IMG/VR virus record: IMGVR_UViG_3300020156_000023
Coordinates: 1-64,000 of that record
Strand: one strand, 5' to 3'
Length of the DNA: 64,000 bases
Origin: a virus
Part shown: one piece after another, positions 1-64,000 of the stretch
How the letters are laid out: each line of letters starts with the position of its first letter
Numbering within the stretch: position 1 is the first letter of the stretch
Notes under the pieces: model-generated
Told to the model about the DNA's origin: nothing
What the model saw: only the letters and a program-made list of their open reading frames with translations
Databases searched by the model: none
Translations under genes and position numbers: made by a program

Positions 1-1
1 T

Positions 2-478
2 AAAGAAGCTTACAAAAAAGAGGTAGAATTACTATCTGGTACTTTAACTGATATAGTTAAAGCTTTTGTACCTGAAGAACAAATCAAACAAGCTCTTGCA
101 ACTCCTATTAACTCTTTCAAAGATTATACACAAATCTTAGAAAGACTTGTTAAATCTGTTCCTAATTGGAATAAGGTTCCAGTTGATGTATTCTTAGAAT
201 ATCAATGGTCTCCATCAGGAGATAATGATAGGACTTTCTTAACACTTCCTAAGAATGTTAAGCATGGTCAATTCATTTCTAAGAGCTATGGTCCTGGATT
301 CAGGGAAGAAAGAACTTCAAGCTCACTTAAATACGTGAATGAGCAAGGAGAAGAACATCCATTCAAGAGAAATGAATGGTATTTAGGCTCAGACTTTGCA
401 AAGCAAACAGGTGTTGGTACTACTGAGACTAACAGCTCAGAAGGTGGAGCTATGCAATCATCTGGAGCTGCATGGTAA
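2..478 (+). CDS. 5'-truncated replication-module protein, possibly ssDNA-binding protein (not in ORF track)
   Basis: Frame 2 is open from the window edge to TAA 476-478 (KEAYKKEVELL...QSSGAAW*). Lies directly upstream of primase and ends in a flexible tail with a terminal aromatic residue, as in SSBs. Function is inferred. Confidence 0.55.
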   Translation, partial: KEAYKKEVELLSGTLTDIVKAFVPEEQIKQALATPINSFKDYTQILERLVKSVPNWNKVPVDVFLEYQWSPSGDNDRTFLTLPKNVKHGQFISKSYGPGFREERTSSSLKYVNEQGEEHPFKRNEWYLGSDFAKQTGVGTTETNSSEGGAMQSSGAAW

Positions 479-484
479 TAAACC

Positions 485-1534
485 ATGTATGGTTACTATA
501 AATATGCACCCTCTGTAACTCAAGAAGAAATTCTTAGTAAGGTAAGTCAGGAAGACATATTCAAAATAGTGATTAAAGAAGATATTATCCTTGATAAAGG
601 TGCTCTATACAGGGCACCTTACAGGGATGATAAACATCCAGATTGTTATTTTGAAAGGTATAATGGAGTCTTGTATTTCAAAGATTATGCAGATTTTGAA
701 GGTAAAGCTTCAAAGGATTGTTTTAATATGCTCGAAAGGTGTTTCAATATCAACTACTATGAGGCATTGAAGTATGTCAATGACTACTTCAATCTTGAGT
801 TAGGTGATAGTTCAAAAGAAGAGATTGGAAATACAGTAGAAGAAAGTAATATACAATACAATAGGAAAAAAATAACTATCACCTTTGCCCCAAGACCATT
901 TTCCAACAAAGATAAAAACTTTTGGGCACAATATGAAATTTCTCGTGATAATCTTGTAGAAGATAAAGTTATTCCTATTACTATGTATAAAAGCATGAGT
1001 AGGAAAGGTACACCTTTCTTAGTTAAACCTTTTGATATAGTTTATGCCTATACAGATTTTCCTGATAACAAAGTAAAAATATACAGACCACATTCTCCTA
1101 CAAAGGAGGGCAAATGGTTTACTAATTGTAACCAAAATGATATAGGTTGTATAAATGCTTTATCTAAATCAGGGGATTTGCTAATTATAACCAAGAGCTA
1201 TAAGGATTGTAGAGTTCTTAGAAACCAAGGATTAAATTCAGTATGGATACAAAGTGAAGGTGTTATACCTTCAGTGAAAATAATTAAAGACTTATGTGAA
1301 AGGTTCACAAATATTGTAGTGTGGTTTGATAATGACCAAACAGGATTAGCAAGAGCAAAAGCTCTGAAAGACTACATCAATGGAATAGTTCCAAATAAAG
1401 CCAACACAGTATTTCTTCCACCTAAACTCTTTAAAGAAGAGAACATAAAAGACCCATCTGATTACATAGCATCTAAAGGAAGAAAGGCTCTGAGAGACTT
1501 CTTAGTTCAAAAACAATTATTACATGAATCCTAA
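485..1534 (+). CDS. DNA primase (DnaG/Toprim, crAss-like)
   Basis: N-terminal APYRDDKHPDC motif; Toprim motifs IITKSYKD, WFDND and KDPSD. Confidence 0.85.
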   Translation: MYGYYKYAPSVTQEEILSKVSQEDIFKIVIKEDIILDKGALYRAPYRDDKHPDCYFERYNGVLYFKDYADFEGKASKDCFNMLERCFNINYYEALKYVNDYFNLELGDSSKEEIGNTVEESNIQYNRKKITITFAPRPFSNKDKNFWAQYEISRDNLVEDKVIPITMYKSMSRKGTPFLVKPFDIVYAYTDFPDNKVKIYRPHSPTKEGKWFTNCNQNDIGCINALSKSGDLLIITKSYKDCRVLRNQGLNSVWIQSEGVIPSVKIIKDLCERFTNIVVWFDNDQTGLARAKALKDYINGIVPNKANTVFLPPKLFKEENIKDPSDYIASKGRKALRDFLVQKQLLHES

Positions 1535-2165
1535 AGACAAAATTCATCCATCCTGGCAACCTCTAATAGATAATATTCTTGAAAAGGATGAAAACCTAAA
1601 AGTATTAAACCAACAGATACTCCCTAATATAAAATATTATCCTAAAGGAGAATATATATTTAATGTATTTCAAATGCCTGTAGAGGATATTAAAGTTGTC
1701 ATATTAGGTCAGGACCCATATCCAAGAGAGGGTCAAGCAATAGGTTATGCATTTGCAGTATCAAAAGAAACAAGTAAACCCGCATCACTCAGAATAATTG
1801 AAAGAGAAATTGGTCATGAAATAGACAAGACCTTATTTACATGGAGAGAACAAGGTGTGTTTCTGTTGAATACAGCATTAACTGTACAAGCTGGAAAAGC
1901 TGGTAGTCATTTAGGCTATTGGGACAATTTTATAAGACATGTGATTAATTACATTTCTAATGTAAATCCATGTATATGGTTGTTATGGGGAGTAAAGGCT
2001 CAAATATATTACAATATCTGTAATAGAGATGGTAATAGAGTAATAACAGCTCCACACCCTGCAGCAGAGACTTATAGTCCTGGAGCAGGTTTTATAGGAA
2101 GTAAATGCTTCCAAAAAGTAAATCAAATCCTTGAGAGTCAAGGTAAAAAGAAAATTAATTTTTAA
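1524..2165 (+). CDS. ung: Uracil-DNA glycosylase, family 1
   Basis: VILGQDPYP, GVFLLNTALTV, WLLWG and HPAA motifs. Confidence 0.95.
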   Translation: MNPKDKIHPSWQPLIDNILEKDENLKVLNQQILPNIKYYPKGEYIFNVFQMPVEDIKVVILGQDPYPREGQAIGYAFAVSKETSKPASLRIIEREIGHEIDKTLFTWREQGVFLLNTALTVQAGKAGSHLGYWDNFIRHVINYISNVNPCIWLLWGVKAQIYYNICNRDGNRVITAPHPAAETYSPGAGFIGSKCFQKVNQILESQGKKKINF

Positions 2166-2177
2166 AAACTATTTATT

Positions 2178-2501
2178 ATGGCTAATACAACAGAAGACAC
2201 AGCACAAGCTAACACTACAGCAGCTACTTATTTACAACTTATCTCTAAAGATGAGAAACAAGTAAAAGTTGAAGGTCTAACCATTAAAGCTCAAGAGGCT
2301 TCATTAGAAGTTTCAAGAGAGATTATGAATCTTAAGTCATCTATAGCTAAGAAAACTACTGAACTTGAGGCATCTAAGAGACAAATCCCTTATGATGTTA
2401 GGAGTGAGTACAAACTTACTAATGAGCTTCAAGAACTTAACAATAGGTTAGAGTTTGCTCAAGCTATCAAGTCTGAAAGATTTTCAGATGCTAATATATA
2501 A
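2178..2501 (+). CDS. Hypothetical coiled-coil protein
   Basis: 107 aa, heptad-rich helical sequence immediately upstream of the Ubl gene. Confidence 0.7.
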   Translation: MANTTEDTAQANTTAATYLQLISKDEKQVKVEGLTIKAQEASLEVSREIMNLKSSIAKKTTELEASKRQIPYDVRSEYKLTNELQELNNRLEFAQAIKSERFSDANI

Positions 2502-2556
2502 TTAGCAATAGTTAAGGGAAGAAACTATACAATATAAAAATTTAAATTTAAATAAA

Positions 2557-2976
2557 ATGAGAAAAGTTAAAATTTATTCAACAGTAGGTACTTCAGGTAC
2601 AATTGATACTAATGTAAGGACTTTAGGAGAGCTTAAACCTTTACTAAGACAACAAGGTATCAATTATGATGGTATGAAGATGTTAGTTGGAGAAACAAGG
2701 AATGAGTTAGGAGTTGATGAGGCAGTTCTGCCTGAAGGAGATTTCAAACTTTATCTAATGCCAGAGAAAACTAAATCTGGAATAGATACTGATGGGATAT
2801 TAGATGCATTGGATGAAGCTTCTGAAGCTATTGAGACTGCAAGAGCAGCAGTTATCAGAAGTATAAATGATAGACCAGCAACTAAGTCTATGTCCTATGA
2901 AGACCAGGAAGCTATGGAAGACCTTAGAAGGCTTGCAGGTGGTGGTTCTTCTTCAAGAAGTAATTCTTGGGATTAA
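2557..2976 (+). CDS. Ubiquitin-like (beta-grasp) protein precursor with C-terminal extension
   Basis: Residues 1-75 follow a beta-grasp pattern (RKVKIYS strand, TLGELKPLL helix, LPEGDFKLYLMP last strand) ending in KTKSG75, followed by a 64-aa extension. Adjacent to E2-like, JAB and E1 genes. Confidence 0.75.
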   Translation: MRKVKIYSTVGTSGTIDTNVRTLGELKPLLRQQGINYDGMKMLVGETRNELGVDEAVLPEGDFKLYLMPEKTKSGIDTDGILDALDEASEAIETARAAVIRSINDRPATKSMSYEDQEAMEDLRRLAGGGSSSRSNSWD

Positions 2977-2984
2977 TATTAATT

Positions 2985-3015
2985 AACGGGGCTAATAAAG
3001 CCCCGTTTTTCTTTT
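2985..3015 (+). terminator. Rho-independent terminator between Ubl and E2-like genes
   Basis: Stem AACGGGGCT / AGCCCCGTT, loop AATAA, followed by TTTCTTTT. Confidence 0.8.
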
Positions 3016-3028
3016 AATTTACTAAAAT

Positions 3029-4168
3029 ATGGATACAAGAGAATTACAATTATCTGGTAAAGCAAGGGATTATGCGTGGATGTTAGAGCAGTTTAACCAA
3101 GGTAAGTTAACAATAGGAGGAGTTCCTCTTAATAAAGTACATTTTGATAAATTAAGAGTATTTATTAAAGTTGCTAATGAAATTTATGAGAATGCTTGGG
3201 ATTTAGAAGTACTGCTTTATGGTAATAATATAGAAATCAAAGGTTTAGTTATTCATTTTCCTGAGATTACCATAAGAAATAGAAGTAATAGGAGACATAC
3301 TATAAAAGATTTGTTTGTAAAGTTACCTTTTTCTATTAATGGAGATACACTAAAAGTAAACTCACCTCAAGGTGGTAGAACCACTTGGACTCATGCAGAA
3401 TGGAGTTCAGATTATTCACATAGTCACTTATCTGGTATTAACAAAAGTTCAGGAGCACTCCCGCTTTATTCAGGCTTCTGTACAGGTTCAGGACATATTA
3501 ATGATTATATAGCTGATATTTGTAGTGGAGAATTTTCAGAAGAGCTTGTTACAAGCTTATTAGTACAAATAATGGGTCTTGCCTCTTATGAATCAATAGA
3601 GGGAACTCCTTATAGAACTATGTCAAGTATTTATGATAGAAGTGTTTCAAATGGTTCATTTTATATGGCACGAGATGCATATAAAACACTATATGATTTG
3701 CTTATGAACCATTATAAACATTATACAAAAGAATTACCTCCTATAGAATTTGGTGTAGAAACAGGTAAGTATTTTGTCAAAGATAATGATAAGTTTGATG
3801 AGTTTTTAAACTCTGTACCACTTACCCATGAGCAGAAACAAAGATATTTAGCTTTTATAGATAATACAGGAACTGCGTGGAGATATGGAGCCTCTCCTAC
3901 TGGAACTACAGTAGATACAAGCTTATATACTCCATATATTTTTAGAAGTCAGGAATATAGTGCTAACATAATATATCAAAGAAGAGAAGAAACAGAGGTT
4001 GAGTATAAAGTACACCCTCAAATTAGAAATCAAATAAAAAAGGAGATTGAATATGAAATCAACAGGAAAACAATTAGAAAGAGTACAATTGACAGATACA
4101 CAAATAAAGCTAGTGATGCCAGAAAGAGTGCTAAACCAAGTAAAGTACCTGTGCAGGCAAATAGCTAA
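3029..4168 (+). CDS. Prokaryotic E2 (UBC-like) conjugating enzyme candidate
   Basis: H131-S-H133 followed by FC151TG resembles the HPN/HPH...C signature of E2 folds. Sits between the Ubl and JAB/E1 genes. Confidence 0.6.
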   Translation: MDTRELQLSGKARDYAWMLEQFNQGKLTIGGVPLNKVHFDKLRVFIKVANEIYENAWDLEVLLYGNNIEIKGLVIHFPEITIRNRSNRRHTIKDLFVKLPFSINGDTLKVNSPQGGRTTWTHAEWSSDYSHSHLSGINKSSGALPLYSGFCTGSGHINDYIADICSGEFSEELVTSLLVQIMGLASYESIEGTPYRTMSSIYDRSVSNGSFYMARDAYKTLYDLLMNHYKHYTKELPPIEFGVETGKYFVKDNDKFDEFLNSVPLTHEQKQRYLAFIDNTGTAWRYGASPTGTTVDTSLYTPYIFRSQEYSANIIYQRREETEVEYKVHPQIRNQIKKEIEYEINRKTIRKSTIDRYTNKASDARKSAKPSKVPVQANS

Positions 4169-5384
4169 GGTAGAGTGGTCAGGAGTACTTTTCTATTCTG
4201 TAGAAGGTTCTATTAAAGAACCAGGTAAGATGGTACTTACCATAGAAGATATATTACCAATGCATAAAGGTACAAGTGCTTATACTGAATATACTTTTGA
4301 TGAGAGGGTAGTAGACTATATGATGGATAATGAAGTAATGGAAAAAGGTTGGAAAATGGGTCATGTGCATTCCCATAACACTATGGGTGTATTCTTCTCA
4401 GGTACTGATTGGAGTGAATTAGAGGATAATGCTCCTAACCATAATTTCTATCTGTCATTGATAGTAAATAACTTTATGGACTTCTGTGCTAAAGTGTGCT
4501 TTATAGTAGATTGTGATGAGAGTAAGGAATTTAGTTTCTCAGGTAAAGATGAGAATGGCCAAAGATATGTTTATACAACTGAATCCTATGGGGTTCCAGA
4601 TAAAAAGTTAGTTGTTTATGATTGTGCTATAGAATCCCCTAAGAATGAAATAGTAGTTGATGATAGTTTTGCTTCTAAAGTGGACCACATCATAGCAGAA
4701 GCTGAAAGAGTAACTGCCAGAACTACATTAACAACTGGAACTACAAGCCTTAAGAACTTTTTAGATAAAGAGAAAGGAGAGAATAGTAGTGTGGGAAAGT
4801 CTGGTACGCACCAGAGGAATGGAACGAATACTGGTGGTAAGAAAGGTAAAGGATGGTCAAGATGGCAAGACCAAATGGATGCATGGTCTGATAAATCTTG
4901 GCATCAAAAGATTGATGATGAACCTAAAGAAGAGATTAAAGCCTCTAAGAATTTTAAAAATGGTGGTCCTAATAATGAAGATGTTCTTTTGATGCATGTA
5001 AGTGATAGAGCTTATATTGATGCTATTGAAGCATTTTCAATGTATGTAGTAAATGGTGGTAATTCTACTGAAGAGTATGGAGACATAGATGATATTACAG
5101 AAATGTATATGCAACATAAAGTATCTGGAAAAGCTTTAGCATCCCATATATTAGAAAACTATTCTGATATGTATGATGCATTCTTTGAAAAGCTTGAAGA
5201 TAGGGATGATGCTAAACTATTTATAGATATTACAAAAGACCTTATAGATAATTTAGAATCTGAATGTGAAGTAACATTGTTGCCACAACAAGTAGAATTA
5301 ATAAGACCTGTTATATTTGCTTTAGAAAATATGATAAGAACTTTTGAGGCAGCAGCTGAAGGAAAAAATAAAATGATAATATAA
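4047..5384 (+). CDS. JAB/JAMM (MPN+) metallo-isopeptidase with long C-terminal extension
   Basis: Exact JAMM motif E43...H108-S-H110-x7-S118-x2-D121 (VEWSG...HVHSHNTMGVFFSGTD). The true start may be ATG 4053 or 4116. Confidence 0.9.
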   Translation: MNMKSTGKQLERVQLTDTQIKLVMPERVLNQVKYLCRQIAKVEWSGVLFYSVEGSIKEPGKMVLTIEDILPMHKGTSAYTEYTFDERVVDYMMDNEVMEKGWKMGHVHSHNTMGVFFSGTDWSELEDNAPNHNFYLSLIVNNFMDFCAKVCFIVDCDESKEFSFSGKDENGQRYVYTTESYGVPDKKLVVYDCAIESPKNEIVVDDSFASKVDHIIAEAERVTARTTLTTGTTSLKNFLDKEKGENSSVGKSGTHQRNGTNTGGKKGKGWSRWQDQMDAWSDKSWHQKIDDEPKEEIKASKNFKNGGPNNEDVLLMHVSDRAYIDAIEAFSMYVVNGGNSTEEYGDIDDITEMYMQHKVSGKALASHILENYSDMYDAFFEKLEDRDDAKLFIDITKDLIDNLESECEVTLLPQQVELIRPVIFALENMIRTFEAAAEGKNKMII

Positions 5385-5385
5385 T

Positions 5386-6090
5386 ATGACAGAATTACAT
5401 TCAAGTAGATTTAAAGATGCTCCATGGTTTCCTAAAGAGGAAACTTATGTAGTAATTGGAGGTTCAGGAGGAATAGGTTCGTGGTTAACTATATTACTTG
5501 CCAGAGCAGGATTCCTACCTATTATATATGATTTTGATACTATTGAAGAACATAATATAGGTGGGCAACTTTTTGGTAAGAAACATATAACTATGGCTAA
5601 AGTAGATGCTCTTAAAGAAATTGTAAAAGAGTTTACTGATACAGAAGTTACTGCAAATAATGAGAGATATACTTCAGAAAGTATGTCACATCACTATGTA
5701 TTCTCTGCTTTTGATAATATGAAAGCAAGGAGAGATATGTTTGATGCATGGAAAGCTTATGTAAAAGAATATCAGGAAGAGAACTTAGATAAAGAAAATT
5801 ATCAGGTTCCTGTATTCATAGATGGTAGGCTTACTATGGAACAATTAACTATCTTCTGTGTTACACCAGATAAGGTAGAGGAATATGAGAAACATTTATT
5901 TGATGATTCTGAGGTTGAGGATGCACCATGCACTCTTAAACAGACATCACATAGTGCAGCTATGATAGCTTCACATATGGTAGGTTTCTTTACAAACCAT
6001 ATGGCTAATAATGCTGTAGGGGAAGATGATAGAGCATTACCATTTAGGTGGGAATACTTTATACCAATTAATTATATAAATGAAGAATAA
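5386..6090 (+). CDS. E1-like ThiF/MoeB-family adenylyltransferase
   Basis: GGSGGIG nucleotide-binding loop, DFDTIEEHNIGGQ, AKV, FDNMKAR, IDGR, N-terminal Arg8 and candidate catalytic Cys182 (DAPCT). Confidence 0.9.
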   Translation: MTELHSSRFKDAPWFPKEETYVVIGGSGGIGSWLTILLARAGFLPIIYDFDTIEEHNIGGQLFGKKHITMAKVDALKEIVKEFTDTEVTANNERYTSESMSHHYVFSAFDNMKARRDMFDAWKAYVKEYQEENLDKENYQVPVFIDGRLTMEQLTIFCVTPDKVEEYEKHLFDDSEVEDAPCTLKQTSHSAAMIASHMVGFFTNHMANNAVGEDDRALPFRWEYFIPINYINEE

Positions 6091-6800
6091 TGATAATGAA
6101 TAGAATTAGTGATATAATTCATTTTAGAATGCCTTTTAATAGGGTAGGTAGTCATCCTGAAACAGGGAGAAGAACAATGTTACCTGGTTTCCCTGAAGAA
6201 GATTTTAGAACTGGATTAATAGGAACTTCCGACTGTAACACATTTATTCCAATCATTGCTTTAATGAATCATACTTTATTAGAGTTTGAAGATACAAAGG
6301 TAATAGAGTATTCTATGCCTATCTCAAGTCATGTATATAGTGCTACCAGACAATATAATACATTATTAGATGGTTTAGTGAGGGCTTCAAGACCAGTAAA
6401 GTTTGATTACAGGCTACAAGGTGTTTCACATACTTTATATGCTCATAGAGGTGTATTGTATAGTCAAGATGGCAAGATATTGATGTGTCTTGCTGTTGAT
6501 AGAGATTATGGTTTCACAATACCAATAAGTGAGTCAGAGCCTAATATAGAAATGGATACTACTAAATTTCTGTTGTTCATGACATCAGATTTTGATGCAC
6601 CTGAATATAAAAATGTTAAAAAAAAGCTTGAATCTTTATATGTAGAGAAATGTAAAGCTCATAACATTGATATAGTATATACTTCAAGGGTAGAACAATG
6701 GTTATTTAAAAATAACTTTAAGGTACCTGCATTCAAAAGTGTGATAGAAATGAATAAACATCTTAAAGAGGAAGTTCCTAAAAATCTTTTAATGGTTTAA
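6090..6800 (+). CDS. Hypothetical protein translationally coupled to E1
   Basis: TAATG stop/start overlap with E1; 236 aa; no motif recognised. Confidence 0.7.
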   Translation: MIMNRISDIIHFRMPFNRVGSHPETGRRTMLPGFPEEDFRTGLIGTSDCNTFIPIIALMNHTLLEFEDTKVIEYSMPISSHVYSATRQYNTLLDGLVRASRPVKFDYRLQGVSHTLYAHRGVLYSQDGKILMCLAVDRDYGFTIPISESEPNIEMDTTKFLLFMTSDFDAPEYKNVKKKLESLYVEKCKAHNIDIVYTSRVEQWLFKNNFKVPAFKSVIEMNKHLKEEVPKNLLMV

Positions 6801-6805
6801 GGAAT

Positions 6806-7219
6806 ATGCAAGAAGAAGAAAAAAGAAAAAATTACGGTAAAACAAACAAGAGGAAAGGTAGTGATGCTGAAAGAGTTTATGCAAAACTATTTAGAGACTT
6901 AGGATTTACCCATTGTAAGACAGCAAGGCTTGGTTCCAAGTTACATGATGATGCAGGTATAGATTTAATATTCTTACCTTTCAATGTACAAATCAAAGCT
7001 GGAAAGCAAACTGGTCTTAATCCTGGTAGAGAATTAAGGAGTATGCAAGATAAGATGGCTATTTTATTTCCCCCAACCTCTAGTGAACATTCTTATCCTA
7101 AATTAGTAATACACAGGAGAGAAGTAGGTTCAGGTAAAAGAAGAGGAGAATTTGATGATTTAGTTACTATGACCTTTGAGGATTTTGTTAAACTTATAAA
7201 CAAGATTGAGAAATGGTAA
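6806..7219 (+). CDS. Holliday-junction resolvase-like PD-(D/E)XK nuclease
   Basis: KGSDAER...GIDL...NVQIK pattern of Hjc-like phage resolvases. Confidence 0.7.
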   Translation: MQEEEKRKNYGKTNKRKGSDAERVYAKLFRDLGFTHCKTARLGSKLHDDAGIDLIFLPFNVQIKAGKQTGLNPGRELRSMQDKMAILFPPTSSEHSYPKLVIHRREVGSGKRRGEFDDLVTMTFEDFVKLINKIEKW

Positions 7220-8262
7220 ATCATATCACAGAATACTTCGAAGATAGCTCTGTATCTCAGTCACAGTTAAAACTGTTATTATCAGGTAGTCCAAGACTAT
7301 TTAATAATATAAGAGAACCTGAGTTATATTTTGAAGAAAAGAAACATTTCACTATAGGTTCTGCAGTAGATTGTTTACTTACTCAGAGTAATGAAGAGTT
7401 TAGAAGACAATATCATGTAACTGAATTAGAGAATAAACCTACTGATATCATGATGAGTATAATCAATAGAGTATTTGATAGCTTACCACCAGGTAGATAT
7501 CACCCTATTACTTCTATTGAGTATAAGCAGGCTATAATAGACTCAATACATGAACATGATTATAGGAGAACATGGAGTGATGATGTAAGATATTCTAAAG
7601 TTTGTGAGCACTATGAATATTGGGATGAATTAAGGAACTCTCAGGGTAAGATAATATTATCAAATGATGAATATTCCATAATATCTCAAATAGTTATGTC
7701 TCTCAGGACTTCTGAATATACTTCAGAATATTTCCAAGAAGGTAATGATATAGAAGTAATGTATCAGGTTCCTATTTATTGGGAGTATGATGGTGTAAGA
7801 TGTAAAGCTTTACTTGATATGGTTAGGATTGACCATAAAGCTAAGACAATACAACCTATTGATATTAAAACATTAGGAGATTATACAATTAATTTTCCTA
7901 AATCTGTAAGACAAAGAAGATATGATATTCAGGCAGCTTTTTACTCAGAAGCTTGTGTAACATTAAAAAATACCTTAAATTTGTGGGAGTATAAGATACT
8001 CCCATTTAAATTTCTGGTGGAATCTACTATAGAACCTGGAACACCTTTAGTATTTACCTGTGACTATGACTTGTACAAGACAGGTAGATATGGTAGTCCA
8101 GAGGTAGAGGTTTCAGGAGTTGTAATAAGGCAAGAGATTTTTGGTTTTGAGCATTTAATTAGATTGTATAAGTACCACCAGAGTAATGGATTTGAGAAAG
8201 ATAAAAGAGTTGTTGATAATAATCACCATTTCTTTATAAACTGGAATGGTATTATAAATTAA
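7213..8262 (+). CDS. PD-(D/E)XK exonuclease (RecE/exonuclease VIII-like)
   Basis: SQSQLK, IGSAVD, CKALLD, IDIKT and YDIQAAFY motifs. Confidence 0.8.
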   Translation: MVNHITEYFEDSSVSQSQLKLLLSGSPRLFNNIREPELYFEEKKHFTIGSAVDCLLTQSNEEFRRQYHVTELENKPTDIMMSIINRVFDSLPPGRYHPITSIEYKQAIIDSIHEHDYRRTWSDDVRYSKVCEHYEYWDELRNSQGKIILSNDEYSIISQIVMSLRTSEYTSEYFQEGNDIEVMYQVPIYWEYDGVRCKALLDMVRIDHKAKTIQPIDIKTLGDYTINFPKSVRQRRYDIQAAFYSEACVTLKNTLNLWEYKILPFKFLVESTIEPGTPLVFTCDYDLYKTGRYGSPEVEVSGVVIRQEIFGFEHLIRLYKYHQSNGFEKDKRVVDNNHHFFINWNGIIN

Positions 8263-8274
8263 AATTAAACTACT

Positions 8275-8916
8275 ATGCAAATACAAAGTGGGAAGTTGTA
8301 TGAGAATAGAACCTGGAAATATCTTTATCCTTGCTTAAAATACTATGGAACTGAACTGATAGATTACTTAGGAAACTTTTTCAAATTAGCCGTAGGAATA
8401 GGTGACTCTAATGTAACCACAGAAGGAAATTGTATTTTTATACTAATTGATACAAATATTAGACTTGTTACGGAAGGTGATGTAGCTTCTTATAAAAGAA
8501 GGTTCTCCAAATTTTTAGACTGGATAAAATATCAAGACTACTATGTTACTGATTATGTATTCACAGGACTTGATAGGACAGAGAAACATATGGTAGTATT
8601 AAAATTACCAGAAGTACACAATAATACATATCTATCTTTTATTAGGGGTAAGTATAGTGATATGTATAGTAAGGAAGATATAGATACTTATTTTAATATA
8701 TTACCTAATAAAGTAAATAATCCGAATGTAACAATAAGAAATGAAAGAGTAAAACAAGTAAAATCTATATTAAAAAAGGATAAGGAATTGGTTCCAGTGT
8801 TTGTTGAAAAAGTGAACAGAGAGTTCAGAACTACTGTAACAGTAGAAGATTTCAAAGATGCAGAATTGGATTTTCCAATTAATCTAAGTGAAGAGATATT
8901 TAATTATAAGGGTTGA
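8275..8916 (+). CDS. Hypothetical protein
   Basis: 213-aa ORF in operon context. Confidence 0.7.
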   Translation: MQIQSGKLYENRTWKYLYPCLKYYGTELIDYLGNFFKLAVGIGDSNVTTEGNCIFILIDTNIRLVTEGDVASYKRRFSKFLDWIKYQDYYVTDYVFTGLDRTEKHMVVLKLPEVHNNTYLSFIRGKYSDMYSKEDIDTYFNILPNKVNNPNVTIRNERVKQVKSILKKDKELVPVFVEKVNREFRTTVTVEDFKDAELDFPINLSEEIFNYKG

Positions 8917-8936
8917 CAAAAAGTCAACCCTTTTTT
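8908..8936 (+). terminator. Rho-independent terminator
   Basis: AAGGGTTGAC-AAAAA-GTCAACCCTT followed by a T run. Implies the next gene starts at ATG 8940, not TTG 8913. Confidence 0.75.
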
Positions 8937-8939
8937 ATT

Positions 8940-9815
8940 ATGGAAGAAAAGGAAAAAGAAAAAGGACTAAGGTTTGACCAGGGTAAACTTAGATACGACC
9001 TTGTAAATACTTTTGCACATGAACAAATGGTAAGGGTATTAACGTATGGTGCAACTAAGTATTCCGATAGGAACTGGGAAAAGGGAATGGAATGGAGCAA
9101 AATTATAGGGCCTTTAAAAAGGCATATAGCTGCCATAGAGAAGGGAGAGGATTTTGATATAGACCCTACATGTCCAGAGTGTGCAGAAAGTACACAAGAG
9201 AAGTGGATATGTACTAAGCACTCAGGGTTATTACACGCTGCACACGTGGCTTGTAATGCACATTTCCTGACAGCTTACTATAAAATATTTCCTCAGGGAG
9301 ATGATAGACCTCATAGGTATTTAAATATGCCAAAGATAGGACTTGATATTGATGAGGTACTGTGTAACTGGATAGGACATTGGGCTGCTACTCAAGGTAT
9401 AGACCAACCTAAGTGTTGGCATTTTGATAGGGAACTATTAGACAAGTTTGAGAGAATGAAAGGAGAAGATAAGTTAGATGAATTCTATGCTAATCTACAA
9501 CCTTTAATAGGCCCTGAGGAATTGCCTTTTGAGCCTCATTGTTATATAACATCAAGACCTATAGATACTAAGATTACTGAGGAGTGGCTTGATAAACATG
9601 GATTTCCTGCAAGGCCTGTATACACTACAGCTGTAGGACAATCTAAAGTAAAGCTTGCTCAGGATGCTGGTGTAGAAATATTTGTAGATGACAACTATGA
9701 TAACTTTGTAGCTCTTAATAATGCAGGTATTTGTTGTTTCCTTATGGATGCACCTCATAATCAAAGGTATAATGTAGGTTATAAAAGAATCAAATCTTTA
9801 AAAGAATTGATATAA
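8940..9815 (+). CDS. dATP/dGTP diphosphohydrolase-like domain (DUF5664-type) fused to a HAD 5'-nucleotidase-like domain
   Basis: N-terminal GLRFDQGKLRYDL...GATKYSDRNWEKG...HAAHVACN; C-terminal GLDIDEV (DxD), YITSR and FVDDN HAD motifs. Confidence 0.75.
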   Translation: MEEKEKEKGLRFDQGKLRYDLVNTFAHEQMVRVLTYGATKYSDRNWEKGMEWSKIIGPLKRHIAAIEKGEDFDIDPTCPECAESTQEKWICTKHSGLLHAAHVACNAHFLTAYYKIFPQGDDRPHRYLNMPKIGLDIDEVLCNWIGHWAATQGIDQPKCWHFDRELLDKFERMKGEDKLDEFYANLQPLIGPEELPFEPHCYITSRPIDTKITEEWLDKHGFPARPVYTTAVGQSKVKLAQDAGVEIFVDDNYDNFVALNNAGICCFLMDAPHNQRYNVGYKRIKSLKELI

Positions 9816-9840
9816 ACAAAGATTTTAAAAAAACAAATTT

Positions 9841-10017
9841 ATGAATTGGTTTTTACTACTTACCTTTGTAGGTGTAATACTCCTTGTAAGATTTATTGTC
9901 TTAGGGAAACCTAAGTTTGATTATGATAAAGAGAATAAAACTCTTTATCTATGGTACTCTATTGGCAGTAAATATACGAGAAGAGGTTACAGAACGTATG
10001 TAAAACTATCAATATAA
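9841..10017 (+). CDS. Small membrane protein, 58 aa (not in ORF track)
   Basis: MNWFLLLTFVGVILLVRFIVLGKPKF...KLSI* fills the gap before the RNR gene; hydrophobic N-terminus. Confidence 0.55.
   Translation: MNWFLLLTFVGVILLVRFIVLGKPKFDYDKENKTLYLWYSIGSKYTRRGYRTYVKLSI
9861..9868 (+). promoter_or_regulatory. Possible Bacteroidota sigma70 -7 box upstream of RNR
   Basis: TACCTTTG(TA) matches TAnnTTTG, but lies inside the small ORF. Confidence 0.35.
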
Positions 10018-10026
10018 TTAATTCAA

Positions 10027-12627
10027 ATGGGAAGTGAATTATTAGAGTATTTTAAAGGAGATGAATTAGCTGCAAATGTGTGGCTAAGTAAGTATGCTAT
10101 TGAAGGAGAAAAGACTCCTGATGATATGCATAAGAGATTGGCAAGAGAGTTTAGTAGGGTAGATGATAATTACCAAAGTTTAGAAGAAGGTACTAGTAAT
10201 CCTATTCAATGGAACAGCTTGTCTCATTATGGAAGACATAGAGACCATCTTACAGAAGATAGAATCTATGAGCTATTCAAAGATTTTAAATACATTATAC
10301 CTCAAGGGAGTATAATGTCACAGTTAGGAGCTCCAAGTATTGGAAGTTTATCTAATTGTTTCGTAATTGGGCAACCACAAGATTCTTATGGAGGAATATT
10401 CCAAAAAGATGAAGAGATGGCTCAACTTATGAAGAGAAGGGGAGGAGTTGGTATAGATTTATCTACACTAAGGTGTGAAGGTACCCCAACAACTAATGCT
10501 GCTAAATCCTCTACAGGACCTGTATCATTTATGCACAGATACTCACATACAACGAGAGAAGTAGCACAAGAAGGAAGAAGAGGAGCTCTTATGATATCTT
10601 TAGATGTAAGACATCCTGATGTATTAAAATTTACTAAGGTTAAAAGAGATTTATCACAGGTAACAGGAGCTAATATATCTATCAAGCTTAATGATGAATT
10701 CATGATAGCTGTAGAGAATAATGAGGATTACTGGTTAAGATTTCCTTGTACAGAGGAACTATGGTTTGCTTCAGATGCTAGAGTAATACCTTATAATGAG
10801 CTAATAACTCAGCAACAAGATGAAACAACTGTTCACTTTAAAAGGATTGAAGCTAAAGAGTTATGGGATGAGATTATCAAATCTGCACATGGAGTAGCTG
10901 AACCAGGACTTATGTTTTGGGATAGAATGGTTAATTACTCACCTGATGGAGTTTATCCTCAGTTTAGACAGGTAACTACTAATCCTTGTTCTGAGATAGG
11001 TATGCAAGCTTATGATGCATGTAGATTAATAGCATTGAATTATTTTTCATTTGTTAAAAATCCATTTACTAAAGATGCTTATTTTGATTTTGCAGAGTTC
11101 TATAAAGTGAACTACGAAGCAATGAGATTAAGTGATGACTTAATTGATTTGGAGATTGAACACATTGATAGAATACTTGATAAGATTGAGAATGACCCAG
11201 AATCTCCCGAAGTTAAAATGGTAGAATATGCTCTTTGGATGAAAATTAGAGAGACTGCTCAAGCTTCAAGAAGAACAGGATTAGGGTTTACAGCATTAGC
11301 TGATACTTTAGCTGCATTAGGTCTTAAATATGACTCAGATGAAGCTTTAGAAATGATTGATAGAATCATGGCTAAGAAGATGCAATCTGAATTAGATTGT
11401 AGTATTGATTTAGCTATACTTAGAGGTACATTTGAAGGATGGGATAATGAAGTTGAGTATGATTTATCTGTAGATACTCCTGGTAGGTTTAGTAAAGGTT
11501 ATGGTAGAAATGAATTCTATAGATTTTTACAGAGTCAGTTTGATGAGCAAGCAGAAAGAATGCAGAAATATGGTAGAAGAAATGTATCATGGAGTACTGT
11601 AGCACCTACTGGTACTGTAAGTTTAATGACTCAAACTACTTCAGGTATGGAACCTTTATTTATGCCATTCTATATGAGAAGGAAGAAGGTTAATCCTAAT
11701 GATGTTGGTATTGGAGCAAGAGTAGACTTTGTAGACCAGAACGGAGATACATGGCAAGAATTCCCTGTAATACATCCCAAGTTTAAACAGTGGATGAATA
11801 AGACATGGGATTATAATGAAGTTATGTTTGACCAACTAAGTAAGGAGAACTTACAAAGTGCATTTGAACAATCCCCTTGGTATGGTTCTACAGCAAATGA
11901 TATAGATTGGATTAAAAGAGTTGAGATACAAGCTATTATACAGAAGTATATAACACATTCTATTAGTTCCACTATTAATCTACCTAATGATGTTAAGGAA
12001 GAAGAAGTTTCAGAAATATACTTAGAGTCATGGAGAAAAGGTCTAAAAGGTATCACAGTATACAGAGATGGTTCAAGAAGTGGAGTTCTTGTAAGCTCAG
12101 AGGCTAAAGATAATGTAGAGATATTCCAATATCATGATGCACCTAAAAGGCCTAAAGAACTTGATGCAGAGTTATATGTAACTAATGCTAAAGGTTCTAA
12201 ATTCACTATTATAATAGGACTTATGGATGGTAAGCCTTATGAAGTATTTGGATATGATTATGCTCCTGAAGATGGTAAACCAAGGAAGGGAACTTTAGTT
12301 AAGAAGAAAAAAGGAACTTATGAATTTGTAAATGGAGATGGGCCTCATTCTATTTCAGGAGAAATGAGTGATGAACAAGCTGCTATTACAAGATTAGTTT
12401 CAACATCATTAAGGCATGGAGCTGATATTAAATTTATTGTAGAACAGTTAGGTAAGTGTGATGGAGATTTATTTTCATTCACTAAAGCCCTTGCAAGAAT
12501 ACTTAAGAAATACATTCCTGATGGAGCAAAAAGTACTGTTAAATGTAATGATTGTGGTTCAGAAAATGTTATCTTTGAGGAAGGATGTAACAAGTGTTTA
12601 GACTGTGGTTCAAGTAAATGTGGTTAA
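10027..12627 (+). CDS. nrdJ: Class II (adenosylcobalamin-dependent) ribonucleotide reductase
   Basis: SLSNCFV, TNPCSEI, VAPTGT and KGITVYRDGSR motifs, C-terminal CxxC...CxxC domain; no beta-subunit gene adjacent. Confidence 0.9.
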   Translation: MGSELLEYFKGDELAANVWLSKYAIEGEKTPDDMHKRLAREFSRVDDNYQSLEEGTSNPIQWNSLSHYGRHRDHLTEDRIYELFKDFKYIIPQGSIMSQLGAPSIGSLSNCFVIGQPQDSYGGIFQKDEEMAQLMKRRGGVGIDLSTLRCEGTPTTNAAKSSTGPVSFMHRYSHTTREVAQEGRRGALMISLDVRHPDVLKFTKVKRDLSQVTGANISIKLNDEFMIAVENNEDYWLRFPCTEELWFASDARVIPYNELITQQQDETTVHFKRIEAKELWDEIIKSAHGVAEPGLMFWDRMVNYSPDGVYPQFRQVTTNPCSEIGMQAYDACRLIALNYFSFVKNPFTKDAYFDFAEFYKVNYEAMRLSDDLIDLEIEHIDRILDKIENDPESPEVKMVEYALWMKIRETAQASRRTGLGFTALADTLAALGLKYDSDEALEMIDRIMAKKMQSELDCSIDLAILRGTFEGWDNEVEYDLSVDTPGRFSKGYGRNEFYRFLQSQFDEQAERMQKYGRRNVSWSTVAPTGTVSLMTQTTSGMEPLFMPFYMRRKKVNPNDVGIGARVDFVDQNGDTWQEFPVIHPKFKQWMNKTWDYNEVMFDQLSKENLQSAFEQSPWYGSTANDIDWIKRVEIQAIIQKYITHSISSTINLPNDVKEEEVSEIYLESWRKGLKGITVYRDGSRSGVLVSSEAKDNVEIFQYHDAPKRPKELDAELYVTNAKGSKFTIIIGLMDGKPYEVFGYDYAPEDGKPRKGTLVKKKKGTYEFVNGDGPHSISGEMSDEQAAITRLVSTSLRHGADIKFIVEQLGKCDGDLFSFTKALARILKKYIPDGAKSTVKCNDCGSENVIFEEGCNKCLDCGSSKCG

Positions 12628-12649
12628 TGATGAGAATATATAAATACAT

Positions 12650-12682
12650 GGGAGTAGGCTGTTGGGTCTACTCCCTTTACTT
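12650..12682 (+). terminator. Probable terminator hairpin after RNR
   Basis: GGGAGTAGGCT-GTTG-GGTCTACTCCC followed by TTTACTT. Confidence 0.65.
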
Positions 12683-12693
12683 AAAAGAAGGAT

Positions 12694-13203
12694 ATGAAAG
12701 TAAGGATAAAGAAATTAAATGAATCTGCTATAATTCCACAATATGCTAAACCTGGAGATGCAGGTTTAGATTTAGTTGCTACTTCTTATAAATATGAGAA
12801 TGGTAATTTTGTATATGGAACTGGATTAGCAGTAGAGATACCAGAAGGTTATGTAGGATTGGTATTTCCAAGAAGTAGTATATCTAGTAGACCTATGAGT
12901 CTATCTAATTCTGTAGGTGTAATAGACTCAGGATATAGAGGAGAAATAATGCTTAAGTTTGACTCATCTCATGATTATTATCTTATAGATGGTATGCCTA
13001 AATATCATGGTGTATATGAGGAAGTTGAGGAAGGAGCTCCTTTAGAGATTTATAAAGTAGGAGATAAAATAGCACAACTAATAATCATACCTTATCCTAA
13101 AGTAGAGTTTGAAGAAGTTGAAGAACTATCTGAAACTGAAAGAGGAGTAGGAGGATTTGGAAGTACGGGTGGTCAATTTGACCATCTGAAGATTTACAAA
13201 TAA
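12694..13203 (+). CDS. dut: Trimeric dUTPase
   Basis: AGLDL, PRSS, GVIDSGYRGE, IAQL and RGVGGFGSTG motifs. Confidence 0.95.
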   Translation: MKVRIKKLNESAIIPQYAKPGDAGLDLVATSYKYENGNFVYGTGLAVEIPEGYVGLVFPRSSISSRPMSLSNSVGVIDSGYRGEIMLKFDSSHDYYLIDGMPKYHGVYEEVEEGAPLEIYKVGDKIAQLIIIPYPKVEFEEVEELSETERGVGGFGSTGGQFDHLKIYK

Positions 13204-13207
13204 TAAT

Positions 13208-13236
13208 AGGGGGAAGTTTTACTTCCCCTTAATTTT
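13208..13236 (+). terminator. Terminator after dUTPase
   Basis: GGGGAAGT-TTT-ACTTCCCC followed by TTAATTTT. Confidence 0.65.
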
Positions 13237-13256
13237 AATAATTAATAAAAAATGCG

Positions 13257-14015
13257 ATGAGTGAAGACTTTTTAATTAGAAGAAAGAAGACATGGAAAGA
13301 ACATCTATTCTTCTGGGGAGCTATAGTGCTAGTACTATTATTAGCAATAAGTATAGCTTTAAATGTAAAGAGAGCTGATACAATTAATGAGCAGCAAGGT
13401 CTTATTGAAGCTCTTAATGATACAGTATTTGTGTGGAAAGATAAGCAAGGAAGAACTCATGCTAAGATAACTACTATACAGACAGCTAAGACTGGTACTT
13501 TTACTGATATTAATAGTAGTAACCCTGAAATAAAGGAATTACAAGAGTTAGTAGAGAAGTACAAAAGTGAACTTAAGAATAGAGGTACAGCCACTATATT
13601 CAAGAGTGTAACAGTATATGATACTATTAAAGTAGTTGACAATTCAGCAATTATCAAAGATGCAGTAGAAGGAAAACCTTTTGTACTCAGAGATAGTATT
13701 GATAATAAATGGATAACAGCAAAATGGGGGTTCACTGATAATACAAGTGAATTTAGTTTAGAAACAAGAGACCAGTATTCAGTTATTATAGGAGAAGAGT
13801 CACAAGGTTGGTTTAAATCCAAGAAACCTTTTGCTGAGGTTATATCAGAAAATCCTTATAATGAATTAAAATCTGTTAGGGCTTATCAAGTTGTAATACC
13901 TAAGAAAAGGATACAAATTAGACCTGGTCTTTACGCAGGTTATGGAGGTACATTAATAGAAGGAGTGGTAAAAACAGGTGTACAAATAGGTGGAGGAATA
14001 ATTATAACTTATTAA
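13257..14015 (+). CDS. Membrane-anchored envelope protein, spanin-like candidate
   Basis: N-terminal TM helix, coiled coil, and a C-terminal Gly/aromatic beta-hairpin ending in Tyr. Confidence 0.5.
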   Translation: MSEDFLIRRKKTWKEHLFFWGAIVLVLLLAISIALNVKRADTINEQQGLIEALNDTVFVWKDKQGRTHAKITTIQTAKTGTFTDINSSNPEIKELQELVEKYKSELKNRGTATIFKSVTVYDTIKVVDNSAIIKDAVEGKPFVLRDSIDNKWITAKWGFTDNTSEFSLETRDQYSVIIGEESQGWFKSKKPFAEVISENPYNELKSVRAYQVVIPKKRIQIRPGLYAGYGGTLIEGVVKTGVQIGGGIIITY

Positions 14016-14016
14016 T

Positions 14017-14595
14017 ATGAAGAATAGGATAGTATCTAGGAATAAAGAAGAATTTGACTTGGTGTTAATAGTTTTAGAAAATGAAGGGTGGAGATGGTAC
14101 TCAGGAGACTTACCAACTGAACTAGGGGATGGATACTGGAACACAGGTAAAGACAGTATTACTTTAAATAGTAATAAAAAAATTACCTTGGCCTCTCTAC
14201 CAAGTTCTAGCTATAATAATATTGAGGCACAAACATTTTTAAGAAGTTATTTAGAAACACCTAATCTTGAGGTCTTTATACCAATACCAAAAGAAGAGGA
14301 ACCTAAGGGAAAGATGATGGATGTACTTGAGTTTGTTCACACTATAGACCCTAACTTTTTAGGTAAGTGGAACATGTATGAACAAGTTATGAAAGGAGAC
14401 CCTCAAGATTTAGTAGGTAAATTTATACATGTACTTCCAGAAAGTAAAGCTCCTTTTATTCCTAAAGGGAAGTATGAAATAATGGGAGTGCATAATAATC
14501 AACTTGTTACTGACAGGGGTTATACACTAAAATATTCTAACTTGTATGAAAATGCTGTATTAAGTGAATATTATAATGAAATAAAAAAAATATGA
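14017..14595 (+). CDS. Hypothetical protein
   Basis: 192-aa ORF in operon context. Confidence 0.65.
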   Translation: MKNRIVSRNKEEFDLVLIVLENEGWRWYSGDLPTELGDGYWNTGKDSITLNSNKKITLASLPSSSYNNIEAQTFLRSYLETPNLEVFIPIPKEEEPKGKMMDVLEFVHTIDPNFLGKWNMYEQVMKGDPQDLVGKFIHVLPESKAPFIPKGKYEIMGVHNNQLVTDRGYTLKYSNLYENAVLSEYYNEIKKI

Positions 14596-15443
14596 TAATA
14601 GATTTTGATATTAGAAGTGGTTTCGGAGATTTTGAACATTATAAGATGTCTAAGTTTCCTGATGGTTCAATTAAATTTCAATTAAAGGTAGTTTATGATG
14701 ACTCAGATTGGGATGATTATTACATTGAAGGAGTAAATATTATTACTACTCTGAGAAACTCAGATGATATACTAGCTTTAGGATTGGTAGCTCAACAACT
14801 TAATTATAGTTATGGATTACCTATAGACTGTTACATTACTTATATGATGTACCAACAAGATGATAGGAGATTCTCAGAAACTGAAAGTTTTGGATTACAA
14901 TTCTTAGCAGATATACTTAATACATATCCTATCAGGACTTACACAGTATTTCATCCACATAGTGATAAAGTAGAACTTATAAGAGATATTAAGATAATAG
15001 ATAACACTTCCTTTGTAAAAGATGTTACTTGGAAACTTAAGCATAGTAGACCTTCTATTGTTCCTTTAGTATGGATTATACCAGATTCAGGGGCATTTAA
15101 AACTCAATTCAAACAAATAGAGAAACTTAATCATAGGGATTTTATTACATGTATGAAATCAAGAGACCATGAAACTGGAGAGATTACTACAGTAGTTAAT
15201 ACAGATGATTTAGAAGGTAAGGATTGTTTTATTGTAGATGATATTTGCTTAGGTGGAGCAACCTTTATAGGTATTGCTGAGGAGTTAAAGAAAAAGAATT
15301 GTGGTAAATTGTATCTTATTGTATCTCATGGAGTATTCAATAAAGGTATAGAGCATTTACTTGAATATTTTGATGTAATTCACACTACGGATAGTATTTG
15401 TACTTTACCTCAATCTGATAGATTAAAGATACACAACTTATGA
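14592..15443 (+). CDS. Ribose-phosphate pyrophosphokinase-like enzyme (Adps-like, NARP1 candidate)
   Basis: KFPDG, QDDRR, HPHS, IPDSGA, PRTase loop IVDDICLGGATF, VSHG and TTDS motifs. Confidence 0.85.
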   Translation: MIIDFDIRSGFGDFEHYKMSKFPDGSIKFQLKVVYDDSDWDDYYIEGVNIITTLRNSDDILALGLVAQQLNYSYGLPIDCYITYMMYQQDDRRFSETESFGLQFLADILNTYPIRTYTVFHPHSDKVELIRDIKIIDNTSFVKDVTWKLKHSRPSIVPLVWIIPDSGAFKTQFKQIEKLNHRDFITCMKSRDHETGEITTVVNTDDLEGKDCFIVDDICLGGATFIGIAEELKKKNCGKLYLIVSHGVFNKGIEHLLEYFDVIHTTDSICTLPQSDRLKIHNL

Positions 15444-15619
15444 AAGAGTATAGGAAACTAATGCAAGAAGTTTCTAAGGATAAAAGATTTGAGCTCATTA
15501 AGACTACTAATAAACCCACTGTAAAGCTGGTACACATAGAGTCTAGTGAGCTTTATTCTATACATCCAGGAGATAATGCAGTAAGGCCATTAAGAAATTG
15601 GATAAGAAAATTTGATTAA
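15440..15619 (+). CDS. Small 59-aa protein (not in ORF track)
   Basis: ATGA overlap with the upstream gene; MKEYRKLMQEVSKDKRFELIK...RNWIRKFD*. Confidence 0.6.
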   Translation: MKEYRKLMQEVSKDKRFELIKTTNKPTVKLVHIESSELYSIHPGDNAVRPLRNWIRKFD

Positions 15620-15646
15620 GTTATAGGAATATATCATGGAATTTGT

Positions 15647-15654
15647 TATCTTTG
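15647..15654 (+). promoter_or_regulatory. Bacteroidota sigma70 -7 box for the LAGLIDADG gene
   Basis: Intergenic TATCTTTG(TA), 18 nt upstream of ATG 15673. Confidence 0.65.
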
Positions 15655-15672
15655 TAGTCTAATTTTTAGATT

Positions 15673-16272
15673 ATGAAAGAACAAATTTTATTAGGCACAT
15701 TACTCGGACATGCTTATATAGGTAAACTTCAAGGTAGAGCAAAATCTTATTCTATTAAGTGGGAACATTCATTAGAACAAGAAGAATATGCTCTGTGGAA
15801 AGCAGAAAATAGTTTAGATAATTACTCTATTTATAAAAGAAGTAGATTAGACAGTAGGACAGATAACACTTATCATTCTATTATTTGTTATTCTACTAAA
15901 GATGATTACAAAAACTATAGAGAATTATTTTATGAAGATAAAAAAGAGGTAAGTCAACAAATTCTTAATTTATTACAACCCTTAGCTATAGCAGTGTGGT
16001 TTATGGATGATGGTAACTTATATTACAATAGTAATAATTGTCATTTAACTTTATCTGTAAATGGTTTTAGTAGAGAATCTGTAGATAGAATAATAAACTA
16101 TTTTCAAACAAAATATAATATTAATTTTAAAAAAGCTGGTAAAGCTATAAGACTTACATCTGTGCAGCAAGTTTTATTATTTGAATCATATTTCAAACAA
16201 TATTATCATTCTTGTATGGAATATAAGACATTAGCTTATCAAAAACAAAAATATAAAGATGGAAAAAACTAA
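15673..16272 (+). mobile_element. Free-standing LAGLIDADG-family homing endonuclease gene
   Basis: LLGTLLGHA (first motif, degenerate) and AIAVWFMDDG (second motif); very AT-rich; has its own promoter box. Confidence 0.85.
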
Positions 16273-17071
16273 AAAAGGTAGAACACTTTGTGTGGGTGAC
16301 ATCCATGGTAATTATAAAGGCTTAATGCAAGCTTTAGAACGAAGTAATTTTGATTATGAGAAAGACACATTAATCTCTGTAGGAGATGTAGTAGATGGTC
16401 ATTCTCAAAGTTATGAAGTAGTTGAGGAACTATTAAAAATAAAGAATCTAATTGCTATTAAAGGTAACCATGATGATTGGTTTAATGAGTGGATACAAAC
16501 AGGAGAGAGTCCAGCAAGATGGATGCAAGGACAAAAAGCTACAGGTGAGTCTTATTTAAGGCAACAACATCCAGATGATTTCTATCTATATGACTACTCA
16601 ACAGGTCATGCAAGAGTTAGGATGAATAATACTTATGTACCTGAGAGTCATCAAATCTTTTTTAAACATCAGATATGGTACTACTTAGATAATCAAAATA
16701 GACTATTTGTACATGGTGGGTTTAATAGACATGAGAAACTTGAAGAACAAGACCCATTTATATTTTGGTGGGATAGAGATTTATGGGGACAAGCTCTCTC
16801 ATGGGAAGCTATGTCTATTACAGATTTACCTGGACATGCTCCAGGTTATAAACCTAAATTTAAGATGGTAGGAGACTTTAGTGAAGTATTTATAGGACAC
16901 ACTCAAGTTCAATTTTGGGGAGAGAGTACACCTATGAAAGCAGCTAATATCTGGAATCTTGATACAGGTGGAGGATGGCATGGATATATAACAATAATGG
17001 ATATAGATACTAAAGAGTTTTGGCAAAGTGATGATGCTAAAAGTTTATATCCAGAATTTAAAGGAAGATAG
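16259..17071 (+). CDS. Calcineurin-like metallophosphoesterase (phage Ser/Thr phosphatase type)
   Basis: GDIHG, GDVVD, GNHD, VHGG, GHT and LDTG motifs. Confidence 0.9.
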   Translation: MEKTKKGRTLCVGDIHGNYKGLMQALERSNFDYEKDTLISVGDVVDGHSQSYEVVEELLKIKNLIAIKGNHDDWFNEWIQTGESPARWMQGQKATGESYLRQQHPDDFYLYDYSTGHARVRMNNTYVPESHQIFFKHQIWYYLDNQNRLFVHGGFNRHEKLEEQDPFIFWWDRDLWGQALSWEAMSITDLPGHAPGYKPKFKMVGDFSEVFIGHTQVQFWGESTPMKAANIWNLDTGGGWHGYITIMDIDTKEFWQSDDAKSLYPEFKGR

Positions 17072-17073
17072 TT

Positions 17074-17373
17074 ATGGAATATACAAGGAAAAGTACAGAA
17101 GGTCTTGGAGGAGCTTTGTCAATATTAAGAGAAAGATTAAGACAATCAGATGTAGAAAATTGGACTCCTGAACATGATGATAAATATACAGAAGGACAAC
17201 TTATAAGAGCTGCAATGGCTTATGCCTCTGGTACTATTTTATTCTGGCCAGAAGATTGGGATAAGGGATGGTTTAAACCTACAGATGAGATAAGAAACCT
17301 TGAGAAAGCAGGAGCTTTAATAGCTGCTGAAATTGACAGACTTAAAAGATTAGAAAATGGTAAAAACATATAA
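17074..17373 (+). CDS. Conserved phage helical protein of unknown function
   Basis: ERLRQ...WTPEHDD...WP..W..WFKP...RNLEKAGALIAAEIDR, a pattern recurrent in phage proteins. Confidence 0.65.
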   Translation: MEYTRKSTEGLGGALSILRERLRQSDVENWTPEHDDKYTEGQLIRAAMAYASGTILFWPEDWDKGWFKPTDEIRNLEKAGALIAAEIDRLKRLENGKNI

Positions 17374-17695
17374 ATTCTATAAAGAAGAAGATAACAGGTG
17401 GTTTATTGATTTACCTGAGTGGATAGAACAAGGTGGAGACAAAGATGCCTTAGAGATGATACTTGGTGCTGATACATTCTTAGAAATACTTTCTAAAATG
17501 ACACATGAAGTACATGTAACATTTTCTGATGAACCATTTGAGGGTTATTTATATGAATTGGACAAAACTGCTGAAGATGAGTTAGGAGCTGAGTACTTAG
17601 TATTAAGCCCTTTAATATATCCATTAGAAGTATGGTTATGTCCAGTAACTCAATTTGTATTTGGTAGGTTTCCTGATAAAATCTATTTAAGATGA
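17357..17695 (+). CDS. Hypothetical protein (DUF6717-like)
   Basis: WFIDLPEW...LEMILGADTFL...WLCPV..FVFG.FP pattern; family name from memory. Confidence 0.55.
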   Translation: MVKTYKFYKEEDNRWFIDLPEWIEQGGDKDALEMILGADTFLEILSKMTHEVHVTFSDEPFEGYLYELDKTAEDELGAEYLVLSPLIYPLEVWLCPVTQFVFGRFPDKIYLR

Positions 17696-17988
17696 TAAGA
17701 GATATAATGGGAGAACCTTTACAAGAAGGAGATTTAGTTTTAAGAGCCATACATTCCCGATATAGTTTACATACTATAGTAAGATTTACAAATAACAATA
17801 TAGTACTGTCCTGTCAAAGAGGAACAAATACTTATAGAGACTGGAGGGGAATAGAAAGAACATGGTCTTATATGATGTATAGTACTACAGTTGAGCAACA
17901 TAATGATACATTTTATTATAGTAAGGCTATGGCTCCATATGGATTAATTAAATATAGAAGATATGACAGCGAAAGAATTTCTGATTAA
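17692..17988 (+). CDS. Hypothetical protein
   Basis: Overlapping operon gene; N-terminal D..G..L..GD motif. Confidence 0.6.
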   Translation: MIRDIMGEPLQEGDLVLRAIHSRYSLHTIVRFTNNNIVLSCQRGTNTYRDWRGIERTWSYMMYSTTVEQHNDTFYYSKAMAPYGLIKYRRYDSERISD

Positions 17989-18163
17989 ATATCCTATGTC
18001 TGTATCAGGAGATTGGATAATAAGAGCAATGATTGAGTTTGCTAAACTCAAAGTTAAAGAGGCTTTGGACCAAGTTTATGAAGAATCTAAACATGGAGAC
18101 CAAGAACACCAGGATTGGTTAAGAGATAAGTTTAATTCTTATAATTATAACAGTATAATATGA
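17963..18163 (+). CDS. Hypothetical protein
   Basis: 66 aa, coupled to its neighbours. Confidence 0.55.
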   Translation: MTAKEFLIKYPMSVSGDWIIRAMIEFAKLKVKEALDQVYEESKHGDQEHQDWLRDKFNSYNYNSII

Positions 18164-18573
18164 TAATAGGATTTACAGGAACAAGGTCTGGTATGTCTGA
18201 GAGACAGAAAGATTTTTTGAAAAGGCTTATAGAACAATTACAACCTATAACAAAAGTTCTTCATGGTGGTTGTATAGGAGCTGATATGGAATTTCATGAG
18301 ATATGTAAGGATTACACACGAGAAGTATATCCAGGACATTCATCAAGTAATCCATTAGATTTATCTAATAGAGGAGATTATAAAGATGCCGATGTTATAC
18401 ATTCTTCTCAAACCCATTTCAAAAGGAACAGGGATATTGTAGATAGCTCAGACATACTAATAGGCGCTCCTTACAGTGATATAAAAACAGGTGGAACTTG
18501 GTATACTATAAAATATGCTACAAAGCTATGGTTAGCAGGAGGTAGTAACAAAATAATAATTTTAGATAGATGA
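18160..18573 (+). CDS. SLOG-superfamily (DprA/YspA-like) nucleotide-binding protein
   Basis: IGFTGTR, HGGCIGAD, RNRDIVD and GGTWYTI motifs. Confidence 0.75.
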   Translation: MIIGFTGTRSGMSERQKDFLKRLIEQLQPITKVLHGGCIGADMEFHEICKDYTREVYPGHSSSNPLDLSNRGDYKDADVIHSSQTHFKRNRDIVDSSDILIGAPYSDIKTGGTWYTIKYATKLWLAGGSNKIIILDR

Positions 18574-18878
18574 TACAAGTGATAGGTAGAGCAATAAAGA
18601 AACCAGTTGAGATAAATTGGTTCAGATGGAATGGGTTTAGTCAAACCCATGGTAAAGAGTTAATGGAGTGGGTACAATCTTTTGGAGTAGATTTTACAGA
18701 ACATTTTGTATTAAATATTGAGAAAAATATTCTAACAGTTAATACACTTGAAGGAGTATATTATAATATACCTAAAGGATATATTATAATAAGAGGTGTA
18801 AAAGGAGAATTTTATCCTTGTGATGTAGAAATTTTCAATGAAACTTATAATATTATAGAAAATAATGTTAGTAGATAG
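18570..18878 (+). CDS. Conserved small phage protein (KKPV...TLEG...GVKGEFYPC family)
   Basis: Widespread phage signature KKPVEI...TLEG...IIRGVKGEFYPC..IF.ETY. Confidence 0.65.
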   Translation: MIQVIGRAIKKPVEINWFRWNGFSQTHGKELMEWVQSFGVDFTEHFVLNIEKNILTVNTLEGVYYNIPKGYIIIRGVKGEFYPCDVEIFNETYNIIENNVSR

Positions 18879-19227
18879 TATTGGTAACAGGATATACAGA
18901 GAAGAAGATAATTTATATCTTCTTCTCCAATCTGAAGTAGTACCGAGGAAATTAGGAGAGATTGATTCTTATAATAAGACTTTGACTACTTATAGAGAAT
19001 ATGATAAACATCTGTTTAGAAAAACTAATTCCTTTGGATTTAATTCAAATTTATTAGAGACAGCCACACTATTTAATAAGATAATACTTAACACTGACAG
19101 AGATGAAGCTTTTGTAATTCCTGTTAGTTATATACTTGAGAATGGAGAATACTTATTCTTTAGACAACAAGGTTTTGAAAAACAAATATTTATAAAATTG
19201 GAACAAATAAATAAATTTAAAATATGA
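18865..19227 (+). CDS. Hypothetical protein
   Basis: 120 aa with KHLFRKTNSFG and GFEKQIF motifs. Confidence 0.6.
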   Translation: MLVDSIGNRIYREEDNLYLLLQSEVVPRKLGEIDSYNKTLTTYREYDKHLFRKTNSFGFNSNLLETATLFNKIILNTDRDEAFVIPVSYILENGEYLFFRQQGFEKQIFIKLEQINKFKI

Positions 19228-20813
19228 ACAGTATGTTATTAGCAGATGGGTATAAACTATCCCATGCACCACAGTATCCAGAAGGAACAACATTAGTATT
19301 TGATAATTTTACTCCGAGAGGAGATAAGTACGCTCCTATAGCAGCAAAAGGAAGTGTAATAGTATTTGGAACACAACTCGCATTTCAACAAGTACATGAG
19401 CATTTTGCTCAGAATTTCTTCTGTTCAGCAGAGAGATTGATATTTGAAGACCATCCGAGACATGTTAAGGCTTTAAAGAACAGAGTAATATCTACTCTTA
19501 AAGAAGAGTTTGATATGTATTTAGGTACTGACTATGATATGAGTCAGATTGAAGCTTTATGGGACTTAGGTTATTTACCTATTGAGGTTAGAGCTTTGGA
19601 TGAAGGAACTAAGTGTCCTATTAAAATACCTATGTTAACTATACATAATACTCATCCTGACTTCTATTGGGTTCCTAATTTCCTTGAGACAATCTTAAGT
19701 AACTTACTATGGAAACCTATGACATCAGCAACTATAGCTCATGCTTATAGAAGAATACTTGATAAATGGGCTTTAAAGACTACAGGTAGTACAGATGGAG
19801 TTGATTTCCAGGCACATGATTTTAGTATGAGAGGATTAGACTCTATAGATGCTACAGTAAGTTCTGGATTAGGACATCTTACCTCATTTAAAGGTACAGA
19901 TTCTTTACCTACTTTATGGGGTGCAAGAAAATACTATGATGCAGAAGGTATGGTAGCAATGTCAGTACCTGCAACAGAACACTCAGTAATGTGTGCTGGT
20001 GGTAAGGGAGATGAACTTCAGACTTATAATAGATTACTTGATTTGTATCCTACTGGAATAGTTAGTATCGTATCTGATACTTGGGATTTATGGAATGTTA
20101 TTACTGTAATATTACCTAAACTCAAAGACAAAATACTTGCAAGAGATGGTAAGTTAGTAATTAGACCTGACTCAGGAGACCCAGTAGATATTCTATGTGG
20201 ACTTGATGGTTATGACCTTGAAGATATATCTGATAAGGTATTTGAATCTCCTGCTTATAAAGGAGTGATAGAATTACTATGGGATATCTTTGGAGGTACT
20301 ATTAATGAACAAGGATATAAAGTATTAGATTCTCATGTTGGTGCTATATATGGTGATTCAATAACTTTACAAAGAGCTGAAGAAATCTGTGAAAGATTAG
20401 AAGCTAAAGGGTTTGCATCTACTAATGTAGTTCTTGGAATAGGTAGTTATACTTATCAGTACAATACTAGGGATACTTATGGTTTTGCTATGAAAGCTAC
20501 TTATGTAGAGAGAAAAGTACAAAATGATGACTACTCTCACGAAGAAGGCGGTTATGATATTCCTATTTATAATACACAAGGTTATGCTATATTTAAAGAC
20601 CCTGTAACTGATGATGGAGGTAAGAAATCTGCAACAGGATTACTTGCTGTACATAAGAATGAAACTACAGGAGAACTACTATTAGTAGAAAATGCTGCTT
20701 GGGATAAAGTTAATTCTGAAGATAATCAACTTAAGGTAAGATACAAAGATGGTCACTTCTATAACCAAACTAATTTTGAGGAAATTAGAGAAAGGGTAAA
20801 GTATGCAGATTAG
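19224..20813 (+). CDS. Nicotinamide phosphoribosyltransferase-like enzyme (NAMPT/Namat)
   Basis: DGYKLSH, HDFSMRG, PATEHSVM, SIVSDTWD, IRPDSGDP, IYGDSIT and KDPVTD.G.KKSA motifs. Confidence 0.92.
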   Translation: MNSMLLADGYKLSHAPQYPEGTTLVFDNFTPRGDKYAPIAAKGSVIVFGTQLAFQQVHEHFAQNFFCSAERLIFEDHPRHVKALKNRVISTLKEEFDMYLGTDYDMSQIEALWDLGYLPIEVRALDEGTKCPIKIPMLTIHNTHPDFYWVPNFLETILSNLLWKPMTSATIAHAYRRILDKWALKTTGSTDGVDFQAHDFSMRGLDSIDATVSSGLGHLTSFKGTDSLPTLWGARKYYDAEGMVAMSVPATEHSVMCAGGKGDELQTYNRLLDLYPTGIVSIVSDTWDLWNVITVILPKLKDKILARDGKLVIRPDSGDPVDILCGLDGYDLEDISDKVFESPAYKGVIELLWDIFGGTINEQGYKVLDSHVGAIYGDSITLQRAEEICERLEAKGFASTNVVLGIGSYTYQYNTRDTYGFAMKATYVERKVQNDDYSHEEGGYDIPIYNTQGYAIFKDPVTDDGGKKSATGLLAVHKNETTGELLLVENAAWDKVNSEDNQLKVRYKDGHFYNQTNFEEIRERVKYAD

Positions 20814-21012
20814 AAAAGATATGTTTGGAAGAGAACCTTTGATAGGTGATACTATAGTATATAATCCACCTCACTATAAAGGAATTGTCTCAGCTGTAGT
20901 AAAAGGATTTTCAAATAGTGGACTTCCCATAGTAGATGAACTTAATAGATATAGTGTAACAAACTATAAAGAAAATACACCAAAAACAGGATTTGCAATT
21001 GTAATATTATGA
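20803..21012 (+). CDS. Hypothetical protein
   Basis: 69 aa; DMFG..P.IGD motif similar to the start of 17692-17988. Confidence 0.55.
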   Translation: MQIRKDMFGREPLIGDTIVYNPPHYKGIVSAVVKGFSNSGLPIVDELNRYSVTNYKENTPKTGFAIVIL

Positions 21013-21596
21013 AATATATATCAATAGATATTGAAACAACAGGATTAAATCCTGATACGTGTCAGCTCTTATCTTTAGGAGCTATAATAGAAGACACAGA
21101 AAACAAACTATCCTATGAAGACTGTCCTAAATTTCATGGAGTTATAGCACATAAGTTTATTCAAGGAGAGCCTTTTGCATTAAATATGAATACTGGTTTA
21201 ATTAATATTATATCACAATATCATACTTGTAAAACACAAGAGGAGAGAGATGCATTAGCTTTAATGAATGATATACAATTCTATGATGAAGGTTCAATAC
21301 TACCTGCACTAGATAGTTTTGCTAAACAACATGGTTTTACCTCAGAGGCTAAATTAGTAGCTGGAGCTAACTTTGCTTTTGATAGGTCATTCTTGTCTAA
21401 GTTTCCAGGTTATAGATACCTTAACATAGCAAGAAGACCTTTAGAACCATCTCATTATACTATTGATTGGAAGAATGATAAAATCATGCCTTCACTGTTT
21501 CAATGTAAGGAAAGATTAGGATTAGAAGGAGGAATAGCTCATGATGCATTAGCAGATGCTTGGGATGTAATTGAAGTATTAAGAACACAATATTAA
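21009..21596 (+). CDS. DEDDh 3'-5' exonuclease
   Basis: IDIETTG, ANFAFD and HDALAD motifs. Confidence 0.9.
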   Translation: MKYISIDIETTGLNPDTCQLLSLGAIIEDTENKLSYEDCPKFHGVIAHKFIQGEPFALNMNTGLINIISQYHTCKTQEERDALALMNDIQFYDEGSILPALDSFAKQHGFTSEAKLVAGANFAFDRSFLSKFPGYRYLNIARRPLEPSHYTIDWKNDKIMPSLFQCKERLGLEGGIAHDALADAWDVIEVLRTQY

Positions 21597-21597
21597 T

Positions 21598-22080
21598 ATG
21601 TGTGGACAACATTATAAACACGAAGAAGATATGGAGTATATATTTAGAATACCAATAGGAGATTGGTCTAATGATGGACATGGTAGGTATATTGATTATT
21701 ACATTAAATCTAATAAGCCTGTAGAACATGTAAGAGAAATGTATTTACAAGCTTGCCAAACCTCAGGAATTTCTCTTGATGGTAGTGGTAAATATCCTGC
21801 TCCATGTGCTGAGTATGAGAATTATTTATTTAGTGAACAACAAATAAAAGATTTAATTGAATATGGAATTAATATTACTGATAAACAGAGAGAGTTTTGG
21901 ACTACAGATTGTATAGAAACTTATGAGTTCTGTGATTTAGTATTAGAATTTATAAAAGTACAAGACCCAGAACTTACTTTAGAGAGAGGGATGAATGAGA
22001 AACCTCCTATGTTACAGTTTTATGGTTGGGATGAACAGAAAAGGCATATAGGATATTTTGGATATGGTTTATTTGAATAA
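21598..22080 (+). CDS. Hypothetical protein
   Basis: 160 aa; GDWSNDGHG motif and terminal GYGLF. Confidence 0.65.
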   Translation: MCGQHYKHEEDMEYIFRIPIGDWSNDGHGRYIDYYIKSNKPVEHVREMYLQACQTSGISLDGSGKYPAPCAEYENYLFSEQQIKDLIEYGINITDKQREFWTTDCIETYEFCDLVLEFIKVQDPELTLERGMNEKPPMLQFYGWDEQKRHIGYFGYGLFE

Positions 22081-22120
22081 AAGAAAAGGTTAGCCTAAAT
22101 GGCTAACCTTTATTATTTTT
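22081..22120. terminator. Bidirectional terminator between the convergent genome arms
   Basis: AAAGGTTAGCC-TAAAT-GGCTAACCTTT flanked by A-rich and T-rich runs, between stop codons at 22080 (+) and 22122 (-). Confidence 0.85.
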
Positions 22121-22121
22121 A

Positions 22122-25100
22122 TTACCTACCTCTAAATCTTTCAGCCATTCTCTCTGCTATTTCTTCATTAGTAAGTCCTTCTTCTTTTAACCTATCTTTA
22201 TAATTATTCCTTGTAGTCTTTGAAGCTTTTTTAAGTTTACCTTTCTCTCCTGCTTCTATTCTGTTTAGTATAGATTTATTACTTTCTCCTCTCTCTTTAT
22301 CAGGGAACTCTAAAGTCATAGCTTTTTCAATAGCTTCTTCTAATTGGTCTCCTTCATATTGAGAAGATAGTTCTGACCTATATCTTGACCTTGCATCTTT
22401 CCTAAGTTTCTTATATTCTTTCTCTGCTGAGTATTCCCCATCTGTAGCTTGGTCTTTAATAAAGTCAGAAGTCCATTTTAATGGAGAAGATATACCAATC
22501 ATAGAAGGAACCTCATCATAGTTTTTCTTATTCTCCCAAGGTAATTCACCTTTAGTAAGTATCCTTGGAACTGGAGTTAAGTTCATAAAATTAGTACCTA
22601 AATCTTCTCTTTGCTTTTCATCATAAATAGCAGATAGTATTTTAGATATACTTGATAATGTACTTAAAGCAGCTACCCTTGAATTATCTGTTACTAATTC
22701 CTGAGGATTAGAATATATTGCAAGAGAATTTATAGCTCTGGATAATTGGTTTTGTGCAAAATTATATCTCATCCTTTCAGGAGATTCTGCATCATCTTCA
22801 TCATCATAAGCTAATGCTCCTACAGCTAATTTGAAAGCTAAGAATGAAAGCATAATAGCTAACTCTCTAGTAAGGGCTCTAAGAGCTCCTATCTCTTCCT
22901 CAGACATAGTTGTATTCTCAAATGATTTATTCTTCACTCTGAGCCTGTCAGATACATTAAGAAGCCTTCCAGGGTAGTTCAGAGTTTCTATTAAAGTAGA
23001 TTTTAAGAACTCAACCATTTCCATAGCATAGTTAACATCTCTTTTAACTCCTTGTGGATTAGCAATCTTTCTTAAGAACTTCTGGTATACAATAGCTGAT
23101 AAAGCTCCTGTAGCAGCTAAACCTACAGTACCAAGTGTACCATATGATATAGCTAAAGTACCTAAAGCATACATAGCTGCATTAGCTTTATTACCTTTAT
23201 AAGCTGCAATGAACCTACCATCCCTTCTTTTCTTACCTGTAAAGATACTCACATTATTCTCTGAGTTAACACCAAACCTTTGGTTAACATGTTCAGGAAA
23301 CCAAGTCATAAATAGTGTAGCAGCCCTTCCCCATATATTTCTCTTAGCCATCATGATATCAAATATATCATAGTTACCTTGAGACCTGGATACAGCATCT
23401 TCCATTCTAATCTTTAGTTTAGTGATATCCTTACCACTAAAGTCTAATAAGTTTGCTCTGTTCTCTTCTGTATCAAACTTTGGTTTTAACTGTAAGTTAC
23501 CATCTACTAAATCATATGGAACTAAAGAATTACCATCAAATAATTTATGTGAATTACCATCCACATCTTTAATCTCTTTACCATACATCATAGATAATAT
23601 AATACCACCCTGGTTTTTAAATTCAGGATTATCCACAGCTAAAGCAAATAGATTAAAACTACCTGCATTAAACTTAGACTCTTGTGAATTCTTCTGAAGT
23701 TCATTCTTTCTATCTTGTAGAGTATTCATTTGTCTTAAGAATAATTGGAACTTCTCAATCTCTCTTCTCTTAACCATATCCTTAGGTAGTAACTTATTAG
23801 GAGACATCCTAATTATATTAGCAAAAGATAAGAATTGATTAGCTTTATCTATAGCTCCAGTAGGCCAATACTCTCCAGTCATATCCATAACCATAGCTGA
23901 GTGTTTACCCTCTATCCTGTTAAATATACCAGATATAGGGTTAAAACCAAGAGACTTATATATAACAGTTTTAAGTACACCTTGTATAAATCCTGCTAAT
24001 GAAAAGTCAAGACCAAGAGATTTTATCTTTTGTTCTATATAATCATTGAACATTCTATTATAGGCATCTTCAGTAATTTCCTTTACATCTTTTCCTATAC
24101 CTTCATAAAACTTAATATCAATCTCCCCATTATCTTTCTCAGTAGTCTTCTTAGAGAATATCATATCATTATGCTTGAATGAGAAATCATTAGCTGGATG
24201 TCCTAATTCTTTAGCTTGTTGTAATCCTTTGAATACCTCTTTCTCAGAATCAGTAAGAAAGTGAGCACTCTTTTCATTAACAAACTTCTTAACAAAAGGA
24301 ACAGAACTTAAAATATTAATAGCTCTGTTAAACCATGGAGATAAAGACTTACCTTCAATCTTAGAAGAACCTCTATAGTTCTCTCCTCTATTTAATATAA
24401 CTTTCTCATGCCAATATTCAATCTTTTCAATAGCTCTCTTTCTTTCACTACCTAAATCTTTAAACTGTGCTATCAGAGCCTCTGAAATAGGTTGCATTTC
24501 AAGCCTTGTATTATGTAATGTAGCTTCCATAACTACACCAAGTATATCCCTATTAAAGTCAGTTGAGTAGCCAGATAGTACTTTACTTCTTGCTTGTGTA
24601 TAAGCTTGCTCCCTTGACATACCTGTGATTATGTAAGACTCAGCTAAATCTTTTATTTCTTTTCCTGTAGCATCAAAATAGTTAGGAGATACATTTGATT
24701 TCTCATCAGTATGTTTTCCTTCTTCAAAGAAGAATCCTTTCCATTGGTGCATAGCCTGGGTAAGTATTTTAGAACCACCCATGAATTTACCTTGCCTTAT
24801 ATCTTTTAATGAGTCAAAGAACCTTTCTGCATAATCCTCCTGTACCTTAGGATAAGATAACCTACCATGGTTCCTTAAGTTATAAGTAGAGTTGATATAC
24901 TCTGACATTTCCTTAACTAATTTCCAGTATTCAAGCTTCTGTGGGTCACTTATAATATCCTGGAAATCTTCATTATAGAAACCAGTTTTTACTTCTTTAG
25001 CTTGCACACCTAAATCAGTGTATACAGCTTTAATAGAACTCTTCTTAGGTATAAAAGCCAGGTCTCTAAAGCCAGTAAAGTACACTCCATACCTACCACC

Positions 25101-26744
25101 ATTATAGTTATAAGGTATTCTTGAATCTATAGCTCTTCCTTTTACTAATCTGTTAAACTCCCATATATTATTTTGTGCAATATTCCTTTCAATATAATTA
25201 GGATTACCCTCCTGGGCATCCACTTTAAATTCTTCAAATCTTGCAAGCCTATCTAATATTTGATTAAGTACATCCTGATACCTTGGCCCTAACCTTTCTC
25301 TAATATCTCTTTCATATTCCTCAGAAGCTTCAACACTATCAGTAAAGTATTGAGGATACATGTCCTGGTATACTTCTCTTACTTCAGATAATTTAGTAAA
25401 GTCTATTACATCAATATTATCTTTAATAATCTTAGTAACTTCCTTATAGTTATCTGCATTATAGTCAGATAAGAATTTACCAGTAGCTCCTTCAAATCTT
25501 CTTAGTATTTTATACCATTCAGGAGAAAACACATCTGTAATAAATCCTGTAGGATTACCTGAAGAATCTTTCTCAATAATGAAATCAAAATCTTTTAATC
25601 CTGTAGTCTTAATCAACTCATTAAACCTTCTTGCAAAGTCTATATAGTTAGTAAAATTCCTTGCATAAGTCTGTTTGAACTGAGACATTATAACTTGTGG
25701 TATAACTGTATTGTTAGTCCTATCAGCTGTAATACCTAAAAACATTTGTTCTAACCAGTTAATATCTCCTTGTGCTTGTAGTAAATCATCAAGTTTAACA
25801 TCATTGTTAGTTAGTGTATCCTGTACAAATATATCTTCCTCAATATACTTCCTTGCAGTTTCTAATAACTTATTCTTATATAAATCTTTAAGTTCATCTA
25901 TAGTAGTTTTAATATCTCCAAATGCAGGATTATCATATACTCTTAGAGACTCTCCTTTATATTCCTTAGAATTACCAGATACAAACTCATCATAGAAATC
26001 AATCTTCTGACCTATAGCTTGTGTATCAACTAATAATAGATTATCAAAAGACTCCTTAATATCTTTAAGGTCTTCTGTTATAGCATGAAACATTATATCA
26101 GATTCATTTTTAGCTAATTGTTCAAGCTGTAAAGAAATCTTCTGTTTATCTTGTTGTAGTTTTCTAAGCCTTAAGTTAACTTGTCTTTTATCAATAGTAG
26201 TATTAATATTGGTATTCCTCAGGTCTCTTCTTAATCTTGTAATTTGTTCATCTATAAGTTCTAATTGATTCTGTTTGTATCTTACAAACTCTCCATAGTT
26301 ATCCCCTATAGGTTTCTGAGGTTCCTCATCCCTTCTTGAAGCAAACTCAAACTCAGAATTATTATACTGATTGTATTCTTCTAAAGACAATGAAGCCCTC
26401 TGAGCTTCAGATACTCTATAGGCAATAGCTTCATCCTCTACATTTTGTAGAGTCATAGCATCAGCTAATTTTCTTGAAGGATGAATAGATATTACATATC
26501 CATCAGATTTCCTTATATAAGTTACTACCTTACCATGTACATCCGAATTGTATAAAGTATTCATTTGGCTTTCAAAAATTTTTACTTTACCAAACAACAC
26601 ATCATTATTAGGATTAGAAGCATCGAAGGGAATGAACCCTTCGATGCTATCCTGGTACTTTGTAAATTTAGCAGAATCAAATCTATCTAAAACCTGATTC
26701 TTAATCCTATTTTGTATATCTCTTACTGTAACTTCACATGCCAT
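22122..26744 (-). CDS. Large virion cargo/ejection protein
   Basis: 1540 aa, helical, with hydrophobic segments in the C-terminal third; follows the vRNAP gene as in crAss-like phages. Confidence 0.7.
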   Translation of the reverse strand: MACEVTVRDIQNRIKNQVLDRFDSAKFTKYQDSIEGFIPFDASNPNNDVLFGKVKIFESQMNTLYNSDVHGKVVTYIRKSDGYVISIHPSRKLADAMTLQNVEDEAIAYRVSEAQRASLSLEEYNQYNNSEFEFASRRDEEPQKPIGDNYGEFVRYKQNQLELIDEQITRLRRDLRNTNINTTIDKRQVNLRLRKLQQDKQKISLQLEQLAKNESDIMFHAITEDLKDIKESFDNLLLVDTQAIGQKIDFYDEFVSGNSKEYKGESLRVYDNPAFGDIKTTIDELKDLYKNKLLETARKYIEEDIFVQDTLTNNDVKLDDLLQAQGDINWLEQMFLGITADRTNNTVIPQVIMSQFKQTYARNFTNYIDFARRFNELIKTTGLKDFDFIIEKDSSGNPTGFITDVFSPEWYKILRRFEGATGKFLSDYNADNYKEVTKIIKDNIDVIDFTKLSEVREVYQDMYPQYFTDSVEASEEYERDIRERLGPRYQDVLNQILDRLARFEEFKVDAQEGNPNYIERNIAQNNIWEFNRLVKGRAIDSRIPYNYNGGRYGVYFTGFRDLAFIPKKSSIKAVYTDLGVQAKEVKTGFYNEDFQDIISDPQKLEYWKLVKEMSEYINSTYNLRNHGRLSYPKVQEDYAERFFDSLKDIRQGKFMGGSKILTQAMHQWKGFFFEEGKHTDEKSNVSPNYFDATGKEIKDLAESYIITGMSREQAYTQARSKVLSGYSTDFNRDILGVVMEATLHNTRLEMQPISEALIAQFKDLGSERKRAIEKIEYWHEKVILNRGENYRGSSKIEGKSLSPWFNRAINILSSVPFVKKFVNEKSAHFLTDSEKEVFKGLQQAKELGHPANDFSFKHNDMIFSKKTTEKDNGEIDIKFYEGIGKDVKEITEDAYNRMFNDYIEQKIKSLGLDFSLAGFIQGVLKTVIYKSLGFNPISGIFNRIEGKHSAMVMDMTGEYWPTGAIDKANQFLSFANIIRMSPNKLLPKDMVKRREIEKFQLFLRQMNTLQDRKNELQKNSQESKFNAGSFNLFALAVDNPEFKNQGGIILSMMYGKEIKDVDGNSHKLFDGNSLVPYDLVDGNLQLKPKFDTEENRANLLDFSGKDITKLKIRMEDAVSRSQGNYDIFDIMMAKRNIWGRAATLFMTWFPEHVNQRFGVNSENNVSIFTGKKRRDGRFIAAYKGNKANAAMYALGTLAISYGTLGTVGLAATGALSAIVYQKFLRKIANPQGVKRDVNYAMEMVEFLKSTLIETLNYPGRLLNVSDRLRVKNKSFENTTMSEEEIGALRALTRELAIMLSFLAFKLAVGALAYDDEDDAESPERMRYNFAQNQLSRAINSLAIYSNPQELVTDNSRVAALSTLSSISKILSAIYDEKQREDLGTNFMNLTPVPRILTKGELPWENKKNYDEVPSMIGISSPLKWTSDFIKDQATDGEYSAEKEYKKLRKDARSRYRSELSSQYEGDQLEEAIEKAMTLEFPDKERGESNKSILNRIEAGEKGKLKKASKTTRNNYKDRLKEEGLTNEEIAERMAERFRGR

Positions 26745-26764
26745 TTCTTATATATTTTAATTTA

Positions 26765-26772
26765 CAAAGATA
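26765..26772 (-). promoter_or_regulatory. Bacteroidota sigma70 -7 box upstream of the 1540-aa gene
   Basis: TATCTTTG(TA) on the - strand in the 38-nt intergenic gap. Confidence 0.55.
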
Positions 26773-26782
26773 CATATTATTC

Positions 26783-29700
26783 TTAACATTTCTTAATCTC
26801 AGGGTACCTAAATCCTTCCTCTCTTGGAGAATCATTTAGTTCAGTATCTGATAAATCAACATCATCATTTTTCATATCCTCTATTATATTGCCACTTTGA
26901 GTATTAGGTGCTGTCTGAGTTACTCCAGATGTTTTAAGTAAACTATATACAGCATCAAATGTTTCATCTTTATAAGAGAAGTTCTCTCCTGTAACTGCAG
27001 TATACAATGAACCTAACATGTCTCTTATTATTTTAAGGAACTTCCTTACCATATTAGGACTCTGAGCTTCAAGTCTTTCCCTATAATCAGGAGCTACAAA
27101 CATACCTGCCATGAACTCATAAATATCTTTAGAGTAATATGTACTCTTATCTGTTGAGTCATAAGGAATAGCTTGTTGTGCAGTTTGGAATAGAGCTACT
27201 AATTTAGTTACAAATGTAGGAGCATTGTTTACAAGCTCTATCTCCCCTGTAGCTTTATTATAATTCTGTACATACTTATCAAACTCCCTTACTGTCATAG
27301 AGTGTATAATCTCTTCTAAGAATATTTCCCTAAGCACATTCCTTGCTTCAATCATGTTATAGTTATTCTGAGCAAGTATTATTTCATAGATATTAGGATT
27401 GATATATATCTCATTTGTCATCCTGTTATATGAACCTAAGGCACCATTAGTAGGTTTCTGATATACCAATTTAGCATTAGGATTACCATACTTAATCAGA
27501 TTTTCTATGAACTCTTTATCCTCTTGTGGAGTATTAACAGAATTCATATAAGCTTCTAATACATATGATATACCTTTACTTTCAGGGAATATATCAGACA
27601 CTGGCATATAAGATACCTGTCTGTTTAATCCTGTATCAAAGTATACATTACCTTTAAACTTAGAGGTCTTATCTACATTATTAGGTATTAAGGAAGGTTG
27701 AGAGAATGCATTAGCATTGTACTCATTATATCCTGTTGTACCTAAAGTCTCTATCCTGATGTATAATCCAGTGTGTGGGTCATACTTAAATAAAGAATAT
27801 TTATTCTCTGAGTTAATGATAGATGTATTCCTTACTGCTACATACTCAGGCTCATATCCTTCTATCCCTGTATCAAATTTAAAACTATCCTGGTTATTAA
27901 TTAAATTATTTATATTCTTACCTTCCTCTAAAGCTCTGATTAAAGTAGTCTGAGCTTTCATATCTGACAACTGTATCAAATCTTTATTAACTGTATTATT
28001 AGATAAAATGAAAGCTCTCTCTGGATGATGTTGGAAATATTGTTCTTCAAACTTCTCAACAAATCCTGACATATCTTTACCATTGTTAATATCATAAATC
28101 AGGTTCCTTAAGTCTTTCGTGAAACCAATAGCTTTAAGATAGTCAACATGTATATATTGTCTAAACCCTGTAGCTCCATTTTGATTATCAGAAAGCATTG
28201 CATAAGTAGCTAAATCCTGAGCTAACTTATGTGGAGTCATAACTTCACCATTATACATACCTAAATTAGTATGGTCATTTACTAACTCTAAGAAAGCTTC
28301 ATATTTAGTAGTCTTATCAAAGTTAGTATTGAAGTTAGCTGTTGCTGTAATTAAAGAAGGCACTACATCCCTTACTTGTAATTGTAAATCTTTAAGGAAT
28401 AGATTATCCATTATAGGATTCTTCTCTTTCCTTAGTGTTTGCAATATCTTAGCAAGAGAGAAGTTACTCTCAGTATTAAAGAACAGTCTCCTTCTTTCCT
28501 CATTAACATCTCCTCTGAATAGAGTTGTATTAGTTCCTGAATAAGCAAAGTCCCTAAAGGCTGTCATAATCTCATACTTCCACTTAAGTGCACTTCCAGA
28601 TGTATCATTAACATCTTTATTCTTTTGTGCAAATATATAAGAGATAGTCTCTTTTATAGTTGGGTGGTTGTATGGGAAGAATATATCCATTAAATCCTGT
28701 GCTGCACTTAAAGAATTAAGTAACATCACACCTTCTGTTGTAGTAGGCTTCCAGAAGTATTTACCAACTAACTTAAATCCTTGAGCTTTAAGCTCTGTTA
28801 TTTGAGATAGTTTTTGCTCTTCTGTCAGTTCCTCTACATCATATGGATTAACTCTTGACTCTCCTATTAAATTCTCAGCACCAGATACTCTATCTAAACC
28901 TAAATCATCAAGCATAGATATTCTCTGTAGAGTTTCAAAGTAGGATACTCCAAGCTTAGATGTTGATAAGTTGATTAGTCTCTGGGCTTTAGCTAATTGA
29001 TTCTCTTCAGTTTTAAATCTCATGAATTTCTGTAATACAGCTAACTGTAATTCAGGTTCCATAGCAGGCCCTACTTCAAGATTATCCCATAATCTTTGCC
29101 CATCCATCTTCTCAGACATTTGTTCATACATCTCTTCTGGTAAGAAGTCTACTGTATTATTAACCTCTGTAGGGAAACCATACTTCTGTACTAATTGTTG
29201 TACTACAAACAATTCCTTATTAGGTAAGAACTCTGCTGTAATAGAACTATACTTTTGCATTAATTCTACATAATCCCTTATTATAGGTTGATTAACAAAT
29301 AGAGAAGGTATGTGTAATTGTGTAGGCTCTTTAAGTTGAGGGGCACTTACTTTATCTAAAGATAAGTCAAATCCTCTCATTGCCATTAAGGCATACACAC
29401 CCATAGTATAAGAGTTCTCATTTCTCTTACCCATAATCTGCTTGTTAATATTATCAGTAGATACATTCTGGTTCTCACCATGTTGTTCTGCTATATCTCT
29501 ATATCCATCAAGAGTTTTATATTGTGCACCTAACTTACCAGTAGAAGTTAATCCACCAATAGTTTCTTCTGCATCAACCCACTCTCTAGCCTTCTCTCTT
29601 TCATTATATATAAATTTCTTAAGTTGTAACTTCTGGTCATCAGGTAATCTTTGTAATTGAGCTTCAAAGGTTACAGCATTAGAGTGTTTACCAATACCAC

Positions 29701-32700
29701 CTTTACCATCAGCACCTAAGTTAAGTAGGTACCTTTGATATGAATCTCCAAGCATAGTGAAGTTCTCTGATGCATTAGAAGATAATAATGAGTCCATTGC
29801 AAATGCAGTAGTCTCAGCTATATCAGTTACAAGTGGCTTAAATATTTTTTTCTGTACCATATCTGAAGGAGATTGGTAAACAGATTTATATATATTAAGC
29901 ATTACATTCTCATAAGCTTTTATCTTCATCTTGTTCCTCTTGTATACCTCAACATTTACAACATTCTGTAAATCTTCATCCTGAAGAGTACTTAGGAAAT
30001 CATCAACAAGTTCTTCTACAGAGTAATCCTTATAAGGAAGCTCTTTGATTATACCATCTCTATTTAAATAATAATTACTCTTATATACATATCTCTTATC
30101 AATATCATAATCCTCTCCTAACTGTACTGTATGTTCAGCAGGTACTACTAACATATCTCCTGATTGTGGAGGTAAGAACCCTACTACTTTTAATATAACA
30201 CCTGATTGGTGTGATGAAGTAGGTATCCTGAATGAGAAGTTATTAAGAAGAGTTTTATCAATCTTTTCTAACCTTAATTGTCTTCCTGTTACTTTACCTT
30301 CACTATCTACTATAGGCTCTGAGTAATCATCAGACATCATATCAATAAGTTGTGTACTCTTAGAACCATCTTCATTATGTATTGTTACCCTATAGTGAGA
30401 TTGTATTAGAACCTCAGACTCCATTATCCTTCCATTAGAATTCTTAGTAGCTTTTAACCTACCAACCCTGTTAGGGTCAATCCATACTATACCTTGTCTT
30501 GAGTTAGCATCCAACTCATCAAGAGTGGTTACTTTCTCAAAACCTTCTGATGAAGTAGAGATATGTCCATTACCTGGGAGCTTGTGTGCAATTAACCTAT
30601 TAGATATTAAGGCTTGTAATAAAGCTTCAAACTTGTTAGCATTAGCATCAAGCATTAGAGGAATCTCAGTAGAGATGTTATTCTCATTGATATTCACACC
30701 AAGTACATTCTGTAAGTAATCAGGATATCCTCTTGTAATAATTTCATCTCTTATGATAGAGATTAAGTTATCCATTACTTTTGTTTTCTCTACAATAGTA
30801 AGACTGTTAAAAGGTACTCCTTCCTCTAATCCTAATTCAGAGTATAGTATTTCTTTCTGAGTTTCACTAAACCTTTTATAGATTTCAAAATCTATCTTAT
30901 CTAAATCAACTCCTGATATCATTCCATTCTCAGGAGTAATACCAAGCTCTCTTAATAGTTCCCTTGAATATAAATCAGGGAATATCTTATCAGTTATCTT
31001 ATTGATACCATTAGCTAACTTAATCTTCCAGAACTGAGAACCCATAGTAATATAGTTATCACTATTCTTAGCTAAGAACTTCTTAGTCTTAACTGGAGTC
31101 TCTTGCTGTATCTTAAAGTCAGAATAATTAAGAGTAAGTACAGAGTCTGCTAATAATCCAGAAGGCTGTGCTTCTGATACATTATATAACTCTTCCATAG
31201 GTTTGTAATACAAATCATTCATAGTAAGTTTGGTCTTAGAAGCACCAATCTTATTAGCTGTTTGATATGACATCCTTACAGTCTTACCTGTCCTTTGTTC
31301 AAGAGCTTCAAGTTTCTGCCTTACAGCATCTATCCTTAAGTTCTTAGTTAGTTGAGGTAATAGAGGGAATGAAGAAGACTTAATATATAAAGGCCTCATC
31401 CCTATTATTTTACTTACTTTATTTCCGTTAGCATCAGTAGTTTCAGCTACTAATGGTATCTGTCCTGTATAAACAGGTTTCACAGGTTGCATAACTACAT
31501 TAATCTCATCAGTAGTAACTTCTTCAAACTTATTAGCTGACATCTTATCATAAGCAGATTTAAGGAGTTTTAATTGTTCTTCAGTTAAATCCCCTTTTCT
31601 TTGTAAAATATCAACATGTGCTCTCCAGGTTGTATACTCCTGAGCATCTGTACCAGTCATATTGAAATAACCATCAAGACCTGTAGTAGTATTTTCAAGT
31701 ACTGCTATATTCTCCTGTTTCTGTTCTAATAATCCTTCACTACCATATAAAGCTTCAGTATCATTTTGTTCTAAAGCTTTCTCTATTTTTTTATTTAATT
31801 CATCTATATTATCAAGAGCTGCTGTTTGTTCTAAAGTTAGTTCACCATATTGTGATATGATTAACTCCCTCATAACCTCAGACATACTCTCTACATCATT
31901 TACTTGTACTTGTAGGTATTGTGTATTATAACTACCTGACCTATCCTCTGAATTAGCAAGCTTAGAACCTGGTGCTATAAGTGAGGCTGCCCTCTTATCT
32001 ACAATTACTGATATGGCTTTAGCTATATCTACATATCTGTTATTATTTAACAGAGCTTTAGAATCTATATAAGTTTGTCCATTCTCTGTGTAAGTAGGTA
32101 TTAACTTATCCTTAGAATAGTAAGCAGCATCTCCAAGAAATAACTGATATACATTAGCTTGGTTTAGCATATAGTTCAGAGAGTAATCTGCCATAGCTAA
32201 TCTAATCTGTTCAGTAGTATTACCTTTAAACTGTTTTAGATAAGATGTAGAAATATTAGTTCCATCATGCATTCCAAACAATCTAAGTTCTCCTGCTTCC
32301 CCATCTTTAGATAGCTTAGAATCTACCTGCTCATTTATAACCTCAGAGATGATTCTCTTAGCCTCTGGTATATATTTCTCTATATCATAAGCACCTACTT
32401 TCAATAGGTCATGTATGTTAATTCCACCCACTGTTATAGTATTGAACTTAGGTATAAGAGTAAATATTTTTGATGTATTATCAAACCCTTGTATACCATG
32501 AGTACCATACTTATAAGCATCTATTATCCTATTGAACTCTGATTGGAATAACTGTTCAGTTAAGAAACTTAGTATGTTATCATCAAGCTCAATAGAACCA
32601 TCATCTGCAGTAGAGATATTATGTTTAGCCTCTACAAGTGCAGTCTTAAGATATATCATCCTACCTTTATCAGATAGTGTATTGAAAGGTAACTGACCTA

Positions 32701-35700
32701 CCCTGAAAGTAAGTCCTGCTCTAATATCTGTTGGATTAGATAGATTAGAAAAACCTTTTAAGTTCATGAATAATCCCATAGTAGCAGATAAGTTATCCTG
32801 TGGAGATATCTTATCAAAGTCTGCATCAGAATATAAATCCCTACCATGTACTTTATAAGCTTCTGGTGAAGAGAAGTCTATAGATAATATGTTCTTAAAG
32901 TTAGGGTCATCTTTTAATAACTGTAATAATACATTATTCTTTGTATACCCTATCTCCTGAAGTGTATCTATAATATCATCCCTGTTAGAAGTTAACTTCT
33001 TAATTGTATCATAAGCAGAAGTATTTTGTATAGTACCCTGCATTACTTTACCACCAACCCTTATAGACTTAGCTATATTAGTTCCATTTAGAGATATCTC
33101 CATCTCTATTAATCTGTTAAGGGCACCTGAAGCATTATCGAATAGATTGTTCTCAGGTTCTGTAAGCACTACATCTATTGTTCCATTATCAGATTTATCT
33201 ATTAATCCAGTTAAACCTTTCTCTATATAGAATAGGATACCATTCTTCTGACTAAATGGATTAGTTGTTTTTAAGTACTCATCAATTGTATTATCACTAA
33301 AGTCTAATCCAAAGTGATAGAATATTTCTTTTACTTTATCTTTCTCTAAATTATTAGTTCCACTATTTTCTTTAATCCTATTCTTTAAAGCTGTTTGGTA
33401 TTTCTTAGCCACCTCAAGATTTAATACCCTTTCATTTCTTTCATTAGTTCTTGAGAATACAGAAGTATAGGTAAAGAAATCTCTAATCTGAGCTCTTAAC
33501 CTTATATCTTCCTTCTGGTTATTCTCATCTATAACCTGTAGCTCATACCCAGTAACATTACCTGCCTTATCAGTAATTACCCTGTTAAGTACTTTATAGA
33601 TATTAAGTCTTGAAGATATCATTTTATATAATAACTCATTCCTTAATTGTTCTGTAAATACTTCTTCATTCTCAAACTTAGATTTAAGTTGAGAATATAT
33701 ATTACCTTTACCTGTCTGGTACATATAGTCAAGCTTATCTATAAAGGTATCCCAGTCAGAGATAATCTCCGTAGTTATATCTTTAAGCCTTAGTTCTACA
33801 TCATCAGCAGATTCAAATTGAGGTAGTCCTGTAAGTACAGATACTACTTTATTTTTATTTTCTCCCTGAAGTTTAGGTATACCAAATAGAGATAACTTAA
33901 GTTTATTACTATAAGATAGTTTCAAATCTTTCTCCATGAATGACTTAGTGAAACTCTCATCAGCATCAGCTAATAAGTCAGTCTCATTCTCTTGTTCATC
34001 CTGTGCAATATTATCTAAATCCTGTATATCTAAATCCTCAGATTGTTGTAAATCTAAGTTTAGGAGTTTATCAAACTCCTTAGTTATAGAACCTTTGTTA
34101 TTAACATCCAATGAAGTTAACTTCAAAGACTCATTAACAACTCCTTGTAATTTATTAATCCTAACTTGTAACTCTCTTATGTTAGGAGAATTAGCAAGAG
34201 CAGGTATCTTAGACATGTTATCATATATAGCCTTATAGTTATTAAGTATAGGTTGTACATGTTTAGATACTGATTGTGATATTAACCTTTTAATATCACT
34301 CTCCTTAACTCCTGCTTTGAAATCTATATCAGATATAATTAAGTTCTTTAATGAACCTACTAACTCTGATTGTTCCCTTGTACTAAGGGTAGTAATCTTA
34401 TTTGTATTAAATTTAGTAAACCTATCTCTTTCTTCCTGAGAGTTAACTCTTCTTGAGCTAAGTATCTCTGGATTATCTAATCCATCTACAGGAGTTCCAA
34501 GAGTTGCATATAAAGCTTTCTCTTCCTCAGATAATGAATTATAGAACTCTTGCTCTGCAGTTTCATATTCCTGAGGAGTTTCTATTATATTCTGTTGTAC
34601 TTGTTCTATTAAACCTTGTGAACTTGTAGGTACTGTAAGCTCCCTATCTATAGGTAATGAAATATTAATTACAGGTTGTATATCTGTAATCCATTTCTTA
34701 GTTCCATCTATAGTTTCAATCTCATGTGACCTTACATTTGTAAACACGTTAGTTTTAATAAAGTCATTGTAGTCCTGATAGTTATTTACTGGAGTCCCAG
34801 TATTATCAAGAGTTACAAATCCTTTACCTGCATATACTGTAGAGTTAAGCCTATCAAAATTAATATTAAAAGCAGAACTCATAACTGAACCATTCATATC
34901 ATTAAATGCTGATACAAGGTTAGCCATATATATATCTACATTAGTTACTTTAGAACCAAATGAAGAAGGTCTTGCTTTATCTACTTTAGTTTGATTAGCT
35001 TTATTGTATACCTTTAATTCTCCTTTACCAAAGCTATCAAAGAAAGTTTGACCTGCTGGTATATTATCATTGTTTTGTTGTTGTGTTAAGTAGGCATCTT
35101 TATATTTAGCTGAACCTACCTGTACAAACAATCCTACATATCCTGTCAGGTTATTCTCTATATTAATACCTACAGTATTAGATATGGCATTCTTAATATC
35201 TTTAGCTTTAGATATAGTTATACCATAATCTGATTTAATCCTTTCTACAAGGTCAGTATTATCTATATTATTAAGTACAGTAGCAGCAAGAGTAGAATAC
35301 TTAATTGAATTAAATATCTCTGCTGGAAGAGTACTCTTTAAATTATCATTGTTTGCTACAGGACTTTTCTGTAGTACATGAAGAGCTATATATACAGGCT
35401 CTCCATCTTTTACATAAACTTCCCTTAGGTCTACTATACCACCAACATTATATCCTTCTCCTATAGTACCAATTATCTTACCCTTAAAAGGTTTACCTTT
35501 CTGAGTATATAAAGTTTTAACTCCATTATCCTCAAGTATAAAAGCTAACTCAGAATTACCTGTAGCCTCTCTCAATGTTATTGGCTCAGAATTCCTGTGT
35601 TCATTTATTTTATCAATTTGTCCAAAAGACTTTCCAGATACTTGTAATATATTATCTCCTGAAAGTATAGCTTCTCTAAGAGCTACTGTATTATTATATC

Positions 35701-38700
35701 CAGTTTGTGCTATATCAACCCTGTCTTGTTCTGATAAGTTACTGTTTATATTCTCAGGTATATACCATGTAGCATCAGATATGAAACTAACAGGTACAGG
35801 AGAGCCACTCACATCTTTGTAAGCTATCATTGGTACTTTAGCAACATACCTTGGGTCTTCTTCAGTAAGAGAATATTTTCTCTTATAATCCCCCCAAGTA
35901 ATTTTAACAGGCTTATTATCTATTAGTTCTGTAATAGGAACTGAGTCATTATCAAATACATATACTGCAAGATTATCTCCTTGTGAGATAAATTCAGGGT
36001 CAAGTATATAATCATTTCCTATAAAAGGATTTGTAACTAAACTATCTGAAGTAATTATAAATTCTCCAGATGGACCCCTTTCATATTCCTGGTGATAATG
36101 AGATAATTTAATTGCTGGAGAAGTAGTTCTTCTATCATTCTCTATAGTATTCTTAGTCTCAATTATATCCATAGGAGCTCCATGCACATCAAATACATCT
36201 TGCTTAGCTGTAGATATTTGTGCATTCTGAGTTACAGCATTTGTCTTTTCATAGAAATCTGTTACTTCATCTTCTGTAAGAGTTCCCTCAAGTAGTTCAT
36301 TAAGTAATTCATCCCTATTAAAGAAGTTACTATATACTTCTCCTATATTAGAGATAGGCCTTCCTGTAGCTTCCCATACCCTTCTATAAGCATCAAACAT
36401 TCTTTCTGCTTCATCAAATCCAAACTTCTCTATTCTTGAGTGTATGAAATCTTTAAATTCAGCTATCCTGTTTATATCTTTTTCAATACTAGCTATAGTA
36501 TCATTAGCAAGGTCTATAGCTCTCTGAGGAATATCTCCTATACTCCTTCTTGAGAACTGACTATCCTCACTTGATACTAAAGGCATTTCTACATTATCTG
36601 TAGAACCTACTGCTCCTAATCCTTTAAGAGCTTCATTAAGTTCTTCATCTGTTGCAGCTCTTTCCTTAGAATTAGGTATAGGTTGTTCATTAAGACCAAC
36701 CTCAGGAGCTATCTCTTGTATCTTATCATTTATATCTAATTGCTCAACTTTCCTTTGAGCAAGTTCCTGCATTTTATTATCAGCAACACCCGCAGCTGCA
36801 GCTTTAGTTAATTCTTTTTGTACAGCTTCCTTGGTTTTTGCATTCTCAATTGCTTTCTCTTGTCCTTTCTTAATATTTTCATTTATCTTCTTAAGGTCTT
36901 TTAAATCTTTAAGGTCAGCAATATTTTGCTGAATAGATTGATTAATAGATACTTTAGAAACTTCTGCATTAATATAAGGTTGTCTTGATATAGAAGGGAC
37001 AATAGTCTTATCCTTAGTACTATAAGGAGCAGCTTCAGAGAATTCTGCTTTAAGTTCAGATAATCTTTCTGCATCTACCTGAGATAGTTCTCTTGTAGTT
37101 GTATCTCTTGATACCTGTTCTAAAGCAATAATCTCATTCTCCATTCTAAACCTGTCTTTACCCTCTGGAGATAACATGTTGAATTGAGTATCCTTATTAT
37201 AAGCAGTTTGTAAATCAATATCATATTGATTTAATCTTTCTAAATTCTTAATATTAGAAAATTCTTTCTTAACAATATTAAAAGCAGATTCAAAATGCTG
37301 TGTAACATTATTTAAATTGTTCTCAAGTAAATCTTTTATTCTTTGAGAATCTTGTATGTTTTCCTGGAATGTAGTTTTAATAGTTTCAAATGAACCTTGA
37401 TATTTCTCTTTACCTTGTTCATCCACTAATCCAAATTTCTTTAGAGTATCTACATCAGCTGAGTTAACAGCATCCAGTATAGTTTGCAATTGATTAACAT
37501 GTGCATCAAATCCTTTAGTATCTCCATTAAGGTAATCATACTGAAGTGCATTGATAGCATTAGTTAAGTGAGAGTTATATCTTGCACCCTCAACTTCTTC
37601 TTTAGCTTTTTGTAATTTAATTGTATTCTCAGGAGTTCTGTTAGTTACAAAATCCTTCTGAGCTTGTATATAATTTTGAGCAATCCTATCCTGTTCAGCA
37701 AAGCTATTTGCTGTTCTTGTGAAAGAATCCTTTATAAAGTCTTGTTGTATCTGAACCTTATCTATTAGACCTCTATCCTGGAATACTTTATTTAAAGCAT
37801 TACCACCACCTGCAAATAGGGCACCACCAAAGATACCTGCTATAACAGAGTCTGTAGTTTCAGGACTCCATACATCAAACTCCTGAATAGTTTCAAGATT
37901 CTCTACATCAGTTTTATGTTGTGCATATCTTCCTATAGTAGTTTGTACACCTTCTTCAAGACCCTCAGATACAGCATTACTAACAAGGTTAGCACCTGTC
38001 TGTACAGTCCTGTTAGAACCTGTAGGTATCTTTGATAATAGTGATTCACCTAATGAAGAGAAACCAGTCTTTACTTCTGGGTTACCTTTGAAAGCACCAC
38101 CCTTACCAAATATAGATGCGAACTGTAATCCATTAACAATCATTAGTGGAGCTACCTCAGTCCTATAGGCAAATGTAGCTGCCTCTGCAGCTATTCTTTT
38201 AGCATCAGCATCAGAATAACCTTTAGCTTTATATTCCTGGTATACTTGTTCCATAGTTTCCATACCATTCATATATCCTTCCTGAACTCCTTTCCACATA
38301 CCAAAGCCACCTTGTCCTAATAATCTTGTTTTATTAGCAAGTCCAGCAGCTCCAGCACCTGGAGCAATACTATTAATTAAAGCTTGTTCAGCAAGTATCT
38401 CAGTAATGATACCACCAGTATAACCAAGGCTTTGAGTCATCTTACCCCAATAGTTAGCACTCATCATAGAGTCTCCATATTGGTATATCTCAAGGCCAGT
38501 CATATCTTTACCCCACTTAGATGCAGCTGATTCATTTAACCAGTTACCAAACTCTTCTTCAGAGTTTCCTGCAGCCATATTATACATACCTTGTAAATCC
38601 CATGAAGCAGCAGCATCAGTAAAACCTGCAACAGCTTGTTTACCAAACCCTGCTATAGCTCTACCAAATATCTCTCCACCAGATTGATATGCACCTAATA

Positions 38701-38941
38701 AAGGAGTGTTATCTTCACCTGCTTGAAATGGTACACCAAGCCTGTTTAATTCAGTGGCACCTGGTGTTGTATGTACAGTATCCCACCCTCCTAACATTCC
38801 CCAGAAAGGATTATCTGTAGAGTATACAGGAGCTCCTGGAAGCTCTTGTCCTGTACCATAATTAACAGGTACATCAATCCTACCTAATTCTCCATGAAAA
38901 GGGTTCTGTGCTAAAAAGGCTTTGATTTCTTCTTCATTCAT
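26783..38941 (-). CDS. Giant virion-packaged DNA-dependent RNA polymerase (crAss-type), multidomain
   Basis: Catalytic GEDYDIDK motif (30098-30112) preceded by FRIPTS; 4052 aa; degenerate zincin-like C-terminal domain. Confidence 0.9.
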   Translation of the reverse strand: MNEEEIKAFLAQNPFHGELGRIDVPVNYGTGQELPGAPVYSTDNPFWGMLGGWDTVHTTPGATELNRLGVPFQAGEDNTPLLGAYQSGGEIFGRAIAGFGKQAVAGFTDAAASWDLQGMYNMAAGNSEEEFGNWLNESAASKWGKDMTGLEIYQYGDSMMSANYWGKMTQSLGYTGGIITEILAEQALINSIAPGAGAAGLANKTRLLGQGGFGMWKGVQEGYMNGMETMEQVYQEYKAKGYSDADAKRIAAEAATFAYRTEVAPLMIVNGLQFASIFGKGGAFKGNPEVKTGFSSLGESLLSKIPTGSNRTVQTGANLVSNAVSEGLEEGVQTTIGRYAQHKTDVENLETIQEFDVWSPETTDSVIAGIFGGALFAGGGNALNKVFQDRGLIDKVQIQQDFIKDSFTRTANSFAEQDRIAQNYIQAQKDFVTNRTPENTIKLQKAKEEVEGARYNSHLTNAINALQYDYLNGDTKGFDAHVNQLQTILDAVNSADVDTLKKFGLVDEQGKEKYQGSFETIKTTFQENIQDSQRIKDLLENNLNNVTQHFESAFNIVKKEFSNIKNLERLNQYDIDLQTAYNKDTQFNMLSPEGKDRFRMENEIIALEQVSRDTTTRELSQVDAERLSELKAEFSEAAPYSTKDKTIVPSISRQPYINAEVSKVSINQSIQQNIADLKDLKDLKKINENIKKGQEKAIENAKTKEAVQKELTKAAAAGVADNKMQELAQRKVEQLDINDKIQEIAPEVGLNEQPIPNSKERAATDEELNEALKGLGAVGSTDNVEMPLVSSEDSQFSRRSIGDIPQRAIDLANDTIASIEKDINRIAEFKDFIHSRIEKFGFDEAERMFDAYRRVWEATGRPISNIGEVYSNFFNRDELLNELLEGTLTEDEVTDFYEKTNAVTQNAQISTAKQDVFDVHGAPMDIIETKNTIENDRRTTSPAIKLSHYHQEYERGPSGEFIITSDSLVTNPFIGNDYILDPEFISQGDNLAVYVFDNDSVPITELIDNKPVKITWGDYKRKYSLTEEDPRYVAKVPMIAYKDVSGSPVPVSFISDATWYIPENINSNLSEQDRVDIAQTGYNNTVALREAILSGDNILQVSGKSFGQIDKINEHRNSEPITLREATGNSELAFILEDNGVKTLYTQKGKPFKGKIIGTIGEGYNVGGIVDLREVYVKDGEPVYIALHVLQKSPVANNDNLKSTLPAEIFNSIKYSTLAATVLNNIDNTDLVERIKSDYGITISKAKDIKNAISNTVGINIENNLTGYVGLFVQVGSAKYKDAYLTQQQNNDNIPAGQTFFDSFGKGELKVYNKANQTKVDKARPSSFGSKVTNVDIYMANLVSAFNDMNGSVMSSAFNINFDRLNSTVYAGKGFVTLDNTGTPVNNYQDYNDFIKTNVFTNVRSHEIETIDGTKKWITDIQPVINISLPIDRELTVPTSSQGLIEQVQQNIIETPQEYETAEQEFYNSLSEEEKALYATLGTPVDGLDNPEILSSRRVNSQEERDRFTKFNTNKITTLSTREQSELVGSLKNLIISDIDFKAGVKESDIKRLISQSVSKHVQPILNNYKAIYDNMSKIPALANSPNIRELQVRINKLQGVVNESLKLTSLDVNNKGSITKEFDKLLNLDLQQSEDLDIQDLDNIAQDEQENETDLLADADESFTKSFMEKDLKLSYSNKLKLSLFGIPKLQGENKNKVVSVLTGLPQFESADDVELRLKDITTEIISDWDTFIDKLDYMYQTGKGNIYSQLKSKFENEEVFTEQLRNELLYKMISSRLNIYKVLNRVITDKAGNVTGYELQVIDENNQKEDIRLRAQIRDFFTYTSVFSRTNERNERVLNLEVAKKYQTALKNRIKENSGTNNLEKDKVKEIFYHFGLDFSDNTIDEYLKTTNPFSQKNGILFYIEKGLTGLIDKSDNGTIDVVLTEPENNLFDNASGALNRLIEMEISLNGTNIAKSIRVGGKVMQGTIQNTSAYDTIKKLTSNRDDIIDTLQEIGYTKNNVLLQLLKDDPNFKNILSIDFSSPEAYKVHGRDLYSDADFDKISPQDNLSATMGLFMNLKGFSNLSNPTDIRAGLTFRVGQLPFNTLSDKGRMIYLKTALVEAKHNISTADDGSIELDDNILSFLTEQLFQSEFNRIIDAYKYGTHGIQGFDNTSKIFTLIPKFNTITVGGINIHDLLKVGAYDIEKYIPEAKRIISEVINEQVDSKLSKDGEAGELRLFGMHDGTNISTSYLKQFKGNTTEQIRLAMADYSLNYMLNQANVYQLFLGDAAYYSKDKLIPTYTENGQTYIDSKALLNNNRYVDIAKAISVIVDKRAASLIAPGSKLANSEDRSGSYNTQYLQVQVNDVESMSEVMRELIISQYGELTLEQTAALDNIDELNKKIEKALEQNDTEALYGSEGLLEQKQENIAVLENTTTGLDGYFNMTGTDAQEYTTWRAHVDILQRKGDLTEEQLKLLKSAYDKMSANKFEEVTTDEINVVMQPVKPVYTGQIPLVAETTDANGNKVSKIIGMRPLYIKSSSFPLLPQLTKNLRIDAVRQKLEALEQRTGKTVRMSYQTANKIGASKTKLTMNDLYYKPMEELYNVSEAQPSGLLADSVLTLNYSDFKIQQETPVKTKKFLAKNSDNYITMGSQFWKIKLANGINKITDKIFPDLYSRELLRELGITPENGMISGVDLDKIDFEIYKRFSETQKEILYSELGLEEGVPFNSLTIVEKTKVMDNLISIIRDEIITRGYPDYLQNVLGVNINENNISTEIPLMLDANANKFEALLQALISNRLIAHKLPGNGHISTSSEGFEKVTTLDELDANSRQGIVWIDPNRVGRLKATKNSNGRIMESEVLIQSHYRVTIHNEDGSKSTQLIDMMSDDYSEPIVDSEGKVTGRQLRLEKIDKTLLNNFSFRIPTSSHQSGVILKVVGFLPPQSGDMLVVPAEHTVQLGEDYDIDKRYVYKSNYYLNRDGIIKELPYKDYSVEELVDDFLSTLQDEDLQNVVNVEVYKRNKMKIKAYENVMLNIYKSVYQSPSDMVQKKIFKPLVTDIAETTAFAMDSLLSSNASENFTMLGDSYQRYLLNLGADGKGGIGKHSNAVTFEAQLQRLPDDQKLQLKKFIYNEREKAREWVDAEETIGGLTSTGKLGAQYKTLDGYRDIAEQHGENQNVSTDNINKQIMGKRNENSYTMGVYALMAMRGFDLSLDKVSAPQLKEPTQLHIPSLFVNQPIIRDYVELMQKYSSITAEFLPNKELFVVQQLVQKYGFPTEVNNTVDFLPEEMYEQMSEKMDGQRLWDNLEVGPAMEPELQLAVLQKFMRFKTEENQLAKAQRLINLSTSKLGVSYFETLQRISMLDDLGLDRVSGAENLIGESRVNPYDVEELTEEQKLSQITELKAQGFKLVGKYFWKPTTTEGVMLLNSLSAAQDLMDIFFPYNHPTIKETISYIFAQKNKDVNDTSGSALKWKYEIMTAFRDFAYSGTNTTLFRGDVNEERRRLFFNTESNFSLAKILQTLRKEKNPIMDNLFLKDLQLQVRDVVPSLITATANFNTNFDKTTKYEAFLELVNDHTNLGMYNGEVMTPHKLAQDLATYAMLSDNQNGATGFRQYIHVDYLKAIGFTKDLRNLIYDINNGKDMSGFVEKFEEQYFQHHPERAFILSNNTVNKDLIQLSDMKAQTTLIRALEEGKNINNLINNQDSFKFDTGIEGYEPEYVAVRNTSIINSENKYSLFKYDPHTGLYIRIETLGTTGYNEYNANAFSQPSLIPNNVDKTSKFKGNVYFDTGLNRQVSYMPVSDIFPESKGISYVLEAYMNSVNTPQEDKEFIENLIKYGNPNAKLVYQKPTNGALGSYNRMTNEIYINPNIYEIILAQNNYNMIEARNVLREIFLEEIIHSMTVREFDKYVQNYNKATGEIELVNNAPTFVTKLVALFQTAQQAIPYDSTDKSTYYSKDIYEFMAGMFVAPDYRERLEAQSPNMVRKFLKIIRDMLGSLYTAVTGENFSYKDETFDAVYSLLKTSGVTQTAPNTQSGNIIEDMKNDDVDLSDTELNDSPREEGFRYPEIKKC

Positions 38942-38946
38942 ATTTA

Positions 38947-41250
38947 TTAGCTTTTACCTAATTGTTTTACTCTTTCTTTTATTATTTCTTTCCTTGAGCT
39001 ATCATCCAATCCTTCAAGATTGTACATTAGGAATTTTATCTCTTGTTGTGTAAATCCAGATTTAAAATTATTAATACTATAAGTATTGTTACCATTACTG
39101 GTAACTGTAATATTAGGGTATAGTTTAGTAGAGGTATTGAAAGTAGGTATCTCAGATAAAGCTCTGTCTACCCTATTCATAGTTGCCTTAACACTTCTAT
39201 TCTGCTTAGCTAACCATTCAGTACCTTGTGGAGAACTAAAGAAAGTGTTACTTCTTACAGCATTATTGTAGGATTCATTATTAACCCTATCAGTTACAAA
39301 AGCTACTTTCTTACCTCTGAACCCTTCAAGGTCCTCATTAGTTAATCCACCAAATAAACTATCATCTTCCCTATTCTCAGGTATCCTTAAAGTACCTCTT
39401 ACAATCATTTTATCATTATCCCAATCAACAACCATATTATCAATATAATCTGTTGGGCTTCCTCCTAATTGGGAAACCAGATATTGTATAGGAGATGCTC
39501 CTGCTGTATCTCCTGCCCAACCATCAAACATCTTAGTATCTATAGTAAGGTTCTCTAATTTCTTAGGGTCTATCTTACCATGCTTATCAGTAAGTACTAC
39601 ATCTCCATTATATACTTTAACATTAGAACCCATAAGGGCAGCATCAGCTAAAGCATAAGTCTGTTTACCTATTTCAGTTTGCCTTGATGGTTTGTAACCT
39701 ACATAAGTATTAGTAGATAGGTTCAGTATATTAGTGTTCCAATCTTTAATACCTTTGTTTGTTTTATTGTACTTAGCTAAAGCAGCAAGGGCTTCTTTCC
39801 TCTCAGGTGTATCTTTATATGTCCTACCTGTAGTTGGAGCAGCACCACCTAATCCTATCATTAACTCATCCCCACCAGATACTTTACCAAAGTTAGGGTC
39901 ATTCTGAATAGCATGTATCAACATTACTTCTCTTGGAGTCATGTTCAAATCTTTAGCTACTTCAGCATACCTTGTCTTAAGAGTATCAAACTCTTCTCTT
40001 TGCTCAGGAGTTAGTTCCTCTCCTTTAGCTTCCTTCATTAAGTACTTAGAGAATTTATCTCCATCTTCCTGTAATTCCTCAGGAGTAAATGGTATAAGGT
40101 TCTCACTTGTTAATATATCACTCTGAGCTTGTTGAGGAGTAATTTCCCCTGTAAGCATCAGTTTATTTATTTCATTTGTATAATTATTGTTATCCCTAGC
40201 TATATCAAGCTGATGATTTAACCTTGCCATATTAGTATCATGCTGTCTATCTAAAGCTTTAGAATAGATTACATCTTCCTGTACTTTAAGGTCTGCTTCA
40301 GTTCTTGAAGCATAAGACATAGGGCTTGCTAATGAGAATACTTTACCTAATGGATTATTAGTATACAGAGTACTCTTTCTTACAGAAGCTTTCTCTGCAG
40401 ATGTCATCTTATTATATTCTTCCTGAGTAACCTCATCTCCTACAGAATTAACTAAACCACTCCTGTAAGGAGCTATAAGGTTTCCAGTCTCATCAAAGTA
40501 TTGAGCTAATCCAAATCTTTGTTGTTGATTTAAATAACTCATCATATTAGGATTAGAGAAAGCTGCACCATTAATAAGTTGTAATAACCTTTCTTCTGAT
40601 ACATTCTCAGTCTTATCTCCCATAGTTATTATATAACCATTCTCACTCTTTCTGAATGAGTTAGCATCTTTAAATGCTGGTACCTGTTTAATCAATTCTA
40701 AAGTATCCTTAGCATTAAAGATATCAGGTTGGTTGATAATATCCTCAGCTTTCCAAACTCCATTATTAATAGAGTCTCCACCCCAGTTCTTATCAAAAGT
40801 CCTTGAAGCTGCATTAACTACAGCAGCATTATATTGTGCAGGATTCTTTTCTTTTAGTTCCTGCATTTGTTTCTGCCAATTACTGTAGGCATTGTAAGTA
40901 CCTTCAAGTTTTGCAATCCTTCCTGAAGTCCTGTCTTGTTGTATCTCCCTCTGAAGGTTTCTTATTCTATTAAGATTCTTTCTCCAGTTAGCAGGGTCTC
41001 TCTGTATAGTACCTGTTATCTCATCTATCTGAGAACCATAGTAATTTTTTATTTCATTAGCAGCAGCTGTATCAGCTTCTGAATTCCTATGTAATATATT
41101 TAGCATTCCATTAAGGGCATCAGTTTGGGTTAGAGCTGTATCATAACCTTGTTGCTGCATAGCCATAGCTTGTTGTATCAACTCATAAGGTGGTTGATAA
41201 ATCATATCATTTACAAACTGTGGTTGTGATGTTCTATAACCTCTTGCCAT
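38947..41250 (-). CDS. Virion cargo/ejection protein
   Basis: 767 aa directly upstream of the vRNAP; N-terminal Y.PPY...A..QQ helical region typical of this position. Confidence 0.65.
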   Translation of the reverse strand: MARGYRTSQPQFVNDMIYQPPYELIQQAMAMQQQGYDTALTQTDALNGMLNILHRNSEADTAAANEIKNYYGSQIDEITGTIQRDPANWRKNLNRIRNLQREIQQDRTSGRIAKLEGTYNAYSNWQKQMQELKEKNPAQYNAAVVNAASRTFDKNWGGDSINNGVWKAEDIINQPDIFNAKDTLELIKQVPAFKDANSFRKSENGYIITMGDKTENVSEERLLQLINGAAFSNPNMMSYLNQQQRFGLAQYFDETGNLIAPYRSGLVNSVGDEVTQEEYNKMTSAEKASVRKSTLYTNNPLGKVFSLASPMSYASRTEADLKVQEDVIYSKALDRQHDTNMARLNHQLDIARDNNNYTNEINKLMLTGEITPQQAQSDILTSENLIPFTPEELQEDGDKFSKYLMKEAKGEELTPEQREEFDTLKTRYAEVAKDLNMTPREVMLIHAIQNDPNFGKVSGGDELMIGLGGAAPTTGRTYKDTPERKEALAALAKYNKTNKGIKDWNTNILNLSTNTYVGYKPSRQTEIGKQTYALADAALMGSNVKVYNGDVVLTDKHGKIDPKKLENLTIDTKMFDGWAGDTAGASPIQYLVSQLGGSPTDYIDNMVVDWDNDKMIVRGTLRIPENREDDSLFGGLTNEDLEGFRGKKVAFVTDRVNNESYNNAVRSNTFFSSPQGTEWLAKQNRSVKATMNRVDRALSEIPTFNTSTKLYPNITVTSNGNNTYSINNFKSGFTQQEIKFLMYNLEGLDDSSRKEIIKERVKQLGKS

Positions 41251-41251
41251 A

Positions 41252-42952
41252 TTATTTTATAGGTTCTAATGTTGTTATATCTAATTCTTTACCTTCTTTA
41301 TTATAAAGCTTACCACCTACCCATTTATAATTCTTTTTGATAATACCATTCAGATATTTATCTTTAAGTTCTGTAGTAGGAAGATTACTATATATTGAAG
41401 TACTCTTAACCTGTTCTTCAGTAACCTTACCAGTTAACTTACCATTCATCATATCTACTTCAAAGTTAGGATACATTTGATTAAGTACATTACCAGTAAC
41501 ATTCCTTGTTTTCATTTGATTAAGGTCTCTACCTGTTTTCTGTAATCCAGTTCCCATAGTAGAAATATCTGATGCCAGTGCTGTAAAGTAAGCATCTTTA
41601 TCTGCCCTATCAGCAGCATCTCTTTGAGCTTCACCTGACATAACCATTCTATCCTGGTCATTTTCCATCATAGCTTCCTGACCCAATATACTTGCTATCT
41701 GTTGCATGTACTGATTGTATATCTGAGACCTTGTATTATTAACTCCCATATCAGTAGCTAAATCAAGTGCTCTCATAGTATTAATACTCCTTGCACCATT
41801 CCTACCTCTATTTATTGTAGCATTCCTTGCTAATTCTAAATCTTGTAGTTGACTATCTCTTACTCCACTTGCAAACCCTTTAGTCTGGTCCATCTTATCA
41901 ATACCCTCCTTTCCATAGTTAAGGAAAGGATTTATATTAGGAGTATCAGAAGCTCTCATATTATTAGTGTTCCTCATAGGCCCAAATGTAGAAACTAAGT
42001 TTCCAAATAAACCTACTGCATCTCCTGCAGTTATATTTAAAGCACCCATCCATGGACTTGTATTATCTCCTGTTGAAGCAACACCTGTAGGATTAGTTGA
42101 TGGACTATAAGTAGTAGCAGGAGTACCTGTAGTACTAACTCCATAATCCATTGCATTATTACCTGTATGGAAATCATCTGTAGTACCAGTCATATTAAGA
42201 CTAGGGTTCATACTTGAGAATAACTTATTCCAATCCATATTCATAGGAGGCCATCCTGCTACACCACCTGTAGCAAACTGCTCTGCCTCAGAAACCATCT
42301 TAGCAAGTTGCATTACAGCCATATCTGACTGTTCTTTCTTTTCATTATTAGATTGTAATCTCTTGAGTGTCCTTAGTAAAGTAGCATCATTAGGATTCTT
42401 CTCTAATTGTTTCTCTATCTTAGATATTTTCTTTTCTCTCTCCAGTTTCCTCTCAGCCATAGTTTTACCATCTGAGCCTTTTATCTTCTTAGAAAATATC
42501 TCAGTACCTGAAGGTACTACCATATCAATACCACCTTCAGCATGAGAAGGACCTTTTAAAGTTCCTACAGCACCATTAGGTGTTTCTATTACTTCTTCCC
42601 CCTCAGCATTAATGGCAGTAGGTATCCCTACCTTACCTCCAGTAGCAAAGGAGCCTTGTGCATTACCATATGCACCTAAGGCTCCTACTCCTGTTTGTAA
42701 TAGATTACCCCAATTAAACCCTCCTGAAGAGATACCTTCTCCTGCAGAGGCTCCTTTATTCATCATAGAGCCTCCATACTGCATAGCTAAGTTTCCTAAT
42801 ACTTTAGTACCCATAGCCCATGGATTATTACTACCTGCTGCTTTAGCTTGAGCTAAAGCTATATTAGCTTCTGCTAAGTCAACACCTGGATTAGTAACAT
42901 AAGTACCAAATTCAAATTCAGGAAGTTTAATTTTCTTTCTATTCTTTTTCAT
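41252..42952 (-). CDS. Virion cargo protein
   Basis: NAEGEEVI...GPSHAEGGI motif, Gly/Ala/Met-rich segments, repeated FATGG. Confidence 0.65.
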   Translation of the reverse strand: MKKNRKKIKLPEFEFGTYVTNPGVDLAEANIALAQAKAAGSNNPWAMGTKVLGNLAMQYGGSMMNKGASAGEGISSGGFNWGNLLQTGVGALGAYGNAQGSFATGGKVGIPTAINAEGEEVIETPNGAVGTLKGPSHAEGGIDMVVPSGTEIFSKKIKGSDGKTMAERKLEREKKISKIEKQLEKNPNDATLLRTLKRLQSNNEKKEQSDMAVMQLAKMVSEAEQFATGGVAGWPPMNMDWNKLFSSMNPSLNMTGTTDDFHTGNNAMDYGVSTTGTPATTYSPSTNPTGVASTGDNTSPWMGALNITAGDAVGLFGNLVSTFGPMRNTNNMRASDTPNINPFLNYGKEGIDKMDQTKGFASGVRDSQLQDLELARNATINRGRNGARSINTMRALDLATDMGVNNTRSQIYNQYMQQIASILGQEAMMENDQDRMVMSGEAQRDAADRADKDAYFTALASDISTMGTGLQKTGRDLNQMKTRNVTGNVLNQMYPNFEVDMMNGKLTGKVTEEQVKSTSIYSNLPTTELKDKYLNGIIKKNYKWVGGKLYNKEGKELDITTLEPIK

Positions 42953-42982
42953 TTTAATCTTAATTATTTTTAATATTAAAGT

Positions 42983-45900
42983 TTACCTGAAACTTTGCTG
43001 TTCATTCTCAGCTGAATAATTTGTAATTAACTTCTTATTTGATACTCCTGCAAAGTTATCAAATATCAACCTAACCACCAAATATTTATCTCTAAAACTT
43101 TCCAGTTCTGTCCATTCTTTACTATAGTTAAGAGTAGCTTCATTAAGAACCTTGTCTATATAGTAATCATCTTGTCTACTAATTATATTAGAGTCCCATA
43201 TAGGAAGATTATAATTAATCCTTATATCTCTTAGGTCATTAACTAACCAATCTTTCTCTACTTTATCTATCATGATATCGCCATCATTAAAATCTGTAGT
43301 CTGGTTCTTGAACCAATCCTGTTGATTAAAATCAGTATCTTTAACTTTAAGATTAAGAAGACCAGTACATTGCCTTGAATTATAAGCTATCATCTTATTG
43401 AAAGTAACAAACCTTTCATCTACATAATCCTTAAACTCTTTATTATAACTCTTAGCTTCTGTAAGTAATCTAATATGGTTCCATAATCTTGTAATTAAAG
43501 GATTAGATAAAGATACATATTCTAATATGTGAGGAAAATACTGTTGATAGTATGTCTGGTAATCTCCTAACACATTGTGTATCCATATATTATCACTACC
43601 AGGAGTCCATGAATAGAATTTCTCAGGTACATTCATATAGAATGAAGGTAAGTAAGAGTGCCATGATATCCAAGCATCTTGTTTTAATGAATAACTCATA
43701 GTCCAAGAGTTGTGTAATTCCATTGGGTCCTCTACTACTGTACCATCTATATATTTATATTCAGTATCTAAGTATTGCACTTCTACCTCTATCTCTCCTA
43801 CACTTATTATATCTTCAAGTAATGCATTAATATCTGCAGCAAATTCTGCTGGTGTTATAATAACATCCTGCTCTCCTGCTATTACAGCTAAGTCATTCCT
43901 ATCAGGTTTAATGTACCAGTCATATGTTTCAAGTCCAGGTCCTAGTACACTGTAAGGGTTAGTAGCTAAAAGAGTATCTTTAACATTATTCCACTCAACT
44001 GTATCAAATACTCCATTCACAGGTATAGCATCAGCCTCTGCTTCAGTGTAGGATGTACCTTTTATAGCTAACAATGACTGTTGTATAAAAGCCTGAGAGT
44101 TAGTATAAGGCCCACCATCTGTTGCTATAGGATAATTAATACCTATGAATGAGTTTAGTGATGGGTATGTTGTACTTGTAAATGTCGCATAGTCTGATAT
44201 ATATGTAGCTGTAGGTTGTCCATCTATAGGATTAGTAATAAGTGGTTGATGATAAGCAGCATTAGATTCATTACACAACGAGATAACTAATATGTCACCA
44301 TTATGTGCAGGGTCTAGTGCAGCTTGTGTAGCAAAGTTAACCCATCTCTCCTGGGAGTTATCAATATGGTGTAACTTAGTCATACCTACATCCTCAGGCC
44401 TTAACTCCTCATACCAATCAGTAACAGCAGTTTGTAATCCTTCAAGATATCCTGGAGCATTAAATGAACCTGAAGTATCATAGAATACATATACATGCGT
44501 ATTATTAGGAAGTACTACTGTACCCTCTCTTATCTCAGTTTTTGTCTTAATAACATCCCTTCTGAATTTCATTCTACAATTCTCAAGACCTATATAGTTC
44601 CAACCCTCTGTAGCCTCATCTTCTATAATTTGATTGAAGTTAGGGAAGATAGTAATCTGTCCATCAAATACACACATCTCATAACCTGGTTGACCTACTA
44701 CATCCTCAGATAAAGTAAAGTCTTTCTTAGTGAATATCACTCTCTCTTTCTTAGTATCATAAGTAGAAATGAAACCAGACCCAAATAGATTAGAAGGATT
44801 GTCAGCATAAATATATTCCTCTCCTGTTGTATTATAATATTGTTGGTCTACTATTAAACCTATATTTTCTTTAAACCAATTAGATAATCCCTGATTAGAA
44901 ATAGCTCTTAGTTTCCTACCATCAAATTGATATATCTTTCTCTGATTTTCACATACAAAGAAGTAACCTAATGGAGTTTTAATAGCACTCCATTTATGTT
45001 GTATACCTGCAGATGAACCTGTATCATCATCTACTACTTTTTGAGGTGGTATCTCAAAATAAGAACCAGTTCCTATGAAGGAAACTATTTGGTCTGTAAC
45101 CCTTTCCTGATAGCTTCTTGGCATTTGCCATAGCCCTTCCAGAGTATGTATAAATAAATCATTACCTATTTTAAATAGGTTTTTAATCTCACCTGTCTCT
45201 CCTTCTATATCTCTATAGTTATTAGGTAAGAATACTCTATAGTTATCTGTTAGTTCCTCCTGGAAACTTTGCTCTGAGTAATGTATCCTGTGTGGAAAAT
45301 CTTCCATACAATCTGTACAACAATCATATTCTAAAGGTAAGTGATAATAAAGCTTTTGCTTATTATACCTATGGTAATCTGGATTAACTTTATAGTATTC
45401 TCCCAAAGCTGCACCTAAGTATAACCTATTGTCATTCCTCGAAGAATCATACATAGTAAGCTTATTAGCTAAATGTTGTTCTAACCTGCTAACTGGATAT
45501 CTTGAATCTGCCCTCTCGTACCATAAATCAAAGAACTCCCATATTACTTTAGGGTCATTATTACCTGACTCATACATACCTGGAGCATCCAGGAAAGTAG
45601 GTACATCTGAAATCATACCATGCCTTAGATGTGTATTAACTGAAGTATCAAACCATATATCAGTTAAACAATCTCCTATCCATTGTATCTCATCATCAGA
45701 AGGACCTGAACCACCTTCATGTCCTGGCCTACCTTTACCATATTCTGACTGTACCCATGTATCTAATGAGGTTTCTCTAAGACCTTTATTGTATGCTTCA
45801 TCATAAGCTTTTACCATAGCATCTCTTTCAAGTCCAGAAGATATAAATAAAGCTCCTGCTCCTATAAGAGATACACCTGCACCTATTACTATAGTAGATG

Positions 45901-48715
45901 CACCTGCAGTAAAGAAAGATAATACAGCTCCTACTACAACTAATAAACCACCTGCAATATAATTCCATACAGAACTCTTACCTGCTCTCTTAGCAGGTCT
46001 GTTCTCCCAGAATACTGTATTAACATATCTCATAGGAGATACATAAGAGTCTCCACCAAATACTATAGCAGTATCACCTGACTGCATATTAACAGAGTTC
46101 TTATAGTATGGTAATAACCTGAAATTAGAATAAGGGTCAGATAAATCTCTACCTAAAACTACATAAGGTAAGTTCTCAGTAACTGTGTTAATAGGTTCAT
46201 TCTTTAGATGAACTACACCAACCCTGTTGTCTGAAGAGACATTATAGTAAGTCTTAGCCCCACCATCTATATTCCTGGACTCTGTTGCTTTAAGATAAAA
46301 AGTATCTTCTACATTAGAAGCATCAATATTAAATGTATTCCTTAAATCAAACTCTGTGTAATTATCCCTAACTATAGTAGCAAGACACCACCCATCATAA
46401 CCTCTTGAATTAGGAGTACCATCAGCTTTGTGTCCATCATCATTACCTCCCTTATGAGCATCTGCATCATAAGATGAACCATCAAGTACATCATTAAACC
46501 TTATCTTACTCTTATCTCTTTTAATTATACTATAATTACCTTCCTGCCTTATGTAATCATATACACTATATTCTTTATTATTAAACTTATGCTCTGGATA
46601 TATTAATCCAAACATATTCTTTTGTATCTTATCTTGTGATATCTCAGGTTGTAATAAACCATGTGAAATATATTTATCATTTATTAGTGAAGGAGTAAGT
46701 ACAGCACCATCTAAAATAGTTTTCTCATTCTCTGTTCTTTCATTCCTTACTATATAATAACCTATAATCTTAGCTCCATTGGTATCTTCTAATGAAGGAG
46801 TATCTATTCCAGAGAACTTAATACCAAATATCTCTGTACTGTATATCTTAGACTCTGTAGTAAATTCAGCATCTACTATTTCAGTTGCATATTGTAAACC
46901 TTTTGGAGAAGTTTCTCCTGGTGGTACTTCAGTATATGTAATACCATCATCAGATTCTTCTATCTTAGTTACTACTATGTTACTTGAAGTATATAAGTTA
47001 GAGTATAAATTCTCATTAACTGGATTAGATAGTTGTGCTGGGTCTAATACAATAGATAAATCTTCCTCAATACCATCTACTGTATAGGTAAGCTTAACTA
47101 CAAAAGGTGGAGCACAAAGTGTAGGTTCTCCTGTATCAGGGTCTATAGGACAATCCTCTGGTAATACTATAGTACCATCTGCAGTAATCCTTATTCTCCA
47201 ATATGTAAATTGATTCTGTGTAGCATCTCCTTCCTGTTGTACTAAAGGTTTATTAAGCTCTGTCCTAAATGGAAACCTATGATGCCTCACTGGAGCATTT
47301 TGTAAAGGTTCACCCTCTGAGTCTAATCCCCAATAGTTATTACTTACACAAGAATCATTGTCAATGTATATATTGTTCTTTGATGCATTCCTTGTATTAT
47401 TCATTGGATACACATTGGTACCTGGAGAATAAACAGTAGTAGGGTCTACATTGGGGTTCTTACCTGGTATATGAAATACAGGACTAAGGCTTCCATCATC
47501 AAAAACATACACTATACCAAATGAATATAATTCTCCTGGCATATATCCTAAACCTCCTGTAATCATATCCCCAAACTGCATAGCTGGGTTCTTAGGATTA
47601 GCTGGGTCATGTTGTGAGTTAAGTATTACTTTCTTAGTAATACAATCTGCTTTTATCCTTGAAGCATATCTTTGTAGTAAGCACCAGTTAACTTGTTTAC
47701 CTTGTGTATTACCCAATAGTAATCTGTTCTCTATTTGTTCTATACTCTGAGCCCTGTATATAATCTCATTGAAGAAAGCTATTTCTTCTTCTGTACCTGT
47801 GGAAGCTGCATTAGCCCCAGTGTAGATAAAGAAGTTCTTATCTACAGGTATTACTTCTGAGTATTCAACTCCAGTAACAAATCCTGTTCCTCCAGTAGAG
47901 CCTATAAATGCTAATCTATAGAATGTAAAACTTGTATCTAAATCATCTAATACAACTCTTATAGCTTTAGAAGTTGCTGGGAAATCCTCATAATCCACAT
48001 CTGAATTAATAGAACCTCTTATATTTAAGTAATCTTCAGTAGATAAATCATTGTACACATTAACTACAGGACTTGTAGTAATCCATTCTGTTGGATTAAG
48101 TCCTTCATCTAAGTACTGTACAGCTATATTATATGAACCAGGTTCTAATACACCACCTGAGTCCATTACTTCTACTTCTTCAAAACTTGGTATAGAGTTA
48201 TAATCTTTAAAAAGATTGAACTTTCTTGCAGACCATGTATCATCCTCATTCTTATAATCCTCAGGTTTATCAAAATTGAAGTACCTCGGTTTGTTATAAT
48301 CATCTGTAAAGTAGATAGTTCTCTCACAACCTCTTCTTAATCTGTAAGTAGCTTGTATCTGATGAGCTACTTTGAAATTCAACTTATCTTCAACAGGGCT
48401 ATCTATATCATTTACATGAGTTACATAGTTACAATTGTTATCCAATATACCTATCTCTGAGGCTGTCTCATCACTTCTCACAAGGAATACAATAGTTTCA
48501 TTGTTCCCTATATACACCTTTCCTAATGGGATATAATCTGTAGGAATACTATCACATATGTCATTACTTTCCTCATTACCTATAAATGCAAAATCTCCTA
48601 ACTCAGTTTCATTAACTGCGTTAAGAGCAAATCTATAAGTATCCTTAGGTTGGTCCCCTGGAGAACTGTCTAAGTGTAAACCTTTTGCAGGTCTTTGTAC
48701 ATTATCTTGTTGCAT
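42983..48715 (-). CDS. Tail muzzle/stabilisation protein
   Basis: 1910 aa, beta-rich; N-terminal KGLHLD...YRFALN and WTMSYS...WISWHSY motifs; lies between the ring protein and cargo genes. Confidence 0.75.
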   Translation of the reverse strand: MQQDNVQRPAKGLHLDSSPGDQPKDTYRFALNAVNETELGDFAFIGNEESNDICDSIPTDYIPLGKVYIGNNETIVFLVRSDETASEIGILDNNCNYVTHVNDIDSPVEDKLNFKVAHQIQATYRLRRGCERTIYFTDDYNKPRYFNFDKPEDYKNEDDTWSARKFNLFKDYNSIPSFEEVEVMDSGGVLEPGSYNIAVQYLDEGLNPTEWITTSPVVNVYNDLSTEDYLNIRGSINSDVDYEDFPATSKAIRVVLDDLDTSFTFYRLAFIGSTGGTGFVTGVEYSEVIPVDKNFFIYTGANAASTGTEEEIAFFNEIIYRAQSIEQIENRLLLGNTQGKQVNWCLLQRYASRIKADCITKKVILNSQHDPANPKNPAMQFGDMITGGLGYMPGELYSFGIVYVFDDGSLSPVFHIPGKNPNVDPTTVYSPGTNVYPMNNTRNASKNNIYIDNDSCVSNNYWGLDSEGEPLQNAPVRHHRFPFRTELNKPLVQQEGDATQNQFTYWRIRITADGTIVLPEDCPIDPDTGEPTLCAPPFVVKLTYTVDGIEEDLSIVLDPAQLSNPVNENLYSNLYTSSNIVVTKIEESDDGITYTEVPPGETSPKGLQYATEIVDAEFTTESKIYSTEIFGIKFSGIDTPSLEDTNGAKIIGYYIVRNERTENEKTILDGAVLTPSLINDKYISHGLLQPEISQDKIQKNMFGLIYPEHKFNNKEYSVYDYIRQEGNYSIIKRDKSKIRFNDVLDGSSYDADAHKGGNDDGHKADGTPNSRGYDGWCLATIVRDNYTEFDLRNTFNIDASNVEDTFYLKATESRNIDGGAKTYYNVSSDNRVGVVHLKNEPINTVTENLPYVVLGRDLSDPYSNFRLLPYYKNSVNMQSGDTAIVFGGDSYVSPMRYVNTVFWENRPAKRAGKSSVWNYIAGGLLVVVGAVLSFFTAGASTIVIGAGVSLIGAGALFISSGLERDAMVKAYDEAYNKGLRETSLDTWVQSEYGKGRPGHEGGSGPSDDEIQWIGDCLTDIWFDTSVNTHLRHGMISDVPTFLDAPGMYESGNNDPKVIWEFFDLWYERADSRYPVSRLEQHLANKLTMYDSSRNDNRLYLGAALGEYYKVNPDYHRYNKQKLYYHLPLEYDCCTDCMEDFPHRIHYSEQSFQEELTDNYRVFLPNNYRDIEGETGEIKNLFKIGNDLFIHTLEGLWQMPRSYQERVTDQIVSFIGTGSYFEIPPQKVVDDDTGSSAGIQHKWSAIKTPLGYFFVCENQRKIYQFDGRKLRAISNQGLSNWFKENIGLIVDQQYYNTTGEEYIYADNPSNLFGSGFISTYDTKKERVIFTKKDFTLSEDVVGQPGYEMCVFDGQITIFPNFNQIIEDEATEGWNYIGLENCRMKFRRDVIKTKTEIREGTVVLPNNTHVYVFYDTSGSFNAPGYLEGLQTAVTDWYEELRPEDVGMTKLHHIDNSQERWVNFATQAALDPAHNGDILVISLCNESNAAYHQPLITNPIDGQPTATYISDYATFTSTTYPSLNSFIGINYPIATDGGPYTNSQAFIQQSLLAIKGTSYTEAEADAIPVNGVFDTVEWNNVKDTLLATNPYSVLGPGLETYDWYIKPDRNDLAVIAGEQDVIITPAEFAADINALLEDIISVGEIEVEVQYLDTEYKYIDGTVVEDPMELHNSWTMSYSLKQDAWISWHSYLPSFYMNVPEKFYSWTPGSDNIWIHNVLGDYQTYYQQYFPHILEYVSLSNPLITRLWNHIRLLTEAKSYNKEFKDYVDERFVTFNKMIAYNSRQCTGLLNLKVKDTDFNQQDWFKNQTTDFNDGDIMIDKVEKDWLVNDLRDIRINYNLPIWDSNIISRQDDYYIDKVLNEATLNYSKEWTELESFRDKYLVVRLIFDNFAGVSNKKLITNYSAENEQQSFR

Positions 48716-48724
48716 AATTATATA

Positions 48725-49735
48725 TTATATACCTCTTAATGAAAAACCACTTCTTGACATCTTACCAAAATAACCATAGTATCTATTCCTTTGTGGTATT
48801 AATTGGTGAGTCATATCTTTTAAATTCTCATATTCATCTTCTCCATAAGGAAGTAAAGATTTATTACCTGCTTGTTTACAATACCATTGCCAATCTGATT
48901 CAGCTTTTTGGAACTTATCAGCATAACCTTCTCTTCCTAAGTACCACATCCTACCCATATACTTCATAGTAATATACATTGTAATAGCTGTAATCATACT
49001 ATACTCATCAGGTATTAAAGGATATCCAGTTTCTGTATCTATAGCTTGCCTGTAATAAGCTACTGCTATTGAGCCTTCCTTAAATGAAGTCCTTATTTTA
49101 TCTCTTACTATTGTATATTCATCTACACAGGTAGAGTATAATCCTTGAGTATTCTCAGGAAGTACTAATGTATTAAAGAAGGAGTGATTAGCTAACCTTA
49201 CAGGAGTATATGCATTCCTATATATATTAGAATTTCTCCAACCTTCATATTCATATTTCAAGTCAAAGTAAGGCCTATAATAAGCTATTTCATAATCTCC
49301 TATCAGATGTCCATTACAATCCATAAATACATATTCCTGTCCATTATGGAAATAATAATCTCCTGTAGCAGATTGTTGTAATCCTGTCTTTGGAGTACTA
49401 CATCCACAAGATGTAGGATTCTTTACTAATTCTTCTGTAGTACAATCTAACTGTATATTAGCTGGACATAAACAATCTTCTTTATTTTCCTTAACCCATT
49501 TATTATTTCTTGCTACTTGTATTATAGAGTGCAATCCATTGGGTAAGTCTCCCTGATGATTCTCTATTTCAATAAAAGCTACTGCTTCTTCATACAGAGT
49601 AACAGCACCTATACCTTCTAAAGCCTCACCTACCCATTCAACAAGGTCTGTCTCACTAATTTCTTCAAGTCCTAAATCTCTATATACTTTAGATATAATC
49701 CTGTCTAAAGATATATATTGCATTTTTCTTCCCAT
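48725..49735 (-). CDS. Tail ring/tubular protein
   Basis: Position; DLVEWVGEAL, GYPLIPD and WQWYCKQA motifs. Confidence 0.65.
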   Translation of the reverse strand: MGRKMQYISLDRIISKVYRDLGLEEISETDLVEWVGEALEGIGAVTLYEEAVAFIEIENHQGDLPNGLHSIIQVARNNKWVKENKEDCLCPANIQLDCTTEELVKNPTSCGCSTPKTGLQQSATGDYYFHNGQEYVFMDCNGHLIGDYEIAYYRPYFDLKYEYEGWRNSNIYRNAYTPVRLANHSFFNTLVLPENTQGLYSTCVDEYTIVRDKIRTSFKEGSIAVAYYRQAIDTETGYPLIPDEYSMITAITMYITMKYMGRMWYLGREGYADKFQKAESDWQWYCKQAGNKSLLPYGEDEYENLKDMTHQLIPQRNRYYGYFGKMSRSGFSLRGI

Positions 49736-49737
49736 AA

Positions 49738-50310
49738 TTATAAATATTTTAATGAAGTTTTATTTTTCCTTAAACCAGACATATAACCTCTAAGTGTTCC
49801 ATAATTCAAATTTAAATCCTTAGCTGCGTAAGATAATGACTCATATATAACACCAGTATTTTCATCTATAACTTTCTTTGCTCTTGATTCAAATAATTTT
49901 TTCTTCATATATTCTGACATAGTTCTTTTTCTATTACTATCAGCTATTTTATTTTTGGTTTCTTGGCTAAGTTTTTTACCTGTATTTATTGTTCTTAATT
50001 TTTCTTTAGTGTAATTAGATACAACTTTACCAGTAGAACCTTCTCCACCATTAGTAAGGTTTACTAAATAACCAGTATTTAAATTTCTCCTCCCATATAA
50101 AGAAATCAAGAATTCTTCTAGTTCACAAGCACTGTCCCAATCTAAATTTGTTTGTATAATCTCTACACTATAACCATATTTATTAACAACCTTATTCCAC
50201 AAATTGTTTCTACCTTCTTTTATATAGGGTCTTTTTTCACCTCCAATTCCTATATAAAATACCTTATTAGTAACTAATGTTCTGTGTCTATATACTACTA
50301 TATTTTCCAT
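49738..50310 (-). mobile_element. Free-standing GIY-YIG-like homing endonuclease with NUMOD-type DNA-binding repeats
   Basis: VYRH...FYIGIG..KR, NLTNGGEG, SQETKNKI repeats, C-terminal IYESLSYAAKDL helix-turn-helix; AT-rich insert among structural genes. Confidence 0.8.
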
Positions 50311-50769
50311 CTACTTAATTAAATATTCTTTTCCACTCCTTATCCTATCCTTTAAAGCCCTCTTATTAGTTCTTGTCATTCTAAGATTAAATAGAGTCTT
50401 ATTAGGTAACAAGACTCTCCTTTTAGACCAGAAGAACTTATATCTTATACCATTAGTCTCTTCATTAAAATGATATACTAACTGCTTCTTTTCTTTAGCT
50501 TCTGTATCAGAGTCCCATAACTCTTTAGTCTTAGCCCAATCAGGGGCTAATCCTTTAATACTATCTCCATCTAAAACTATCTTAGACTTCTTACCCTGTA
50601 TATGTAAACTACCTAATCTCTCAGGTATTATAATCTCTCCCCTTTCAAATAACTTATTTATAAGGAATTTCATAAATCCTTTAACTATAGAAAGGTATTG
50701 TTTTACATCTATAGGATTCTCAGAGTTAGCTTGATATATCTTATATGTATCTCTTAAGTTATAGTGCAT
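50311..50769 (-). CDS. IHF/HU-like DNA-binding protein (conserved crAss-like gene)
   Basis: IIIPERLGSLHI strand pattern, PDWAKTK and YHFNE; canonical position between ring proteins. Confidence 0.7.
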   Translation of the reverse strand: MHYNLRDTYKIYQANSENPIDVKQYLSIVKGFMKFLINKLFERGEIIIPERLGSLHIQGKKSKIVLDGDSIKGLAPDWAKTKELWDSDTEAKEKKQLVYHFNEETNGIRYKFFWSKRRVLLPNKTLFNLRMTRTNKRALKDRIRSGKEYLIK

Positions 50770-50770
50770 A

Positions 50771-51469
50771 TTATTTGCTTTGTTCTCTTAAACTATCTCT
50801 TGTATTATTAGTCTGGTCTTCCTGGCTCTGAGAGAATAGTATGACTAGCTCATTTATAGTAAGCTCAATCATTGCATCTATAAGGTCATTATCTATTGGA
50901 AAATCCTGCTCTAAATAATCTATACAGTTGTTACAATCCTCACAGTCACATAAACCTTTAAATTGAGATGCTTCTATAGGGTCTTCAAATAGAGCTACTA
51001 TAGATATAGCCTTAAGATTTTGTGTTGAAGTTACATATAAATATCCATTGTGTAGGAAGTAATTCATCTTCTTTGATGTATACTTATTACCTTTCTGAGC
51101 ATTCACAGCATTTAAGGTAACCTCATCTATCTTAATTCCTCTATCCATTGTAGATACTGTCTGTATAAGTGAACCATTTAATCCTGTTAGAGGCTCAGGT
51201 AACTTATATTTAGTTCTCAGAATCTTACAACCTAATGGTGGTACGCAAGGACAATCATGTGGTGGTACTAATTCTAACTCTACACAAGGTAGTACCTGAT
51301 AGTTCCACTGTGATATCTTTTGCTTTTTCTTAGCTTCTTGTGAAATAAGCCTTGACCTTACAGTTAAAAGCTTGTTATATATATGTCTGTTAGTAAGCCT
51401 GGAATCATCAGATTTAACACCCTTACTATAGAGACTTTGTACTCTCTGTAAAATATCTTTTAATTTCAT
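50771..51469 (-). CDS. Tail ring/adaptor protein
   Basis: SDDSRL..RHI...R..LI.Q, LFEDP and FPID motifs; position in the tail module. Confidence 0.65.
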   Translation of the reverse strand: MKLKDILQRVQSLYSKGVKSDDSRLTNRHIYNKLLTVRSRLISQEAKKKQKISQWNYQVLPCVELELVPPHDCPCVPPLGCKILRTKYKLPEPLTGLNGSLIQTVSTMDRGIKIDEVTLNAVNAQKGNKYTSKKMNYFLHNGYLYVTSTQNLKAISIVALFEDPIEASQFKGLCDCEDCNNCIDYLEQDFPIDNDLIDAMIELTINELVILFSQSQEDQTNNTRDSLREQSK

Positions 51470-51738
51470 ATCATATTAAAATTTTTCATTAGATATAATA
51501 GTTCCTCCTCATTTCTACAAGAACCTTTATAACATACTTCCCATTCAAAAGAATTTCTTTCATAAGCTTCCATAGTAATATATCTATCAAAATCTACGAA
51601 ATTCAATCTATAATCAAGAGGTCTATTAGAATACTCATCTACATAAATCTCATTCTTAACAGGCCACTCATACCAGAAAGCTCCTATATGTGTCCATCCT
51701 AAAGATATTATTTTATTTCTTGCTTCTACTACATTCAT
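51466..51738 (-). CDS. Hypothetical protein
   Basis: 90 aa, coupled to its neighbours. Confidence 0.55.
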   Translation of the reverse strand: MNVVEARNKIISLGWTHIGAFWYEWPVKNEIYVDEYSNRPLDYRLNFVDFDRYITMEAYERNSFEWEVCYKGSCRNEEELLYLMKNFNMI

Positions 51739-51740
51739 AC

Positions 51741-52466
51741 TTATCCTCTTTTAGCAGTTAGTTCTTGTAAAAGTAATCCAGTTAAATCTTCAGTTTTGAA
51801 TACCTCATAAGTACCATTAGGTTTAAGCCATATAATCTTTCTTGACTCAACTTCAAATCCACATTGTTCAAATAAGATTTGATATAGTGAAAGCTGTAGC
51901 TGATATTTATTATAAGGACAATCTATAAGGAAATCAAATGGAGGTAACATTTTCTTACCTTTATAATTCTTGAACAAGTCAATATTTGTCTTGTAATCAG
52001 CTATAATAAACTTACCAGTTTTTGTATTATATAATACAATATCTGTTGTTCCTGCTAATCCAAAAGCTTCAGAATACATCTGTAGTTCAAACAAAAAAGG
52101 TTCTATGTAGTCTGGGATATTATCCCAAAAACTAACTATAGAAGCCTCATGTCCATTTGTAGCTATTTGCCCTGTAGTGTAATTCTCTCCAAATGCATGT
52201 ACAGAAGTACCTCTGTCACAAGCTGCATTTTTCTTATCTTCCCACTCTTGTAATATCATTTCTTTGGTATATAATATACCTTCTTCTTTTGTTCTTTTAA
52301 TTGCTACAAACCCTGCTATTTTATCAGCATCAAAAGGTTCTACATATTTCTTTATAAGGCTGGAAACAGAGCTAAGGCTCTTGTTCCCAACTTTATAAGA
52401 ATGACTTTCAGGATTAAATTGTAATCCCTGAAAGTAGTTTTTTATTTTATTCTTTAATTCATCCAT
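51741..52466 (-). CDS. PD-(D/E)XK exonuclease
   Basis: SVSSLI, RGTSVH, AGTTD, IADYKTN and YQLQLSLY motifs. Confidence 0.85.
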   Translation of the reverse strand: MDELKNKIKNYFQGLQFNPESHSYKVGNKSLSSVSSLIKKYVEPFDADKIAGFVAIKRTKEEGILYTKEMILQEWEDKKNAACDRGTSVHAFGENYTTGQIATNGHEASIVSFWDNIPDYIEPFLFELQMYSEAFGLAGTTDIVLYNTKTGKFIIADYKTNIDLFKNYKGKKMLPPFDFLIDCPYNKYQLQLSLYQILFEQCGFEVESRKIIWLKPNGTYEVFKTEDLTGLLLQELTAKRG

Positions 52467-53476
52467 TACATTTTTAAGTATTGTGAATTAGTTATCTTAA
52501 ACAAATGTCCATCCTCCTTACATCTCATAATTCTATGAATAGTTCCAGAAGGAGCTACTGTTGTCTTAAATAATTCTGTATTATTACCACCACATATTGG
52601 ACAGGTTGTTCTTTCTAATCCCATAGTTACTCCTGCATGTATTGGATGTTTTAGGTATTTCCTCATCCTTAAATAAACATCCTCAGTAACTACTATATCC
52701 TGTACATTGTAGTCTATCATTAATTCCATTGCCTCTCTAGCTTCTTTCTTAGTTCCATATTGGATAGCTTCCCACATTGCTAAACCAGAGTGCTGTAATT
52801 TAGTTTCAAGTCCTAAGTACCTTGCAATATAGTTCATTGAGTATGAAGGCAACCTGAACAACCTCTTAGCTTCCTTCATAAGGTCAAGAGACTTAACATG
52901 TGTGTTTACTTCTAAGTTGTGTTTAAGAGCCCTTGAATTAATGTACCTGTTGTCAAATTTGTCATTATTAAATCCTATAACATAATCTGCTTCATTGTAA
53001 ACTTCTAAAAACCTCTTAAGTAATTTCTTATCAGATTGCTTCTTATTCCACTTTAAGTGATGAACTTTATCTTCACCTAACCACTTATAAGCTACTGTAA
53101 TGATTCTAGGCTCTGAGGTTATGGAGTTACCATTTAAGTATTGTTGTCCACTCCACCATACATTAGCTTCCATTCTTGCAGTTTCTATATCATAGATAAG
53201 AATCTTAGGTTGAGGTCTTGAAACACTGAGAGTAAGAATGGTTTCAGGTTCTGTATCAGATTGTACTTGTGAAAGATTTATATTTGTTTCTTCAGAAAGC
53301 CTTTGATATTTTCTCCAAATATCATTAGCTGCTGTTCTTCTTTGTTTAGTACTACCTGAAGGTTTTATTCCAAAAGCATATGCTAATGTAATCCAGTTTT
53401 GATTTCTTCCATTCTGTAGGATATATTGAACCATATCCCATTCATTACTTTCAAATTTGTCTTGTAATTGTATCAT
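52466..53476 (-). CDS. RNase H-fold (DnaQ-like) exonuclease with C-terminal Zn ribbon
   Basis: YDIET, FNNDKFD and YNVQD motifs; CPICG...C..DGH. Confidence 0.85.
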   Translation of the reverse strand: MIQLQDKFESNEWDMVQYILQNGRNQNWITLAYAFGIKPSGSTKQRRTAANDIWRKYQRLSEETNINLSQVQSDTEPETILTLSVSRPQPKILIYDIETARMEANVWWSGQQYLNGNSITSEPRIITVAYKWLGEDKVHHLKWNKKQSDKKLLKRFLEVYNEADYVIGFNNDKFDNRYINSRALKHNLEVNTHVKSLDLMKEAKRLFRLPSYSMNYIARYLGLETKLQHSGLAMWEAIQYGTKKEAREAMELMIDYNVQDIVVTEDVYLRMRKYLKHPIHAGVTMGLERTTCPICGGNNTELFKTTVAPSGTIHRIMRCKEDGHLFKITNSQYLKM

Positions 53477-53479
53477 ATA

Positions 53480-53541
53480 AAAATAGTTTTAACTCCTGCA
53501 AAGTTAAAACTATTTTCTGACATTTTAGCTATATAGCTAAA
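53480..53541. repeat. 15-bp inverted repeat (53480-53516) plus 18-bp perfect palindrome (53524-53541)
   Basis: AAAATAGTTTTAACT-N7-AGTTAAAACTATTTT and TTTAGCTATATAGCTAAA. Confidence 0.85.
53499..53506 (-). promoter_or_regulatory. Bacteroidota sigma70 -7 box embedded in a 15-bp inverted repeat
   Basis: TAACTTTG(CA) on the - strand, 22 nt upstream of ATG 53476. Confidence 0.65.
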
Positions 53542-53545
53542 TTAT

Positions 53546-53758
53546 TTATACTATTTCTTCCCAACTTACTACTCCATCAGTAGATACTAGTTGGAAATTA
53601 CCTGTTTCAGGAGGTTCTGGTAGTCTGCTATCTGGAACAGCCCCAATAGCTTCTGGAGTAATATCTTCAATCTGAAGATTGTACTTAGCTCCAAATAAAA
53701 GAAGTTTAATTATTTTTTCAACTTCATTAGGATTTTTTAGCTTAGCTTGTAAGTTCAT
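53546..53758 (-). CDS. Small hypothetical, possibly virion protein
   Basis: 70 aa; C-terminal LP.PP..G.F.L....G.VSW motif. Confidence 0.6.
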   Translation of the reverse strand: MNLQAKLKNPNEVEKIIKLLLFGAKYNLQIEDITPEAIGAVPDSRLPEPPETGNFQLVSTDGVVSWEEIV

Positions 53759-53784
53759 GTGTTTGGTTTTGGTTTGTTAAATAT

Positions 53785-54150
53785 TTATTTTTTCTCATTC
53801 ATGGCCTTATACTCTATAAATTCTGTTTTAAGAGCATAATAGTCAGTTTTTAATTTGTCATACTCAACCAGGAGTACTGCATACTTAGTTCTTTCTGTAG
53901 ATAATTCCTGGGTTACCTGAGTCAATCTTACTTTAACTTCATTGAGTTCTTCCTTGATATCATTGTATCTTGAAAGAGAATCCTCAGTGAACCTATCATA
54001 AGCTTCTTGCATTGATTTGAGAGCATCTGTAGATAATTGCTTTTCTTCAATCTTTCTCTTCCTCCTCTCATTAATATAAGCAAAGAGAGAACCTCCCCCA
54101 AATAAACCAGTTATTATACTAAATAGATTTTCTAATAACCATTCTTTCAT
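53785..54150 (-). CDS. Holin-like membrane protein
   Basis: Single N-terminal hydrophobic helix, basic RRKRK stretch, long coiled coil. Confidence 0.5.
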   Translation of the reverse strand: MKEWLLENLFSIITGLFGGGSLFAYINERRKRKIEEKQLSTDALKSMQEAYDRFTEDSLSRYNDIKEELNEVKVRLTQVTQELSTERTKYAVLLVEYDKLKTDYYALKTEFIEYKAMNEKK

Positions 54151-54174
54151 TTTTATGTTTCCTTTCTTATATCA

Positions 54175-54399
54175 TTAACAATCATCACACTCTAAGGGAC
54201 AATGCTCTACTTCTTCAAATTCTACAGCAGACTCAGGAAATATATTGTTATATGCAGTTATAGGTAATATACTTGTAATCCAATTATAATTACAGTCTGG
54301 TACACAATTTATGTGAGTTGAAGTACCATATTCAGGTACATAAACTCTTACATCTTGTATCTGGTCTTTTACTTGTTGTGTTACTAATGCTACTATCAT
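54175..54399 (-). CDS. Hypothetical protein
   Basis: 74 aa, coupled to the upstream gene. Confidence 0.55.
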   Translation of the reverse strand: MIVALVTQQVKDQIQDVRVYVPEYGTSTHINCVPDCNYNWITSILPITAYNNIFPESAVEFEEVEHCPLECDDC

Positions 54400-55205
54400 T
54401 ATGCTACTGGTGTTAATCCTACTCTTTGTAAGAAGTTATTATAAGATGTTCTGAATACTTGAGATTGTGCATAACTAATAGCACCACCTAAGAAATAACA
54501 GGATATTGTACTGGTTCCATAACCTGCTGCACCTGACCTGAGTATTAGCTGCTGTTCTGATGCTACGCTGGTTGAGGCTGCAATTCTATCCATTTGAATA
54601 TTCTTATTAATAAGCATCACATTAGTGTTATCACTTCTGCTTATCATCTTAAACCCATTTTGCGACATGTCAGCTTGTAAATTAAGATTGTCACTATTAA
54701 TCCTATGAGTAACTCCATTACTTAAAAATAGTCTGTTTAATGCAGCAACTTGTCCGTCAAATGAATTATCGGTATTGTCGTATATATATACGACCCCACC
54801 CCTGCAAGCATCGTTTAACGTATAGTTATTAGTTCCAACAGTAGGATTAAATGTAGTATTTACGAAAGCATCTGAGTTATTTCCAGATATTCCTGAAGGC
54901 CAATAATTAAGTCCTCCATGATTAATAGCTAATGGTCCAGTTGGGTTCTTCCAATTAATTAAACTTATATCCCATAGATTCAATCCATCATGTTCTCCAT
55001 AAGCAAAATTAAAAAATAAATCTAACTTATTCCATATACCATTATCTATCATCCTTCTAATAAGAACATCACAAGCCACTTGTGCTGTATAACTTGGAAG
55101 GTCAAATAGTTCAGCCTCTGCCCTGGTTTTAATAGCAATCCACTCAGGAGTAAATTCATACTCTGGTATTGAAGTTACTATACTATGCGTTATTGGTTTT
55201 ATCAT
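54399..55205 (-). CDS. Fibre-associated beta-rich protein
   Basis: Likely start is ATG 55205 (ATGA overlap with the fibre gene); GIWNKLD...LINWKNP motif; locally CpG-rich. Confidence 0.55.
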   Translation of the reverse strand: MIKPITHSIVTSIPEYEFTPEWIAIKTRAEAELFDLPSYTAQVACDVLIRRMIDNGIWNKLDLFFNFAYGEHDGLNLWDISLINWKNPTGPLAINHGGLNYWPSGISGNNSDAFVNTTFNPTVGTNNYTLNDACRGGVVYIYDNTDNSFDGQVAALNRLFLSNGVTHRINSDNLNLQADMSQNGFKMISRSDNTNVMLINKNIQMDRIAASTSVASEQQLILRSGAAGYGTSTISCYFLGGAISYAQSQVFRTSYNNFLQRVGLTPVA

Positions 55206-58200
55206 GGTTTGAAATTTCCTGTTAGTACCCATTCATCTTCAGCTCTTTTGTAGAGAGCTACTACATCCCATTGGTTACTTATCCTGTAGAAACCACTTGC
55301 TTGCTTTAATGAAACTCCTCCTTCACCAACTATCTCTATTTCTCCTTCTCCTACTCTTGTAACAAGTAATTGTGTTCCAACAGGGAAGTTTACACTAGCA
55401 TCTTCTGGTACAGTTACTATTGTATCAAGAGCAGACTCTATCTCTAATACTCTCCCTTCATCTCCTGCAATGAAAGTATAACTATCAGTTTTAAGGTGAG
55501 GATTAAGATTAGAAGAATTTACAGCATTATCTACATATTCCTTATCTACTAAGGACCTGTCTGTATAAGAGGCTGAATAATCTTCAACATATCTAATACC
55601 ACCTGTTTTTATCTCATTAAAATCCTGCACAGTTATACCGCCTGGTACAGTTCCCATTGCTATTTGTATATCACCAGAAGTAATTGCAATATCTCCGCTT
55701 CCACCATTAATAGATATTCCTTGCACTCCACCATCTATTGTTACTCCTTTAGAATAACCTGCAATAGTAATTCCTACCCCTGCATCTCCCCATATTGCTC
55801 CATTACTTCCATTAGTTATATTAAAACCAAAACCCGCAGTATCTATATTAAAAGGAGATGTAATAGTAGCTTCACTACCATTATCTAATACATCTTGTAA
55901 ATCTTGACTTGAAGAAGAAATTGTATTGTCTACATATTCTTTATCAACAAGAGACCTATTAGTAAAATTAGCAGAATAATTATCCTGATAACCTGCAATA
56001 GTATGGAATGTTACAGACTGTTCAGTTGTTTCTCCATACAGGTTCATTCCTGCACTGATGTACATATCAGTCTCCCCTGTTATTGTAATACCTGTTGTAC
56101 CCCCATTAATACTAATACCCCCTGCCTCTCCTGCTAAAGAAACACCAGTAGATGACAGTGATATTGAACCTTTTACATCTGTGTTATTTGCTGATGCAAT
56201 AACTACAGATGTAACTACTCCTGTAGCTATACTACCATTTGTTAGTACACCTTGTAAATCCTGTCCTGCAGAGCTTATAGCATTACTAACCCATTCTTTT
56301 GTTGTAACAGCTTTACCATCTGCACCATCTATTAATGTATTAGTTACACTTGGAAGCCTTAATAGACCATTCTTTAATAATGTAAAAGCATCACTCTTAT
56401 TAGTACTGTCTGTTCCATTACCATAATTTACAAGTCTATCTGTTCCTACTACTTCCGTAGTACTTGCTGCTGTATATATAGTCCCCCAAGCTCCACCTGC
56501 ATGTTCAGCGTAAGACATTGCTTCATTACCTTGCCCTTGTGCATGAGAAGCTACTCCATGTGCTTCTGTATTTGCACCCTCAGTATGAGAATACATACCA
56601 ATTGCATCTGTGTGTTCTCCTTCTGCATGTGACCAATCTCCTGTAGCTGTATTCTGTTGTCCTTCAACGTGAGCACAATTTCCTGAAGCTATGTTATTAG
56701 TTCCTTCAGCATGTGAAGATACTCCTGATGCTATTGTATTAAATCCTTCTGCATGTGATTGCATCCCTTCTGCTCTCGTAGTATTTCCTTCTGAGTGTGA
56801 GTAGTTTCCAATAGCTTTAGTTAAATATCCTTCTGCATGAGTAGCTATTCCTGTAGATTCAGTACTAAACCCTTCAGCATGAGATTGTGCTCCAGAAGCT
56901 AATGTGAATTGACCTTGTGCATGTGACTCTTTACCTGTTGCTCTTGTATTTGTACCTTCTGCATAAGAAGATTCCCCCATAGCACCCATAGCTAAGATTC
57001 CTTCAGCTACAGTGCTATTACTTAAATCTGTAGCATTTAATCCTATATTACCATATTTAGTTGCATCTCTACCTTTGAATCTCCAACCTATACCATTACC
57101 TTCATTAATAGCTATTAGTCCTGATATAGCACTATATACTCCTCCTGAAGTAACAAGGTTTGTACTTCCTTCTATTGGAAGTGAATCAATAGGATAATCC
57201 CAAGACATACCTGTAACTCCAGCTTTTTGGTGTAAACCAACAAACCAGAAATTACCATTAAGATGTGCTAAAGCTTTATTTGATACCCTGAAACTACCTG
57301 ACCTAGACAAGGAGAAATCCATCTCATCAGATGCAGTCATTACTTGATTCCCACTTGAATCAAGGAACTTAATAAATACTTGGGTGGCTGTTTGTGAAAC
57401 AACTACAGGTGTTAATGTGCTTCCATTTCTAGGTTTAACATCAATAAAATCATTTCCACTTTGAAAAGGATAAGCACTCGCTGTTATTCTTAGTTCTCCC
57501 GTAGTGGTATTGAATAAGAAAGCAAAGTCATCAGGCCTAACTACATCACCCGCTACAACAGACCATGCACCTGCATTTCTCTCTACAGCAATAGCCATTC
57601 CTGTTTTACCTACTCTGAAAGTAGCCTGAGTTTGATTTATTGAAGCTCCTATTGCGCTTAGTCCATATAAGGCATAATCCTCATCTGGAGTAAAGTTCAT
57701 AGAACCTACAGCATCTACCATATCATAATTAACTCTTCCTTCATAAGAAGCAGGTGTTGTTATACTTACTACATTAATAGGTTGATGTATTACAGCTCCA
57801 CTGCTATTCTCTACAATTACCCACTCATAAACTCCAGGTGTAGTTTCCTGACATCTTACAGTTCCTGCTATTGGGAATATATTAGTTTGTGCAAAAGGTA
57901 AATCTGCTATAGTTTCACTTACATATTCTTCTGTAGCAAAAGGACTTGTACCATCTCCATCATTATTTAATAGAGATGTATTTATATTTCCTCCTTGTGT
58001 AATTACTTCTTCGAAATTGGGTATAAGTATTACAGGATTAGTAGGGTCAGTATTATCTACTAAATCCCCAGTTACAGATAAAACTGCTCCTATAGACAGG
58101 TTATCCAGGTTTTCTATTTGTTGTAAGGTTAAGTGATAGAACTCATTAAGCTCTTCACTACCACCCTGCTTTTCAGAGGTACTGTTATGTTTAAGTGCAC

Positions 58201-58264
58201 TAGGTTCTGCCATAAGGCATTTAACCTGTTTCATTAACCATTGTACTTGTTGATATAATTCCAT
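55202..58264 (-). CDS. Tail/head fibre (receptor-binding candidate) with YadA-like beta-roll repeats
   Basis: Twelve 14-aa SHAEG repeats, neck-like motifs (AVTTKEWV, LVDKEYVD) and a C-terminal FPVGT...WVLTG domain. Confidence 0.8.
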   Translation of the reverse strand: MELYQQVQWLMKQVKCLMAEPSALKHNSTSEKQGGSEELNEFYHLTLQQIENLDNLSIGAVLSVTGDLVDNTDPTNPVILIPNFEEVITQGGNINTSLLNNDGDGTSPFATEEYVSETIADLPFAQTNIFPIAGTVRCQETTPGVYEWVIVENSSGAVIHQPINVVSITTPASYEGRVNYDMVDAVGSMNFTPDEDYALYGLSAIGASINQTQATFRVGKTGMAIAVERNAGAWSVVAGDVVRPDDFAFLFNTTTGELRITASAYPFQSGNDFIDVKPRNGSTLTPVVVSQTATQVFIKFLDSSGNQVMTASDEMDFSLSRSGSFRVSNKALAHLNGNFWFVGLHQKAGVTGMSWDYPIDSLPIEGSTNLVTSGGVYSAISGLIAINEGNGIGWRFKGRDATKYGNIGLNATDLSNSTVAEGILAMGAMGESSYAEGTNTRATGKESHAQGQFTLASGAQSHAEGFSTESTGIATHAEGYLTKAIGNYSHSEGNTTRAEGMQSHAEGFNTIASGVSSHAEGTNNIASGNCAHVEGQQNTATGDWSHAEGEHTDAIGMYSHTEGANTEAHGVASHAQGQGNEAMSYAEHAGGAWGTIYTAASTTEVVGTDRLVNYGNGTDSTNKSDAFTLLKNGLLRLPSVTNTLIDGADGKAVTTKEWVSNAISSAGQDLQGVLTNGSIATGVVTSVVIASANNTDVKGSISLSSTGVSLAGEAGGISINGGTTGITITGETDMYISAGMNLYGETTEQSVTFHTIAGYQDNYSANFTNRSLVDKEYVDNTISSSSQDLQDVLDNGSEATITSPFNIDTAGFGFNITNGSNGAIWGDAGVGITIAGYSKGVTIDGGVQGISINGGSGDIAITSGDIQIAMGTVPGGITVQDFNEIKTGGIRYVEDYSASYTDRSLVDKEYVDNAVNSSNLNPHLKTDSYTFIAGDEGRVLEIESALDTIVTVPEDASVNFPVGTQLLVTRVGEGEIEIVGEGGVSLKQASGFYRISNQWDVVALYKRAEDEWVLTGNFKP
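56490..56980 (-). repeat. Coding tandem repeat, 42-nt/14-aa period (S-H-A-E-G-x9)
   Basis: SYAEG, SHAQG, SHAEG, THAEG, SHSEG, SHAEG, SHAEG, AHVEG, SHAEG, SHTEG, SHAQG, EHAGG. Confidence 0.9.
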
Positions 58265-58292
58265 TTATTATGTATATAAAGTTATTGTTTAT

Positions 58293-59045
58293 TTAACAAG
58301 CTTCCTCTTGTATTGTTTGGTATAATTCTTTCAATTCCTCGAAGTCTATTCCAAACTTTCTCATACATCTTTTAATCTCACAGATATCATATAAGTCATC
58401 TATATACTGCTCTTCAGATTCATCTGAAGCAGAAAAGAACTGTTCAAAATAAAAACCTAAGTAGTATATACTTACAAATTTACTAAACAATTCTAAACTT
58501 CCTGTAAACCTTCCGAAGAAATCTGTGCTATTAACTTGTATACAAAGCTCTTTTTGTATATCACAACTATATAAGTTGGCAGCTCTGTAAATAAAATTAG
58601 CTCTCTTACAGTTCTGACATTGCTCATCTGGGCCTTCATATCCCTTAAGTAAATGATACGTTATCACTTCATTAAAGATATTCTGATATTGTGATAAGTT
58701 TTCTACTCTAGCCTGGGTTACTGAATTACCACATTCTACACAGTTATCTCCACATAAGAATGCTTTGACATCACTTACAATCCTAGTTTCTAATTTAGGG
58801 AAATAGTTAATAGTAAAAGTATCTGTAGGAGTACCTGTACCAGGTACATTAACTACATATATCCCATCTATAGTAAGAGCTAATAGTTTTTCTTCACTTG
58901 CAAGTAAAGTATCTACTACAGGGCTTGGACTATTAGTTTCACAAGTACAACAGTTACCTGCTAATTGTATAGAATATGTAGAACTTGTAACACCAGTGTT
59001 TTCTAGGTAATATTCATTTTTATATTTTCTTAATAAGAATGCCAT
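58293..59045 (-). CDS. Cys-rich structural protein (fibre attachment/hub candidate)
   Basis: Position between the auxiliary capsid gene and the fibre gene; several CxxC motifs. Confidence 0.5.
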   Translation of the reverse strand: MAFLLRKYKNEYYLENTGVTSSTYSIQLAGNCCTCETNSPSPVVDTLLASEEKLLALTIDGIYVVNVPGTGTPTDTFTINYFPKLETRIVSDVKAFLCGDNCVECGNSVTQARVENLSQYQNIFNEVITYHLLKGYEGPDEQCQNCKRANFIYRAANLYSCDIQKELCIQVNSTDFFGRFTGSLELFSKFVSIYYLGFYFEQFFSASDESEEQYIDDLYDICEIKRCMRKFGIDFEELKELYQTIQEEAC

Positions 59046-59060
59046 TTCTTAATTTATATT

Positions 59061-59090
59061 AAATAAAAAGGGGAGCTTGTTGCTCCCCTT
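59061..59090 (-). terminator. Terminator after the auxiliary capsid gene
   Basis: AAGGGGAGC-N5-GCTCCCCTT with a T run on the - strand. Confidence 0.75.
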
Positions 59091-59100
59091 CCTATGGTTA

Positions 59101-60330
59101 TTAAGCTATACCATCTGTAGCAACAGTCTTGTCCTCTGTTGGTTCTGATACAGTAGGGTCCACATTTGCAGCAGCAGCATCATCTGTCAGTGCATCAAAC
59201 CCTAAAGGTGTTGCAATAGCATCTAAGATACCTATTACTGCAGCCCTTGTTACCGTGTCAGTAGCAGGGATAGCTATTATACTAGCCTCGTTGTTTTCAT
59301 ATTCAAGCCATGCTCCTATAGACTTTTGGTCATATGCAAGAGCAATTTGGTCATACTTAACTGTAGGGATAGCATTAAAGTGTCTGTCATAAGCTACACC
59401 ATTTAGTGTAGATAGCCTATAAGGACTGTCTTTCCATCCTAAAGCAAAGTATTCTTTTTGCTTAATATCATTTCCATTACCTTCTTCATAGGCAACCTCC
59501 TGAACTGTTATAACTTCTCCATTACACTTGAAGCCTGCAATCTTAGTTGCAATAACTACAGTTTCTCTTGGATAGAAGTAATTCAGGTTTACTGAACCAG
59601 TGAAAGCTCTAAGCTTCTGTGGTTGAGTTTCAAGTTGTAAGTCAGTGTAAAGATAATCAGCTGTGTCAGTCTGAGTTGCGTTATAAGCCATTATAGCATC
59701 TAAGTCAGCATCAGATACTGTATCTCCTGTATCTAAGTCACCAGATAATCCTGTTACTGTAGCAGCCAGGATAGGCTGTCTTGCTATAGCTCTTGCTACA
59801 ACTAATCCATCAGAGTCATTGTTAATCTCTAATTTAAGAAGTTTAGTTATCTCATTAGCATCACCTGATGGGCATGTAGGTGTACATCCCTCACAGCATG
59901 AAGTTTTAATAGCGTAAGTCTTCCAGAATTGATTATAACCTTGAGTCCTGTAGATTTCCTGGTTCCTAAGTTCAAGTTTAACTCCATATACAGTTTCACA
60001 ATCTGCAGTATAATTTGCAATGTTAACTATCATATTTTGTCCTGGAGTATGTGGTCTGTAGGTATAGTAAGCTATACCTTTCTTTTGGATATGGCTACCT
60101 GCTGATTTTTGTATTTCATCAGTAATAGTATCTCCATCAGCATCCACTCCAACAGCTACATAGAAGTTTCTCTTAGTACCAGCAGTAGCAGCTACGAAAG
60201 AAAGGTTAGTTTCATAGTCAAAGAAACCTATCTGACCTGGAGCTAAAGCTGTAACTTTACCACCTGCTGGAAGCACTGCCTGATTCCCACTTGTTACCAA
60301 TACTTGAAACACGTCATTGTTTCTACTCAT
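59101..60330 (-). CDS. Auxiliary capsid / abundant structural protein
   Basis: 409 aa, Ala/Thr-rich; conserved crAss-like position three genes after MCP; followed by a terminator. Confidence 0.6.
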   Translation of the reverse strand: MSRNNDVFQVLVTSGNQAVLPAGGKVTALAPGQIGFFDYETNLSFVAATAGTKRNFYVAVGVDADGDTITDEIQKSAGSHIQKKGIAYYTYRPHTPGQNMIVNIANYTADCETVYGVKLELRNQEIYRTQGYNQFWKTYAIKTSCCEGCTPTCPSGDANEITKLLKLEINNDSDGLVVARAIARQPILAATVTGLSGDLDTGDTVSDADLDAIMAYNATQTDTADYLYTDLQLETQPQKLRAFTGSVNLNYFYPRETVVIATKIAGFKCNGEVITVQEVAYEEGNGNDIKQKEYFALGWKDSPYRLSTLNGVAYDRHFNAIPTVKYDQIALAYDQKSIGAWLEYENNEASIIAIPATDTVTRAAVIGILDAIATPLGFDALTDDAAAANVDPTVSEPTEDKTVATDGIA

Positions 60331-60341
60331 AATTTTTAATT

Positions 60342-61061
60342 TTAATTAAATTGATTTAAATTCAGTTTTGCTTGTTTAATCTGGTAATCTGGAATTTGCA
60401 AATCACCAGTAGTTATAAGAACAGCTATATCTACAATTTCTCTATGCGTGTGTTCTGGAAGTTCGCAATCCTGACTACCTGTTAATACTACACCATCTGG
60501 TAAAGTATATGAACCTGTAGGAAGAAAGTCTTGAGCATTGTGCATATAAGCATGTTTCCTAATATAATTTAAAGTTAGCTCAGTTACAGCAAATGTACCA
60601 TCAGTAAAAATCTTGATTCCTTTATCATAGAACCTGATATTAACCTCTCTCCATTCAAAAGAAGACTTTGTAAAAGAGTCTTCCTCATGTTCATCATCAT
60701 GTTGATAAGTATAGCATCTTGCTATTCTATCTCCACAACCTTCTTTAGACATCTTAACTTTTGCTGATAGATAGAACATATAGTTCTCTGGTAAGCTTAT
60801 GTAATACTCCGTGTCATTAATTTGAGCTGGAGTAAGTACAACATCATCTACTACTATAGTTCTTAAATCATCTATACTTCTTTGATTTATCTCGAAACCT
60901 AAATGATTATTAACTCTGGGCTCTGCTATAGACTTAACAAAAATCTCATAAGCCTCATTGATTTTCCAATCTATTTCAGGAACTCTTAGATTCCTGTATT
61001 GTTGAGAATCAATCTTGTTGAGTTTCTGCTTTAGGTCATAGTGCATTCCCCTTATATTCAT
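60342..61061 (-). CDS. Ring / head-tail connector protein
   Basis: NKIDS...EIDW.INEA, GFE.NQR..DDLR and ELPEHTHREIVDIAV motifs. Confidence 0.65.
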   Translation of the reverse strand: MNIRGMHYDLKQKLNKIDSQQYRNLRVPEIDWKINEAYEIFVKSIAEPRVNNHLGFEINQRSIDDLRTIVVDDVVLTPAQINDTEYYISLPENYMFYLSAKVKMSKEGCGDRIARCYTYQHDDEHEEDSFTKSSFEWREVNIRFYDKGIKIFTDGTFAVTELTLNYIRKHAYMHNAQDFLPTGSYTLPDGVVLTGSQDCELPEHTHREIVDIAVLITTGDLQIPDYQIKQAKLNLNQFN

Positions 61062-61067
61062 AATCTA

Positions 61068-61859
61068 TTAGTTTATTTTTTCTAATATTTGAGCCTTCAT
61101 ACTCTGATTCTTAGGGTCTGAGAAATAATCTACAGCACTTTCTATATCATAACCTAACTGGTCATCCATGTAGTATATTGCAGTTCCATCTTTTCTTAGT
61201 ACACCTTTATGTATTCCTTCAAGTACCATTGCATGTACAGCAGTTCTACCTTTATCTCTATTCATTAAGTTAAGTACTTTCTCAGCACCATGCTTATCAA
61301 TAGCTTCATCTAACTTAAGGTCTACATAGTCCTCAGATTGATTTCTTACAGAAATACCTTCAAGAATCTGAACAAGTTCAGCTTTTCTTGCTTTTGTAAG
61401 TTTGGTAGATTCTATAACTACCTTCCTCTTCATAGCTGCTTTTGAAGCTTTGATTTCTACCTCTTCCTGTTCATCAAATATTACGAACAGAGCTTCAGGA
61501 TACTTTCCTTCTTCATACTCTTTCATAGAGTTAGCTACAAGGTCATTAGCTTTAAGCATTTTAACCTTAATTTCATTAACTGGTATTGAAGTGTCAAAGA
61601 TATTATTACCATGATTCAACTTCACTCTTCCTTCACCTAAGTGATAGAATGGATGTGGTTTTCCTTTTGTATAATCAGGACTTAGGTCATATCCATGAGC
61701 CTCTAATCTTACCCTGTCTTCATCAGACAATCCAGTTGCTAATTTACCTGTTCTTAAACTTACAGGTGCTTCAATTGTAACAGGTCTCGCAAATGCTTCT
61801 TTACCTGTTTTCTTGTGCCATCTTACTTTTTCAATGGGTCTTACTTCTACTATTGCCAT
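61068..61859 (-). CDS. Conserved crAss-like protein downstream of MCP
   Basis: Position directly after MCP; 263 aa. Confidence 0.6.
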   Translation of the reverse strand: MAIVEVRPIEKVRWHKKTGKEAFARPVTIEAPVSLRTGKLATGLSDEDRVRLEAHGYDLSPDYTKGKPHPFYHLGEGRVKLNHGNNIFDTSIPVNEIKVKMLKANDLVANSMKEYEEGKYPEALFVIFDEQEEVEIKASKAAMKRKVVIESTKLTKARKAELVQILEGISVRNQSEDYVDLKLDEAIDKHGAEKVLNLMNRDKGRTAVHAMVLEGIHKGVLRKDGTAIYYMDDQLGYDIESAVDYFSDPKNQSMKAQILEKIN

Positions 61860-61898
61860 CTTCTTTTTGTTTTAGTTAAACATTATATTTCAATGTGG

Positions 61899-61906
61899 CA
61901 AAGATA
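61899..61906 (-). promoter_or_regulatory. Bacteroidota sigma70 -7 box
   Basis: TTTTTTA-TATCTTTG-CC on the - strand, intergenic, 39 nt upstream of ATG 61859. Confidence 0.65.
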
Positions 61907-61964
61907 TAAAAAATTTTTAAATCTCCACCACATCTACTCTATAAGTTATAGAAAAATATTAGTC

Positions 61965-63431
61965 TTACAGACCAACATTTCTTTTTAATATAAGTTCACC
62001 ACATTTAGTGATATCCTCAATATGTACCCCAGTAATCTTAGATACGTGCATTGAGTAGTATTCACCTGCGTGAGACATTAAACCACCTTTAGATGGTCCA
62101 TAAGGATTGATAAGTCCAGCTACATAACCAAACTTGTATCCATTTCTCTTAGTAACTAACTGTACGTTAGAATTACCATTCTCTCCTGAGAAGTCAAGGA
62201 AGGTAAACCTCATTGATTCTACAGGATATCCTGTTATAGGGTCAATCTCAAAGTTAATGCTTCTGTCATCATATAATGGATTGTGAACTACTTCAAGTTC
62301 TGCACCATTATGCATGATATACTTGGTAAATTGATAACCAATTGCATAAGCATTAGAGTTGTAAGGAGATTTGTCAGGTTTAATTGGAGAGAAGTTAGAG
62401 TTAGCAATGAACCAACCTCTTTTCTCCATAAGGTCCTGCATAGCTCTGTTGAACAGAAGCATACCATATTCTCCAGTGAACACTTTAATTTTTCTACCTG
62501 CACCTGGCTTAACTCTTGAATAGAATATATCTAATAAGAACTCTTCAATAAGAGTTGCTGTAAGCTCAGAGTAGTAGTGTAAGTGAGAATCCTCAAGTTT
62601 CTCTTGTATACCTGAGAAGGTATCTACTGGTCTTGCAGTTGCATTTTCAATAGACCTTGCTCTTCTGTTATACCAATAAGCTCTTTCAAGCTCTCTGTAC
62701 CATTGTCTCCAGTATTCTACTTCAGCATAAGGTATCCATGTATCATGACTTGCACCTTTTGAATCTTGTAGTTTAACAGCTAATACCTCTTCAGCAGCAT
62801 AATCAGTTACCTGATATTTCTTTCTGAATTTACCCATTGAATCTTCAAGGGTTAAAGGAGCTGCGTACTGAGTTGAACCATCTTGGTTATCTGCCTCACC
62901 ATAAGTAGAGTAAAGCTTAGCCCATTGTTGACCTGGTTGTAAGTAAGCAGGTGGTACGAATGCTTGGAAATCATCTGATACAAGCCTTACTGTGTACACC
63001 CAACCATTACCATGTCTTTGAACCTCATCCATAACCCTACACTGATACTTCTGTCCAGAAGTACCTGGAGTAATTACATCCCCTGGTACATACCAATTCT
63101 CATCAAGTTTAACCTTGAAAGTAGTTCTTCCTTGTCCTGGAGTAGTATTAGTACTTGGCTCAACATTCTCAATAACTACAAGAGGCCTTGTGTCTGCACC
63201 TTTCATAGACCATTCCCATGCCATAGTACCTATTGTTCTCTCAGCACCTGTAGCCCAAGATATAGATGATAGCGGGTTGTCTGAGTAATAGTTCTGAGCA
63301 GAGAATAGTTGATTCATCTTGTCCTCAAACACTGTAGGCTTAGCATTAAGCATAGCTCCCAAGTGATTAAGTTCAGTCATGTTAGCATGCCAAGGCATTT
63401 GTTTTGTTTTTAACTTTCCTAATGTTGCCAT
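61965..63431 (-). CDS. Major capsid protein (crAss-like HK97 fold)
   Basis: 488 aa; motifs typical of crAss MCPs (WEW, GIQEKLE, FTGEYG, YQFTKY..HNG..L.V.HNPLYD, GYPVES); gene order. Confidence 0.85.
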   Translation of the reverse strand: MATLGKLKTKQMPWHANMTELNHLGAMLNAKPTVFEDKMNQLFSAQNYYSDNPLSSISWATGAERTIGTMAWEWSMKGADTRPLVVIENVEPSTNTTPGQGRTTFKVKLDENWYVPGDVITPGTSGQKYQCRVMDEVQRHGNGWVYTVRLVSDDFQAFVPPAYLQPGQQWAKLYSTYGEADNQDGSTQYAAPLTLEDSMGKFRKKYQVTDYAAEEVLAVKLQDSKGASHDTWIPYAEVEYWRQWYRELERAYWYNRRARSIENATARPVDTFSGIQEKLEDSHLHYYSELTATLIEEFLLDIFYSRVKPGAGRKIKVFTGEYGMLLFNRAMQDLMEKRGWFIANSNFSPIKPDKSPYNSNAYAIGYQFTKYIMHNGAELEVVHNPLYDDRSINFEIDPITGYPVESMRFTFLDFSGENGNSNVQLVTKRNGYKFGYVAGLINPYGPSKGGLMSHAGEYYSMHVSKITGVHIEDITKCGELILKRNVGL

Positions 63432-63456
63432 AATTTTTTAAAAAATGTTTGTTTTA

Positions 63457-63999
63457 TTAATTGAACAAATCAGCTACACTTACACCTTGTGATGAACTTC
63501 CAGAACCACTTGGTCTTAAGTTTTTTCGCTGTTCTAAATTTGTTTTTACTTGTCTTGTTTGTTTTGTTTTAGTTACTTTTTCTAATCCTGTGAAGTCAAA
63601 ATCACTTTCAATAAGCTTAGCTAATAGTATCATTCTCTCTGAGTCCTGGAATGTTTCAGCAAGTTTCTTCTGGAAACCTGTTATAACTTTATCTTCACCT
63701 ATCTTCTGGTCTTTCTTAGTTAGGAAGTTAAATAACTTAGTTTTATCCTGGTCTGTTATCTTAAATCCTTTTACTTCATCAATCTCATCAAGAGTCTCTT
63801 TTACAGTTTCTTTGAACTCATTCTCTTGTTCCTTAGCTGCTCTTTTAGCTGCCTCTTGTTGTTTTAGAATGGCTTCTTTTTGTTTATTAACCTGCTCTTT
63901 TACTTTAGTATCGTACTTTTCAGCAAATTTCTTTTTCTTACCTGATTCAGTAAGATATTCTATCCTGTCTTCAATTTCATCTTTATCCCAACCTTCCTG
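63457..63999 (-). CDS. 5'-truncated scaffold-like protein upstream of MCP (not in ORF track)
   Basis: Open - strand frame from the window edge (QEGWDKDEIEDRIEYL...SQGVSVADLFN*); charged coiled coil; canonical position before MCP. Confidence 0.75.
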   Translation of the reverse strand, partial: QEGWDKDEIEDRIEYLTESGKKKKFAEKYDTKVKEQVNKQKEAILKQQEAAKRAAKEQENEFKETVKETLDEIDEVKGFKITDQDKTKLFNFLTKKDQKIGEDKVITGFQKKLAETFQDSERMILLAKLIESDFDFTGLEKVTKTKQTRQVKTNLEQRKNLRPSGSGSSSQGVSVADLFN

Positions 64000-64000
64000 A

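Follow-up and report, generated by a model that had tools for sequence, protein, structure and literature searches.

The phage ubiquitin-like protein (Ubl) described here is probably made as a precursor that is cut at Gly75 by a JAB protease encoded beside it and then used for tagging by an E1 and an E2-like protein, the sequence LRRLAGGG near the end of its tail not being a second processing site. The DNA analyzed, here called the window, is a stretch of 64,000 nucleotides (positions 1 to 64,000 of IMG/VR record IMGVR_UViG_3300020156_000023). It is part of a crAss-like phage genome and the gene for the precursor (pro-Ubl) has phage replication genes as neighbors. The record of the protein is on a contig of about 100 kb. 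The features of the precursor were as follows.

2557..2976, + strand: pro-Ubl gene, encoding a ubiquitin-like precursor of 139 aa (ORF; homologue searches)
2557..2781, + strand: beta-grasp (ubiquitin-fold) domain, residues 1-75 (AlphaFold2 model; ubiquitin matches)
2767..2781, + strand: KTKSG ending in the invariant Gly75, the predicted site of JAB cleavage and E1 activation (family motif)
2782..2976, + strand: acidic tail of 64 aa, residues 76-139, predicted to be removed (tail variation in the family)
2788..2868, + strand: first tail helix, residues 78-104 (DSSP on the model; pLDDT 95-97 across residues 81-100)
2893..2946, + strand: C-terminal amphipathic helix motif (S113, E115, D116 ... 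L126) which includes LRRLAGGG at 2923-2946 (conservation; helix 114-129 in the model)
2965..2973, + strand: C-terminal tip S-W-D, with an aromatic residue at the very end (enrichment of Trp and other aromatics)

The AlphaFold2 model of pro-Ubl, built on a 150-sequence alignment, had a mean pLDDT of 86.3 and a pTM of 0.52. Strands at residues 2-8, 13-18, 40-44 and 63-69 and a helix at 23-32 make up a beta-grasp fold. Residues 1-70 were modeled with a pLDDT of 90-94 and the linker that follows the beta-grasp was less confident, with a pLDDT of 71 in the block 71-80. Foldseek matched the model to ubiquitin, SUMO and NEDD8, among other Ubls, with E values of about 1e-3 or below, a TM score by target of about 0.7 and an rmsd of 2.4-2.6 A across about 75 columns. 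VIA-align gave Z scores of 8.3-9.4 for the same three proteins. Model residues 2-74 aligned to ubiquitin 1-76 (VIA-align, 1ubq: Z 8.4, rmsd 2.6 A, 70 residues aligned), so Gly75 lies at about the position of ubiquitin Gly76.

No sequence-level family match to pro-Ubl was found in Pfam, NCBIfam, PADLOC or the PDB sequences. The sole family match was the uncharacterized phrog_15560, covering residues 2-81. The family itself is large, with 771 homologues at E<=0.01 (90% clusters) and 1172 representative clusters at E<=1e-3 in an exhaustive profile search. The first-pass annotation of this DNA had described a beta-grasp ending at KTKSG followed by an acidic helical tail, and both the ORF and the model bear this out. 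Its positions were exact: KTKSG is K71-G75 at 2767-2781 and LRRLAGGG is L123-G130 at 2923-2946.

Gly75 was the only invariant column across 150 diverse homologues, aligned with members as distant as about 26% identity. The motif P-x-K-[TV]-K-[SA]-G was recognizable at about residue 75 in 151 of the 153 proteins examined, a set made up of the top representatives, the window protein and two homologues from isolate phages. Counted by position, Gly was present in 151/151, Ser or Ala at P2 in 148/151, Lys at P3 in 144/151 and Pro at P7 in 132/151. The residue directly after the glycine varied and was Ala in 38, Ser in 24, Val in 15 and Leu in 14, with Asn, Gly, Ile, Tyr and others also found. The K-S-G end of the beta-grasp was kept in the homologues of Kehishuvirus PhiCrAssBcn9 (225 aa) and Flavobacterium phage Fpv1 (289 aa), which are about 30-36% identical to pro-Ubl. 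Among 29 close relatives the entire N-terminal domain was invariant, K71-T72-K73-S74-G75 included.

The comparison supports Gly75 as the probable functional glycine of a masked ubiquitin-like precursor. It counts against this reading that the end of this beta-grasp, K-S-G, has a single glycine, whereas ubiquitin, SAMP and ThiS end in Gly-Gly. The first-pass annotation had proposed a precursor whose conjugatable Gly75 is masked by the tail, with the distal LRRLAGGG as an alternative end. The comparison of homologues supports the masking and the choice of Gly75 but not the alternative end. It had also suggested a homologue alignment as a check, and here the KSG glycine proved to be present in all 151 proteins with a recognizable motif and the distal Gly-Gly to be common in the close subfamily only.

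The tail beyond the glycine ranged from 1 to 280 aa with a median of about 100 (151 representatives). Short tails of 1, 5 and 13 residues are known. The tail of 5 residues, NEKKH, belongs to an Ubl homologue of 82 aa from locus L031, which is internal to a viral contig of 98,405 bp. A spacer of 123 bp follows this Ubl gene and is itself followed by the E2-like, JAB and E1 genes. An enzyme set that is complete beside a tail of 5 aa indicates that a long tail is dispensable for the pathway. L031 fits a pathway in which the tail is discarded and the beta-grasp, with Gly at its end, does the work. The two shortest representatives (87 aa and 90 aa) may have been cut off at contig ends, so the short-tail argument rests on L031. 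No split, fused or longer homologues were returned by a search among proteins of 245-2000 aa, a blank that reflects the sensitivity limit of that search since Ubl forms of up to 354 aa were returned by the profile search.

No homologue ended exactly at the glycine. A tail of zero length was found in 0 of 151 representatives and a search among proteins of 30-75 aa returned no family member shorter than 76 aa. The mature form is thus never directly encoded, and the same would be seen if the protein were never cleaved. Pro-Ubl could then be a two-module adaptor in which the beta-grasp and the C-terminal helix bind different partners and Gly75 acts as a hinge, with the JAB and the E1 acting elsewhere. 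Such an adaptor would suit the absence of any member encoded with a free terminal Gly, the conserved motif at the end of the tail and the high confidence with which the tail helices were predicted. It is nevertheless unlikely. Tails of 1, 5 and 13 residues exist and the 5-residue form of L031 has the E2-like, JAB and E1 genes beside it. The seven residues before Gly75 are conserved in the manner of a ubiquitin tail while the residue after it varies freely, and the cassette holds no other Ubl candidate. ThiF-type E1 enzymes such as ThiF, MoeB and E1 need a free C-terminal carboxylate, which also counts against a protein that is never cut. Removal of the tail at Gly75 remains the preferred reading.

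The Ubl gene of the window sits between primase and uracil-DNA glycosylase (UDG) genes and genes for replication or recombination. The features that follow it were as listed here.

2985..3007, + strand: terminator-like hairpin with a T run behind it, separating the Ubl gene from the enzyme genes (9-bp stem with 6 GC pairs)
3029..4168, + strand: E2-like (UBC-fold) protein of 379 aa with an HSH...FC151 motif (model; VIA-align; conservation)
4047..5384, + strand: JAB/JAMM metalloprotease with a long C-terminal helical region (JAMM residues; PADLOC)
5386..6090, + strand: minimal ThiF-type E1 adenylating enzyme of 234 aa (Pfam ThiF, 1.4e-16)
6090..6800, + strand: protein of 236 aa that starts within the stop codon of the E1 gene (homologues in 14 of 20 loci)

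The order primase, (UDG), Ubl, E2-like, JAB, E1, (unknown) was observed to be the same in 20 distinct viral loci, a count which includes L023, whose contig ends before the E1 gene. The carriers are crAss-like and Flavobacterium phages with genomes of roughly 100 kb and in these the cassette adjoins the primase. By similarity of the E1, 74 phage records have the cassette, among them DAC15, DAC17, the PhiCrAssBcn phages and 29 Flavobacterium phages. The set in crAss001 runs from gp79 to gp75 and is annotated as hypothetical proteins, "metalloprotease domain" and "thiamine biosynthesis protein ThiF". Three terminator-like sites were present in the region compared to 0.3 expected, and the hairpin at 2985-3007 may raise the ratio of modifier to enzymes. 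A 107-aa ORF predicted to form a coiled coil lies between the UDG and Ubl genes of the window (2178-2501). It is kept in the seven closest loci and is absent from more distant cassettes.

The catalytic residues of the JAB and the E1 were intact and the candidate ones of the E2-like protein conserved. In the E2-like protein N84, S132, H133, C151, G153 and E188 were invariant and H131 nearly so (18 homologues). Its model had a pLDDT of 84.7, and about 40 of the 50 best VIA-align chains were E2, UEV or RWD domains (Z 4.4-5.8), with the bacterial BubB and Cap2 entries among the matches. Foldseek returned weak UEV/E2 rows (E 0.2-0.6) and Atlas a weak lead to Prok-E2_D. There was no sequence-level link to solved structures among the PDB sequences. 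With structural scores as modest as these, the predicted UBC fold makes this protein E2-like, not a proven E2. In the JAB, residues E43, H108, H110, S118 and D121 were invariant (17 homologues) and form the E...HxH...S...D zinc and catalytic motif. The PADLOC JAB model matched at E 9.6e-4 and Pfam Prok-JAB marginally, at E 0.06. In the E1, residues G26, G28, D49, D51, D110, R115 and C182 were invariant (18 homologues), and these include the nucleotide loop and the Mg-binding Asp. The PADLOC matches of the E1 were to the adenylation part only of CBASS-type E1-E2 fusion models.

Homologues of the 236-aa protein were 216-580 aa in size. None were detected in L002, L031, L033, L035 and L036, and in L023 the contig ends earlier. 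No family or fold lead was obtained for this protein from Pfam, Atlas or fold searches.

Several cassette genes showed insertions or extensions in other phages. In Fpv1 (KU599877.1; L001:8056-10348) the JAB is split directly upstream of the HxH motif into ORFs of 117 aa and 314 aa. Within the insert are a gene for a LAGLIDADG homing endonuclease, read from the opposite strand (Pfam 3e-10), and a match to the group I intron model RF00028 (43.4 bits, E 1.6e-9) that is just below the Rfam gathering score. As a result of the split the two halves fall into two PHROGs families, phrog_21448 and phrog_16107. At L025:6404-7406, and likewise in L026, the E1 is interrupted after the conserved N...Q segment by about 280 bp without an ORF, and the L025 insert also matched RF00028 (46.4 bits, E 8.4e-11). 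The presence of introns in the catalytic motifs of two cassette genes suggests that the genes matter to the phages. The Kehishuvirus E1 (L002:9238-10347; L037:4548-5699, which is crAss001 gp76) has about 135 extra N-terminal residues with no Pfam match. The E2-like homologue of L035 is 677 aa long and has a long N-terminal extension without a match.

A beta-grasp protein, a ThiF-type E1 and a trimming JAMM protease are also what is found in the JAB-trimmed sulfur carriers. A protein of the ThiS, MoaD, CysO or QbsE kind would be trimmed by the JAB and adenylated by the E1 to give a thiocarboxylate for phage thio-modification. The best sequence matches of the E1 are to the ThiF and MoeB families, GenBank labels it "thiamine biosynthesis protein", and carriers of this type are known from QbsE/QbsD and CysO/Mec+ (PMC1779556). 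We consider this function very unlikely for pro-Ubl. In those carriers 1-2 residues are removed, the end is Gly-Gly and there is no E2-like protein, whereas the phage cassette always includes a protein with a predicted UBC fold and an invariant Cys. The phage beta-grasp ends in K-S-G and had no Pfam match to ThiS or MoaD, and no rhodanese, cysteine desulfurase or sulfur-insertion enzyme was recognized in the cassette. The Ubl model was as near or nearer to ubiquitin, SUMO and NEDD8 than to TtuB, the one carrier listed among the matches.

The distal LRRLAGGG had been read in the first-pass annotation as an end like that of ubiquitin or ISG15. A Gly-Gly was present in the last 25 residues of 100/120 close relatives but in the last 20 residues of only 2/146 wider-family representatives, all 146 of which keep G75. 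Even close relatives replace the distal Gly-Gly, for example with SGQ, CNS or GES. In the close subfamily the tail end E-D-x3-4-hydrophobic-x-[ED]-[LIV] was found in 120/120 proteins and was followed by R-L-x-x-G-G in 96 of them. Judged by these alignments, LRRLAGGG is better read as the close subfamily's version of a C-terminal helix motif that occurs across the family. Its place inside this conserved helix motif indicates that it is not a second ubiquitin-like end, and the resemblance to LRLRGG is best regarded as a coincidence. From the known geometry of E1-Ubl complexes, a site about 55 residues past the beta-grasp would be too far away for presentation to an E1 or a JAB in the way of ubiquitin. 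A JAB cut at LRRLAGG/G, yielding a Ubl with a helical tag and a new Gly-Gly end to be activated, is very unlikely to be correct: R-L-x-x-G-G does resemble the end of ubiquitin and ISG15, but against it stand the rarity of the Gly-Gly in the wider family, the variants without Gly in close relatives, the position of the site at the end of a predicted helix and a short-tailed L031 form without any such site. The further suggestion that such a tagged Ubl oligomerizes was not supported.

The tail of pro-Ubl contains 14 Asp and Glu compared to 7 Lys and Arg, and in the AlphaFold2 model its last residues are disordered beyond the helix at 114-129. Net negative charge was found in 81% of the family tails, in which the commonest residues are Glu, Lys, Ala, Leu and Asp. 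In the 29 close homologues the tail diverges apart from three invariant positions, E115, D116 and L126, and a fourth, S113, that is nearly invariant (at least 90%). The end of the tail is conserved more widely. An amphipathic motif (hydrophobic-x-x-hydrophobic, then L/F/M/I, then D or G and a hydrophobic residue) lay within the last 22 residues of 48/148 diverse tails compared to 4.3 (maximum 10) in shuffled sequences. An aromatic residue was present within the last 4 residues of 66/146 diverse tails compared to 29.6 ± 4.6 in shuffles. Trp was found within the last 5 residues of 109/120 close homologues. No comparable C-terminal acidic-aromatic end, as in SSB tips, was found among the other 48 ORFs of the window.

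The long tails (L001, L002, L024, L025 and L033-L035) start with a recurring L/M-S-x-x-E-[LIA]-x-x-x-[IVL]-K helix in the first 40 or so residues after the Gly. Pfam recognized none of ten different family tails. A reading of the recurring helix as HeH/SAP-like was dropped when these ten tails gave no SAP, HeH or Rho_N match at E<=1. The long tails may carry a small extra domain.

The end of the tail is under selection and the tail is therefore not a mere cap. The conserved end most likely serves for docking to a cassette protein or to a target. We put forward more tentatively that the tail has a role beyond that of a cap, as an address label or as a second functional product, a proposal we regard as possible and less than even in probability. 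As an address label, the C-terminal helix and aromatic tip would dock the precursor on the target or on a cassette enzyme, for instance on the extra C-terminal domain of the JAB, and cleavage at Gly75 and activation would happen on site. As a second product, the tail would be freed by cleavage as an acidic helical peptide that acts as an independent effector in the replication module. This second form would be akin to the ubiquitin-ribosomal protein fusions, in which two products come from one precursor. Either docking by the tail or release of an effector would, if true, be a mode of Ubl targeting not previously described for prokaryotes or phages. The conserved end could also be used as bait for finding the partner.

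The course of processing that we infer from the fold, the conserved motif, the gene order and the catalytic residues is as follows. The phage Ubl would be made as an inactive pro-protein in which K-T-K-S-G75 is the counterpart of the C-terminal tail of ubiquitin. The co-encoded JAMM/JAB protease would cut the peptide bond between Gly75 and Ile76, and the 234-aa ThiF-type E1 would adenylate the freed carboxylate of Gly75. The Ubl would then pass by thioester, probably through Cys182 of the E1 and then Cys151 of the E2-like protein, to the target. The tail of 64 aa would be a pro-region with a freely evolving body, and its conserved end would dock to a partner or the tail would be released.

A complex of JAB residues 1-210 with full pro-Ubl was predicted with a score of 0.57, and the best of 3 controls scored 0.18. 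Of 80 solved complexes 58 reached the pass mark, as did 2 of 110 mismatched pairs, and passes at <=0.60 comprised only 7 of the 80 solved complexes plus both of the passing mismatches. The runs agreed in at least 82% of contacts and the pLDDT of the partner was at least 73. The prediction listed no interface. JAMM-Ubl complexes have already been solved, and the pass may therefore reflect likeness to them. The predicted complex lends weak support to the pairing of the JAB with pro-Ubl and adds little beyond the strong prior given by gene order.

Among the known systems closest to the phage cassette are the ISG15-like anti-phage operons of bacteria, BilABCD (Chambers et al., PMC10557695; Hor et al., bioRxiv 10.1101/2023.09.04.556158). 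The phage cassette matches them in its four parts and in how these are ordered, with Ubl first and then E2, JAB and E1. Both kinds of Ubl have one conserved Gly, at the C-terminal end, which can be masked, and in Bil the Ubl is preprocessed by the JAB: BilC cleaves BilA after the conserved single Gly, also in a BilA-GFP fusion (PMC10557695). BilA overhangs are 2-9 aa long and occur in a minority of homologues, whereas the phage Ubl always has an overhang, which is typically 50-280 aa and has a conserved end motif. The phage cassette is found beside the primase in phages of lytic type whereas Bil is found in bacterial defense islands. The phage E1, at 234 aa, is minimal and too small to include a separate CYS domain such as BilD is described to have. 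Among the PADLOC defense-system models there was no match for the Ubl or the E2-like protein, a marginal match for the JAB and a partial match only for the E1.

A Ub-like domain followed by a C-terminal domain is also found in TAPI (gpI) of phages lambda and T1, for which a 2006 study predicted release through a cut at the conserved Gly by a neighboring JAB (Iyer, Burroughs and Aravind 2006, PMC1779556). The JAB-NlpC/P60 protein is TAPK in that work. In TAPI, as in pro-Ubl, the Ub-like domain has a conserved Gly at its end. TAPI differs in being part of a tail-assembly module, next to TAPK and TAPJ, without an E1 or E2, whereas pro-Ubl is in a replication module with an E1 and an E2-like protein. 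A linker rich in Gly leads to the C-terminal domain of TAPI, which is globular. No tail-assembly family match for the Ubl was found in Pfam or PHROG.

The phage modifier resembles the eukaryotic fusion precursors in being translated with a C-terminal extension. In ubiquitin-eL40, ubiquitin-eS31 and FUBI-eS30, and in the SUMO, NEDD8 and ISG15 precursors, a C-terminal extension must be removed by a protease. What is removed from the ribosomal fusions is itself a functional protein, 52-80 aa in length. There is no sequence relationship to the phage protein, which ends in K-S-G, not G-G. The phage extension is variable, acidic and helical and not a conserved ribosomal protein, and the predicted processing enzyme is a JAMM metalloprotease and not a cysteine DUB.

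No publication on the phage cassette or on the Ubl tails was found in the literature. New in the present analysis are the test of the two glycine sites across the wide family, the L031 form, the C-terminal motif that explains LRRLAGGG and the prediction of a Ser-Gly remnant. The last follows from the K-S-G end of the Ubl, as trypsin should leave Ser-Gly on modified lysines. For experimenters the reactive residue to follow is Gly75 and not the ubiquitin-looking LRRLAGGG.

Until now, complete tagging sets of the ubiquitin type have been studied as bacterial defenses against phages, and here a virus carries one. The carriers belong to a large and abundant group of phages, with crAss001, DAC15 and DAC17, all cultured gut phages, and the FpV phages of fish pathogens among its members. 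A modifier that is always made with a long and variable pro-region differs from all characterized prokaryotic Ubls. The pro-region may reveal how these phages control or direct tagging during replication.
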